Shown piece after piece: positions 1 to 64,000 of a DNA stretch of 64,000 nucleotides. Each line of letters opens with the position of its first letter. The first letter of the stretch is position 1. The notes below the pieces were generated by a model that was not told where the DNA came from, made no database searches, and saw nothing but the letters and a program-made list of their open reading frames with translations. A program made the translations under genes and the position numbers. This stretch comes from Candidatus Latescibacterota bacterium (GTDB lineage Bacteria > Latescibacterota > UBA2968 > GCA-2709665). The stretch spans positions 77,087-141,086 of the forward strand of contig CAXXJS010000021.1 of NCBI GenBank assembly GCA_963662665.2. The letters are read 5' to 3'.

Positions 1-237
1 GGCGCGTTGAAGGGTTTCAAACCTGGGCATGTCTTCGGGCGACATTTCCGGCGGACGGGTCTCACATTCGCTATAGAGTTCAGGCGTGGGCGGATACGCC
101 GGCGATGACCCGAATCTCAGGTCACCGAGCACGATCTTGTCGATGCCCACGCTTTCCAGGCGGTCCAGGATGTGGTCGGCGCCTTCTTCTTCGAAGGCGT
201 CGATCCGGCCGATAAACATCCAGATATCGAGTGACAT
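1..237 (-). CDS. Hypothetical protein, N-terminal part (runs off the window)
   Basis: ATG at 237 preceded by GAGG; open to position 1 (MSLDIWMFIGRIDAFEEEGADHILDRLESVGIDKIVLGD...); not in the ORF track because it has no stop in the window. Confidence 0.65.
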   Translation of the reverse strand, partial: MSLDIWMFIGRIDAFEEEGADHILDRLESVGIDKIVLGDLRFGSSPAYPPTPELYSECETRPPEMSPEDMPRFETLQRA

Positions 238-250
238 GGACGGTCCTCAC

Positions 251-281
251 AAAAGGAGGGCGGGTATGAAACCCCGCCCTC
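251..281 (-). terminator. Intrinsic terminator-like hairpin after nadA
   Basis: GAGGGCGGG/CCCGCCCTC stem followed by CTTTT on the minus strand. Confidence 0.55.
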
Positions 282-303
282 AAGGCTCGGGATGTCTGCT
301 AAT

Positions 304-1353
304 TCAGCCAATTTCCAGCATCCGGTCCACCGCGCGTCTGGCGCGGATGCGGATATCTTCGGGCACTTCGATCACCTGTTCGTTGTTTTTCAGGGCGTTC
401 AGCGTGTCTTCAAGTGTAATCTCGTTCATATGCGGGCAGCGGATGCTGCATAGCCTTACCATTTCCTTGTCCGGGTTATCGGCCATGATATTATCGCCCA
501 TGCTGCATTCTGTAAGCAGCAGATAGCTGGAAGCTTCGGTCTCCTGAACAAAAGCGCTCATTTTGGACGTGCTGCTGGAAAAGTCGGAAGCCGCCACAAC
601 TTCAGGGCTGCACTCGGGATGGGAAAGAACGAGTACCCCCGGGAACTGCTCGCGAACGTGGGTGACATCGTCGACCGTGAATTTCTCGTGCACTTCGCAC
701 CGGCCGTGCCAGCCGATCATCTCGTATTCGAGCTCCGCTCCCGTCAGATCGGGCTCCTCCCGTGTGGGGAAGATGATTCGCTTGCCGGTTTCCTGGGCGA
801 CGTTGGCCGCCAGATATTCGTCTGGCAGAAAGATGACGGTTTCGCTCTCAAGTGATTCAACGACCCTTGCGGCGTTACTGGACGTGCAGCAGACGTCGCA
901 TTCCGCTTTCACGTCTGCATAGGTGTTGATATAAGTGACAATGGGAACGTCCGGGTAATCCCTTCTCAGCCTCCGAACGTCTTCGGCGGAGATGCTTGCC
1001 GCCAGCGAACAACCCGCAATCCTCGCCGGCAGAAGAACGGTCTTGTCCGGGTTGAGAATCTTTGCGGTTTCCGCCATGAAACGCACGCCGCAGAATACGA
1101 TGGGGTCGCAATCGGTTTCGGCGGCTTTTCGGCTGAGTTCGAGCGAATCGCCCACCACGTCGGGCACCGTATGGAAGAGCGCCGGTTCCATGTAGTTGTG
1201 CCCCAGGATGATGGCGCCGCGTTCTTCCTTCAGGCGGTTGATCTCGTGGACCAGTTCGGCTTTATACAGAAGCTCGATTTCCGGCACGATGCCGCTGAGT
1301 TTGCGCTCCATCCGTTCGTATGTTTCCTGGAGCGTATCTGTCAGAATTGCCAT
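304..1353 (-). CDS. nadA: Quinolinate synthase NadA
   Basis: ILGHNYM, GDSLEL, FCGVRFMAE, GCSLA, YINT, C-x-VH, HPEC and CPHM motifs; three Fe-S Cys present. Confidence 0.97.
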   Translation of the reverse strand: MAILTDTLQETYERMERKLSGIVPEIELLYKAELVHEINRLKEERGAIILGHNYMEPALFHTVPDVVGDSLELSRKAAETDCDPIVFCGVRFMAETAKILNPDKTVLLPARIAGCSLAASISAEDVRRLRRDYPDVPIVTYINTYADVKAECDVCCTSSNAARVVESLESETVIFLPDEYLAANVAQETGKRIIFPTREEPDLTGAELEYEMIGWHGRCEVHEKFTVDDVTHVREQFPGVLVLSHPECSPEVVAASDFSSSTSKMSAFVQETEASSYLLLTECSMGDNIMADNPDKEMVRLCSIRCPHMNEITLEDTLNALKNNEQVIEVPEDIRIRARRAVDRMLEIG

Positions 1354-1397
1354 GACGTCGATCTCCGTGCCCGTTCAATGCGGGTTTATTAGCGCTA

Positions 1398-1426
1398 AAG
1401 ATAACCAAAGTTCTCCGTATCGGCAA
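1398..1426 (-). promoter_or_regulatory. Putative sigma70 promoter for nadA
   Basis: TTGCCG-17 bp-TATCTT on the minus strand; TTAGCGCTAA palindrome at 1389-1398. Confidence 0.4.
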
Positions 1427-1592
1427 GGGGTTAGCGTACAAGATCTTTTCGCCCCGGTCAGGATGCGGCGTGACGTTAGAGCGGAACTGCGCCGTGGTGG
1501 CAGAGACGTCCCGCCGATGCTGCCAACGGCAGGGCGACGGGCGCGGTAGCGCCGGCTCGAGGGTGAATCACTGCGTCCGGCGGCGCATCCGT

Positions 1593-2651
1593 CTAGTCTC
1601 GAAGATCCGCCTGCCGAGAACGCTTAAGGAGCTCCGCTTCCGCCGCTTCCCGGTCCGCGTCGGTATTGAGAGGAGTTACCGTGACCCCGGCCGCGGGCCG
1701 CGGCGAAAGGATCCGGCCCGCGCCGGCGTTTCGCAACGCACGGACAACCGGATCGGGATCCGGCGCCAGCGCGATGATGGTGCCGCCGCCGCCGGCCCCT
1801 GCAAGCTTGGCCCCCAGAGCGCCGGCGTTCATCGCCGCCTGGATGAGGCGTTCGTTTTCCGGTCCGGAACCGCCCAGTTCCCGCTGTATCTCGTGATTCT
1901 CGACCATCAGTTCGCCCAGTGTGGGCCAGTCTCTTTCCAGGATTGCCCGTTTTCCCATCCGCGCCACGTGGGCAATCCGGAGATAGCCGCGTACGACCTC
2001 CCGGTCACCTTCCAGCCAGCGTTCCCGAATCGGACGATGCACCAGGGACGAGTCGCGTTTCACACCCGTGTGAGCCAGGATAAAGGGGCATTCGTCTACG
2101 TATGGCGCCAGGGGCTCCACTGTGGCATAGGGTTCGTCAGCAAGCGCACGGTAAAACTGTTTCTCCCGAAAATCCAGAAAGTTCAGCCCTCCGATCGTGC
2201 ACATATAGGCGTCCTGGTAGCCACAAAGAACAAGGTAATGCAGTTCGATGTGGCGGGCCATTTCTGCACGGTAGTACACGTGAACCGACCGGCCTATGTA
2301 GGCCAGAATGGCGTTGAGAATGGAGACGATCAGAGCGGATGAACTGGATAGACCCGCACGAAAGGGGACGTCGCACGCCCATCGCAGCGAGAACAGCGCC
2401 TTCTTGAGGCTGAGGAAATCGACGACGGCCTTCGCAACATCGAAATATCCGCCGTCCGGTTTCAATTGTTCAGAGGTGCGGACCACGTGGCGGCAACCCG
2501 CAGTTTCAAAGACGAGTTCGTCAGCGGCTTCGATCAGTACGACGGCGCGTTCCACCGTGGAACAGGAGATGACGCTGCCGCCGTACATGTCGGTGGGGTT
2601 GCCTATAATGCCGGCTCGGCCCGGCGCCGTGCTCAGGTAAGCCCCCGGCAT
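1593..2651 (-). CDS. GHMP-family sugar kinase, glucuronokinase-like
   Basis: APGRAGIIGNPTDMYGG, VPFRAGLSSSSA, GYQD and GAKLAGAGGGG motifs. Confidence 0.85.
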   Translation of the reverse strand: MPGAYLSTAPGRAGIIGNPTDMYGGSVISCSTVERAVVLIEAADELVFETAGCRHVVRTSEQLKPDGGYFDVAKAVVDFLSLKKALFSLRWACDVPFRAGLSSSSALIVSILNAILAYIGRSVHVYYRAEMARHIELHYLVLCGYQDAYMCTIGGLNFLDFREKQFYRALADEPYATVEPLAPYVDECPFILAHTGVKRDSSLVHRPIRERWLEGDREVVRGYLRIAHVARMGKRAILERDWPTLGELMVENHEIQRELGGSGPENERLIQAAMNAGALGAKLAGAGGGGTIIALAPDPDPVVRALRNAGAGRILSPRPAAGVTVTPLNTDADREAAEAELLKRSRQADLRD

Positions 2652-2653
2652 AT

Positions 2654-3559
2654 TCAGAATTCCCTCAGCTGTTTCTGAATATGCTGGCGGATGATATACC
2701 CGTGGCGCTGATCGGAGATGGCGAAGTCGATAAAGGCTTTGTAGTAAGAAACGGGGTCGCCGATGCCGTATCGTATTTCTTCCTCTTTCAGCCGGACACA
2801 GCGTACGTTCCGGCCCATTTTGATTAGCGTCGCTATGGCATCCGTGAGTTCCAGTTTCCCGCTGGGACCGGGCAGGGTATGACGGAGCGCATCGAATATC
2901 TCGGGATGAAACACATACCGGGCGGCGACTGCGAGGCGACTGGGCGCGTCGGCGATAGCCGGCTTTTCCACGATGCTCTCAATCTCGAAATCAGTCCCTG
3001 CTCTGCCTTTTGGTTTGACAATACCGTAGTTGGGCACTTCCGAGGGCTCTACCTCCACTACGGCGATCGTACAGCGGGAATCGTGCTGGAAGTGGGATCT
3101 GATCATTCTCCGCATCAATCCCGCGTGGTTCCCTGATTTTACAATTGTATCACCAAGCGCGACAATAAAGGAATCGTCTCCAACGAAGTTTTCCGCGCCG
3201 GCCACGGCGTCTCCGATTCCGGGCGGTGTGTGCCGCCCATGGGGAATGAGCTGTCGGGTGTAAAAAAACCTGACCGTTGCACGTCCGTAATCCACCACGT
3301 CAAGCAACTCGCGGTTTTCACTCTCCGATAGGCGATTCAACAGTTCAGGGTCCCGATCGAAGTGGTCTTCCACAGACCGTTTATCGCGCCCGGTAATGAA
3401 CAGGAAATTCGTCAGGCCCTGGTCTACCATTTCTTCCACGACGTATTGAACCACGGGTTTACACGCCACCGGGAGCATCTCTTTCGGTTGCGATTTGGTG
3501 GCCGGCAGCAGTCCGGTGCCCATACCGGCTAACGGGATAACGACCTTCTCGATGTCCAT
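2654..3559 (-). CDS. GalU/GalF-like sugar-1-phosphate nucleotidyltransferase with divergent motifs
   Basis: PLAGMGTGLLPATKSQPKEMLPV, EDHFD, LGD, VEKP and ELTDA motifs. Confidence 0.85.
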   Translation of the reverse strand: MDIEKVVIPLAGMGTGLLPATKSQPKEMLPVACKPVVQYVVEEMVDQGLTNFLFITGRDKRSVEDHFDRDPELLNRLSESENRELLDVVDYGRATVRFFYTRQLIPHGRHTPPGIGDAVAGAENFVGDDSFIVALGDTIVKSGNHAGLMRRMIRSHFQHDSRCTIAVVEVEPSEVPNYGIVKPKGRAGTDFEIESIVEKPAIADAPSRLAVAARYVFHPEIFDALRHTLPGPSGKLELTDAIATLIKMGRNVRCVRLKEEEIRYGIGDPVSYYKAFIDFAISDQRHGYIIRQHIQKQLREF

Positions 3560-3682
3560 ACTACCGAACTCCCCTTCGAACGGATTGAGTAAGCTTGTCG
3601 GGCCTGGCAGGGGCCACCCTGCGGCTTCGAATTGCGAAGGCCGCTTTGCACGTACAGCCGGAGCGGGAACCTGAATGCGGCG

Positions 3683-3720
3683 AATATAAAATCAGGGCGT
3701 GCCTGCTGCGGCACACCCTG
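3683..3720 (-). terminator. Intrinsic terminator after trxA
   Basis: Minus strand CAGGGTGTGCC-loop-GGCACGCCCTG followed by ATTTTATATT. Confidence 0.55.
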
Positions 3721-3789
3721 AATTCGATGTGACAGTCGTGGTTCGAAACGCGTCCGCTCAGGTCGTTTTCGGACAGCGTGGCCGCTTCT

Positions 3790-4113
3790 CTACAACACGG
3801 CCTCGAGTTTATCGACCAATTGTTTTTTAGGGACCGCGCCAACGATCTGGTCGGCCAGTTCGCCGTTTTTGAATATAAGCAGTGTCGGTATACTGCGGAT
3901 GCCAAAGTCGGAGGCGATTTTCTGTTCGGAGTCCACGTCGACTTTGCCGACCTTGACCCGGCCCTCGTACTCGACGGCAAGTTCGTCTACAATAGGAGCA
4001 ACCATGCGGCATGGTCCGCACCAGACAGCCCAGAAGTCCACGAGCACCGGGATGGTGGATTCGACCACTTCAGACTGAAAACTATCGTCGGTTATGGTAA
4101 TTGCATTTGCCAA
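3790..4113 (-). CDS. trxA: Thioredoxin
   Basis: VDFWAVWCGPC, SIPTL, GAVPK; TTG start. Confidence 0.97.
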   Translation of the reverse strand: MANAITITDDSFQSEVVESTIPVLVDFWAVWCGPCRMVAPIVDELAVEYEGRVKVGKVDVDSEQKIASDFGIRSIPTLLIFKNGELADQIVGAVPKKQLVDKLEAVL

Positions 4114-4238
4114 GGCACGTACCGCCTTTCTCCGTTGGTTTTAAGGAACATTGAAAAATTGCCAGCTGAGACGTGAGTGGACGGACCGACTTGCGTCAGA
4201 CACGGACCGTGGACATTCGGCTCCGTCAGGAAATGTGA

Positions 4239-4267
4239 AATCTACCAAGTTTTCACGGGCATGTCAA
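4239..4267 (-). promoter_or_regulatory. Putative sigma70 promoter for trxA
   Basis: TTGACA-17 bp-TAGATT on the minus strand. Confidence 0.55.
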
Positions 4268-4318
4268 GAATCAGAAAAACGGGTGGAAGCTCAAGGGAAG
4301 AGGCGACCTGGATCCGGT

Positions 4319-5347
4319 TCAGCCGGTCGGACCGGAACACATCCGACAGATGAGCCCCGTAAGGGTGGCGGCCGGCGCACGAGAACGGGACTTCAGCCGG
4401 TTATCCGCGTCCAGGAGCGCGTCGTAAGCCTGCCACAGGCTCCGGTCATCGAACTGCTCCGCCTGTCCGACATAGTTGGATAGAAAGAAAGGGGGCACCT
4501 TCAGTTTTCCCGCCAATTCAGATCGGGACAGCCCCTGATTCCGGAGCCAGCGTGCCTTACGAAGAATTCCGATATGCCGTATGAGCATCGCGACAACAGC
4601 CACCGGGTTGTCGCCCCGATCGAGCAGGTGGTGGAGAACCGCCAGGGCTTCGTCGGCTTTCCGATTCCCCACGGCATCCGCAAGCTCAAAAACCGTCGCG
4701 CTCCGCGAACCGCCAGCCACCTGGATGACGTCGTCTCGCGTGATGGTATCTCGTTCGTCTGCATATATGGAAAGCTTCTCGATTTCGCTGGCGAGTTCGC
4801 CGGGACTCGGGCCTACGCCGAGGTGAAGCAGGTGCGCGGCATCAGGTTCGATCCGTTTATTCAGGGCGGCCGCGCGTCTTCGAATCCACTCCGGGAGTTC
4901 CCTCTCGTAAGGCGGCTTGAATTCTATCGCGACGGCGTTCTTTCGCAACGCGACGCTGAGCTTCTTTCGACCGTCCAATTTGTCCGCTGTGATAATTAGA
5001 ACAGTGGAATCGACAGGTTTGTCAATAAGGGTCAGGAGCGTTCGCGCGTCGGTGTCCCGCAACCGTTCCACCCGTTTGACAACGACAACCCTGCGCGACG
5101 CCATCATCGGAAAGGCGGTTGCCCGGCTGACAGCGTCGGCCACGTCCATATCTTCACCGCGGAATATATCCAGGTTGAAGGCGCGTAACGCGGGATCGAC
5201 AGCAGCATCCACAAGGGCTTTCAGGCTTTCTTCCTTGCTGACGTTCTCAGATCCGTGCATCAAATAGAGCGGTGCAAATTCGCCCCGTTGAATCTGTGCG
5301 GTCAGCCTATCCTGCGGGTTGCCTGATTTAGATCTGGATTTGGCCAC
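4319..5347 (-). CDS. holA: DNA polymerase III delta subunit
   Basis: PLYLMHG, PMMASRRVVVV, EIEKL, VFELADA, ADNRLKS; start estimated at a GTG. Confidence 0.9.
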   Translation of the reverse strand: MAKSRSKSGNPQDRLTAQIQRGEFAPLYLMHGSENVSKEESLKALVDAAVDPALRAFNLDIFRGEDMDVADAVSRATAFPMMASRRVVVVKRVERLRDTDARTLLTLIDKPVDSTVLIITADKLDGRKKLSVALRKNAVAIEFKPPYERELPEWIRRRAAALNKRIEPDAAHLLHLGVGPSPGELASEIEKLSIYADERDTITRDDVIQVAGGSRSATVFELADAVGNRKADEALAVLHHLLDRGDNPVAVVAMLIRHIGILRKARWLRNQGLSRSELAGKLKVPPFFLSNYVGQAEQFDDRSLWQAYDALLDADNRLKSRSRAPAATLTGLICRMCSGPTG

Positions 5348-5478
5348 GGTCGTGGTAAATGCAAGAGATGCAGAAGATATCAAAACAGGTAAGGAACGAC
5401 GCTGCCAGAAAGCGCTAGCGTGCTGTCTCACCCACGCAGACAGGCGGATGAATGGCGACATATTTCCGGGACGGGTCG

Positions 5479-5670
5479 CTAGCCGTCCAGGTCCCGAAAT
5501 TCAGCATCCCTGATCCGGTTCTTGTTGACGTCCCAGGATGGCTTCTTGCCGTGTGAACGTGACCCCCCCTTCCGGCGCCAGACCCATCGAAGCGAGGAGC
5601 GCAAAACATCCCTGAGTATACGGTATACGAGACCCAGCAACAGGCAAAAAAGGAAAATGCGCAACAACAT
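5479..5670 (-). CDS. Small single-TM hypothetical protein
   Basis: Hydrophobic N-terminus, basic linker and IRDAEFRDL tail; GGAG RBS directly after purM. Confidence 0.6.
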   Translation of the reverse strand: MLLRIFLFCLLLGLVYRILRDVLRSSLRWVWRRKGGSRSHGKKPSWDVNKNRIRDAEFRDLDG

Positions 5671-5682
5671 GGTGTACTCCCG

Positions 5683-6726
5683 CTAAAGGATTTGAACACC
5701 GGAAACCGGATCGATGACAACTTCACCCACGACGTAGCCTGTCTCTCCGTTTCGATTCAACTGTTCGATCGCATTTTCAGCCTGACCGGGGGGAACGACA
5801 AGCACCAGGCCCAGACCCATGTTGAACACACGAAACATCTCGTCGGTTTCAATATAGTCGCCCATTTTCTGCAACAGGTTGAATACGGGCAATTCGGGCC
5901 ATGTTCCCCGGTATACGCGCGCGCCGAGCCCATCGGGAAGGGTGCGCGGCAGATTGTCCACAAGCCCTCCGCCGGTGATGTGGGCCATCCCCCTTACCTC
6001 CACGGCTTCCATAAGGTTGAAGGCCGATGATACGTAACTCCGGTGAGGGGCCAGCAAGGTATCGCCGATCGTGCCGCCGAGTTCGCCCAGATGGGTGTCG
6101 ACGGTCCATCCTGCGGTTTCGAAGAAGAGTTTGCGCGCCAGGGAAAATCCGTTGGTGTGCAGTCCGGACGACGGCAGACCGATGAGCTTGTCTCCCTGCT
6201 GAACCCGTGTACCGTCCAGAATCTCTTCCCGGTTGACAATACCGACAATAGTACCCGCCAGGTCGTATTCGCCGTCGGCGTAGAAGTCCGGCATTTCCGC
6301 CATTTCCCCACCCAGCAGCGCGCATCCGCAGGCTTTGCATCCGTTCGCGATTCCCTCAATGACGGCCTCGGCCACGACGGTGTCGTGTTTACCCATGGCC
6401 AGGTAGTCCAGGAAAAAGAGCGGGCGCGCGCCCTGTACGAGTATGTCGTTGGCGCAGTGGGCCACAAGGTCCGCACCGACCGTATTGTGGACATCCGTCA
6501 TAAAGGCAATCTTGAGCTTCGTGCCGACACCGTCCGTTCCCGCCACCAGGACGGGATGCCGATAGGCATCCCATTGCGGCGCGAAGAGACCGCCGAACCC
6601 GCCGATATCGGTGAGTACTTCAGGACCGAATGTTGATCGTACCAGCCTGGAGATGCCTTTCTTGGTCCGACTGGCGCTTTCGATATCCACGCCGGCGGCG
6701 GTATATGCGCCTGACTTTCCCCTCAT
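5683..6726 (-). CDS. purM: Phosphoribosylformylglycinamidine cyclo-ligase
   Basis: YTAAGVDI, DGVGTK, PLFFLDY, GGEMAEMP, SSGLHTNG, HITGGG, FNMG; start approximate. Confidence 0.97.
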   Translation of the reverse strand: MRGKSGAYTAAGVDIESASRTKKGISRLVRSTFGPEVLTDIGGFGGLFAPQWDAYRHPVLVAGTDGVGTKLKIAFMTDVHNTVGADLVAHCANDILVQGARPLFFLDYLAMGKHDTVVAEAVIEGIANGCKACGCALLGGEMAEMPDFYADGEYDLAGTIVGIVNREEILDGTRVQQGDKLIGLPSSGLHTNGFSLARKLFFETAGWTVDTHLGELGGTIGDTLLAPHRSYVSSAFNLMEAVEVRGMAHITGGGLVDNLPRTLPDGLGARVYRGTWPELPVFNLLQKMGDYIETDEMFRVFNMGLGLVLVVPPGQAENAIEQLNRNGETGYVVGEVVIDPVSGVQIL

Positions 6727-6830
6727 CGGGCTACCTTCCATACTTCGTCTCAAAATACACGGGGAGGAGGGACAGGATAAGATACGTGATTTTCAATCCA
6801 CCTGAGTATAAGGCGGCGTTTATGCAGGGC

Positions 6831-7811
6831 TCATTCGACTGCGCCGCATTTCGACGGCGGGTAATCGCCGCGTCCGACCGGCAATTTTGCATCCTCTCCG
6901 GGTGCGGCACGTACGGCGCCCGAGGCCGCAACGATCTCTTCGGCAACACGCGCTGCACGACCGGCTGCCGCAACGTCATGCACGCGCACTACGTGAGCCC
7001 CGGCGGCCACGGATAAACCCACCGCGGACAGCGTACCTTCCAGCCGTTCTTCAGGCGTAAGATCCAGCCCGGCGCCAACGAATCTCTTCCGCGACGGGCC
7101 CACCAGCAGAGGGCGGCCCAGATCATGGAATTCCTCAAGCCGGGCAAGAATCTCAAAGTTGTGGGTACTTCGTTTGCCGAATCCCAGTCCGGGGTCAATC
7201 AGAATCCTGCCTGGCGCGATGCCGGCTTTGAGGGCTGCGGCCAGGCGAACGTTGAGAAAATCGGTTATTTCGTGGATCAGGTTGTGATACGACGGATTAA
7301 TCTGCATGGTTCGGGGCGTGCCCTTCATGTGCATAAGGACAACCGCGGCGCCCGATTGTGCGACGGTTTCGGCCATGAGGGGGTCGAAGCGCATCGCGCT
7401 TATGTCGTTGACGATGGATGCGCCCGATTCTATTGCTTTCTCCACGACGGCCGCTTTCGTGGTGTCTACGGAAATGAGCCGGTCTGTTCTGGATGCGATT
7501 TCTTCGATCACCGGCGCCGTACGGCGAATTTCCTCTTCCGTCGAAACGGTGCGGGCTCCCGCGCCGTACGTCCCTGCCGGACGGGTGGACTCGCCTCCTA
7601 CGTCGATGATATCCGCGCCCTCTTCAACCATCCGAAGCCCATGCGCGACGGCTTGCCGTGGTTCGAAATAACGCCCACCGTCGGCAAATGAATCGGGTGT
7701 GACGTTGAGAATACCCATAATCAGGGTTCGTGCGCCCAGTTGAAGGACGTTGCCCCGGCAATCGAGCCGGCGCGCGGGGGAGGTTACGTATCGCATTGGA
7801 AATGTGGACAT
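6831..7811 (-). CDS. folP: Dihydropteroate synthase
   Basis: MGILNVTPDSF, DVGGESTRP, DPGLGFGK, GPSRK, RVHDV. Confidence 0.97.
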   Translation of the reverse strand: MSTFPMRYVTSPARRLDCRGNVLQLGARTLIMGILNVTPDSFADGGRYFEPRQAVAHGLRMVEEGADIIDVGGESTRPAGTYGAGARTVSTEEEIRRTAPVIEEIASRTDRLISVDTTKAAVVEKAIESGASIVNDISAMRFDPLMAETVAQSGAAVVLMHMKGTPRTMQINPSYHNLIHEITDFLNVRLAAALKAGIAPGRILIDPGLGFGKRSTHNFEILARLEEFHDLGRPLLVGPSRKRFVGAGLDLTPEERLEGTLSAVGLSVAAGAHVVRVHDVAAAGRAARVAEEIVAASGAVRAAPGEDAKLPVGRGDYPPSKCGAVE

Positions 7812-7874
7812 GCAAAAGGGATGGCAAAATGACGCGGCCTTTTACCATCCCTCATTGAATTTCGAGGAGAGTGT

Positions 7875-10022
7875 TTACGCTTCGTTATCGGATCCTTCAT
7901 TCTGTTCGGCTGTCTGATCCTCCGGGGAGGGCGTGCCAGGCTCGTCCGCGTCGGCGGTTGCGTCCTGTTTTGGACGTCCGTTTTGAGATTCGGACGGTTC
8001 AGGAGGTTTTTGGAGCTTTTCTCCAGCCAGAATACGGTCGAGTTGGGAGTCATCCAGCACTTCGAACTCCAGAAGCGCATCCGCCAGCACGTGGACCTGG
8101 GCGATATTCTCCCGCAGCAGGGCTTCCGCCCGGTCCTCCGCGGTAAGGACGAAGTTGCGGATTTCGTCGTCGATGACCTGTGCGACCTTTTCGCTGAAAT
8201 CCCGGCGCTGGGCTATTTCACGGCCAAGGAAGACCTCGTCCTGTCTGTTTCCGTACGATACGGGACCCAGTTCCTCGCTCATGCCCCAGTCGCAGACCAT
8301 TCGGCGCGCGAGGTCGGTGGCCATCTTGTAGTCCTGCTGGCCGCCGCTGGAGACTTCTCCGAAGACGATTTTTTCAGCCACCCGACCACCCAGCGCATAC
8401 GTGAGAACGGCGTCGCTGTAGCTCCTCGAGTAGTTGTGGCGTTCGTCGATTGGCAGATAAGTGGTGAGTCCGAGAGATTGGCCGCGTGGAATAATGGTGA
8501 CCTTGTGTACCGGATCGGACTCCGGCACGAGTTTGGCCACCAGCGCGTGACCGATTTCGTGGTAGGCCGTAGTTTTCTTTTCCGAATCTGAAATGACCAG
8601 ACTGCGCCTTTCCACGCCCATAATGACCTTGTCTTTGGCATTTTCGAAGTCCTCCATAATTACGGAGGTCCGGTCGTGCCTGGAGGCGAGCAGCGCGGCC
8701 TCGTTGACCAGGTTTTCCAGGTCGGCCTGGGAAAAGCCGGGCGTAGCCCGTGCGAGAACGGTCAGATCGACGTCCTTGTCCAACGGGGTATTTCGGATGT
8801 GGACTTTCAGGACACCCTCCCGGCCCTTGACGTCCGGCCGGTCCACAACCACCTGTCGGTCGAAACGGCCCGGACGCAACAGGGCCGGATCGAGGACGTC
8901 GGGCCTGTTGGTGGCGGCAATGAGGATGACCCCTTCCTTGGAGTCGAATCCGTCCATTTCAACCAGCAACTGGTTGAGCGTCTGCTCCCGCTCGTCGTGG
9001 CCGCCCCCGATGCCGGCGCCCCGGTGCCGCCCCACGGCATCGATTTCGTCTATGAAGATGATGCATGGCGCATTGGCCTTTCCCTGTTCAAACAGGTCGC
9101 GAACGCGGGAGGCGCCAACGCCGACGAACATTTCGACAAAGTCGGAGCCGCTCATGCTGTAGAACGGTACGCCGGCCTCGCCTGCAACCGCTTTGGCCAT
9201 ATACGTTTTGCCGGTACCCGGCGGCCCGACCAGGAGTACACCCTTCGGGATTCGGCCGCCGAGCCGCTGGAATTTTCGGGGATCCTTGAGGTACTCGATA
9301 ATCTCCTGGAGTTCCTGTTTGGCCTCGTCCGATCCGGCCACGTCTTCAAAGGTGACTTTTGGGCGGTCTTCAGTAACCAGCTTCGCCCTGCTCTTGCCGA
9401 AGCTGAACGCACCCTTGGGGCCTCCCTGCATCTGTCTGAAGATGAAGAGCCAGAGGCCCACAAAGAGCAACCACGGCAGGAAGTTGAAGAAGACCTTCAA
9501 CCAGTCGAAGGGTTTTTCCTGAAAGCGGAAGTCGATTTCGTATTTTTCCCAGTCGGCAATTGCCTCTTCGCCGATGACGCCCAGGTTGACCACAAAGGTG
9601 CGATACGGCTGTTGCGCGCCCCGACTGCTCGCATATTCGGGTTCGAGCAACGTGCCGTGAAAATCGCTGTCGATGATGATGGCGCTTTCGATCTTGCCTT
9701 GTTTCATCAGGGTCCGGTACTCCTTGTAGCTGAGTACGACGTCGCCAGAGCCGGTACTGCTCCCGAAGAACCGGGTCGCAAAAAGGGCGACGAGAACAAA
9801 AAAGACCCAGAATGCAAGCGTTTTTGAGCGCCGCCGCCACTCGCTGCCGTCGTTCTCGGGACTTGATCCGGGCTCCCGGTTCTGCCGCGGTCGCGGTCGG
9901 TTCCTCGGGGCCTCGTGTTCTTCCCGGTCGCTGTCAGATTCAGGCTTCAACTCCGGCACGGGCGGCGTCTGTTCTTTTTGCTCCGCAGCCGGGGTTTTTT
10001 CCTGATCTTTACGTTCTGCCAT
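7875..10022 (-). CDS. ftsH: ATP-dependent zinc metalloprotease FtsH
   Basis: Two TM helices, [21 protein letters not shown][14 protein letters not shown], HEIGH. Confidence 0.98.
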
Positions 10023-10045
10023 GTGAACCGCCTTGCCAATGATAC

Positions 10046-11470
10046 TCAGGAGGAGGCGAAAACGCCTCCCCAACCACCCTTGAAGGTGACGTCCAGCACC
10101 GTTTTTGCCCGATGTGTAACGGCCGTAGACTGGGCAGTACGCAAACCGACCACCCAGAGGATGGCCTGGCCGCCCAGGAGCAGCGGAATCTCGTCACGCA
10201 ACGGTCTCGGAATTTTGAGGTTGATAAACAGGTCGCTGACTTTTTGTGTCCCGTTCAGGCCGAGCGGTCGGAAGCGATCCGCCCGGCGCCGATTCCTCAG
10301 GATCAGGCCACCGGGAAGCGCATCGTAGTCGAAACAGGCGCGATATGGATCGGACGATAGTTCATTCCTTCGTACCCGGCCGGCCGGCCGGATTCTCGTT
10401 TCCAGAACCGCGCCGATTTCCGCAATTTCAGTGATGCCCGGAACGGCGACTTCGGACTCGAAAAACGGCGTTGGGCGACTGAAAATCAGCCAGGGGCTCG
10501 AACGATGAACGGAGATGTCGGAAGACATCTGAACCACGCCGGCAGGGGTCAGACGCAACGATTCCATGCGGCTGATGCTCTGCTCATCCAGCGCCCGCGC
10601 ACGGCCCTGAAGCCGGAAAAAAGCCGTTTTGAAGATTCGGCGCTGAAGTGCTATATGATAACCGAAAACGGCTTTTTCATCAAGGATTATTTTTCGCTTG
10701 CCCTCGTAGCGAAGGGCCATTCGGTACGCCGATTCCGCCTGCTCATCCAGCAGTTGATCTTCGCCCTGGATGATCTCCGCGGACCTTGCCAGGGCAGCTT
10801 CGATGGCGGGGTTGTATTCCGACGCGAGCTCCGGCAGGAGACGATGCCGGATCCGGTTCCTGAGAAACCGGATATCGGCGTTTGTGACGTCACGGCGCAC
10901 ATGCAGGTTTCGGTGGTCGACATAGGCTTCGATCTGTTGGCGCGAAACCGTCAGAAGGGGGCGTATCCAGATGCCGTCGCGGATCGGCCTGATTGCGCCG
11001 AGCCCGGTCGGACCGGCGCCGCGAATGAGGCGCATCAATACAGTTTCGGCCTGATCGCTTCGCGTATGGCCCAATGCGATCCGCGAAGCGCCTGCGGTCC
11101 GCATTACGCGCTCAAGAAATGCCAGTCGTGCTTCGCGGGAATCCGATTCAGGAGAACCCGTTCCCGGCAGCGTGGCTCTTTCCGAATAGAACGGGAGACC
11201 CATCGAGGCGGCGAGATCCCTTACGAATCGCTCGTCCATATCGGATGCCCGGCCCCTGAGTTGATGGTTGAGGTGGGCGACGCAGAGCGAGATATCGAGA
11301 GATTCGACAAGCCTGGCCATGATGTCCAGAAGCGATACGGAGTCCGGGCCGCCCGATACGCCGATCACAATTCCGTCGTCCCGATCGATCATATCGTGCC
11401 GGTCGATGTACGATTGTACCGCCGGGAGCAGGTCAGGTGTGTCGGAATTGCGGCTGGTGGACGGTTTCAT
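10046..11470 (-). CDS. tilS: tRNA(Ile)-lysidine synthetase
   Basis: SGGPDS PP-loop, [19 protein letters not shown], TilS C-terminal domain. Confidence 0.96.
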
Positions 11471-11670
11471 GGGTAAATTGCCCGTGTTGCGATTCCCTTC
11501 TCTCGCGGCGTACGCCTATCGGGCCTTGTGGTGTTGAAGGCCCTTTCGGACATTAGACGCCGCGGAAATCGGATCGGTTTCTGAAAAACCGTATTCGCGC
11601 AATCGTTTCTGTGGTTCGTTCTTGCGCCATCCATCCCGTCCGAAAGATAGATTCTACACAACATCGCAGC

Positions 11671-11708
11671 AAGAAAAGAAAAAACGCGCTGAAATCAGCG
11701 CGTTTTTT
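11671..11708. terminator. Bidirectional intrinsic terminator closing the redoxin operon
   Basis: AAAAAACGCGCTG-AAAT-CAGCGCGTTTTTT, with a longer T-rich tail on the minus strand. Confidence 0.8.
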
Positions 11709-11730
11709 CGTTCGAATACACCGCATTTAT

Positions 11731-12717
11731 TCAGGGTACGCTTTTACCGAAGTTCCTGGCGAATTCCAGAAAGTCCGGAAAGTCGACCAGGCCGCTCCCG
11801 TCCAGGTCGAAGGCGGGATTGTCGGTGTTGAAAGCCTGGGCGAAGGCGATGAAGTCGCTGAACCCGATTTCGCCGTTATTGTCAAAGTCGGCCCGGGGAT
11901 TGACGGAGACAACAATGGCCGTTCCCGAAATTGCGACCGTGACGCTGCCGTTTTCCGGGTCGTCGCTGGAAATGGTAATGGTGCCGGAGAATGGGCCGCC
12001 CTCCGCGGGCGTGAAGGTGATGTCGACATTCGCACTGTCGCCCGGTGCGACCATAAGCTCCGTCAGGCTGAACGTGACGCCCTCGAGGTCGGACGCCAGA
12101 TCTGTGATGCTGAGGTCGTCTCCGCCTGTATTTTTCACGACGAGGGTAACGGTCCTGGTTTCGCCGGCCGGAACGTCATCCCCGAAGTCGAGCGATGGAG
12201 TGGGGAGGCTGATTGCAGGCGGCGCGACGGTCAGCAATTCCCGGATACTCGTCGCCGCGGCGCCGAGACCCGAAGCGCCGCGCCCGATGTGACGGATGAT
12301 CCCTTCCCGGTCCGCGACCAGCAACGTGTGGGTCCCGTGAGAACCCCTGATATTGCCTGCCTGCAGCAGGAGGGGAAACGTGATCGTGGATACTGACTGA
12401 AAACCCCTGAGCTGAGCCGGACTGCCATTGTAGATGTCAAGTCCCAGGACTGCAAAGCCGTCATCATCCTGGAACGCCTTCCAGATCTGCTGTTCTATGG
12501 ACGGACCCGCCGCCCGGCAGGTGGGTCAGTTATGGCCCAGGTAATATAGAGCCAGAACACTGCCCTCGTAATTCGCAGAGCCATAGGTTTTCCCGTCCAG
12601 CCCAGTAAGTGAGAACGTCGGTACCGCGTCACCGACACTCTGTGCATTCGCGGGTCCGAGGGGGTAAAACGCCAAGGCCAGTAGGAATACGACGCATGCA
12701 ACGATTCGACCCATCAC
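11731..12717 (-). CDS. Probable exported selenoprotein (328 aa): signal peptide + AhpC/TSA/TlpA-like redoxin with UxxC + Ig-like domain + paired EF-hand/dockerin-like tail
   Basis: AAGGAGG RBS; ORF 12526-12717 and ORF 11731-12324 are in one frame, separated only by TGA at 12526-12528; hand translation reads LYYLGHN-U-PTCRAAGPSIEQQIWKAFQDDDGFAVLGLDIYNGSPAQLRGFQSVSTITFPLLLQ. Confidence 0.82.
12505..12522 (-). promoter_or_regulatory. Candidate SECIS-like hairpin just 3' of the UGA
   Basis: ACCUGCC-GGGC-GGCGGGU (7 bp, G-starting loop); the loop is somewhat closer to the UGA than in the usual bacterial SECIS model. Confidence 0.4.
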
Positions 12718-12748
12718 AGTCCTCCTTTGAGAAAATGTGTCGTCTGCG

Positions 12749-14332
12749 TCAGAAATAGGTTTTCAGACGCATCTCAAGGCCATTGAACGGCAACACCAGA
12801 TAGCATGTCCCCGATGTACACGCGGCGCCGCCTCGTCTGCGGCCGGCGAATACGAAGGCTTCGTATCGATCGAGAAATGCGACGTTGAGATTGACCGACA
12901 GCCAGGAACGTGTCCCGGTCTCCACCCGGTCCGGTGTGGCGCCGTCGTCCACTTCAAACGGATCGTTGGTACGATCCAGTATGAGGGCGCAGCCCACGCC
13001 CGAGGGATGCTGGAAGGAAAACTGGGTAAAGACGTCCAAGAACCCCGGCTCGGTTCGAGGCTGCCTGGCCGCGCGCCGGACCTGAAAATCCAGGCCCGCG
13101 ACAGATCCGCAGGGCGTCGTGGATTCGATTCCCGCGCCGGCGATTCTGTGCTTCCGAATCCCCTTCAGTTCGTTTTTTCCCCAATCGACGAACAGGTTGG
13201 TGGAAATCGCGTGGTCCCCGCCATCAGACGGAAGGTCGACCTCCACGCTGAAATACCGCTCGTTGAAGGTCGTTGTGAAGCCGGGCGCGAGTTCGTTCTC
13301 ACCCTTGCTTACATTTGCCGTCAGCGTGCCCAGACCGAATATAGAATAGGTGGCTTCCGCCTGATAGCCCTTTTCCGTATCGGCAATCAGGGCATGGGTG
13401 GCCCGGTTGAGCAGGACGGCCGAGTGTTCGCGGACAAGGGATGGTGGATCGTTGAAACTGAAGGCGAATTTCTCGTAATCCTTGTATTCCAGGCTCAAGC
13501 CCAGGTTGGAAATTCCGGCGTTGGCCGAAATATAGAGAGCGCTGCCGTCCACGTGCACGTCTTTCAGCCCTGCGTATTCGGCGTAGACGGTTGCATAAGC
13601 TTCCGGAAGGCCGGATGCTTCGATTGCGGGCGTGACGTCGAATTCCAGAAAACCCGACCATGTTCGGGTGGAGTCAAACCTGGAGGCGTGATGGTTGACG
13701 GCGGTGACACCGGTCTTCACTTGCTTGTGAGGCCGCAGCGAGACCTCGCCTCCGAGAATCCAGTCGTCACGTCGCGGTACATCACGAAGCGGATTACCCA
13801 CCCGCACCGCAGGCGGAATATCACTAAATACGGGTCGCCCGATCAGGGCCTTTGCCTCGGCCCGAGACCCCGCCCAGGTGGCAATGCCACCCTCCAGGTC
13901 CCGGGAAGGCGAATAACGCCGTCGGTATTGCCCGCTCTCCAGAATAACTCCGGGCAGATCGAAGGCCCTGATCGTGATGCCACGACCCAGGATGGCGTAG
14001 TAGTTGCCCGCAACCAGCTCGACGGATCCCTGCGTCCAGCGCGCGTGTTTCTGGGAGATATGCACGATCTGGTATTCAACCTGTGACAGCGGCGAGCCCG
14101 GAGCCGTGCTGCGCCATGCATTGAAGATTTCCGCCCGGAATCCGGCCTGCAGACCGTGCCGTGTGTAATCGAGGTCGAACTGCTCATAGAGTGACGAAAC
14201 CGCCAGCGAGTCCGAGCCCGGTACGCGTCCCCGCTGGATTTCGGTCAGGCTGGATGCGGTCACCTGAGCCACGGCCGGTTTCGAGGTCGGCAGCAGTAGG
14301 AGCATTGTCAGGCTATTGATCAGCGCTCGCAT
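12749..14332 (-). CDS. DUF6029-like outer-membrane beta-barrel protein
   Basis: Signal peptide (..PAVAQ), AGNYYAILGRG, SLEYKDY, NDPPSLVREH, C-terminal GRRRGGAACTSGTCY..PFNGLEMRLKTYF ending in Phe; family recalled from memory. Confidence 0.7.
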   Translation of the reverse strand: MRALINSLTMLLLLPTSKPAVAQVTASSLTEIQRGRVPGSDSLAVSSLYEQFDLDYTRHGLQAGFRAEIFNAWRSTAPGSPLSQVEYQIVHISQKHARWTQGSVELVAGNYYAILGRGITIRAFDLPGVILESGQYRRRYSPSRDLEGGIATWAGSRAEAKALIGRPVFSDIPPAVRVGNPLRDVPRRDDWILGGEVSLRPHKQVKTGVTAVNHHASRFDSTRTWSGFLEFDVTPAIEASGLPEAYATVYAEYAGLKDVHVDGSALYISANAGISNLGLSLEYKDYEKFAFSFNDPPSLVREHSAVLLNRATHALIADTEKGYQAEATYSIFGLGTLTANVSKGENELAPGFTTTFNERYFSVEVDLPSDGGDHAISTNLFVDWGKNELKGIRKHRIAGAGIESTTPCGSVAGLDFQVRRAARQPRTEPGFLDVFTQFSFQHPSGVGCALILDRTNDPFEVDDGATPDRVETGTRSWLSVNLNVAFLDRYEAFVFAGRRRGGAACTSGTCYLVLPFNGLEMRLKTYF

Positions 14333-14852
14333 CGGCCTTCGCCCCTTCGTCGGCGCCAGCATCCGGAAAAAGCGCCTCAACGGCCGTCAGCAACACTTCG
14401 GCGTTTTTCGAATTGTATCCGACCTGCCTCAGCGCAATCTCACCGTCCGGGGTGATCAGAAGCGTCGTCGGCAGGACGTTTACCTGCATTCGCCGCATCA
14501 CCGCGCTGTCGGAGTCGAGGGCGACGGGGAAATTGACCCGTCGCGCCCTGAGAAAGGGTTTCACCCGGTTCTGCCCACGCGGACCGTCCACGTTGACGCC
14601 AAGAACCGTGAGTCCGGATTTGCCGTATTTCTCGTGAATCTTCTGGAGCTTGGGCATTGCCTTGACGCAAGGTTTGCAGTAGGTCGCCCAGAAATCCAGA
14701 AGCACCGGCCCGTTTTTCAGCAGGGTCTTCAGGTTGACCCGTTCGCCCTGAAGGTTCCGGAGGTTGAAGTCTGGGGCTGAGGCGGCGTTCACAGTTGCGA
14801 CGCCCAGGGTAATCGAGGCTGCAAAAGCCAGCGATTGAAATAGCGATTTCAT
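14313..14852 (-). CDS. Exported TlpA/ResA-like thiol-disulfide reductase
   Basis: Signal peptide, APDFNL, LLDFWATYCKPC, cis-Pro VLPTT. Confidence 0.93.
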   Translation of the reverse strand: MKSLFQSLAFAASITLGVATVNAASAPDFNLRNLQGERVNLKTLLKNGPVLLDFWATYCKPCVKAMPKLQKIHEKYGKSGLTVLGVNVDGPRGQNRVKPFLRARRVNFPVALDSDSAVMRRMQVNVLPTTLLITPDGEIALRQVGYNSKNAEVLLTAVEALFPDAGADEGAKADASADQ

Positions 14853-14973
14853 CGTCGCAATCCTTCCCGTTTTCCGCAGTGGTTTGAAGGTCTTGCAATT
14901 TATCACCGGGAGCAGAAAATAGTTGACGTCTATTGCGCCTGCTACGGCGGAGAGGAACTTGCCCAAACGGGGG

Positions 14974-15043
14974 CGCTGAGCTTGTCGAAGCGCCCCCGTT
15001 CGGGCGCGTTATTTCCTTTGCAGACCCTTCGACAAGCTCAGCG
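14974..15043. repeat. REP-like inverted repeat pair
   Basis: CGCTGAGCTTGTCGAAG (14974-14990) and its perfect reverse complement (15027-15043). Confidence 0.75.
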
Positions 15044-15458
15044 AACGGCTCAGGGTGCCGGGTCAATGTTGTGGACAAAAGGTAGACTATCGGGTACTCC
15101 CCGTGATAACTGAAGGACGCCCGGTGTGACTGTGTGGTTCCAGGCTGGAAAACGCCAGTTGCGAAGTGCTTTGCGCCGCACGGGTGAGAACTGATAAACA
15201 ATAACCGATAATTTCCGTTTCATCAAGGGCTATTTTGCCAACGCCGGCAACGCGATAGGGTAATGAGGCGCATGCATATCGGACAGATGACGTGAAGGCC
15301 GAATCCAGGTCGATCCGTTTCCGCTTGCAGCGCCTCACCGGGCGATCTATATTGGATTTGACATTGTTTCACACACCCTGGCGAGGACGACGAGTTCATT
15401 GAGTCGCTATGGTCGCGTCGGGCCCGCTGTGAACGCCCCGGCAGCGTGACCGTGCGAT

Positions 15459-15624
15459 AGCGTCCTGTCCCAAGAATATCTCACCATTCGGCCGCCGATT
15501 CATCCCGTCTCGCAGCGTTGCCCTCGCTCGCCGACTTTGCCCAAGGTCGTCTGTGCTCAGGCGCCTTGCGAGCCGAGCGACTCGACGGCCGAATTCAGGT
15601 AACTTATTTTCGGGACCGGACACT
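15459..15624. mobile_element. MITE-like palindromic element, family A copy 1
   Basis: About 20 bp imperfect TIRs (AGCGTCCTGTCCCAAGAATA / TATTTTCGGGACCGGACACT); similar along its length to 59309-59472. Confidence 0.75.
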
Positions 15625-15674
15625 GGGCCGTCCGTTTTGCGGAGGGTCGTTGAATTTAAGGGGAAGGGCTCGTT

Positions 15675-16727
15675 ATGGTTAACATCGGCATTATCGGAAT
15701 AGGATTCATGGGGATGACGCACTTTCGTGGCGCACGGAAGGTCAAGGGCGGGAAGGTGACGGCCATCTGCACGCGGGACGAGAGGAAACTGACGGGAGAT
15801 TGGAGAGGAATACATGGGAATTTCGGAGACCCCGGGGGTATCGAGGATCTATCCGGTATACGTACGTACCGGGAGATCGACGATCTGCTGGCCGATCCTG
15901 GAATCGATCTCGTGAATATCTGCCTGCCTTCGGCGATGCACAAAGACGTTACGATAGCGGCGCTGCGTGCGGGGAAGCACGTATTGCTTGAGAAGCCGAT
16001 TGCGCTGAACCCGAAAGACGCGGACAGGATGGTTCAGGAAGCGGCGAATGCGGGGCGTACGCTGATGGTGGCGCATGTGCTGCCGTTTTTTCCTGAATTC
16101 GCCTATGCCCGGAAGGTCGTCGCGGACGGCGAGTACGGAGCGCTGCTGGGCGCCCATTTCAAACGAATCATCTCGCAGCCCGACTGGTCATCGGAATTCA
16201 GTGACGTCGAACGAAGTGGCGGGCCGGGTGTTGACCTGCACATCCACGATACCCATTACATTCTGCTGCTTTGCGGCGTGCCTGACCGCGTTTCGTCCAC
16301 CGGACGGCTCGTGAACGACCGTTACGCGGAATATCTGTGTACGAGCTACAGGTATCTCGATCGGCCGGACATAAGCATAACCTGCGCTTCGGGTGCGATT
16401 TCGCAACCCGGCCGTGCGTTTGCCCACGGTTTCGAAATCTACCTCGAGAAAGCGACGTTGATCTACGAATTCGCCACGCTGGGCGACAAGCCGGTCCTCT
16501 CCACCCCTCTAACGCTGCTCACCGAAGACAAAAAGGTCCGGAAGCCCGGACTGGGTTCCGGGGACCCGGTGGTGGCGTTTTCACGGGAGATTCAGGCCGC
16601 AGTGGATGAAGTGGCGAAAGGGGTCCCCGCCGAGGCGCTTTCCGGAGTTCGGGCGGCGGATGCGCTCCGGCTATGCTTCAAGGAAGTCCAGTCCGTACGT
16701 CGCGGCCGGGCGGTCCGGGTCAAGTAA
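15675..16727 (+). CDS. Gfo/Idh/MocA family oxidoreductase
   Basis: GIIGIGFMG, AGKHVLLEKP, DLHIHD. Confidence 0.93.
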   Translation: MVNIGIIGIGFMGMTHFRGARKVKGGKVTAICTRDERKLTGDWRGIHGNFGDPGGIEDLSGIRTYREIDDLLADPGIDLVNICLPSAMHKDVTIAALRAGKHVLLEKPIALNPKDADRMVQEAANAGRTLMVAHVLPFFPEFAYARKVVADGEYGALLGAHFKRIISQPDWSSEFSDVERSGGPGVDLHIHDTHYILLLCGVPDRVSSTGRLVNDRYAEYLCTSYRYLDRPDISITCASGAISQPGRAFAHGFEIYLEKATLIYEFATLGDKPVLSTPLTLLTEDKKVRKPGLGSGDPVVAFSREIQAAVDEVAKGVPAEALSGVRAADALRLCFKEVQSVRRGRAVRVK

Positions 16728-17027
16728 GGAATAGGCGAGGGTACGGGTGAAATCTCAGGGTCCCGGAAGCCAGTCTGTGTGAAGGCACAGGGTTCGGCCC
16801 TGCACGAAATTGCAGTGTTCCCGCCGTTTGGGGTTAACCTCAATTCGACAAAACCAGCAACTCTGCGCCGCGATTAAACCTTCCGAAGTGGGCCGAAAAG
16901 GTCGTCCAAAAGGAATTTTTTCAGTTCACATCCAGTGACCTGGTGTATCCTGGTAATCCGAAGTCTAATCGCCTTTATCTACTTGCATAAATTCGGTTTT
17001 ACTTCCCCGAAGAATTACGAATCAAGG

Positions 17028-18479
17028 TTAATTACGGAAAGCGAAGTCGATGGGTCTGCCCTGGGCGAACTTCGCCTCGACGTTGCTCAAGCCGAAGAGG
17101 GTGGCCGAAAGGTCCAGCAGGGAGAGGGGTTCGGTTACTCGCAGGCCTGCAGGCATACCGGGCCCCACGAGCAGCGCACGACCGCCCGCAGCATCCAGTA
17201 CAGCCAGGGTCGTACGGTTCCGGTACCGGTGGTGTCGCTGCGCGATCTTCCAGAGCTGTTGGATAGCAATGCGGCAATCCGGGCCGTCGGTGAGTTGCAG
17301 AACCATGAGATCGGGCTTTGCTCTGGGCACGCAAGCGATGGCCAGAGAAGCCAGGAAGCCGCTTTTCAGTTCCAGATTCTTGTCGGACGAAACGAGGGTC
17401 CTGACGATAAGACGCGAGAGGACCTTGTTCTTGACGGTTTTGGTGATTTTCAGCTTTTTCGGATTGAGTGTCGGGAAGACGACGTTCTCGATGAACGCTT
17501 GCGATCTGCCTTCCGACCTGGCTTCGTCCAGTACAAGGCGGATCCGCTCCGCTGCGCCTGACATCGACGAAGCCCGCACGCAGAGTGCGCCGTATTTCTT
17601 GTATTTCCTTAGCGTGCTTCGCGCCGGCGGGGCGTTGTCGTCAATATAGAAAGCCAGCGTACGGGTGCGTGTCCTGTCTTTAAGTGCGCGATTGTGATAT
17701 TCGAAGAGTGTCGGATGTGCGAGCTTGTCGCCCGTCAGCGCGTCGTCGCGTCCCGTCAGCAGGGTGGCCAGCCATTGTCTTGACGGATTGGGGGCGGGCG
17801 CGGTCTGCAACAGAGTACCCTGAGAGAGCAGGCTGTCGTTGAGCGTTGAACCGGATGTTCCGTATTGCCCAGGCATGATTGCAATCGCGAGAAGCGCCGG
17901 CGGGAAGTCCACATCTCTATAGACGAACCGGTTGATCGCAGTTTTGATTCTATCCCTCTGTTCGGGCATTAACTGAATATCGGAACTCTGGCGCCGCCTC
18001 CTGGCGGTGTCGCCGCGTTGCCCGATTCCCCCTCGCTGCCCGGGGCCCAGTTGCTCTCCCGTCCCGCGACGTTGCCGGGGACCAGGTCGCCGTCCGAAGA
18101 TGCCCGCGATCGCCTCGCCGAAAGCCGCGCGCAAATCCCCATCCGAAGATTCCCCTGCTTTCTCGAAAAAGAGTTTGAATCGCTCCTGTTCCTGCGGAAA
18201 GAATCCATCCCAGTCTGTCATCGAAGTCAATATATAAGCCCTGATCGGGAGGGGTAGTCGGCTGAACGTCTCCTCGTTACCCTTGACGAGGTCGTAAGCT
18301 CCGGATGGGAGGTCGGAATACAGGTCGTTTCGAATTGGACTGAGATCGACGCCGCCTCCGCCTCCTCGCCTCCCTCCTCCTCTTCTTTGTGCAAGCGTGT
18401 CCTCACAGGTAAGCAAGAGGACAAGAATGGTTGCTGAAAGCCCCACTGCACCGTGAGAAAATCTGAGGAATTCAGGCAT
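17028..18479 (-). CDS. Exported hypothetical protein with RG-rich segments and a degenerate alkaline-phosphatase-superfamily-like C-terminal half
   Basis: Signal-like N-terminus; HPTLFEY, RYRNRTTL, LLVGPG..LSLLDLSATL..AQGRPI. Confidence 0.6.
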   Translation of the reverse strand: MPEFLRFSHGAVGLSATILVLLLTCEDTLAQRRGGGRRGGGGGVDLSPIRNDLYSDLPSGAYDLVKGNEETFSRLPLPIRAYILTSMTDWDGFFPQEQERFKLFFEKAGESSDGDLRAAFGEAIAGIFGRRPGPRQRRGTGEQLGPGQRGGIGQRGDTARRRRQSSDIQLMPEQRDRIKTAINRFVYRDVDFPPALLAIAIMPGQYGTSGSTLNDSLLSQGTLLQTAPAPNPSRQWLATLLTGRDDALTGDKLAHPTLFEYHNRALKDRTRTRTLAFYIDDNAPPARSTLRKYKKYGALCVRASSMSGAAERIRLVLDEARSEGRSQAFIENVVFPTLNPKKLKITKTVKNKVLSRLIVRTLVSSDKNLELKSGFLASLAIACVPRAKPDLMVLQLTDGPDCRIAIQQLWKIAQRHHRYRNRTTLAVLDAAGGRALLVGPGMPAGLRVTEPLSLLDLSATLFGLSNVEAKFAQGRPIDFAFRN

Positions 18480-18633
18480 TTTTCGCCTCCTCGCGCGAAG
18501 GTCATCGCCTGGTATCTGGTGCGGTCTCTGAATCGCGGCCGATTTCGCGAGCCGTGTACAATCGGTACCGTCACTTTCGTCGTCCGGCCCGCCGGCGTGA
18601 TGACCGGTGCGTAAAACCAGGCAGGACGGTCGT

Positions 18634-33404: not shown

Positions 33405-34469
33405 ATGTTCGAACAGGCAGTCGTGGGGCAAAAACGCGTGAAGGAGCGGCTTAAGCGGATGGCACTCAGTGCGAATCTGCCGCACGCCCTCCTGTTTACC
33501 GGTCCGGAGGGTACGGGCAAGTTGGCAGCGGCCCTTGAAATGGCGCGGAGCCTTTACTGCGCCCAGGGGACAAAGGGGTGCTGTGAGAATTGCCGGGGGT
33601 GCAGGAAAACAGCGGGCTTGAATCATCCGGATCTGTCTGTTCTGTTTCCGTTTTCAGCTCGAACGTCGCCTGATACGGAGCGAGAGACGCTGCGACAGGT
33701 CGTAAGTGACCCATACGGGTACCCACTGCCGGCCGACCACGCCACCCTTTCAATTGAGCAGGTTCGAACGCTGCAGAAGCAGTTTGCATATGGCGCGTTC
33801 GAAGGGGGCTGGCGTGTGGCCGTTGTTATGCATGCGGATCGAATGCGGGTCGAATCCGCCAATGCCCTTTTGAAGACGCTGGAAGAACCGCCCGCCCGCT
33901 CTCTGCTGATTCTCACTTCATCCACTCAGGAGGCTCTGCTGCCGACGATCGTTTCTCGCTGTCAATGGGTCGTATTTTCGGCCGTAGCGGTTGACGACGT
34001 GGCACGGATGCTGGCGGACGGGCTGGCGGTCGACGCCGACCGGGCGTTGTTCATCGCTCGATCCTGCGGCGGTAGCCTGAGGCGCGCCCGTGAAATGGCC
34101 GACGGGGAAGTCGATGACCTGCAGGACCGTGCGTACAGGTTTCTTTCGGCGCTCCTGTGGGACGAGGAGGCCAGAACCCATGCAACACTGGAGAAACTGG
34201 CTGCAGATCGAGATGAAGCGCTGCAACTGCTCGGCGGCGCGGAGGTGTGGCTGCGGGACGTCCTGCTTCTCCGGTACGGCGACGCCGAGGGGGTTACTCA
34301 CAAACGACGGGCGGAAGATATCCAGCGCCTTTCCCGTGCATTTGGCCGGGAGGGCTTGCAGCGGACAGCCGGCATGATCGAGTCGGTACGAGAAATGAAC
34401 CGTCGCAACGTAAATCTGTACGTCGGCCTCGTTTCGCTCTGGCGCGAGGTCAGGAGAACCGCGAACTAG
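33405..34469 (+). CDS. holB: DNA polymerase III delta' subunit
   Basis: HALLFTGPEGTGK, Cys cluster, HPD, NALLKTLEEP, LLPTIVSRC. Confidence 0.93.
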   Translation: MFEQAVVGQKRVKERLKRMALSANLPHALLFTGPEGTGKLAAALEMARSLYCAQGTKGCCENCRGCRKTAGLNHPDLSVLFPFSARTSPDTERETLRQVVSDPYGYPLPADHATLSIEQVRTLQKQFAYGAFEGGWRVAVVMHADRMRVESANALLKTLEEPPARSLLILTSSTQEALLPTIVSRCQWVVFSAVAVDDVARMLADGLAVDADRALFIARSCGGSLRRAREMADGEVDDLQDRAYRFLSALLWDEEARTHATLEKLAADRDEALQLLGGAEVWLRDVLLLRYGDAEGVTHKRRAEDIQRLSRAFGREGLQRTAGMIESVREMNRRNVNLYVGLVSLWREVRRTAN

Positions 34470-34626
34470 CCAGACAACCATTCGGTGAGACGCAAGGGGG
34501 CCACACGCTGCATATCTAAGGTCATTCTCGCAGTTCCTCTTCTTCCGTCTCACGTCCTGCCTTGGGCGGGGTTGACGGGTGGCGCAGCTGCCGAAAGCTT
34601 GTCTTGAGACCTGGAAGGTTGTGTGA

Positions 34627-36531
34627 GTGGGGCGTTTCTATATTACAACACCCATATACTACGTGAATGACGAGCCGCATCTTGGCCATGCGTACACGAC
34701 CATCATGGCTGACGTGTTTGCCAGGTATCATCGGGTTGCGGGCGACGAGGTGCTGTTTTTGACTGGAACGGATGAGCACGGGCAGAAAGTCGCGCAGGCA
34801 GCGAAGGAACGAGGGATCAATCCGCAGGAACATTGCGACGAGATGGTCGAACGCTTCCGTAAACTCTGGTCCTCTTTGAACATTTCACACGATGACTTCA
34901 TTCGCACAACCGAATCCAGGCATCGGCGCGTCGTGCAACAGATTCTTCAGCGTCTCTACGACGCGGGGGAGATCTACGCGGACGACTACGAGGGCTGGTA
35001 TTGCGTGCCGGACGAACGGTTCTGGACGGAAAAGGATCTGTCGGACGGGAAATGCCCGGAGTGCGGGCGCGAGGTGGCGCGGATATCCGAGAAGAATTAT
35101 TTTTTCCGCATGGGGAAATATCAGAAGTGGCTGACAGACCACATCCGAAACGATTCATCCTTTGTGCTACCTGCTACCCGCAGAAACGAAATGCTCGGGT
35201 TTCTTCGCCGGCCATTGAACGATCTGTGTATCTCCCGTCCGAAAGCCCGATTATCCTGGGGCATTCCATTGCCATTTGACAACTCGTACGTGTGTTACGT
35301 CTGGTTCGACGCTCTGATCAATTACATTACGGCCGCAGGTTATCTTCAGGACACCCAGGCATTTGCACGGTGGTGGCCCGCTTCATGCCATCTGATAGGC
35401 AAAGACATTCTGACCACGCACTGCATCTACTGGCCGACGATGTTAAAAGCCATGGGTGTCGAAATTCCAAACACCGTGATGGCTCATGGGTGGTGGCTCG
35501 TCGACGACGAAAAAATGGGCAAGTCTCTGGGCAACGCGATCCGTCCCCTGGATCTGGCGGAGAAATACGGCGTGGACGCCTTTCGGTATTTTCTGGTACG
35601 TGAAATGGTGCTGGGGATGGACAGCACTTTCGGCGAGACGGGATTCGTCCACCGGTATAATTCCGAATTGGCAAACGACCTGGGCAATCTGCTGAATCGC
35701 ACCGTCGTTATGGCTAAACGGTACCTGGGCGGGCGGGTGCCCGAGGCAGACCTGAATCACCCTGATCTCTTCGCGTTGAAGGCGTATGCCGGCAAGACGG
35801 TGGATGGCGTGATCGACGCGTTGGGTAACATGAATCCCACGGGAATTCTGGACGCGATATGGGACCTCGTCAGGCAGGCAAATCGCTTTGCGGAAGCGCA
35901 GGCGCCGTGGAATCTGGCGAGGAATCCTGAAAGTAAAAACACACTGAATGCGACAATCTACGGCCTTCTTGAGACGATGCGCTATCTGGCGGTGCTGCTT
36001 TTTCCGGTCATGCCCGGCAAGACTGAGGAGATCTGGGAGCAGATCGGCGCCGATGGCGACTTAAGTACCCAGACGATACATGGCCTTCATCCCTGGGGCG
36101 GGCTGCGCGCCGGGGCGGAGGTGAGCGCGCAGGGCCCCATTTTTCCCAGGATCGAGTGCGTAGAAGAGGACCTTTTGGAGAAGACCGATATGCCTGACCC
36201 GAAAGAAGATCTGGTAACGTTCAAGGAGTTTCAGAAGCTCGAGTTTCGTGTGGCCACGGTGGAATCTGCCAAGCGAGTACCCGGCGCCGACCGGCTGCTG
36301 AAGCTACAGGTCAGCCTGGGTGACCAACAACGCCAGATTGTTGCCGGGGTTGCCCAGCACTATCTCCCGGAGTCGCTGGTTGGGCGTCAGATTGTGGTGG
36401 TGGCAAATCTGGAGCCGGCGACCATCCGTGGGGTGGCGTCGGAAGGGATGCTGTTAGCGGCGTCGGCGGACGGCTGTGTTGCGCTCGTCCAGCCGGATGC
36501 ACGCGTTCCCGACGGTGCGGAGGTCGGCTGA
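34627..36531 (+). CDS. metG: Methionyl-tRNA synthetase with C-terminal tRNA-binding domain
   Basis: YITTPIYYVN, HLGH, GTDEHG, YVWFDAL, KMGKS. Confidence 0.98.
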   Translation: MGRFYITTPIYYVNDEPHLGHAYTTIMADVFARYHRVAGDEVLFLTGTDEHGQKVAQAAKERGINPQEHCDEMVERFRKLWSSLNISHDDFIRTTESRHRRVVQQILQRLYDAGEIYADDYEGWYCVPDERFWTEKDLSDGKCPECGREVARISEKNYFFRMGKYQKWLTDHIRNDSSFVLPATRRNEMLGFLRRPLNDLCISRPKARLSWGIPLPFDNSYVCYVWFDALINYITAAGYLQDTQAFARWWPASCHLIGKDILTTHCIYWPTMLKAMGVEIPNTVMAHGWWLVDDEKMGKSLGNAIRPLDLAEKYGVDAFRYFLVREMVLGMDSTFGETGFVHRYNSELANDLGNLLNRTVVMAKRYLGGRVPEADLNHPDLFALKAYAGKTVDGVIDALGNMNPTGILDAIWDLVRQANRFAEAQAPWNLARNPESKNTLNATIYGLLETMRYLAVLLFPVMPGKTEEIWEQIGADGDLSTQTIHGLHPWGGLRAGAEVSAQGPIFPRIECVEEDLLEKTDMPDPKEDLVTFKEFQKLEFRVATVESAKRVPGADRLLKLQVSLGDQQRQIVAGVAQHYLPESLVGRQIVVVANLEPATIRGVASEGMLLAASADGCVALVQPDARVPDGAEVG

Positions 36532-36536
36532 GGACC

Positions 36537-37301
36537 ATGCTTGTCGATACCCATGCCCATCTCAATTTTCCGCAGTTTCTGGGGGAGGAAGAAGCGACTA
36601 TCCGGCGGGCCAGGGAGGCAGGGGTCGAATGCATTGTCAACGTGGGTACAAACCTGGATGTGAGCCGCAGGGCGCTGGATCTGGCTTTGCGGCACGAGGG
36701 AATCCACGCAACCGTGGGTTTCCATCCGCACGACGTACACCTGGCGGACGCGGCCGGCTTGAATGCGCTGAAGCGGCTTGCATCGAATGAAAAGGTTGTG
36801 GCCGTGGGCGAGACGGGCCTGGATTTCTTCCGGAATTATGCGCCCCGAACCCTTCAAGAGCGGATTTTCAGGCTACATATACGTCTGGCGCGGCAGGAGG
36901 GCCTTCCGCTTGTTATTCACAGTCGTGGCGCCGAGGACCGGGTTATGGAGATTCTCGAGGCCGAAGGCGGTATTGCGAGTGGGGGGGTCTTGCACTGTTT
37001 CGGCGGAGGTCCCGACCAGGCAAGGCGGGCGGTGGATCTTGGCTTCCATTTGGGATTCGGTGGAACTGTGACGTATAAACGCTCCACATCGTTGTCCGTC
37101 GCGCTGGGTATTCCGCACGATCGGGTACTCCTGGAAACCGATTGTCCATATCTCGCGCCGGTCCCGCATCGGGGCCGGCGGAATGAACCGGCCTACGTAC
37201 GGCAAATTGCCGAGTTCCTTGCCGGATGCGCGGACGAACCGATGGACAGGCTGGCCGTTAGGACGACGGAAAATGCCCGCCGGCTTTTCGGGTTGACGTG
37301 A
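36537..37301 (+). CDS. tatD: TatD-family nuclease
   Basis: DTHAH, GFHPH, VGETGLD, IHSR, LHCF, ETDCPYLAP. Confidence 0.95.
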   Translation: MLVDTHAHLNFPQFLGEEEATIRRAREAGVECIVNVGTNLDVSRRALDLALRHEGIHATVGFHPHDVHLADAAGLNALKRLASNEKVVAVGETGLDFFRNYAPRTLQERIFRLHIRLARQEGLPLVIHSRGAEDRVMEILEAEGGIASGGVLHCFGGGPDQARRAVDLGFHLGFGGTVTYKRSTSLSVALGIPHDRVLLETDCPYLAPVPHRGRRNEPAYVRQIAEFLAGCADEPMDRLAVRTTENARRLFGLT

Positions 37302-38191
37302 TGAAGAAGCCCAAAAAGGGCCTCGCGCAGCATTTTTTGACCGACGCAGAGACTGTCCACCGAATCGTCAGGGCAGCTGGCGCCGGCGCCAACGATCTGG
37401 TGGTTGAAATCGGGCCGGGCCGCGGCGCGCTGACCGGACGGTTGTTGGCGCAATCGGCCAGAGTGATCGGGATCGAAAGGGATGAAGCACTATGTGGTTT
37501 CCTGCTATCGGAATTCGGCCGAAGACTGGATTTGCACAACCAGGACGTGTTAGCTGTAGATTTTCGAGAATTGATTCGCAAAGAAGGATTTGAGCGGGCG
37601 ATTCTGGTGGGCAACCTGCCTTATAACATCACGGGTGCGGTTATTCAGCGAATCCTGGATGCCCGGGTTCAATTCCGGCGAGCCATCCTGACCGTACAGC
37701 GGGAGGTTGCCCGAAGGATCGTCGCCGCACCGGGCAGCAGGGACTACGGGGTACTATCGATTGCCGTTCAGTTGCGTGCCCTCCCGGAGATACTCTTCGA
37801 CCTGTCTCCCGGTGTGTTTTATCCGGCACCCAGGGTCTTTTCGTCCGTCATTCGACTGGACTTCGCCCGTCAGACTCCCTTTCAGATCAGGGATGAGGAA
37901 TTTTTCTTTCGCGTGGTCCGTACGGCATTCGGCCAGCGGCGGAAGATGCTGAAGAATGCCCTCCTGGGTATGGTAAACGGTAAATCGGAGATCCTGCAAC
38001 GCGTGGGTGCGGTGGCGGATATCGATTTCAGATTGAGACCGGAAGCGATTTCCATATCGCAGTTTGAACGGATTTGCCGAGCTCTCAAGGCATCGCATGA
38101 GACCGGCGCCGGATCTGGCGACGCCGATAGCGGTCGCCCGGGTCCCGCCCACGTGGATTGTTGCCGGCGGCGGGAGCAAAGGGTAAAGTGA
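37298..38191 (+). CDS. rsmA: 16S rRNA m6,2A dimethyltransferase
   Basis: LAQHFL, VEIGPGRG, GNLPYNI, AFGQRRKML. Confidence 0.96.
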   Translation: MMKKPKKGLAQHFLTDAETVHRIVRAAGAGANDLVVEIGPGRGALTGRLLAQSARVIGIERDEALCGFLLSEFGRRLDLHNQDVLAVDFRELIRKEGFERAILVGNLPYNITGAVIQRILDARVQFRRAILTVQREVARRIVAAPGSRDYGVLSIAVQLRALPEILFDLSPGVFYPAPRVFSSVIRLDFARQTPFQIRDEEFFFRVVRTAFGQRRKMLKNALLGMVNGKSEILQRVGAVADIDFRLRPEAISISQFERICRALKASHETGAGSGDADSGRPGPAHVDCCRRREQRVK

Positions 38192-38256
38192 TGCACGCGA
38201 TATGTCTGTGAACGGCGTTTCCAGCTGAATACACATCCATCCAAAAAGGACTAGAA

Positions 38257-39183
38257 ATGCCCCCGATGCCTAAGGCGGACAAGATCTGGTTTAATGGAAA
38301 GTTCGTGGATTGGGACGACGCGAGGATTCACGTGTTGTCACACGTCGTGCACTACGGGTCCAGCGTGTTTGAAGGAATTCGCTGCTACAATACGCAGAGG
38401 GGCCCTGCCTGTTTCCGTCTGTCCGATCACGTGAATCGACTGTACGATTCAGCCAAGATCTACCGGATGCCGATTCCTTATGAACGTGAGGAAATCTCGC
38501 GGGCTATTCTGGAGTCCATTCGTACAAACGGACTGAAGGCCTGTTATGTGCGCCCCGTTATCTTTAGAGGATACGGGAGTCTGGGGGTGGACCCCTCATC
38601 CTGTCCCGTCGAAGTCGTGGTCGCCGTGTGGGAGTGGGGCGCCTATCTGGGTGAAGACGCTCTGGAAAAGGGGGCCACGGTGCGATTTTCCTCGTGGAAC
38701 CGACTGGCGCCCAACACCATGCCATCGTTGGCCAAGGTCGGCGCCAACTACATGAACTCGCAATTGATCAAGCTGGAGGCGCTGGCGGATGGATACGTGG
38801 AAGGAATCGCGCTGGATGCGCAGGGACACGTGAGCGAAGCCAGCGGAGAAAACATCTTTATGGTGAAGAACGGTGCGATCTACACCCCCTCCACCGGATC
38901 GTCTATTCTGCCTGGCATTACACGTCATACGTTGATTACGCTGGCGCGAGATCTGGGATACTCGGTGACCCAGCGCGCCATCCCGAGAGAGTCGTTATAT
39001 ATTGCCGACGAGGTCTTTTTTACGGGAACGGCGGCAGAGGTGACGCCAATTACGCGGATTGATCACATTTCGGTCGGCGAAGGGACCCGCGGGCCCATCA
39101 CAAAGGCGCTGCAGGACGCTTTTTTCGGTGTTGTTTCGGGCGAGAAGGCCGACAGGCACGGCTGGTTGACCTTTGTCAATTGA
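38257..39183 (+). CDS. ilvE: Branched-chain amino acid aminotransferase
   Basis: [34 protein letters not shown]. Confidence 0.97.
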
Positions 39184-39253
39184 TGAACCCTTACACCCTG
39201 GAAGCCGTGTTAATTCAAAGGAGCTCCGGATAGAGAGTGCCGGATACACGGAT

Positions 39254-40072
39254 ATGGCCGATTTAAGAGATAAGAATATAGTCGTCGTCGGTGCGGGAAA
39301 TATGGGCGGCGCGTTGATTGCGGGTCTGGTGCAATCCGGTACTGTGCCGCCGGAACGGGTGACGGCCGTGGATATCGACGAGGCATTGCTGGATTCGCAT
39401 CGGCGGTCGCTTGGTGTGAATACAAGCCGCGATGTTGCTGCAGTCGCCGCGAAACAGGATGTGTTGGTACTGGGTCTGAAGCCACAGATCTGGGCCCCGG
39501 TTGTCGCACCGTTGGTGTCGTCGCTTACCGATCGGCAGATGGTGCTTTCGATTATGGGCGGCGTGCGAACCCGGGCGATCGAGGAAGTTCTGGGCGGACG
39601 GGCTCCGGTTGTGCGCGCCATGCCTAATATTCTTGCGCAGATTCGAGCGTCTGTGGCTGCCGTTTGCCCAGGGCGATTCGCCGAGGATGCCCACGTGGCG
39701 GCGGCTGAATCCATCCTGCAGTCGGTTGGTGAGTCGGTGCGCGTGAGCGAAGCACAAATGGATGCGGTAACCGGTCTTTCGGGCAGCGGCCCCGCGTTTG
39801 TGTACGTAATGATCGATGCGTTGGCCGACGGTGGCGTGAAGATGGGGATTCCGAAGCCGGTAGCGCTCAAGCTGGCCGCGCAAACGGTTTTCGGCAGTGC
39901 AAAAATGGTGATCCGGAGCGGACAGCACCCGGCAGTGCTGAAAGACCAGGTGACGTCCGCCGGCGGTACCACAATTGCCGGATTGCAAGCCCTTGAACTG
40001 GGCGGTTTTCGCGCCGCGTTGATGGAGGCGGTGGAGGCCGCAACCCGACGGTCGGAGGAGTTGGGAGCATAA
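39254..40072 (+). CDS. proC: Pyrroline-5-carboxylate reductase
   Basis: GAGNMG, RAMPN, TGLSGSGPA, VTSAGGTT. Confidence 0.96.
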   Translation: MADLRDKNIVVVGAGNMGGALIAGLVQSGTVPPERVTAVDIDEALLDSHRRSLGVNTSRDVAAVAAKQDVLVLGLKPQIWAPVVAPLVSSLTDRQMVLSIMGGVRTRAIEEVLGGRAPVVRAMPNILAQIRASVAAVCPGRFAEDAHVAAAESILQSVGESVRVSEAQMDAVTGLSGSGPAFVYVMIDALADGGVKMGIPKPVALKLAAQTVFGSAKMVIRSGQHPAVLKDQVTSAGGTTIAGLQALELGGFRAALMEAVEAATRRSEELGA

Positions 40073-40124
40073 TCGATAGATATATTGGTACAGACCTGCG
40101 GCGGAGTTCCGGACGGGGGTTTTC

Positions 40125-40730
40125 GTGATTGTTATTGTGGACTGCGGCACGGGCAATCTGCGCAGCGTTCAGAAGGGATTCGAGCGCGTCGGGCACGCCG
40201 CGTTAATTACCGACCGTCCTGATGACGTGAATCGCGCCGACCGTGTGGTACTGCCCGGTGTCGGGGCCTTTGGCGATGCAATGGTGAATCTGGACGCGGC
40301 CGGTCTGATCGAACCTCTCAGGGACTCAATTGCCGCCGGTCGTCCATTTCTGGGTATCTGTGTCGGTCTCCAGCTTCTTTTCTCCGACAGCAGTGAAATG
40401 GGCCGCCACCGCGGATTTGGCGTTTTTCCCGGTTCTGTACGGCGGTTCCCGGAGGGTGTGCGCATACCGCAGATCGGGTGGAATCAGATTCGGATTCAGA
40501 GGCAGACACCGCTTCTTGCCGGCATCCCAGGCGATGCGTTTTTCTATTTCGTACATTCATACTATGTGGACCCTGAGGTGGCGTCCGATTGCGTGGCGAC
40601 AACGGACTACGCGCTTGACTACACGTCGGTCGCGGGCAGAGGGGCAACCTATGGGATTCAGTTTCACCCCGAGAAGAGCCAGGATCTCGGACTGCGAATC
40701 CTGAAAAATTTCGCGGAGCGGGTATGCTAG
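40125..40730 (+). CDS. hisH: IGP synthase glutaminase subunit
   Basis: LPGVGAF, GICVGLQ, YFVHSY, QFHPEKS. Confidence 0.96.
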   Translation: MIVIVDCGTGNLRSVQKGFERVGHAALITDRPDDVNRADRVVLPGVGAFGDAMVNLDAAGLIEPLRDSIAAGRPFLGICVGLQLLFSDSSEMGRHRGFGVFPGSVRRFPEGVRIPQIGWNQIRIQRQTPLLAGIPGDAFFYFVHSYYVDPEVASDCVATTDYALDYTSVAGRGATYGIQFHPEKSQDLGLRILKNFAERVC

Positions 40731-41512
40731 CCAAACGAATCATACCCTGTCTGGACGTAAAGAACGGCCGGAATGTCCGCGGAGTGAAGTTCTCGGCGGA
40801 CCGGGACGCCGGAGACCCTGTGGAACTGGCCCGTCGCTACGATGAAGAAGGGGCAGACGAACTCGTATTTTACGATATCACAGCGTCGGCCGAGAAGAGA
40901 GAAATCGTCGCCGATCTCGTGCGCCAGGTATCGGAACAGGTGTTTATCCCGTTTACGGTGGGAGGGGGCGTGCGGACGTTTGACGATATTCGCGCGATCA
41001 TCGAGGGCGGCGCCGAAAAGGCATCCATCAATTCGGCGGCGCTTCGCACCCCGGAGTTGATTACCCGCGGTGCGGAACGATTCGGCGCGCAGGCAATCGT
41101 GGGATCCATCGATGCCGTTAGATGCCCAAGCAAATCGGATAAACCAAAATGGGACGTGATGATCGACGGGGGCAGAACGCCGACGGGCAGAGATGCCCTT
41201 GAATGGGCGTCGGAATTGGTCGACAGGGGCGCCGGTGAATTGGTGTTGAACAGCATCGACGCTGACGGTACGAGGGAAGGGTATGATATTGAGTTGAACC
41301 GTGCAGTGGCGGATCTTGTAGATGTGCCCATCGTGGCTTCCGGGGGATCGGGCGGACCGGAGCATATGTATCAGGTGCTTCAACGAGGCAAGGCGAGTGC
41401 CGCACTGGCGGCGTCTATATTTCATTTCGGGCACTATAGCATTCCCCAGGTGAAAGCATTTCTCGCCGCGCGGGGCATCTGTGTGCGACCCCGGGTGAGG
41501 GTGGATTTATAA
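40724..41512 (+). CDS. hisF: IGP synthase cyclase subunit
   Basis: MLAKRIIPCLDV, DELVFYDITAS, VGGG, SIDADG, ALAAS. Confidence 0.97.
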   Translation: MLAKRIIPCLDVKNGRNVRGVKFSADRDAGDPVELARRYDEEGADELVFYDITASAEKREIVADLVRQVSEQVFIPFTVGGGVRTFDDIRAIIEGGAEKASINSAALRTPELITRGAERFGAQAIVGSIDAVRCPSKSDKPKWDVMIDGGRTPTGRDALEWASELVDRGAGELVLNSIDADGTREGYDIELNRAVADLVDVPIVASGGSGGPEHMYQVLQRGKASAALAASIFHFGHYSIPQVKAFLAARGICVRPRVRVDL

Positions 41513-42720
41513 TGGATCGCTGGTTGACCGAAGGAAAACAGGGGCGTCGAGCGACGGAAGCAAAGATTGGTGACTCGGAGCAGAATCGGACCTGCCCCGA
41601 ACGAAGGAAGCTTTTCGAAGGCGTCCGGCGCGTTGTGGTAAAGCTGGGAACACGTTTGGTCACGCTGCAGGATCACACGCTGAATCTGAAGCTGATCGAA
41701 CGCCTGGCTGCCGACGTGGCGGAATTGCGGCGGAATGGGATACAGGTCGCCGTTGTGTCGTCGGGCGCGGTTGGGGCCGGTATGGGGCGGCTCGGACTGG
41801 TAGAGCGGCCAAGGAGGCTGTCGGCGTTGCAGGCGACCGCGGCGGTTGGACAGGTGCTGTTGATGAATGCGTACAAACTCGCGTTCAGGGCCCACCGTGT
41901 TTCCGTCGGACAGGTCCTGCTGACGGCGGATGATCTGGATAACCGTCGTCGTTACGTTAATGCCCGGAATACGCTGGACTCGTTGTTTCGGTTCGGCGCC
42001 GTTCCGGTTCTCAATGAGAACGACAGCGTGGCAGTTGAGGAACTCCAGCTTTCGGTGGGCGACAACGACCGGCTTTCCGCGCTCGTGGCGCATCTGGTTG
42101 ACGCCGACCTCCTCGTTATCCTGACCGACGTCGACGGACTGTACTCGGATGACCCGGAACGCCACTCGGACGCGCGATTCATTGCTAGGGTTGAGGAGGT
42201 CGGCCCTGAACTGATCGAGCGGGCCGGAAGAGCCGGCAGCCAGGTAAGCCTGGGCGGAATGCGTTCGAAACTGGAGGCGGCGCAGAGTGTGACGCGGGGA
42301 GGCAGGTTGGCGGTGATTGCAAACGGGCACAAGATCGGATTGACCGGGATCCTTGCGGGATCGGTATCGGGGACGTTGTTTCTTGCCGCGAAGGAGAGGC
42401 TACCAGGACGCAAGCTATGGATTGCCAATTCCCGTCGACAGGGCGCCGTAATTGTGGACGACGGCGCCGTGGAAGCAATCGTGAAACGCGGAAAGAGCCT
42501 GTTGCCTTCAGGTATCTTAAAAGTGGTAGGCGCCTTTGAGGCCGGAGAGTTGATTGCCGTTGAAGACCGGCGTCGGTTGGAGGTTGCACGCGGCGTAGTA
42601 AAGTACGGCTCGACGGAGGTACGGCGGATATTGGGCAAATCAACTGGCGAAATGGTGGCGATTCTGGACGTGGAAGCGGGAGGAGAGGTGGTCCACCGTG
42701 ACGATCTGGTGGTGCTGTAA
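41512..42720 (+). CDS. proB: Glutamate 5-kinase with PUA domain
   Basis: VVKLG, VSSGAV, NEND, GDND.LSA, GGM.SK, KSLLP.G, HRDDL; start uncertain. Confidence 0.96.
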   Translation: MDRWLTEGKQGRRATEAKIGDSEQNRTCPERRKLFEGVRRVVVKLGTRLVTLQDHTLNLKLIERLAADVAELRRNGIQVAVVSSGAVGAGMGRLGLVERPRRLSALQATAAVGQVLLMNAYKLAFRAHRVSVGQVLLTADDLDNRRRYVNARNTLDSLFRFGAVPVLNENDSVAVEELQLSVGDNDRLSALVAHLVDADLLVILTDVDGLYSDDPERHSDARFIARVEEVGPELIERAGRAGSQVSLGGMRSKLEAAQSVTRGGRLAVIANGHKIGLTGILAGSVSGTLFLAAKERLPGRKLWIANSRRQGAVIVDDGAVEAIVKRGKSLLPSGILKVVGAFEAGELIAVEDRRRLEVARGVVKYGSTEVRRILGKSTGEMVAILDVEAGGEVVHRDDLVVL

Positions 42721-42794
42721 TCGTTGGGTTATCGTTCGGTGAATCGATAGTCGGGCGGCGCCTGGCGGTCCACTCGTCTGATGGGGTCTTCGGA

Positions 42795-43142
42795 ATGAAA
42801 TTCTATAGAGGAAAACGGGAATACCTGTACGTACCCCGCAGGAGGATGTATAGATTCCTGTGGGCTCTGCCGGCGCTCTGGTTCGTCTATCTGTTTTTCG
42901 CGGGAGACAGCGGGTATCTGCAGATTCGGGAGCGGAGCCGGGAGATCGAGGCGATGCAGCGTGAAATTGAAACCGTAAGCGCCGGAAACCGGAAGTTGAC
43001 AGCCGAAGTCAAAATGTTGCAGACCGACCTGGCGATCATTGAGAGGATCGCGCGGGAGCGGTACGGGATGGTTAAGGAAAACGAAACGGTCTTTATGGTG
43101 TACCCTGAAGCGCCGGCGCCTAAATCCAAGTCCAAGAAATGA
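42795..43142 (+). CDS. ftsB: FtsB/DivIC septum formation initiator
   Basis: TM helix, G..G, coiled coil, IERIARERYGMVKENE. Confidence 0.85.
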   Translation: MKFYRGKREYLYVPRRRMYRFLWALPALWFVYLFFAGDSGYLQIRERSREIEAMQREIETVSAGNRKLTAEVKMLQTDLAIIERIARERYGMVKENETVFMVYPEAPAPKSKSKK

Positions 43143-43921
43143 TTTCGAAAACCGAAGGTCTGGTTCTGCGCGGCTACCGGATGAGCGAGAGTAGCAAGGT
43201 CGTGGTTATCTATACCCGTATCTCGGGTAAGGTGCGGGTTGTCGCCAGGGGCGCTCGGCGACCCAGGAGCAAGTTCGGCGCCAGCGTTGAACCCATGACC
43301 TGGGGCGCTTACGTTTTTTATAGCCGGGAAAACAGAGATTTGCAGACGCTGAGCGAAGGCGACATTCTGTATGCCTTCGGAGGTCTCAAGCGGGTCTACC
43401 GGCGCCTTGTGTACGCCAGCGCCGTCTGTGATTTGCTGGATCGCCTGACACTGGAACAAGATCCGAATTCTCTTCTGTGCAGCGTTACGCTGGACACGCT
43501 TCGATGGATGGAAACGGTTGAGGAAGCGGCGATTGAATTGCCACTCTGGTATTTTCAGCTGAGGGCCGCCTCTGCACTGGGATATCGTCCTCATCTGAGC
43601 GGGTGCGTCCAATGCGGCGTACGGATAACCGGGAGCCGGGTCTGTTTCGACGCGGGGCGCGGCGGTACGGTCTGCCTCCGGTGCGAAAGTGGAGGTCCAG
43701 GCGTAAAAATGGCCACCATCCAATACTTGGAGCAGCTTCAGACAACACGCGCGGACCGAATCGACGAGAAGGGTTTCCTGGCGATCGACACAGGCGAAGC
43801 CCGTCGTGTGCTGCGTAGCTTTTTATGGCGCCACATTGAGAACCGGGGCCAGGTCAAGTCGCTGGATTTTTTGAATCGAATGCTTGCTGCAGAGGGTCCA
43901 ACTGCGCCCTACGGCAGTTGA
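43139..43921 (+). CDS. recO: DNA repair protein RecO
   Basis: EGLVLR, GKV..VARGAR, LGYRP.L..CxxCG...CxxC. Confidence 0.94.
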   Translation: MISKTEGLVLRGYRMSESSKVVVIYTRISGKVRVVARGARRPRSKFGASVEPMTWGAYVFYSRENRDLQTLSEGDILYAFGGLKRVYRRLVYASAVCDLLDRLTLEQDPNSLLCSVTLDTLRWMETVEEAAIELPLWYFQLRAASALGYRPHLSGCVQCGVRITGSRVCFDAGRGGTVCLRCESGGPGVKMATIQYLEQLQTTRADRIDEKGFLAIDTGEARRVLRSFLWRHIENRGQVKSLDFLNRMLAAEGPTAPYGS

Positions 43922-43996
43922 GTACCGGCCGAGGGTTGGCGGCATTCCAAACAACTGAGTGATGCCCCGCCTTTTGCAAAGGACCGGGTCCGCGGA

Positions 43997-46690
43997 ATGG
44001 GAGAACAGGCCGTGCTCGAAAAAAAGTACGATCCGGGGTCGGTTGAAACGACCTGGTACGCATTTTGGGAGTCGAAGGGTTATTTCCGGCCGGAATACAG
44101 GGCCGCCGGCAAGGCGTATTCCATCACGATTCCACCGCCGAATGTCACCGGAGAGCTCCACATGGGGCACGCGCTGCAGCATGCGATTCATGATGCCGTG
44201 GTGCGATGGAAACGCATGCAGGGGTATCGAACGCTCTGCCTTCCCGGTACAGACCACGCCGGTATTGCCACTCAGATGAAGGTAGAACAACAGCTCTTCA
44301 AAGAGGAACGAAAAGGACGCCACGATATTGGTCGTGAAGAGATGTTGAAGCGGATCGAGGTCTGGAAACAGGAATACGGTGGAACCATTCTTAAACAACT
44401 CCGGGAAATGGGTTGCAGCTACGACTGGGACCGTGAACGGTTTACCATGGATCGTGGGTACGTCCGGGCCGTTTTATCGGCTTTTGTGCGATTTTATGAA
44501 AAGGGTTGGGTCTACCGCGGCAAGCGGATGGTAAACTGGTGCCCGAAATGCGGCACGGGTCATATCGGATCTGGAAGTGGAGGAGCGGGATCTTGAGGGG
44601 CACCTGTGGCATATTCGGTATCCGGGTCTGGACGGTGGGCCGGACGTAGTGGTTGCCACGACCCGCCCTGAGACGATGTTGGGGGACACGGGTGTGGCGG
44701 TGCATCCCGATGACGGACGCTGGAAGCGGGCAATTGGCGGCCGAGTCATGTTGCCGCTTATGGAGCGGCCGATTCCGATTGTGGCCGATCGGTACGCGGA
44801 CCCGGAGATGGGTAGCGGCGCGGTCAAGGTGACGCCCGCACACGATCCCAATGACTACGAAATCGGGTTGCGGCACGGGTTGCCGGAGATCCAGGTCATC
44901 GGATTCAGCGGAGAGATGAACGAGGACGCCGGATCGTATTGCGGCATGGACCGGTTTGGCCTGCCGAAACGCGGTGATTGCGGCCCTGAAGGAGTCGGGG
45001 TTACTCGATCACATTGAGGATTACGAACATATGGTGCCGCACCACGACAAGTGCGGCACTCCGATCGAGCCGCTGCCGATGGACCAGTGGTTTCTGGCCA
45101 TGAGATCCCTTGCAGACCAGGCTCTGCCGGCCTTGAGAAAGCAGGAGATCAGATACGTTCCGGATCGCTTTCGGGTATATTCCGTCGAGTGGCTGGAGAA
45201 CATCCAGGATTGGTGCATCTCCCGTCAGATCTGGTGGGGGGCACCGTATCCCGGTGTGGACCTGTGAAGACTGCGGAGACGTGCTGGTCCGTGTGGATGC
45301 GCCTGTGTGTTGCGGCGCCTGCGGTAGCCGGAAACTTGTGCAGGATCCGGACGTTCTGGACACCTGGTTTTCATCGGCCCTCTGGCCCTTCGCCACCCTC
45401 GGATGGCCGGCTCCCGCCGAGGACCTGAAGGTGTATCATCCAACCGATCTGATGATCACCGGCAGGGACATTCTCTTCCTGTGGGTGGCGCGGATGGTCC
45501 ATGACGGCCGTGGAGTTCGTCGATGAAATTCCTTTCGGAAGGGTTCTTGTACACCCGGACCGTCCAGACGCGCGACGGCAGACGGATGAGCAAGTCACTG
45601 GGTACCGGAATCGATCCCAGGGAACTGATCGAACGGTACGGCGCGGACGCTACCCGACTGTCGTTGCTTTACCAGTGCGGCAGTTCACAGGACATTCGAT
45701 TTGACGCCGAGGTTGTAGACAACCAATTACAGGACTCGCCCATAACGGAGGCCTGCAGGAACTTCTGCAACAAGATCTGGAACGCGGCGCGGTTTGTACA
45801 GATGAACGTGGACGTGGATGACTCCCGGTACAACCGCGTCGCCGCCGGCGTCGCCCGTTGATCCTGCGGATCGTTGGATACTCAGCCAGTACAACCGCAC
45901 GGTGCGCGCCGTAACGGCATCTCTGGAGGCCTATCGTTTTGACGAAGCATCCAGAACCCTGTACGAATTCGTATGGAACGCGTATTGCGACTGGTACCTC
46001 GAAATCGCCAAGGTGAGACTGAATGCCGGCGATCCGGAAACCGACAAGACCGTTCGGGACGTACTCGTCCACGTTCTTGAGGGCTCGCTGCGTCTGCTGC
46101 ATCCGATGGCCCCGTTTATCTCCGAAGCGCTGTGGCAGCAATTGCCGCACTCCGGAGAAGCGCTGATTGTTGCGAAGTGGCCGGCGGCGAATTCGAAACG
46201 AATCGACGAGACGGCGGAACGTGAGGTGGCGCTATTGCAGACGGTCGTGGGTGCGGTCCGGAATATTCGTGGTACGATGCGGGTGCCGCCGGGAAGACGC
46301 GCGGACCTCCACTTGAAGGTGAATTCGACCCGAATCGAGGGCGTCCTGAACCGATTCAGGGATTACCTGCGCGCGCTCGCCAGGGTAGAGAACCTTCGCA
46401 TCGGTGCCGATATCATCCGCCCGCCGGCTTCTGCGAGCGCCGTCTTGAGCGATGTCGAGATCTTTGTGCCCTTACAGGGGCTGATCGATCTCGACGTTGA
46501 ACGCCAGCGCCTGCAGAAGGAGATCGACAAGCTGGAGGGCCTGCTGGGCGGGCTGGACCGGAAGCTGGGGAACGCCGGATTTCTGAACAATGCGCCCGCA
46601 GAGGTCGTCTCCAGGGAGAAGGGACGCCACGAGCAGTACCGGAGTGCGCTGGGCAGGTTGAACGAGAATCTCGCGGCGGTCACGTCGTGA
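43997..46690 (+). CDS. valS: Valyl-tRNA synthetase, interrupted by six apparent +1 frameshifts (probably sequencing errors)
   Basis: PPPNVTG.LHMGH, ATTRPET, DWCISRQ.WWG, DTWFSS, RMSKS and C-terminal coiled coil, spread over seven consecutive ORF fragments. Confidence 0.95.
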
Positions 46691-46838
46691 AGCGACTGCC
46701 CGTAACACCGCGGTTGCTGCGGATCCGAATTCAGAGCCTTGCTGTGCGCGGGTCAACCGCGGTCGTACACGGCTGGAATGCCGTTTCGCCGGTCCGGCCC
46801 GGAAGCGTTTTACTTCATTCAGATTGGAAGACCTCGGG

Positions 46839-48992
46839 ATGTTGAGATATTACTCGCGGCGGATTCTGCTCTATTGTGTGATCTGCGTCCTGGTGTACGC
46901 GGGTATCGCTGGAGGGGTGGTGCTTCGATTCAAGGATGAGCTACCCTCCTTTTCGCAACTGGAAGAGGTGGAACCCGCGCGAACCACCAGCATCATCTCC
47001 GCCGACGGTGTCGTACTGAAGCGTTTCTGGGTCGAGAATCGGGTACCGATTACTTACAGCCAGATTCCCCAGGCCGCGATCTGGGCCCTGACCGCGACGG
47101 AGGATCAGCTCTTCTGGCGGCATTGGGGTGTGAGCCTTCCGGATATCTTCCGCGCCGTATTGCGCAACGTGACGCAGGAGGGCAGTCTGAAGGGCCACGG
47201 CGCCAGCACGATTACGCAGCAACTCGCCCGGAATCTGTTCCTGGACCAGAAACAGACATGGACGCGGAAAGTGAAGGAGCAGTTGACGGCGGTGCTGTTG
47301 GAGCGGACCTATACGAAACGGGAAATTATCGAGATATACTTCAACAAAGTCCTGTTCGGTAACGGTGCATACGGCATTCAGTCAGCGGCGGAACGTTTTT
47401 TCGGCAAGCCCGCGAGGGAGTTGACGCTGGAAGAATGCGCGCTGCTGGTTGGACTGCTCAGAGGACCCTATTTCTACTCACCGATCAACCATCCCGGACG
47501 GGCGAGAGACCGGCGTGACCTGGTGCTTCGTCTGATGCGCAGCACGGGTCGAATCACACAGGCACAATACCTTTCCGCCACGCAGCGAGACATTGTCCTG
47601 AAAGATCCCGAGGATGCGGAGATAGGTGAAGCGCCGTATTTTACGGAGTACATCCGTCGCTACCTGGAGAGAAATTACGGTTGGAATCTTCTGTATAAGG
47701 ACGGCGCGTCGGTCTATTCGACAGTGGACAGCCGTATCCAGTCCATTGCTGAAGAGACCCTGCTGAACCATCTGGATACGGTGCAGAAAAGGGTGGAGGC
47801 GAAACGACGGCGGAGCCCGCCGGATTCGACGTTCTGGGCAGAAATAAAAACCCGGGAAGATTCGCTGAGGGCCACGGTGGTGCAGGGAGCGCTGGTCGCG
47901 CTGGACACCCATACGGGACACATTCTGGCTATGGTGGGTGGCCGCGACTTCACCGAGACGAAATTCAACAGGGCCGTTCAGGCGCTACGCCAGCCGGGAT
48001 CGGCATTTAAGCCAATCATCTATGCGTCGGCAATCGCGCAAAAAATCCCGCCCACGCGCCGGTATCCGGATACGGCGGTTACGGTTGAGATGTACGACGG
48101 CAGCCTGTGGCGACCGCAGAACTACGATCGGAAGTTTCTGGGCTGGATGACGATGCGGGACGGCCTGGCCATGTCTCGGAACGTGGTGACAACAAAAATT
48201 CTGGAAGAGGTCGGGCCTCGAACCGCGGTGAATCAGGCAAAACGCATGGGAATTTCAAGCAGGATCCGGGCCGTGAAGTCCCTCGGCATGGGTACAAGTG
48301 AGGTAAAACTGATCGACCTGGTGTCCGCCTACGGGACCCTTCCCAACGGCGGCATCCTCGTGGAGCCGGTTGCTATTCTGAAGATCTCGGACAAGGACGG
48401 CAACGTTGTCGAAAGCCGGGTTCAGGGCCAGGAGCACGAGGCGCTCAGCGCGGAGGCGGCCGCCGTCGCAACAAACCTGCTTCGGTCCGTTATGGATATG
48501 CGCAAGCAGACACCGAAGGGAACCTGGCGGGGCACCGGTTCGGGCGCCCGTACGATATATGGGTTTCGACGGCCCGCGGCAGGGAAAACGGGTACCACTC
48601 AGAACTTCGCGGACACGTGGTTTGTAGGCTTTACGCCACAGATCGTTGCCGGCGTATGGGTAGGGTTCGACGATTATCGGGTCTCACTGGGAAACCGGAT
48701 GTCGGGTGCTGTCGTGGCACTGCCGGTGTGGGCGAAATTCATGAAGAGGGTACACGAAAAACTCGGATTGCCGCGGGAGGAATTCGAACTGCCGCCGGGC
48801 GTGGCGCAGTTGGAGGTATGCGGCGAAACGTATGAGATCGCGTCGATGTATTGCCCGAGTCGACTGAAGGAACTGTTCGTGCCGGGAGCCGAGCCGACGT
48901 CTCCCTGTCCGGACCATACGGCGGCAGTCGTCCGCCACCCGGACATGAAGAAGCAGGATCGGGAGAACGCGAAGCGAGCGTATCAGTTCTGA
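46839..48992 (+). CDS. Class A penicillin-binding protein (PBP1A family)
   Basis: TM anchor, ATED..F..H.G, GASTITQQL, SAFK, SRN, KTG. Confidence 0.95.
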   Translation: MLRYYSRRILLYCVICVLVYAGIAGGVVLRFKDELPSFSQLEEVEPARTTSIISADGVVLKRFWVENRVPITYSQIPQAAIWALTATEDQLFWRHWGVSLPDIFRAVLRNVTQEGSLKGHGASTITQQLARNLFLDQKQTWTRKVKEQLTAVLLERTYTKREIIEIYFNKVLFGNGAYGIQSAAERFFGKPARELTLEECALLVGLLRGPYFYSPINHPGRARDRRDLVLRLMRSTGRITQAQYLSATQRDIVLKDPEDAEIGEAPYFTEYIRRYLERNYGWNLLYKDGASVYSTVDSRIQSIAEETLLNHLDTVQKRVEAKRRRSPPDSTFWAEIKTREDSLRATVVQGALVALDTHTGHILAMVGGRDFTETKFNRAVQALRQPGSAFKPIIYASAIAQKIPPTRRYPDTAVTVEMYDGSLWRPQNYDRKFLGWMTMRDGLAMSRNVVTTKILEEVGPRTAVNQAKRMGISSRIRAVKSLGMGTSEVKLIDLVSAYGTLPNGGILVEPVAILKISDKDGNVVESRVQGQEHEALSAEAAAVATNLLRSVMDMRKQTPKGTWRGTGSGARTIYGFRRPAAGKTGTTQNFADTWFVGFTPQIVAGVWVGFDDYRVSLGNRMSGAVVALPVWAKFMKRVHEKLGLPREEFELPPGVAQLEVCGETYEIASMYCPSRLKELFVPGAEPTSPCPDHTAAVVRHPDMKKQDRENAKRAYQF

Positions 48993-49034
48993 ATGAAACG
49001 CGCAGTCCGCGCCCGTTCCGGCAGTGACATCAGG

Positions 49035-49087
49035 ACCGGCATGCAAGAAGCCCGGCGAAATTGGCGCCGGGCTTCTTGCATGCCGGT
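49035..49087. terminator. 23-bp perfect inverted repeat between convergent genes
   Basis: ACCGGCATGCAAGAAGCCCGGCG-7 nt-CGCCGGGCTTCTTGCATGCCGGT. Confidence 0.7.
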
Positions 49088-49100
49088 TCGGTTTGCCTGA

Positions 49101-51659
49101 TTACGCGCGCGCGCGGCGGGAGGCCGAGACAGCAGTCTCTTTCCGGCGGTCGAGGGCATTCTGCCACACCAGCACGAGAGGGCTGGCCACGAAGGAGGAA
49201 GAATAGGTTCCCACGATCACACCGATCATCAGGGCAAATGCAAAATCGTGGATAACCTCCCCGCCGAGGAGCAGCAGGCCAAGGACAACCAGCAGCGTTG
49301 TACCAGAAGTGAGGACCGTCCGGTTAAGGCTCTCGTTGATGCTCCGGTTGATCACTTCGGCCGAGCTGTCCCGCCGGTAGAGCCTCCGGTTTTCCCGGAT
49401 GCGATCGTATACCACGATCGTATCGTTCAGTGAATATCCGACAATCGTGAGCAACGCGGCCACAATGGCCAGAGAAATCTCTTTATCGAGGAGAGAAAAT
49501 ACGCCCAGAGTGAGCAGAACGTCGTGGAACAGCGCCACGACCGCGGCGATACCGAACTGGATCTGCTTGAAACGCCACCAGATGTAAAAGACGATCAGAA
49601 ACAGGGAGACGATAATCGCATTGACGGCGTTAAGTTTGAGTTCACTGCCAATCTTGGGTCCAACCGCCTCCTGACGCCTCAACCACTGAGTCGGATCGGG
49701 AATGCTGGACGCAAATTCCGACTTGAGCGTGTTCTTTATTGCGTCTGCCGTGACCGTCCCCTCCGTTTCTTCTTCGACGCGAATCAGAATATCGCTAGCC
49801 GGGCCGAAAACTTTGATTTCACTGTGTCTAAGGTCTCGTCTTTCACCCTTCACGTCCACGTCCTGCAGGGCGTCCCGCAGGTTTGCGACCTCGACCGGAG
49901 GATTGAAGTGCAACTCCAACAGGGTACCCCCCGCGAAGTCAATGCCGAGGTTGTACCCACCTTTGGTTATCGTGGAACCCAGACCGATCACGATGAGCGT
50001 CGCCGAAAGTACGAACGCAGGCTTACGCAGGTTCAGGAAGTCGAATGATGGACGACGGAATATGGTTATTCTGCCGATGCTGATGGAAGTTAGTTGCCAG
50101 CGATTGATGGCGATATTGAAGAGGGTCCGGGTGACGAAAAGGGCGGTGAACATACTGCAGAGAATGCCGACCATGAGCGTCAGAGCGAAACCGCGGATGG
50201 GACCTGTACCGAACTGGTAGAGCACGACGGCTGTGATTATCGTGGTGATGTTGGCGTCGACAATGGTAAGCAGGGCCCTGCCGTACCCGTCCTCAACGGC
50301 GACGCGGAGGGTCTTGCCGTTTCGCAACTCTTCACGGATACGCTCGAAGATCAGCACGTTGGCGTCGACGGCCATTCCGATGGTGAGAATGATCCCGGCA
50401 ATTCCAGGCAAGGTGAGCGTGCCGCCGAATCCCGCCAGAATCGCCATTACAAACAGGAGGTTGAGGATCAATGCAAAGTTGGCCACGATTCCGGAAAGGC
50501 CGTAGTAAAGAACCATGAACACCATAACGATTGACAGACCGATCAGTGCGGCCTTTCGTCCCTGCTCAATCGAATCCCGTCCGAGCGAGGGACCGACGGT
50601 TCGGTCTTCCACAATTGGCGCGTTGGCCGGAAGCGCCCCCGCACGCAGTACAATGGCCAGGTCTTTCGCCTCCTCAAGGTCGCCGCTACCTTCGATTATG
50701 GACCGGCCATCACGGATTTTCGCGCGAATGGTAGGCGCCGAGTAGACCTGGTCATCGAGTATGATGGCCATGCGTTCTTCGAGATTGGCGCCCGTTACCC
50801 TGGAGAAGCGTTTGATACCGTCGTTCGTTGTGGTAAAGTTGATTATGGGCTGCCCGGCATTTTCAAAACTCTGACCCTTGGTAACCTTGGCGTCCTGAAC
50901 GATGTCGCCGGTCATTTCGATGCGCTTGTACAGATAGAAGAGTCGACGGTATTCACGACCGTCTCCATACTCTTCCACTTCGTTACCCCAAAGGAACTCG
51001 GTATCGCCGGGGATGAGCTCCCGGATTTCCGGATCTTCGAACAGGATGCCCTTCACGGACTGTATCCTGTCGGCTGGAACAACCAGATCTCCACCCTCCC
51101 TCAATTCGAGCACGTGTCTTTTGATAGAGGGTTTTTCATCGACCGCTTCTTCTTCAAATAGACCGGCAACGTCCTTTCTTGTCGTGTCTTCTCCGGCTCT
51201 TGAGATCAGTCGGGCCTCAATTTTGTCGAGTACACCGGCGCGGTCGGTTACCGGTGCGAGGATTTTGAATTCGAGACGGGCCTGGGTCTGAATGAGATTC
51301 TTGGCGCGTTCCACGTCCTGTACGCCGGGAAGTTCCACAACAATTCGCCACTCGCCCTCCCGGTGGATAATGGGTTCGGCCACACCGAACTGATCGACCC
51401 GGTTGGTGATGATCTCCTTTACGCGGTCCACAACATCCGCCCGTTCGTCTTCGGAAAGGCCGGTCGGGTCGACCTCGAGAACCAGGTGGATGCCACCCTG
51501 GAGATCCAGCCCCAGGTTGACGGCCTCCCGTTTGAGGGCTTCAAGTCTGTCGGGGTTTGCAGGCGGGTCGAAATAATACCGGTACGTGGGAAACAGGTAA
51601 TACAACGCCAGCAGGATGGTTGCGAGGACAATCAGGATGCGGAGGCTGTCTCTTTTCAT
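49101..51659 (-). CDS. secDF: Fused protein translocase subunit SecDF
   Basis: LGLDLQGG, GMAVDANVLIFERIREE, GIDFAGG, GYSLNDTIVVYDRIRE. Confidence 0.97.
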   Translation of the reverse strand: MKRDSLRILIVLATILLALYYLFPTYRYYFDPPANPDRLEALKREAVNLGLDLQGGIHLVLEVDPTGLSEDERADVVDRVKEIITNRVDQFGVAEPIIHREGEWRIVVELPGVQDVERAKNLIQTQARLEFKILAPVTDRAGVLDKIEARLISRAGEDTTRKDVAGLFEEEAVDEKPSIKRHVLELREGGDLVVPADRIQSVKGILFEDPEIRELIPGDTEFLWGNEVEEYGDGREYRRLFYLYKRIEMTGDIVQDAKVTKGQSFENAGQPIINFTTTNDGIKRFSRVTGANLEERMAIILDDQVYSAPTIRAKIRDGRSIIEGSGDLEEAKDLAIVLRAGALPANAPIVEDRTVGPSLGRDSIEQGRKAALIGLSIVMVFMVLYYGLSGIVANFALILNLLFVMAILAGFGGTLTLPGIAGIILTIGMAVDANVLIFERIREELRNGKTLRVAVEDGYGRALLTIVDANITTIITAVVLYQFGTGPIRGFALTLMVGILCSMFTALFVTRTLFNIAINRWQLTSISIGRITIFRRPSFDFLNLRKPAFVLSATLIVIGLGSTITKGGYNLGIDFAGGTLLELHFNPPVEVANLRDALQDVDVKGERRDLRHSEIKVFGPASDILIRVEEETEGTVTADAIKNTLKSEFASSIPDPTQWLRRQEAVGPKIGSELKLNAVNAIIVSLFLIVFYIWWRFKQIQFGIAAVVALFHDVLLTLGVFSLLDKEISLAIVAALLTIVGYSLNDTIVVYDRIRENRRLYRRDSSAEVINRSINESLNRTVLTSGTTLLVVLGLLLLGGEVIHDFAFALMIGVIVGTYSSSFVASPLVLVWQNALDRRKETAVSASRRARA

Positions 51660-51745
51660 TGTTGGGTCTTGACTCCTGTGGATACGACGAGTCCTGAACG
51701 GGGATGACGGCAGGCGCCAAATGCTGCTCCTGAGGCCGCGGCGGC

Positions 51746-52711
51746 CTACTTGTGCCGGTCAACTACGTGTCTGACAGCGAGTTCAAGTGCGTTTCGGGCA
51801 TCCGATGATTTCAGTTCGGCCAGGCTCTTCAGACCTGACGAGGCGTACTCCCGTGCTTCCTGGCGTGCGGCCTCAATTCCTTCGTAACGCTGTACGAAGT
51901 GGAAAACTTCCTGGAGGTCGGCATCGGATTCAATACCGTTCCGTACTTTGGCATGTATCTGCTCGGCATCGCCGTTCGGGCAATTTGCCAGAGCGCGGAT
52001 CAACGGCAACGTCAGTTTTCTCTCGCGGACGTCGCTGCCCACCGGTTTACCGAGAGATTCTTCGTCGCCAATAAAGTCCAGAAGATCGTCGGTAATCTGG
52101 AAGGCGATTCCCACTTCCTTGCCGAACGTGGACATCCGCGAGACCTGCTCGGGTGTCCCGCCCCCCAATATGGCGCCAACCTCACAGGCCAGGGCCATCA
52201 GTGACGCGGTCTTCTTGTCTATCATGTTGAAATAGCGCGCAACCTCGGCGTCGTTGCCGCTCTCGACTTCCAGAATTTCGCCCTCGATCATCCGGCTGAC
52301 GGCGCGTGTGGCGGCACGCATGACATCCATGGAATCGAGACCGACCAGGAGGTGCAAGGCTCTGGCCAGCAGAAAGTCTCCCATCAGGACCGCCGCCTTG
52401 TTGCCCCATTTAAGGTTGAGGACTTCCGCGCCCCGACGTTTGTCGGCAAGATCGATGACGTCGTCGTGTATGAGCGTCGCTGTATGGATGATTTCAATGC
52501 CGGCCGCCGCATCCACGACCCTGTTTGAACATTGCCCGATGGCCTGTGCGGTCAGGAGAGAGAGGGCGGGACGAATGATTTTGCCCTTCGTCGTAAGAAT
52601 ATGGCTGCCCATTGCCCGAACCAGATTGACGTCGGATGCCAGCGTTTCCGTGAAACGTCTCTCAAAACGCTCGATCTGGGGTTGTATGGGCTGGAGAATC
52701 AGGTCTAACAT
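51746..52711 (-). CDS. Long-chain polyprenyl diphosphate synthase (IspB/HepT-like)
   Basis: GK.IRP, ATLIHDDVID..RRG, KTA, FQITDDLLD. Confidence 0.93.
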   Translation of the reverse strand: MLDLILQPIQPQIERFERRFTETLASDVNLVRAMGSHILTTKGKIIRPALSLLTAQAIGQCSNRVVDAAAGIEIIHTATLIHDDVIDLADKRRGAEVLNLKWGNKAAVLMGDFLLARALHLLVGLDSMDVMRAATRAVSRMIEGEILEVESGNDAEVARYFNMIDKKTASLMALACEVGAILGGGTPEQVSRMSTFGKEVGIAFQITDDLLDFIGDEESLGKPVGSDVRERKLTLPLIRALANCPNGDAEQIHAKVRNGIESDADLQEVFHFVQRYEGIEAARQEAREYASSGLKSLAELKSSDARNALELAVRHVVDRHK

Positions 52712-52815
52712 AGAGTATTGGGGTGGCCGTTTGAAAACGGCGTTTCCAACCTGTGAATCCTGCAATTTCAATATTGGGACAAGACCTTTCAACCTAACTA
52801 AAATACGTGTGTTTG

Positions 52816-55551
52816 TCAACGATTAGCTAAACAATCGGAACTCACACTATTCACGATTTTCCACGTTTTCCCGGGTATGGCATCATAGCCGAGACCGTCG
52901 CATTTGGTGTAGACGCTCGCCGAGCGGTCGTTGGATTCGACGTGGAGAACGGGGTATCCCGTATCGTAGGATCCGCCCTGGATCAGCACCGTGTCGCCAA
53001 TCAGGTTCTCATTGGACAGCGGGCGGTCGATCCGGTACAGGCTGCGGAGGTTATCCGTGATCACGTCCACAATCGCCCCGCCGAGAAAGGGTTCCTCCAG
53101 TTCGAGAACGTGCCCATTCAGACTGGCGCGGGTGCCGCCGAGAAGATATGCGAACGCCGGTTCCCCGTCTGACGTCAGGGTGAAAACCGAAACGCGCCCG
53201 TTCGTTTCAAGGGTTCCTTCCGGACTCTCAAAAGCCGCGGTTTGACCCTCGGGACAGAAAGTCACGAGGTCCGTGCCCGATTCGCGGACGACGCGGACAC
53301 CTACGGCGTCGCCGTTCCCCGAATCCAGACTCTCCACTGCCTTTACGAACGGGCGACAACGGCGGCTGACGTCGAAAAGGCTCAGAAACGCGCTACGGGC
53401 GGGCAGGCCGGTGCGCCGGCGGATAACATACGGGACGGTCTCACCGGTCTGCACGTTGTCGCGAGAGCCGGTGCCCCGTTCTCCCCATCCCTTTCCGATG
53501 AGCACCTGTTCCTCTCCGAAGGGCACAGCGTAGGCCGTAAAGCGTTGCTGGTCCAGGTTGAAGTGGATTGACCAGGGCGCTTCGGTCTGTGCGGCCGCCA
53601 GATTCGTCAGATCCCGCCAATCGACGCCGGTCGGCTGGAGTTCCAGATTCCGGGGTACGCCTTCTGCGACCGGACCATGAAACAGGTAATCGTGAACGCG
53701 GCCGCCCGTCACCCGAAAACAGTCGATCAAATAGCTTGCGCCGCCACCATGGTCCACAACGGCGCACAGCCGACGATAGGTGTCGACGTCGTAGGCCCGT
53801 GAAGAAACCGCGGCGATTTTGACACGGCCGGCGCTGTTGAACAGGTCGAGGCTGCCGCCGCGGCCTTCGCGCTTCTGGTCTTGCTCGTCGACGACAACGG
53901 TGTTGTGCGCGATGGTTCGAACGGTATTGTGCTTGTCCGGCCGGTCCCATAGATAACCGAGGTCCGTCAGGGCTTCCTTTCCGTCCTTAAAATAGACCAG
54001 GTTCAGGCTGTCCTCGTGGTGATGCCCGCCCCAGTCCGAGGCGCTCAGGAGCGTGGTACTCGCACGCCCGTGTTCGCCCGTACGCAGTAGGCCGATCCTC
54101 AGGGCCGGAAAGAACTGATCGGAAAGGACCAGCGTAGCCGACGGGTCTGCCATCAGATCCGGCGGGCGGTGAAACAGCGCGTATTCGCCTCCGTGGTTCT
54201 CCAGGTCGTGTTCGCACAGTTCCGCGAGCATGGCGACGTGGTTTGGGTCGCCGTAGCGGGCGACGAGTATATCGGCGATGTCAACGGACATCCTGCAAGC
54301 GGTTACGTCGTCGGCGATGACGCCATAGCCGAGATCGGGCATTGGGCTCTTGACGTACCCATCCAGTACCGCCCTGTACCGGCTGTCGCCATAGACGTCC
54401 AGTTTCCGACGGCGGCCTTCCGGTGACCCCGTCCCCGAAAAACCGGCGTACCCATGAGCGGCGTCGGCGAAGTGGCGAATCCCGTTAAGTGTCATGAATC
54501 CGTACCCGGGGGATTCGGAAGTCATTCCATCTTCCAGAAACCAGTTGTAGACGAAATGGTCGAACCCGTCCAGACCGAAACGGACCAGATCCGAATCGGC
54601 AAGGCAAAGGCCGACAAGGCCCGCGGCAGAACGGTTGGTCGCGCTCTTGTTGTTGAAGTTCGGATCCGCGAGGAGAAGGAGCGTGCTTTCGCGAAGGAGG
54701 TCGCGTTCAATTTTGTGACGGTTCGCGGGGGTATATACCGGGTGGCCGTTGGCTTCCGCGCCGCGGGTGAGGTCGTAGGCGACGGTGACATCGGAAACGA
54801 AGGTGCCTTCCATACCCACCCCCGTGGCGCGTCCGGCCATCCAGTAGCCCACGTGCAGTTTGCCGTCAGGTCGGTTTGGCGGTACCACGAGTTCCGGTTT
54901 GGGAAGATCCAGGATATTTTTCGCGGCGACCTCCGCGGGCGCATCGGAGAATTCACCGTAGCCCGAGTGAACCATGTAGCCGGGATAGACCTCGGCGAAC
55001 CGGAGAAGTATGTCCCTGGCCTTTTCGGCGTGACCGACCTCTTCCGTCAGGACATAGGCCAGGGCGCACTGACGGGCGACTCCCGCCATGAACTCGCACT
55101 TGCGGGCCCGGATGTTGGCGGTCCACGAGGAAACGAAGGGAAACCCGATGAGGTCCCAGTGTCTGCCGGTATAGTACGTGATTTCCTGCCCGCCGCCGAA
55201 GTCGGTCCTGAATACCACTTCTTCGGGATAATCGGAATGGGGATAGGCGGTCTTGCAAGTCGTGCAGACCAGTTGATCGGGACTTTCGGGCACCCATTCA
55301 TAGTGTCCGTGCACAGGAGCCGCCTCGCAGGCGGGGCACATGGTAAACAGCTCGCTGCCGGGGGTTTCCGGGGGAATCCAGTCTTTGAGGTCTTGAAGGG
55401 TGACGTGACGCACCCTGGCGACTGACGACAGCAAATCTTCAAGGAAACGCCGAGCCCAGACGTGGCGTTCGATGTTACCGCGGGCAACTTCGATATCCTG
55501 TTCCTTGAAAAGGGTCGTGGGGCGTCGGGCCGGGTTGGTGCTGATCTTCAT
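52816..55551 (-). CDS. Large heparinase II/III-like protein with an N-terminal CxxC..CxxC insert and no signal peptide
   Basis: DGMTSESPGY, GHHHEDSLNL, DLGY, TIAHNTVVVD..DQ. Confidence 0.8.
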   Translation of the reverse strand: MKISTNPARRPTTLFKEQDIEVARGNIERHVWARRFLEDLLSSVARVRHVTLQDLKDWIPPETPGSELFTMCPACEAAPVHGHYEWVPESPDQLVCTTCKTAYPHSDYPEEVVFRTDFGGGQEITYYTGRHWDLIGFPFVSSWTANIRARKCEFMAGVARQCALAYVLTEEVGHAEKARDILLRFAEVYPGYMVHSGYGEFSDAPAEVAAKNILDLPKPELVVPPNRPDGKLHVGYWMAGRATGVGMEGTFVSDVTVAYDLTRGAEANGHPVYTPANRHKIERDLLRESTLLLLADPNFNNKSATNRSAAGLVGLCLADSDLVRFGLDGFDHFVYNWFLEDGMTSESPGYGFMTLNGIRHFADAAHGYAGFSGTGSPEGRRRKLDVYGDSRYRAVLDGYVKSPMPDLGYGVIADDVTACRMSVDIADILVARYGDPNHVAMLAELCEHDLENHGGEYALFHRPPDLMADPSATLVLSDQFFPALRIGLLRTGEHGRASTTLLSASDWGGHHHEDSLNLVYFKDGKEALTDLGYLWDRPDKHNTVRTIAHNTVVVDEQDQKREGRGGSLDLFNSAGRVKIAAVSSRAYDVDTYRRLCAVVDHGGGASYLIDCFRVTGGRVHDYLFHGPVAEGVPRNLELQPTGVDWRDLTNLAAAQTEAPWSIHFNLDQQRFTAYAVPFGEEQVLIGKGWGERGTGSRDNVQTGETVPYVIRRRTGLPARSAFLSLFDVSRRCRPFVKAVESLDSGNGDAVGVRVVRESGTDLVTFCPEGQTAAFESPEGTLETNGRVSVFTLTSDGEPAFAYLLGGTRASLNGHVLELEEPFLGGAIVDVITDNLRSLYRIDRPLSNENLIGDTVLIQGGSYDTGYPVLHVESNDRSASVYTKCDGLGYDAIPGKTWKIVNSVSSDCLANR

Positions 55552-55699
55552 AGCGCTCTCGTATGTTGGTAAGCGAGTGAGTCGGCCACGGGCGTCCAGC
55601 GAGCCATACGCGTGGATAGTGGGGCTGCGGTTACCATCTGCTGCATTACGTGAAGCACGCTGTTGCCGCGTTGTCCATGTGCCGGCGGCCTGAAGTCTC

Positions 55700-56446
55700 T
55701 TATATTTCCGCACGCTCCAGATAATCGGCGGCCCCAGCAGCGATCCACGGTCCGATATTGGTTAACAGGAAGCGCGCGCCCAGACCCGTATACTTCTCAA
55801 CGTTATTGTTCGTGGTCAGGGTGCCCGGTGTTTTTCCCGAGTCCCTTATGCGGATCAGGGTCTCCTCGACGGTACGTTGCACGTCCGGATGGTCGTTGTT
55901 TCCAATATGACCCATCGAGGCGGCCAGATCCGAAGGAGCGACAAAAAACACGTCAATCTGATCCACCCCCAGGATGGCATCCAGGTTCCGCACCGCGACG
56001 ATGTCCTCGATGAGAACCACGAAAAGTGTCTCGTTGTTCGCGGCATTCGGATAGTCGGGCACGCCATAACCCTGGCGGCTCGTGAAGAGGCCGCGTTTGC
56101 CCAACGGCGCGAATTTGCCGCCATCGATGACGTTGCGCGCTTCGGCCTCCGAGTTGACATGGGGAACGACGATGCCCTGCGCCCCCCGGTCGAGGGTGCG
56201 ATATATGAGGGCCTGATCGTTGCGGTTGATCCTGACGATCGAGGTCATACCCCAAATGTCGCAGGCCCTCGTGAGGTTGCCGAGATCTGCCGCATTGACG
56301 GGTCCGTGTTCTCCTTCCAGCCACACGCCGTCGAAGCCGGTATGGCCGAAGGCGTCGATGTCATCGGGATGGGTGAGGCCGCCGGCGACACAGGCAACTT
56401 TGCCGTCGGCAAGTTTTCGTTTGACACGGTTCGGTCGGATGTTCAA
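55700..56446 (-). CDS. HpcH/HpaI-family aldolase
   Basis: EGEHG, IVR, LDRGAQGIVVP, P.GKRG, LIE, APSDL; AAGGAG RBS before TTG. Confidence 0.92.
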   Translation of the reverse strand: MNIRPNRVKRKLADGKVACVAGGLTHPDDIDAFGHTGFDGVWLEGEHGPVNAADLGNLTRACDIWGMTSIVRINRNDQALIYRTLDRGAQGIVVPHVNSEAEARNVIDGGKFAPLGKRGLFTSRQGYGVPDYPNAANNETLFVVLIEDIVAVRNLDAILGVDQIDVFFVAPSDLAASMGHIGNNDHPDVQRTVEETLIRIRDSGKTPGTLTTNNNVEKYTGLGARFLLTNIGPWIAAGAADYLERAEI

Positions 56447-56518
56447 GGGAGACTCTCCTTTTCGTGTGGACATGCGAGCCGGTGGCAAAAGAAGATCCGT
56501 TCAGTTCGAAGGCGAGTT

Positions 56519-57286
56519 TCAATCCAGATCGATGCTCACTGGAGCGTGGTCGGAAACGGTCAGACCGGCCTGGCGGTGTACGGCAGCGGCACGGAGGCGT
56601 CCGGCGACAGCGTTGTTTCCAAGCAGGTAGTCGATTCGCCAGCCCCGGTCGAGTTCGCGGGCCCTCCCGCGATTCGACCACCAGGAATAGGGACCCTGTA
56701 CATCTCCAAAGTGTTCCCGCACAAGGTCGTTCCAGCCGGCAGCCAGGAGGTCGGTCAACCACTGTCTTTCGTGTGCCAGGAATCCTGAGTTCTTTTCGTT
56801 CCCTTTGGCATAGAAAATGTCTTTTTCCGTATGTGCAATGTTGAAGTCTCCTCCCAGAATTACGGGTTCATCACCTTGCGTGTGTTGCTTCGACCATGGT
56901 AGAAACCGGGTCATCCAGAGATCTTCCTTGATCTTCTGGCGATCGTCGCTGGATGAGCCGGAGGGAAGGTAGACGTTTACCAATCGGACTCCCTTCACGC
57001 GCACCTGCAGGATCCGTCCTTCCGGATCGGACTCGTGGATCCCGGTGCCGAGGACCTCAAGCCGATGGCGGGACAAGACCGCAACCCCCGAGTACCCTTT
57101 GCGTTCGGCGGGATGCCAGTGGACGTACCAGCCGCGCGGCTTGATCCATCCGCGGGGAAGCTGTTCGGGGAGCGCACGGACTTCCTGGAGGAGGAGTACA
57201 TCCGGCGCGATCCGTCCGACGTGTCGGGCAAAGCCCTTTCTGAGTGCGGCGCGCAGGCCGTTCACGTTCCAGGTGGTAATTCGCAT
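56519..57286 (-). CDS. xth: Exodeoxyribonuclease III / AP endonuclease
   Basis: TWNVNG, LQE, GYSGV, GDFN, YSWW, GWRIDY, SDHAP. Confidence 0.95.
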   Translation of the reverse strand: MRITTWNVNGLRAALRKGFARHVGRIAPDVLLLQEVRALPEQLPRGWIKPRGWYVHWHPAERKGYSGVAVLSRHRLEVLGTGIHESDPEGRILQVRVKGVRLVNVYLPSGSSSDDRQKIKEDLWMTRFLPWSKQHTQGDEPVILGGDFNIAHTEKDIFYAKGNEKNSGFLAHERQWLTDLLAAGWNDLVREHFGDVQGPYSWWSNRGRARELDRGWRIDYLLGNNAVAGRLRAAAVHRQAGLTVSDHAPVSIDLD

Positions 57287-57337
57287 GGGCTGGGCGAGTG
57301 TGAAGCCGCTGCAGGTCTGCCGTCGGCCGGCCTGGAT

Positions 57338-59209
57338 TTATGCGAACGCCGATTGGACACCGATTGTCTTTGTGTCCCGTGAGACGGTGATGCGGCCGTT
57401 TTCGGCTCGCATCGTGACGTCCGCAATGTCGCAGTCGATACCGAAGGCGACGGCGACCCTTGCGGGTCCGGGTTTCAGGATGGTTTCTACTTTGAGGTAT
57501 TCGACTTCCATACTCTCGGCGTCCGCGTGTCCGGGTTTGAGGTCCAGGTGTCTGGCCGTAGCGAAACCGGTGTCGGGTGGGGTCAGCAGGCCGGCGTTCA
57601 CAACGGTATTTCCGGCCACGATTGTGGCCGAAGAACCCGCCAACCTGACCGTGCCTGCAAAGTGAATGCGGGATTCCACTCCGGTCGCGTCAGCGACTTC
57701 AATCTCGTCGATGACGACGAACACATCGGGACGGAGGTAGAGGAAATGACGAACGAAAACCGTGAGTTTGTCGATATCGTAGGCTGAAGCGATGGACGCC
57801 CTGAGGTAATCGTGCACGGCGGTGAATTCCACCTCGTCCACGGTACCGAGGAGGCGCCGGTCACCGGGTTGGCCCTGTCCGTCGAAGAGCGGCAGGTTGT
57901 GACCCGGAGTCGATTTGAAGATCCACTCTCCCGGATCCCCGTAGCGGCCGATGCCGAGTTCACGGACGACGGTTCTGCCGCCCGCGTGGATAATGAAGTT
58001 TCCGACGTCCGCGTGACCGTGGGGTTCGACGGTGGCGCCGATCTTCAGCGCCATGACGGGGGCGTCCGGATCTTGCCATGATCCTCGCATAACGCACCAG
58101 CCGGCATCGGGAAAGTACGCCGACGGATGGGACGGTGAAGGAAGTTCCGGTACGGTATCGGACGCATCCCAGAAGAGCTCCGCCAATTTGATGGACGGCT
58201 GGCGGTCCGTCGTGAGCTTGTCGAAGTAGGCCGCGCCGCGATGCCCGTATTCGCGGGCGAATTTGCGGAAGGCCATACCTCCGGGAAAGTGTTTCCCGCA
58301 GTCGGCGAAGTTGACCACGCGGTCGGGCGGGAGAAAGCAGTTGATCGGAAAGTCGACCGTATTCCTGAGTTTGGGATGGTTGTAAAGGTTGATTTGTCCA
58401 CCGGTGAGCCGTCTCAGGGCATCCGAGAAGGGAAAGGAAGTAATGATGCCATAGTTCCAGTACCCCGGACCCTCCTTCCAGGAACCGTCGTTCTCGATGG
58501 TATCGTAGAAACTCGTGACGCGTTCGACGCATTCGCGTATAACGCCGTGCATGGCTTCTCGAGGCCGGATGCCCGTCCGAAGATGGATATGCCCTGCATC
58601 GAGCAGGGCCAGGGCGCACAGACCCATATTTGAGACGCAGACGGAACACCAGTTGCTGTCATATCGCGACGCCCAGAAGTGATGTTGCATGCCGCCGATG
58701 CAATGGCTCAGACCGCGCGCAAAAATCACGAATTCCAGTTCCCGGCGCTGATTTTCGGAAAGGGCGTCGTAAAGCAAGTCGTAAGCAGCGGCGAAACTGG
58801 CGCAGGTATGGCTGCCGTCCAGGTCCAGAAGCATGAATTCGTGGACCGGGTGGACCCACGAGGGCCAGGTCATCATTGAAGCCAGGCCCTCCCAGGCTTT
58901 TTCGAAGTAGGCCTGGTCCCGGTCGACCGCATAGGCCAGCACATAATCTTCGAGGAGAGACCGGGCTTCGCCCGAAACACGGCTGTACGTTTCCCAGATG
59001 CCGTTCCGGTAGCTTTTCTCTCTGGGCGGCGGCATTGGGAACGGTTGATCGAGGCCGGCGTTGAGTCGCTCGCGCGTCTGACTGTATATTTCCGCGTGGG
59101 TGCCGTCGAGACAGAGTGCGCGCACGCGTTCCAGGTCGGACCTGGAGAAGAAGAGATAGGGATGTTCCGGCGTCTCGGGAATGAGACGCCCAACGTCGGG
59201 GACGGTCAT
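57338..59209 (-). CDS. Heparinase II/III-family (oligo-uronate lyase-like) protein, no signal peptide
   Basis: EHPYLFF, SNW, DGSWKEGPGYWNYG, NFAD, HGHAD.GNF, HN. Confidence 0.85.
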   Translation of the reverse strand: MTVPDVGRLIPETPEHPYLFFSRSDLERVRALCLDGTHAEIYSQTRERLNAGLDQPFPMPPPREKSYRNGIWETYSRVSGEARSLLEDYVLAYAVDRDQAYFEKAWEGLASMMTWPSWVHPVHEFMLLDLDGSHTCASFAAAYDLLYDALSENQRRELEFVIFARGLSHCIGGMQHHFWASRYDSNWCSVCVSNMGLCALALLDAGHIHLRTGIRPREAMHGVIRECVERVTSFYDTIENDGSWKEGPGYWNYGIITSFPFSDALRRLTGGQINLYNHPKLRNTVDFPINCFLPPDRVVNFADCGKHFPGGMAFRKFAREYGHRGAAYFDKLTTDRQPSIKLAELFWDASDTVPELPSPSHPSAYFPDAGWCVMRGSWQDPDAPVMALKIGATVEPHGHADVGNFIIHAGGRTVVRELGIGRYGDPGEWIFKSTPGHNLPLFDGQGQPGDRRLLGTVDEVEFTAVHDYLRASIASAYDIDKLTVFVRHFLYLRPDVFVVIDEIEVADATGVESRIHFAGTVRLAGSSATIVAGNTVVNAGLLTPPDTGFATARHLDLKPGHADAESMEVEYLKVETILKPGPARVAVAFGIDCDIADVTMRAENGRITVSRDTKTIGVQSAFA

Positions 59210-59272
59210 TGAAACTCCTGGACGACAAAAGCAACTGGAGAGGCGAGGGTCGCCACCAATTTATGGCCCTAT

Positions 59273-59595
59273 CAGTCCGTTGACAAAGTCGCTCTGCAGG
59301 CGAGGTATGGTGTCCCGTCCCTGAAATATGTCACCATTCAGCCGCCGATTCATCCCGTCTCGCCGCGTTGCCCTCGCTCGCCGACCTTGCGCAGGTCGTC
59401 TCGCTCAGGCGCCTTGCCAGCCGTGCGACTCGGCGGCTGAATTTCGGCAATCTATTTCCGGGTCAGAACACCTGTCATTGTGGCCGAAGACAAGGCGCGC
59501 GACCGCGTCGAATCGGGGATTCGGGGAGGGAGCGCAACGCAGTAATTCGGCCACAAGGGCCGGACGCAGACCGGATGGACTTTTCCAACGGGCTG
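59273..59595. mobile_element. MITE-like element, family B (outer element, interrupted by family A copy 2)
   Basis: 18-bp imperfect TIRs CAGTCCGTTGACAAAGTC / GACTTTTCCAACGGGCTG flanked by CTAT / CTAG; internal TTGTGGCCGAA/TTCGGCCACAA hairpin. Confidence 0.65.
59309..59472. mobile_element. MITE-like palindromic element, family A copy 2
   Basis: TIRs GGTGTCCCGTCCCTGAAATA / TATTTCCGGGTCAGAACACC; same orientation as, and similar to, 15459-15624. Confidence 0.75.
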
Positions 59596-59672
59596 CTAGA
59601 GCGGTCCCATGTGATAATATAGCGATGGGGGAAATGGTGGTCAAGGAGATGTACCGGAGGGAAGAGAGTCCG

Positions 59673-60548
59673 CTATACGATCTTTCTGGCCAGCAGAACG
59701 CGATCAGTTCCCGTTAAGTCGGGAACGGTCCGTTCGTGGACAAGCGTGGACGACTCCTGAAGCAGATTCGCCACTTCCGGTGCGGTGCCGTCGGCCACTT
59801 CCAGGGCAAGCCAACCGCCCCGGCCGAGGTGCGCAGGAGCCCGTGCGATGATTGAGCGGTGAAATTCGATCCCGTCCGGTCCGCCGTCGAGTGCGAGCAG
59901 GGGTTCGAAGTCGCGGACTTCAGGCTGAAGGTGCGGCAGGTCGTGGGAGGCGATGTATGGGGGGTTTGAAGCGATCGCGTGGAATACGGCGCGTGATCGA
60001 AAGGCGGCAAGGAGGTCGGCGCAAACGAAGGCGATCCGATGGTGAACTGCGTTGCGACGGGCATTTCGCACTGCCAGGCGCAGGGCTCGTTTGGAAACGT
60101 CGGTAGCGATCAGGCGGCTCCGGGGAAGCGCCTGCGCGAGCGTGACGGCGACGGGCCCGGCCCCGGTACCGACGTCCAGAACTCGCGGCCCCGTATGGGC
60201 ATCCAGACGGTCGACAAGCGTTTCGACCAGAATTTCGGTTTCCGGGCGGGGTATAAGCGCGTCGGGGCCGACGTAGAAGGGCAGGGAGAAAAACTCGGTT
60301 TCGCCGAGCAGATGTTGAAGCGGCACACGCGTGCGCCGCTTCTGTACGAAATCCCGAAGGCGTTTATACTGCGCAGGCGTAAGTCGCCGGCGCGGGTTCA
60401 CAAAGATGCCGGAGCGGCTGGTTTTCACGACCGCCGCAAGCAGCCATTCTACGTCCGCGCGGGGATCCGGTACGCCGGCATCTGCCAGACTGCGTGCCAT
60501 AACGGCGAGGACGTCGGAGGTGGTGGGAAGCGAGGAGAATTCGGCCAT
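59673..60548 (-). CDS. prmC: Release factor glutamine methyltransferase
   Basis: PLQH, LIPRPETE, LDVGTGAG, SNPPY, ALDGG.DG. Confidence 0.96.
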   Translation of the reverse strand: MAEFSSLPTTSDVLAVMARSLADAGVPDPRADVEWLLAAVVKTSRSGIFVNPRRRLTPAQYKRLRDFVQKRRTRVPLQHLLGETEFFSLPFYVGPDALIPRPETEILVETLVDRLDAHTGPRVLDVGTGAGPVAVTLAQALPRSRLIATDVSKRALRLAVRNARRNAVHHRIAFVCADLLAAFRSRAVFHAIASNPPYIASHDLPHLQPEVRDFEPLLALDGGPDGIEFHRSIIARAPAHLGRGGWLALEVADGTAPEVANLLQESSTLVHERTVPDLTGTDRVLLARKIV

Positions 60549-60582
60549 GGCCTGCCCGTCGAAGCCCCGGGCCCGGTCGGCA

Positions 60583-61671
60583 TCACGTGGGAACTGAGGT
60601 ATTCTGTTCGCCGTCTTTTATCTTCTCGGTATGGTCGGCAAGGCGGAGGGCGTTAATGAAATCGTCCAGATCGCCCTCGAGCGTCTCTTCGAGTTTGTGG
60701 AGTGTGAGTTTGATCCGGTGATCGGTAACCCGTCCCTGGGGGAAATTGTAAGTGCGGATTTTCGCACTGCGGTCACCCGTGCCTACCTGAGCCCTCCGGT
60801 TCCGGGAGGTGGTGTCCCGCTGGTCCTGGAGGGCGCGATCCAGCAGCCGCGCACGGAGGACCTTCATCGCCTTGGCCTTGTTCTTGTGTTGGGACTTCTC
60901 GTCCTGGCATTGTACGATCAGCCCGGTGGGCAGATGGGTAATCCGAACGGCGGAATCGGTGGTATTGACACTCTGGCCTCCCGGCCCCGAGGAACGGTAG
61001 ACGTCAACCCTGATTTCATCGGGATTGACTTTGACGTCCACTTCTTCCGCTTCGGGCAGGACGGCTACCGTTGACGTCGACGTGTGAATGCGTCCGCTGG
61101 ATTCGGTCTCAGGGATGCGCTGAACGCGATGTACGCCGCTCTCGTACTTGAGGTTGCCGTAGACGTCGCTCCCGCCCACGGAGAAGATGACTTCCTTGAA
61201 CCCGCCGATGCCGGTCGGGTTGGCGCTGAGCAACTCGGTCCGCCACCCATTGGATTCGGAGTAACGCGTATACATTCTATACAGATCGGCGGCAAACAGT
61301 GCCGCCTCTTCGCCTCCGGCGCCGGCGCGAATTTCCACAACTGTGTTTTTGCTGTCGTTGGGATCCCGGGGGACCAGCAGAAACTGGAGTTTTCCGGCAA
61401 GTCTGGCTTCTTCCCGCTGGAGTTCCGCCTGCTCCTCCCGGGCAAGATCAACCAGTTCCGCGTCATTGGAATCCCGGATTATTTCTCCGGCTTCCTCGAG
61501 GCCCGTTGCAATCTGCAGATAATCGCGGTACGTGCCGACGATTTCCTCCAGGCCGTGGTACTCCATCGTGAGTTCTCTGAACCTTTCGGGGTCGGCCGCA
61601 ACTTCGGGCCGCGCCATCTCGGCGCTGATCTCGTTGAAGCGAATTTCCACATCTTTCAGTTGACCGAACAT
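60583..61671 (-). CDS. prfA: Peptide chain release factor 1
   Basis: ESGVHRVQRIPET (PxT motif), GPGGQ, RTYNF. Confidence 0.98.
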   Translation of the reverse strand: MFGQLKDVEIRFNEISAEMARPEVAADPERFRELTMEYHGLEEIVGTYRDYLQIATGLEEAGEIIRDSNDAELVDLAREEQAELQREEARLAGKLQFLLVPRDPNDSKNTVVEIRAGAGGEEAALFAADLYRMYTRYSESNGWRTELLSANPTGIGGFKEVIFSVGGSDVYGNLKYESGVHRVQRIPETESSGRIHTSTSTVAVLPEAEEVDVKVNPDEIRVDVYRSSGPGGQSVNTTDSAVRITHLPTGLIVQCQDEKSQHKNKAKAMKVLRARLLDRALQDQRDTTSRNRRAQVGTGDRSAKIRTYNFPQGRVTDHRIKLTLHKLEETLEGDLDDFINALRLADHTEKIKDGEQNTSVPT

Positions 61672-61728
61672 TCGACATCCTCGGCGGGTTTACGTTCGAG
61701 ACGGCTGTCCCTGACGCGTTGACCCATA

Positions 61729-61762
61729 GCAGCCCGGACGGACTTTCTTAACGGGCTGTTAG
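61729..61762. repeat. Collapsed remnant of the family B element
   Basis: GCAGCCCGGACGGACTTTCTTAACGGGCTG-TTAG matches GCAGACCGGATGGACTTTTCCAACGGGCTG-CTAG at 59566-59599. Confidence 0.6.
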
Positions 61763-61913
61763 GCCTTACATGAAACTGGAACGGTTGCTGGAGCGGATAT
61801 CAGTTGCGTCCCGGTGGGGTCACCGGGAAGACAACAAAAAAGGCGAAGCGGTACGCACGCACGCCGAAAGGCGGACGATGCCGTTTCACCTTATTCTTTG
61901 ACTATCCGGATGG

Positions 61914-62171
61914 CTAATCTTCGGCAGTTTCCGAGACTTTGGCCGGCTCAGGAACATCGCCAGCCTCTCCATCCCTTATATTGTAACGCCGCCGATAACG
62001 TTCAACCATTCCCGCGGTGTCCACCAGACGCTGCTTACCCGTGTAAAAAGGATGGCAATTGGAGCAGATATCTACCCGAAGGCCGGGCACGGTCGCGTGC
62101 GTGGTCAGCGTCTTTCCGCACGCGCACGTGATGGTGGTTTCTACGTATTTTGGATGAATATTCTGTTTCAC
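61914..62171 (-). CDS. rpmE: 50S ribosomal protein L31 (zinc-binding form)
   Basis: GTG start with GAGG RBS; [21 protein letters not shown]. Confidence 0.96.
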
Positions 62172-62221
62172 GTGGCAAAGGTCCTCAGATCTGGGAACGT
62201 CAAGGAAAAACGCAGATGCAG

Positions 62222-62250
62222 AATATATACAAATCGCATTTCCTGCGCAA
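62222..62250 (-). promoter_or_regulatory. Putative rpmE promoter
   Basis: TTGCGC-17 bp-TATATT on the minus strand. Confidence 0.45.
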
Positions 62251-62340
62251 GAACATAAAAGCCGGACACGGCTCACGAAGCCGAAAATTACCGCCGTCAG
62301 CACACCGTGAGCGGGGACGATGAAAACGATACGGAGCTTC

Positions 62341-63647
62341 TTATAACTGCCTGTTCATTGAGTCCAGGAAGGCCTCGTTGTTTCTGGTGCCGGCCATCTT
62401 CTCCTTGAGGAACTCCATGGCTTCCAGAGCCGGCATCTGGTTGAGCAATCGGCGCAGGATCCAGACCCGGTTGAGTTCTTTATCATCGAGCAGCAGTTCC
62501 TCTTTTCGAGTTCCTGAAAGGGTTACGTCGATCGCGGGATAGATACGCCGGTTGCTCAACCGGCGGTCCAGTTTCAGTTCCATGTTGCCGGTACCCTTGA
62601 ATTCTTCGAAAATGACCTCGTCCATGCGGCTTCCGGTTTCGACAAGCGCCGTGGAAAGGATGGTGAGACTACCGCCTTCTTCGATGTTGCGTGCGGCGCC
62701 GAAGAAACGTTTTGGCCACTGCATGGCGCTGGAGTCGAGACCGCCGGTCAGGATGCGTCCGCTGTGGGGGACGACGTTGTTGTACGCACGCGCAAGGCGG
62801 GTAATGCTGTCCAGCAGGATAACGACATCCTGCTGATGTTCCACGAGTCGTTTGGCTTTTTCGATGACCATGTCCGCCACCTGCACATGTCGCGTCGGAG
62901 GTTCATCGAACGTGGAACTGATGACCTCGCCGTTGACGGACCTCAGCATGTCGGTGACTTCCTCGGGGCGTTCGTCTATCAGGAGAACAATGAGGATGAC
63001 TTCGGGGTGGTTCTCGGTGATTGCGTTGGCTATTTTCTGAAGCAGCATGGTCTTGCCGGTAAAGGGTGGGGCGACGATCATTCCGCGTTGACCCTTGCCG
63101 ATGGGGGTGAGCAGGTTCATGATTCGAGTTGAAAAGTCGTTCGAATCGTATTCCAGTTTCATGCGTTCGCTGGGATGAAGCGGTGTGAGGTTGTCGAAAA
63201 GGGTCTTCTGTTTGGCCAGTTCCGGATCTTCGAAGTTTACGGCTTCAACCCGAATGAGCGCGAAATATTTCTCGTCGTTCTTTGGTGGGCGAATCTGTCC
63301 GGAAATGGTATCGCCCGTGCGAAGATTGAAGCGTTTGATCTGCGAATGCGAGACGTAGATGTCGTCCGGACCGGGAGGTAATTGTAATTGGGCGACCGGA
63401 GGAAACCGAATCCGTCTTCCAGGATTTCCAAAACCCCTTTGGCCAATATCAATCCATTTTTCGCAGTCTGCGCCTGGATGATCGAGAAAATCAACTCCTG
63501 TTTTCTCAGACTTCCATAACTCTGGATCTCGAGGCCCTGGGCCAACCTTGCAAGTTCCGAAATGGTCATGTTCTGGAGTTCCAGTATCTCTACGCCACTT
63601 GCCCGGGGTGGAGACTTTGGAATTTCTCTGGTCGTTTCGGTTGCCAT
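62341..63647 (-). CDS. rho: Transcription termination factor Rho, with one apparent 1-base deletion at about 63373-63375
   Basis: [17 protein letters not shown] then [12 protein letters not shown] in another frame; [29 protein letters not shown]. Confidence 0.96.
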
Positions 63648-63899
63648 TGGCAGATCCAATTCGTTGAAGTTGCGGCGTGATCGATGCAGGTCGTCAATCT
63701 CTCATGAATTCCGGCCCGAAACTCAGGGAGCCGGAAGGAACGGCGGAAAAGCAAATCGTATGGAACTGTCGTTTCGGGCAATAGGGAGTGAATCGAGGAG
63801 GTTCGTGTATCTCGTGTATCTAAGGATACCTTAAAGCGAGGGGCCGTCTGTATGTGTGCGGTAACAAAGTGGGAAGGAAGCGTGAAAAATTACACAGAA

Positions 63900-63928
63900 A
63901 AAGTAATTCAAGCGGGGTGTGTTGTCAA
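63900..63928 (-). promoter_or_regulatory. Putative rho promoter with UP-like A-tracts
   Basis: TTGACA-17 bp-TACTTT on the minus strand, preceded by A-runs. Confidence 0.65.
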
Positions 63929-64000
63929 GTTTTTTCTTTATTTTTTCGGAAGATAGAGAAAATGTCATCCGATTGTAACGTGGGATCGATCCCGAATTTC

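What the first reader, a model, noticed from the sequence alone, without database searches (positions are those of the whole stretch)
11731..12717. Hidden exported selenoprotein: UxxC redoxin + Ig-like + EF-hand/dockerin-like domains, split by gene callers
Seen: a signal-peptide ORF with a strong AAGGAGG RBS stops at TGA (12526-12528). The same frame then stays open for 67 codons into the 197-aa ORF, giving one 328-aa protein. The TGA gives YLGHN-U-PTC, which aligns with FWATY-C-KPC of the TlpA two genes upstream, so U sits at the nucleophilic Cys position. Redoxin-type sequence follows (AVLGLD, TFPLL, LLVADREGIIR), and a GC-rich hairpin lies just 3' of the UGA. Established: UxxC thioredoxin-fold and AhpC/TSA-like selenoproteins exist in bacteria and are often misannotated as two ORFs. 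Inference: this is a secreted selenoenzyme whose domain combination I do not recognise as characterised.
Basis: partly seen in the sequence, partly recalled or inferred. Interest (0 to 1): 0.88.

Follow-up and report, generated by a model that had tools for sequence, protein, structure and literature searches.

The report
Surface-targeted selenocysteine redoxin split by annotation
A gene that seems to be cut in two by a stop codon most likely encodes one exported selenium-containing redox enzyme with an anchoring tail; it occurs across an uncultured bacterial phylum, and the public protein records I searched hold only its second half.

Summary
On the minus strand one frame runs from GTG 12717 (more likely ATG 12714) through an in-frame TGA (12526-12528) to the stop at 11731-11733, followed by a strong terminator.

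The TGA is not an error or a nonsense mutation:
- It is unchanged in contigs from three studies.
- It sits at the same column in 64 of 67 redoxin copies from 41 related genomes; the other 3 have Cys.
- 142 of 150 listed matches across 168 Latescibacterota genomes carry exactly one in-frame TGA.

The genome has selA, selB, tRNA-Sec and a selD that itself contains a TGA. Downstream of the UGA a hairpin leaves G23/U24 unpaired, as described for E. coli fdhF, and its GGUC matches the loop of the genome's own selD hairpin. The Gly codon supplying U24 is GGT in 50 of 54 sequences. Formal covariation is only modest.

The model (pLDDT 89.7) shows signal peptide, TlpA/ResA-like fold with U64-x-x-C67, Ig-like domain and dockerin-like tail. 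Distant relatives carry a T9SS sorting domain instead.

Verdict: a real, unannotated selenoprotein and a new architectural variant of the known UxxC redoxin selenoproteins. Substrate and location are inferred.

The parts
12721..12727 (-). Shine-Dalgarno AAGGAGG, 3 nt before GTG 12717 and 6 nt before ATG 12714
   Evidence: read directly from the sequence
12643..12717 (-). start codon(s) and signal peptide (residues 1-25, ...PANA|QSVGD). SPase-I type is inferred; no signal-peptide predictor was run
   Evidence: orthologues all have a hydrophobic N-terminus ending AxA; the model has helix 3-16 at low pLDDT
12280..12636 (-). TlpA/ResA-like thioredoxin-fold redoxin domain (residues 28-146)
   Evidence: Pfam AhpC-TSA 38.8 bits and Redoxin 27.1 bits. 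Foldseek: 2ls5 TMt 0.79, ResA 1su9 TMt 0.84. PDB profile hits to ResA/TlpA-like proteins
12526..12528 (-). UGA read as selenocysteine (U64), first residue of the U-P-T-C redox motif
   Evidence: conserved TGA, Cys in a few homologues; unchanged in contigs of three studies
12517..12519 (-). TGC, the resolving Cys67 of UxxC (invariant)
   Evidence: invariant column C67 in alignment A2
12481..12528 (-). SECIS region, nt +1 to +48. The hairpin spans nt +14 to +30 (12499-12515), with a possible lower helix nt 9-12/39-42
   Evidence: more stable than synonymous recodings; GGT wobble; same GGUC loop in the genome's own selD
12504..12509 (-). apical loop of the hairpin. It reads CGGGU (nt 20-24) or GGUC (nt 22-25) depending on the register; G23 (12506) and U24 (12505) are unpaired in both
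   Evidence: The positions match the E. coli fdhF numbering given in PMC8659212 (passage read)
11920..12228 (-). Ig-like beta-sandwich (choice-of-anchor D / HYDIN-VesB / DUF1573 / ASH), residues 164-266
   Evidence: Pfam; NCBIfam NF012200 49 bits, cut-off 45; strands 175-268 in the model; HYDIN PapD-like 2e6j
11746..11904 (-). dockerin-like double EF-hand tail, residues 272-324
   Evidence: EF-hand_1 26.5 bits; dockerin_GC 24.8 bits, below the cut-off of 29; the A2 profile hits the PDB dockerin 2y3n_B at E 4e-7; 80 tblastn HSPs, some overlapping one another, elsewhere in the genome
11731..11733 (-). true stop codon (also TGA)
11678..11709 (-). intrinsic terminator: 14-bp stem, 4-nt loop, T run
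12749..14380 (-). upstream neighbour: DUF6029-like protein of 543 aa, ending ...LKTYF. Adjacent to the selenoprotein gene in family f1
   Evidence: Pfam PF19494 50.1 bits; adjacency read from the coordinates
14313..14966 (-). first gene of the apparent operon: TlpA/ResA-like CxxC thiol:disulfide oxidoreductase (WATYCKPC)
   Evidence: Pfam AhpC-TSA 88 bits; NCBIfam ResA 103.7 bits, below its cut-off of 170

Best explanation
The region 11731-12717 (minus strand) is one gene for a 327/328-aa exported selenoprotein.

Decoding: at UGA 12526-12528, SelB carrying Sec-tRNA(Sec) is recruited by a hairpin that starts about 13 nt downstream. That hairpin leaves G23 and U24 unpaired, and selenocysteine is inserted.

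The product has four parts:
- a cleavable signal peptide;
- a TlpA/ResA-like thioredoxin fold, in which U64-P-T-C67 sits at the N-terminus of helix alpha-1 (the position of the attacking Cys in CxxC);
- one Ig-like 'choice-of-anchor D' spacer;
- a C-terminal dockerin-like double EF-hand module.

Shown: the conserved TGA/Cys column, the Sec machinery, the fold and the domain order.

Inferred:
- It acts as a thiol:disulfide (selenenylsulfide) oxidoreductase in the cell envelope.
- It is tethered through its tail, possibly to the genome's cohesin-bearing proteins, which themselves carry T9SS sorting domains.
- It is reduced by an envelope relay, with the adjacent TlpA-like CxxC protein and a DsbD/CcdA-type transporter as candidates.
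- The substrate is unknown.
For: 1. Conservation of the TGA.
- 64 of 67 redoxin-domain copies in loci L025-L081 (41 genomes of one order) have TGA at the U64 column, and 3 have Cys. Two pairs of loci overlap, so there are 57 unique Sec and 2 unique Cys 60-mers.
- In 20 more distant loci, 17 of 21 copies have TGA and 4 have Cys at the same column.
- Across 168 genomes of the phylum, 99 have a match at E<=1e-12. Of the 150 listed matches, 142 carry exactly one in-frame TGA.

2. Sec machinery in the same genome.
- selA 560 bits, selB 372 bits and tRNA-Sec 73.6 bits lie clustered on contig C16; selD scores 356 bits and has its own in-frame TGA.
- selD with an in-frame TGA was found in 40 of 41 relatives.

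3. SECIS.
- The genome's own selD has UCAGUCC-GGUC-GGACUGA with its loop at nt 21-24. The redoxin gene has GGUC at nt 22-25.
- Gly codon +7 is GGT in 50 of 54 sequences. At four other conserved Gly columns T-ending codons are 2/50, 4/57, 10/57 and 3/56.
- A hairpin enclosing nt 23 is more stable than synonymous recodings in 69 of 72 unique Sec sequences and 42 of 44 peptide groups (mean group z -1.35). For a control apex at nt 31 the figures are 27 of 72 and 16 of 44.
- In a genome-wide scan for TGA + GGTC-loop hairpins, 64 sites were found and 7 lay in long ORFs. Of those 7, selD and this gene are recognisable genes. One further site, checked by translation, looked like an off-frame, non-coding read; the other 4 were not examined.

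4. Not a sequencing error: contigs of runs from three studies cover 12526-12528 with no difference.

5. TGA is otherwise a stop here: selA, selB and the DUF6029 gene have no internal TGA, and this gene itself ends in TGA followed by a terminator.

6. Fold.
- AlphaFold model: pLDDT 89.7, with U64 immediately before helix 65-82.
- Best structural matches are TlpA/ResA-like proteins.

7. Envelope targeting.
- All full-length homologues have hydrophobic N-termini.
- Relatives in family f4 carry a T9SS type A sorting domain: TIGR04183 at 40.4 and 30.8 bits, cut-off 23.
- The genome has cohesin domains (4 above cut-off), and three of these ORFs also carry T9SS tails.
- It also has a DsbD_TM protein.
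Against: - There is no direct evidence of Sec insertion, translation or transcription.
- Formal covariation is weak. RNAalifold found no consensus structure on the codon-locked alignment.
- The count of structure pairs gave the loop-22-25 hairpin 67.3% paired cells and covariation 0.179 (11 of 500 shuffles as high). The mutually exclusive upstream hairpin scored about the same: 71.4% and 0.180 (1 of 500).
- In the window's own sequence the upstream hairpin is the minimum-energy fold, and its z against synonymous recodings (-2.59) is better than that of the nt-23 hairpin (-1.94).
- The 6 Cys forms also lean towards structure at nt 23 (median z -1.16, 5 of 6 below 0). Part of that signal may therefore not be due to a SECIS.
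- The register of the loop differs between subfamilies (GGUC, CGGGU, GUC, and CGUGC-type in f4).
- The tail does not reach the Pfam Dockerin_1 or NCBIfam dockerin_GC cut-offs.
- How a dockerin-tagged protein would cross the outer membrane is unexplained.
Confidence: 0.87

Rival explanations
1. Nonsense pseudogene, or two independent genes: a 63-aa signal-peptide ORF plus the 197-aa 'choice-of-anchor D' protein that databases annotate.
For: - Gene callers and the public protein records searched list only the C-terminal piece.
- The ORF listing finds a TTG start at 12324.
Against: - The TGA is kept at one column at identities down to about 30% in 142 of 150 listed matches, with Cys in the exceptions that I checked.
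- The split would cut a thioredoxin fold between strand beta-1 and the active-site helix.
- The 67 codons between the TGA and the TTG are conserved as protein.
Confidence: 0.02
2. The UGA is read through, but not as Sec: either a near-cognate Trp/Cys insertion or a lineage-specific code in which TGA is a sense codon.
For: None specific. No tool here can tell which residue is inserted.
Against: - TGA is used as the terminator of this gene, and long genes in this genome have no internal TGA.
- The full Sec machinery is present, and selD has a matching hairpin.
- The column is the catalytic Cys position, and the exceptions at it are Cys.
Confidence: 0.03
3. It is a real selenoprotein but purely periplasmic. 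On this reading it is a TlpA-like reductase serving a periplasmic or outer-membrane-assembly task with the neighbouring DUF6029 protein. The 'dockerin-like' tail would then be a calcium-binding or periplasmic interaction module, not a surface anchor.
For: - The signal peptide alone predicts the periplasm.
- The tail misses the dockerin cut-offs.
- The DUF6029 gene lies directly upstream in G000 and all 14 other genomes of the genus, in 5 of 5 other f1 genomes that have a DUF6029 hit, and in G037. It is not adjacent in any of the 16 g6 genomes (coordinates).
- The closest solved folds are periplasmic or extracytoplasmic ResA/TlpA/DsbE-type proteins.
Against: - Relatives of the same redoxin carry a T9SS type A sorting domain, which marks outer-membrane-crossing cargo.
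- The tail family recurs at many other places in the genome (80 tblastn HSPs, some overlapping one another), several of them at the coordinates of Pfam Dockerin_1 hits.
- Cohesin-bearing proteins exist in the genome.
Confidence: 0.35

Closest known systems
Prx-like / Trx-like UxxC selenoproteins. [quoted passage not shown]
   Same: - Same Pfam families and the same UxxC motif, with Sec at the attacking position.
- Predicted by the same logic: a Sec/Cys pair plus a SECIS.
- Fusions of Prx-like selenoproteins to extra domains were already noted in the GOS paper.
   Different: - No NCBIfam selenoprotein model reaches its cut-off.
- The architecture differs: signal peptide + redoxin + 0-3 or more Ig-like domains + a dockerin-like tail or a T9SS sorting domain.
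- Sec forms far outnumber Cys forms here (142 of 150 listed matches). In the GOS table, Cys homologues of Prx-like 1 outnumber Sec forms (2,740 against 225).
- I could not fetch the representative accessions in those tables, and supplements were closed. Overlap with one of those broad classes therefore cannot be excluded.
ResA / TlpA / DsbE-type extracytoplasmic thiol:disulfide oxidoreductases (PDB 1su9, 1st9, 2ls5, 3gl3, 3or5)
   Same: - Fold: TMt 0.79-0.84, rmsd about 2 A over about 137-145 columns.
- The active site is at the helix N-terminus, and the proteins are exported.
- U aligns with the first Cys of WCxxC in distant homologues.
   Different: - Sequence identity is only 16-27%.
- The motif is G-[HYW]-x-U-x-x-C rather than W-C-x-x-C.
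- Sec replaces Cys.
- It scores below the NCBIfam ResA cut-off (28.1 against 170).
- It carries extra C-terminal domains.
E. coli fdhF-type bacterial SECIS
   Same: - The stem-loop starts about 11-13 nt after the UGA.
- G23 and U24 are unpaired in the apical loop (passage of PMC8659212).
- I recall the fdhF loop as GGUC; that recollection was not checked by any search.
   Different: - The stem is short and GC-rich, and its register varies between subfamilies.
- No clear equivalent of the bulged U17 was established.
- A competing upstream hairpin exists.
NCBIfam NF041054, 'ResA-like WAxxUGC motif-containing protein'
   Same: It is a ResA-like exported redoxin selenoprotein.
   Different: - It has a different motif (UGC against UxxC).
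- It did not match the window's selenoprotein at all. It matched only the Cys-containing TlpA neighbour, weakly (51.8 bits against a cut-off of 300).
DipZ C-terminal region of M. tuberculosis (PDB 2hyx, 5cyy)
   Same: It is a thioredoxin-like domain followed by a beta-sandwich domain in a single exported polypeptide (ranks 2 and 5-7).
   Different: - The overall superposition is poor (rmsd about 19 A), so only the domain order is alike.
- It has no Sec and no dockerin-like tail.
OS_HP2 / DUF1573 (seleno)proteins (NF041425; PF07610, UGC/UxC)
   Same: The Ig-like domain of this protein belongs to the same DUF1573/HYDIN-like superfamily.
   Different: - In OS_HP2 the Sec lies in that family's own motif. 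Here the Ig-like domain has no Sec.
- The match is far below cut-off (25.1 against 100).

Membership tests
Bacterial selenoprotein gene (UGA decoded as Sec) | The in-frame UGA aligns with Cys in homologues (a Sec/Cys pair) | tested here: met
   3 Cys against 64 TGA at the column; 4 Cys against 17 TGA in distant loci
Bacterial selenoprotein gene (UGA decoded as Sec) | The UGA and the flanking coding sequence are conserved on both sides in orthologues | tested here: met
   (142 of 150 listed matches have exactly one TGA)
Bacterial selenoprotein gene (UGA decoded as Sec) | A SECIS hairpin lies just downstream, with unpaired G/U in its apical loop | tested here: met
   - The hairpin spans nt 14-30 with G23/U24 unpaired.
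- GGT wobble in 50 of 54 sequences.
- More stable than synonymous recodings in 69 of 72.
- Same GGUC loop as the genome's own selD.
- Caveat: formal covariation is modest, and a rival hairpin scores alike.
Bacterial selenoprotein gene (UGA decoded as Sec) | selA, selB, selC (tRNA-Sec) and selD are present in the genome | tested here: met
   all above the curated cut-offs
Bacterial selenoprotein gene (UGA decoded as Sec) | Selenium is actually incorporated into the protein | not testable with these tools
   needs 75Se labelling or mass spectrometry
AhpC/TSA - Redoxin (thioredoxin fold; PF00578 / PF08534) | The profile score is above the gathering cut-off | tested here: met
   38.8 bits against 26, and 27.1 bits against 26.6
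TlpA/ResA-like thiol:disulfide oxidoreductase | A CxxC-type dithiol sits at the N-terminus of helix alpha-1 of a thioredoxin fold | tested here: met
   U64/C67 lie directly before helix 65-82 in the model; both columns are invariant; structural matches to ResA
TlpA/ResA-like thiol:disulfide oxidoreductase | A conserved cis-proline loop faces the active site | tested here: inconclusive
   P115 (TFPLL) is at least 90% conserved. Its cis conformation and its contact with U64 were not examined in the model.
NCBIfam ResA (NF002854) | Score of at least the curated cut-off of 170 bits | tested here: not met
   28.1 bits
Peroxiredoxin proper (Prx/BCP; TxxC or TxxU peroxidatic motif) | A P-x-x-x-T-x-x-C/U peroxidatic motif | tested here: not met
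   The motif here is G-H-N-U-P-T-C. Distant BCP-type hits with TPGC/TPGU align their Thr, not their Cys/Sec, to this column.
choice-of-anchor D domain (NF012200) | Score of at least the cut-off of 45 bits | tested here: met
   49 bits, residues 164-255
Dockerin (PF00404 / NF041540) | Profile score above the cut-off | tested here: not met
   - No PF00404 hit at E<=0.1.
- dockerin_GC scores 24.8 bits against a cut-off of 29.
- Resemblance only: the A2 profile hits the PDB dockerin 2y3n_B at 4e-7, and the tail's paralogues in the genome overlap Dockerin_1 hits.
Dockerin (PF00404 / NF041540) | Binds a cohesin | not tested
   Cohesin domains exist in the genome, but no binding result is available.
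T9SS cargo | A C-terminal type A sorting domain (TIGR04183) | tested here: not met
   It is absent from the window's protein. It is present in the f4 relatives L159 (40.4 bits) and L160 (30.8 bits), cut-off 23.

The most novel reading that the evidence does not exclude
These redoxins may form a family, spread through part of the phylum, of selenoenzymes displayed on the cell surface or released outside it. They would reach that location by two interchangeable routes. One is a T9SS sorting domain fused directly to the redoxin (family f4). The other is a dockerin-like tail that docks onto small cohesin proteins which themselves carry T9SS sorting domains (families f1/f2); in effect the redoxin would ride with, or be tethered to, T9SS cargo. 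Selenocysteine would have been kept, in more than 90% of copies, because the enzyme works in an oxidising extracellular setting where a Cys thiol would be less reactive or would be inactivated. That would make them extracellular redox catalysts, for example for reducing disulfide-rich or oxidised polymers, metals or peroxides at the cell surface.
Probability: 0.25. Interest if true: 0.72.

Novelty: new variant of a known kind. Interest (0 to 1): 0.52.

Why it matters
- Annotation. In the protein collection I searched (5.8 billion clusters; only lengths 181-578 aa were searched), every relative is stored as a truncated 'choice-of-anchor D' or 'DUF1573' protein. The catalytic half and the selenium dependence of a gene present in 99 of 168 sampled Latescibacterota genomes are therefore invisible there. 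Metabolic reconstructions of this uncultured phylum would miss an envelope redox system and understate its selenium demand.
- Selenoprotein biology. The family is unusual in being almost entirely Sec, not Cys. It is also unusual in carrying surface or secretion modules (dockerin-like tail, T9SS sorting domain, Ig spacers). If the localisation is confirmed, selenoenzymes would be working outside the bacterial cytoplasmic membrane on unknown substrates.
- Experimental handle. The hairpin has G23/U24 at the same positions as in E. coli fdhF, so the gene is a candidate for direct expression tests in E. coli.

Tried and rejected
- Minimum-energy fold of the 71 nt around the UGA: z -0.48. It is not informative, and the GGGC-loop hairpin it gives is not conserved in the other subfamilies.
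- RNAalifold on the codon-locked alignment A1: no consensus structure. The likely reason is that the 3' arm is shifted by one base between subfamilies.
- The count of structure pairs: it does not separate the two competing hairpins.
- I did not build a covariance model, so no structure-aware alignment was tested.
- Rfam scan of 11600-12800 at E<=10: 12 sub-threshold matches and no SECIS family. Most of the matches sit on the terminator hairpin.
- Genome-wide TGA + GGTC-hairpin scan: the candidate at C16:68255 translates to Arg/Pro-rich, off-frame-looking sequence and was dropped as non-coding. Four other short-context sites were not examined further.
- The search for homologous proteins: no full-length record was found among proteins of 181-578 aa. 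'Longer' and 'shorter' lengths were not searched.
- The look-up of sequencing runs: no RNA holder is listed, so nothing can be said about expression. I make no habitat claim from small-share runs.
- Complex prediction: the cohesin domain of the 275-aa cohesin + T9SS-tail protein (L155) against the dockerin-like tail gave no verdict (score 0.22, mark 0.32). This is neither for nor against binding.
- Literature: searches for 'Latescibacteria' + 'selenocysteine', 'Latescibacter' + 'selenoprotein' and 'Latescibacter' + 'dockerin' returned 4, 3 and 2 papers. None of the listed titles or abstract openings concerns Latescibacterota selenoproteins or this protein family. I saw only the listings. Supplements of the selenoproteome papers were closed and may list members of this family.
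- Considered and rejected:
  - a lipoprotein signal, because the Cys at residue 8 is too close to the N-terminus and the h-region follows it;
  - a peroxiredoxin mechanism, because there is no TxxC/U motif;
  - an alternative genetic code, because TGA is used as a stop.
Full report
WHAT IS THERE

On the minus strand one reading frame runs from GTG 12717 to the stop TGA 11731-11733. An ATG follows the GTG at 12714, 6 nt after an AAGGAGG at 12721-12727. The frame is interrupted only by a TGA at 12526-12528. A 14-bp-stem intrinsic terminator follows at 11678-11709. The ORF listing splits the frame into a 63-aa ORF and a 197-aa ORF that starts at TTG 12324. The 67 codons between them are open. Orthologues begin M[GS]RI, so ATG 12714 is the likelier start. 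I keep the numbering from the GTG, in which Sec is residue 64.

IS THE TGA REAL AND CONSERVED?

- Contigs of public runs from three studies cover 12526-12528 without a difference (X1, X3, and X8 record 11). X1 or X3 may be the window's own source.
- A search of 41 related genomes with the read-through protein found matches in all 41. The matches that include the redoxin part almost always contain an in-frame TGA.
- I cut out 57 loci and aligned every redoxin copy to residues 25-150. Of 67 copies, 64 have TGA at the U64 column and 3 have Cys. Two pairs of loci overlap, which leaves 57 unique Sec and 2 unique Cys 60-mers.
- The motif is G-[HYW]-x-U-x-x-C-x-x-x-G-P-x-x-E.
- Across 168 genomes of the phylum, 99 have a match at E<=1e-12: family f1 19/21, f2 30/31, f3 2/3, f4 46/76, f13 1/1, and none in the other nine families (0/35). 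Of the 150 listed matches, 142 have exactly one in-frame TGA, 6 have none, 1 has a TAA and 1 has a TGA plus a TAG. Nine further matches were not listed.
- In 20 of those distant loci I checked the column directly: 17 TGA and 4 Cys among 21 copies.

This is the classical Sec/Cys signature. It excludes both a sequencing error and a recent nonsense mutation.

SEC MACHINERY

The same genome (4.86 Mb, 66 contigs, 92% complete) has the following, all above the curated cut-offs:
- selA (560 bits), selB (372 bits) and tRNA-Sec (73.6 bits), side by side on contig C16;
- selD (356 bits), which itself carries one in-frame TGA.

selD with an in-frame TGA was found in 40 of 41 relatives. TGA is not a general sense codon here. 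selA, selB and the 543-aa neighbour have no internal TGA, and this gene ends in TGA.

SECIS

Two mutually exclusive hairpins can form after the UGA.
- Upstream hairpin. The minimum-energy fold pairs nt 7-13 with nt 18-24 (loop GGGC). It is no better than shuffles (z -0.48).
- Downstream hairpin. The other fold pairs roughly nt 14-19 with nt 25-30 and leaves G23 and U24 unpaired. The loop reads CGGGU or GGUC according to register.

Evidence favouring the downstream hairpin:
1. The genome's own selD has UCAGUCC-GGUC-GGACUGA with its loop at nt 21-24. Among 31 selD loci, the minimum-energy loop is GGUC at nt 21 in 10 and GGU at nt 24 in 13; the other 8 fold differently.
2. Gly codon +7, which supplies G22 G23 U24, is GGT in 50 of 54 sequences. 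T-ending codons at four other conserved Gly columns number 2/50, 4/57, 10/57 and 3/56.
3. I compared each sequence with synonymous recodings that keep the peptide.
   - A hairpin enclosing nt 23 is more stable in 69 of 72 unique Sec sequences and 42 of 44 peptide groups (mean group z -1.35).
   - The upstream hairpin is more stable in 54 of 72 sequences and 29 of 44 groups (mean -0.59).
   - A control apex at nt 31 is more stable in 27 of 72 sequences and 16 of 44 groups (mean +0.29).
4. In family f4 the peptide after CxxC is different (LSRAESF, IAEAANV), yet a hairpin persists at the same place, for example CUCUCG-CGUGC-CGAGAG.
5. A review passage gives the E. coli fdhF SECIS as a stem-loop 11 nt from the UGA with G23 and U24 in the apical loop (PMC8659212; one passage read). 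The positions are the same here.

Evidence against, or unresolved:
- RNAalifold gives no consensus on the codon-locked alignment.
- Pair counts are modest and equal for both hairpins: 67.3% paired and covariation 0.179, against 71.4% and 0.180.
- For the window's own sequence the upstream hairpin has the better z (-2.59 against -1.94).
- The six Cys forms also lean towards structure at nt 23 (median z -1.16).

I therefore regard a SECIS at this position as well supported but its exact pairing as unsettled.

A crude genome-wide scan for TGA followed by a GGTC-loop hairpin found 64 sites, 7 of them in long ORFs. Of those 7, selD and this gene are recognisable genes. One further site, checked by translation, looked like an off-frame, non-coding read. 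The other four were not examined.

THE PROTEIN

- Pfam: AhpC-TSA (residues 28-119), Redoxin (28-146), an Ig-like HYDIN/VesB/DUF1573/ASH domain (168-266) and EF-hand_1 (303-321).
- NCBIfam: choice-of-anchor D at 49 bits (cut-off 45); dockerin_GC at 24.8 bits, below the cut-off of 29; ResA at only 28 bits (cut-off 170). No selenoprotein model reaches its cut-off.
- AlphaFold model built on a 38-sequence alignment: pLDDT 89.7 and pTM 0.64. U64 lies immediately before helix 65-82, a beta-sandwich spans 175-268, and two short helices follow at 286-295 and 313-322.
- Foldseek: for the first domain, a B. thetaiotaomicron putative protein disulfide isomerase (2ls5, TMt 0.79) and B. subtilis ResA (1su9, TMt 0.84); for the second domain, HYDIN/CEP192 PapD-like domains.
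- Profile search of the PDB: it also hits cellulosomal dockerins (2y3n_B at 4e-7; 4wi0).
- Invariant columns: G61, U64, C67 and P72. P115 is at least 90% conserved.
- Distant homologues outside the phylum: these are ordinary WCxxC TlpA-like proteins, in which U aligns with the first Cys, and BCP-type peroxiredoxins.

The protein is therefore a TlpA/ResA-like thiol:disulfide oxidoreductase with Sec at the attacking position. It is not a peroxiredoxin.

ARCHITECTURE AND TARGETING ACROSS THE FAMILY

All full-length members have a hydrophobic N-terminus. Behind the redoxin come from none to several Ig-like repeats, and then the dockerin-like tail. Lengths range from 186 to 795 aa over 57 complete ORFs.

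In family f4 the same redoxin ends instead in a T9SS type A sorting domain (TIGR04183 at 40.4 and 30.8 bits, cut-off 23). One member has a beta-lactamase-fold/D-aminopeptidase-like domain inserted.

In the window's genome:
- The tail matches elsewhere in 80 tblastn HSPs, some overlapping one another.
- Pfam Dockerin_1 hits 24 places, several of them at the coordinates of tail HSPs.
- Four cohesin domains pass the cut-off, and three of those ORFs (two on C17, one on C20) also carry T9SS tails. A fifth, sub-threshold cohesin match on C37 does so too.
- A PorU-like fragment is present (222 bits, below cut-off), as is a DsbD_TM protein.

Two different envelope or surface addressing modules on one catalytic domain argue that the family works outside the cytoplasmic membrane. 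Whether the window's protein reaches the surface is an inference.

NEIGHBOURHOOD

Upstream on the same strand lie a TlpA-like CxxC gene (14313-14966) and a DUF6029-like 543-aa protein (12749-14380) that ends in ...KTYF. Comparing the coordinates shows where the DUF6029 gene is directly adjacent to the selenoprotein gene:
- adjacent in G000 and all 14 other genomes of the genus;
- adjacent in the 5 other f1 genomes that have a DUF6029 hit, and in G037;
- not adjacent in any of the 16 g6 genomes.

NOVELTY

UxxC Prx-like/Trx-like selenoproteins have been predicted for two decades. They are listed in Table 1 of PMC13188914 and Table 2 of PMC2398784 (passages read). The GOS paper already noted fusions of such domains.

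What is new here:
- the specific subfamily, with no curated model and no full-length record among 181-578-aa proteins;
- its near-exclusive use of Sec;
- its spread through part of Latescibacterota (phylum name from the record titles);
- its surface or secretion modules.

Three literature searches for Latescibacter* with selenocysteine, selenoprotein or dockerin returned nothing whose listed title concerns such proteins (listings only). Supplements were closed, and I could not fetch the representative accessions of the broad known classes, so overlap with them is not excluded.

VERDICT

This is a real selenoprotein gene (about 0.87) and a new architectural variant of a known kind. Interest is moderate. 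The boldest reading that remains open is a family of surface-displayed selenoenzymes delivered by, or docked to, T9SS cargo.

Noticed in passing
L014 around 1528 (G000:C40:300126, + strand): The genome's selD is itself a selenoprotein (…TCG-U-AAK…). A 7-bp hairpin with a GGUC tetraloop lies at nt 21-24 after its UGA. In relatives the selD hairpin is either this type or GAUCCAGC-GGU-GCUGGAUC.
   Followed up: yes
G000:C16:126253-129770 (L001, L007, L017): selA, selB and tRNA-Sec lie side by side on one strand, apparently as one cluster.
   Followed up: partly
G000:C17:11179-11832 and 17435-18085; C20:38906-39544 (L155 1117-1944, minus strand); C37:54075-54713: Cohesin domains and T9SS type A sorting domains occur in the same ORFs, including a small 275-aa protein made of signal peptide, cohesin and T9SS tail. 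The dockerin-like tail of the selenoprotein matches elsewhere in the genome in 80 tblastn HSPs (some overlapping one another). This suggests a cohesin-dockerin system hung on T9SS cargo.
   Followed up: partly
L164 1463-3379 (+): A relative in family f4 is a 639-aa fusion. It runs from signal peptide through the UxxC redoxin and a beta-lactamase-fold/D-aminopeptidase-like domain (128 bits, below the equivalog cut-off) to a C-terminus that resembles the T9SS tails of L159 and L160. The tail family itself was not among the 25 rows shown for this protein.
   Followed up: partly
L027-L030 (two tandem copies each); L075 215-3326 (three copies): Relatives carry tandem paralogues of the selenoprotein gene. 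In L075 a Cys form that lacks the Ig domain sits between two Sec forms. In L040 a Cys form and a Sec form are neighbours.
   Followed up: partly
L118, L123, L147 (Acidobacteriota and Actinomycetota MAG records): Distant BCP-type peroxiredoxin hits carry TGA in a T-x-G-U motif. This is the known TxxU Prx selenoprotein type and is unrelated to the present family.
   Followed up: no
window 12749-14380 (minus strand): The 543-aa DUF6029-like protein matches its Pfam model only over residues 69-140 and ends in an aromatic residue (…LKTYF). Its function is unknown. It stays next to the selenoprotein gene across family f1 (52-57% identity) but not in genus g6.
   Followed up: partly
window 22581-22752 (+): tRNA-Ile(GAT) and tRNA-Ala(TGC) lie 20 nt apart. 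This is the usual spacer pair of a ribosomal RNA operon, so an rRNA operon probably lies in the window.
   Followed up: no
G038:C1:1133843-1136307 and 3201272-3203736: Two DUF6029 copies are each followed by a match to residues 97-253 of the query only, with no TGA and no active-site region. These may be truncated or diverged relatives.
   Followed up: no
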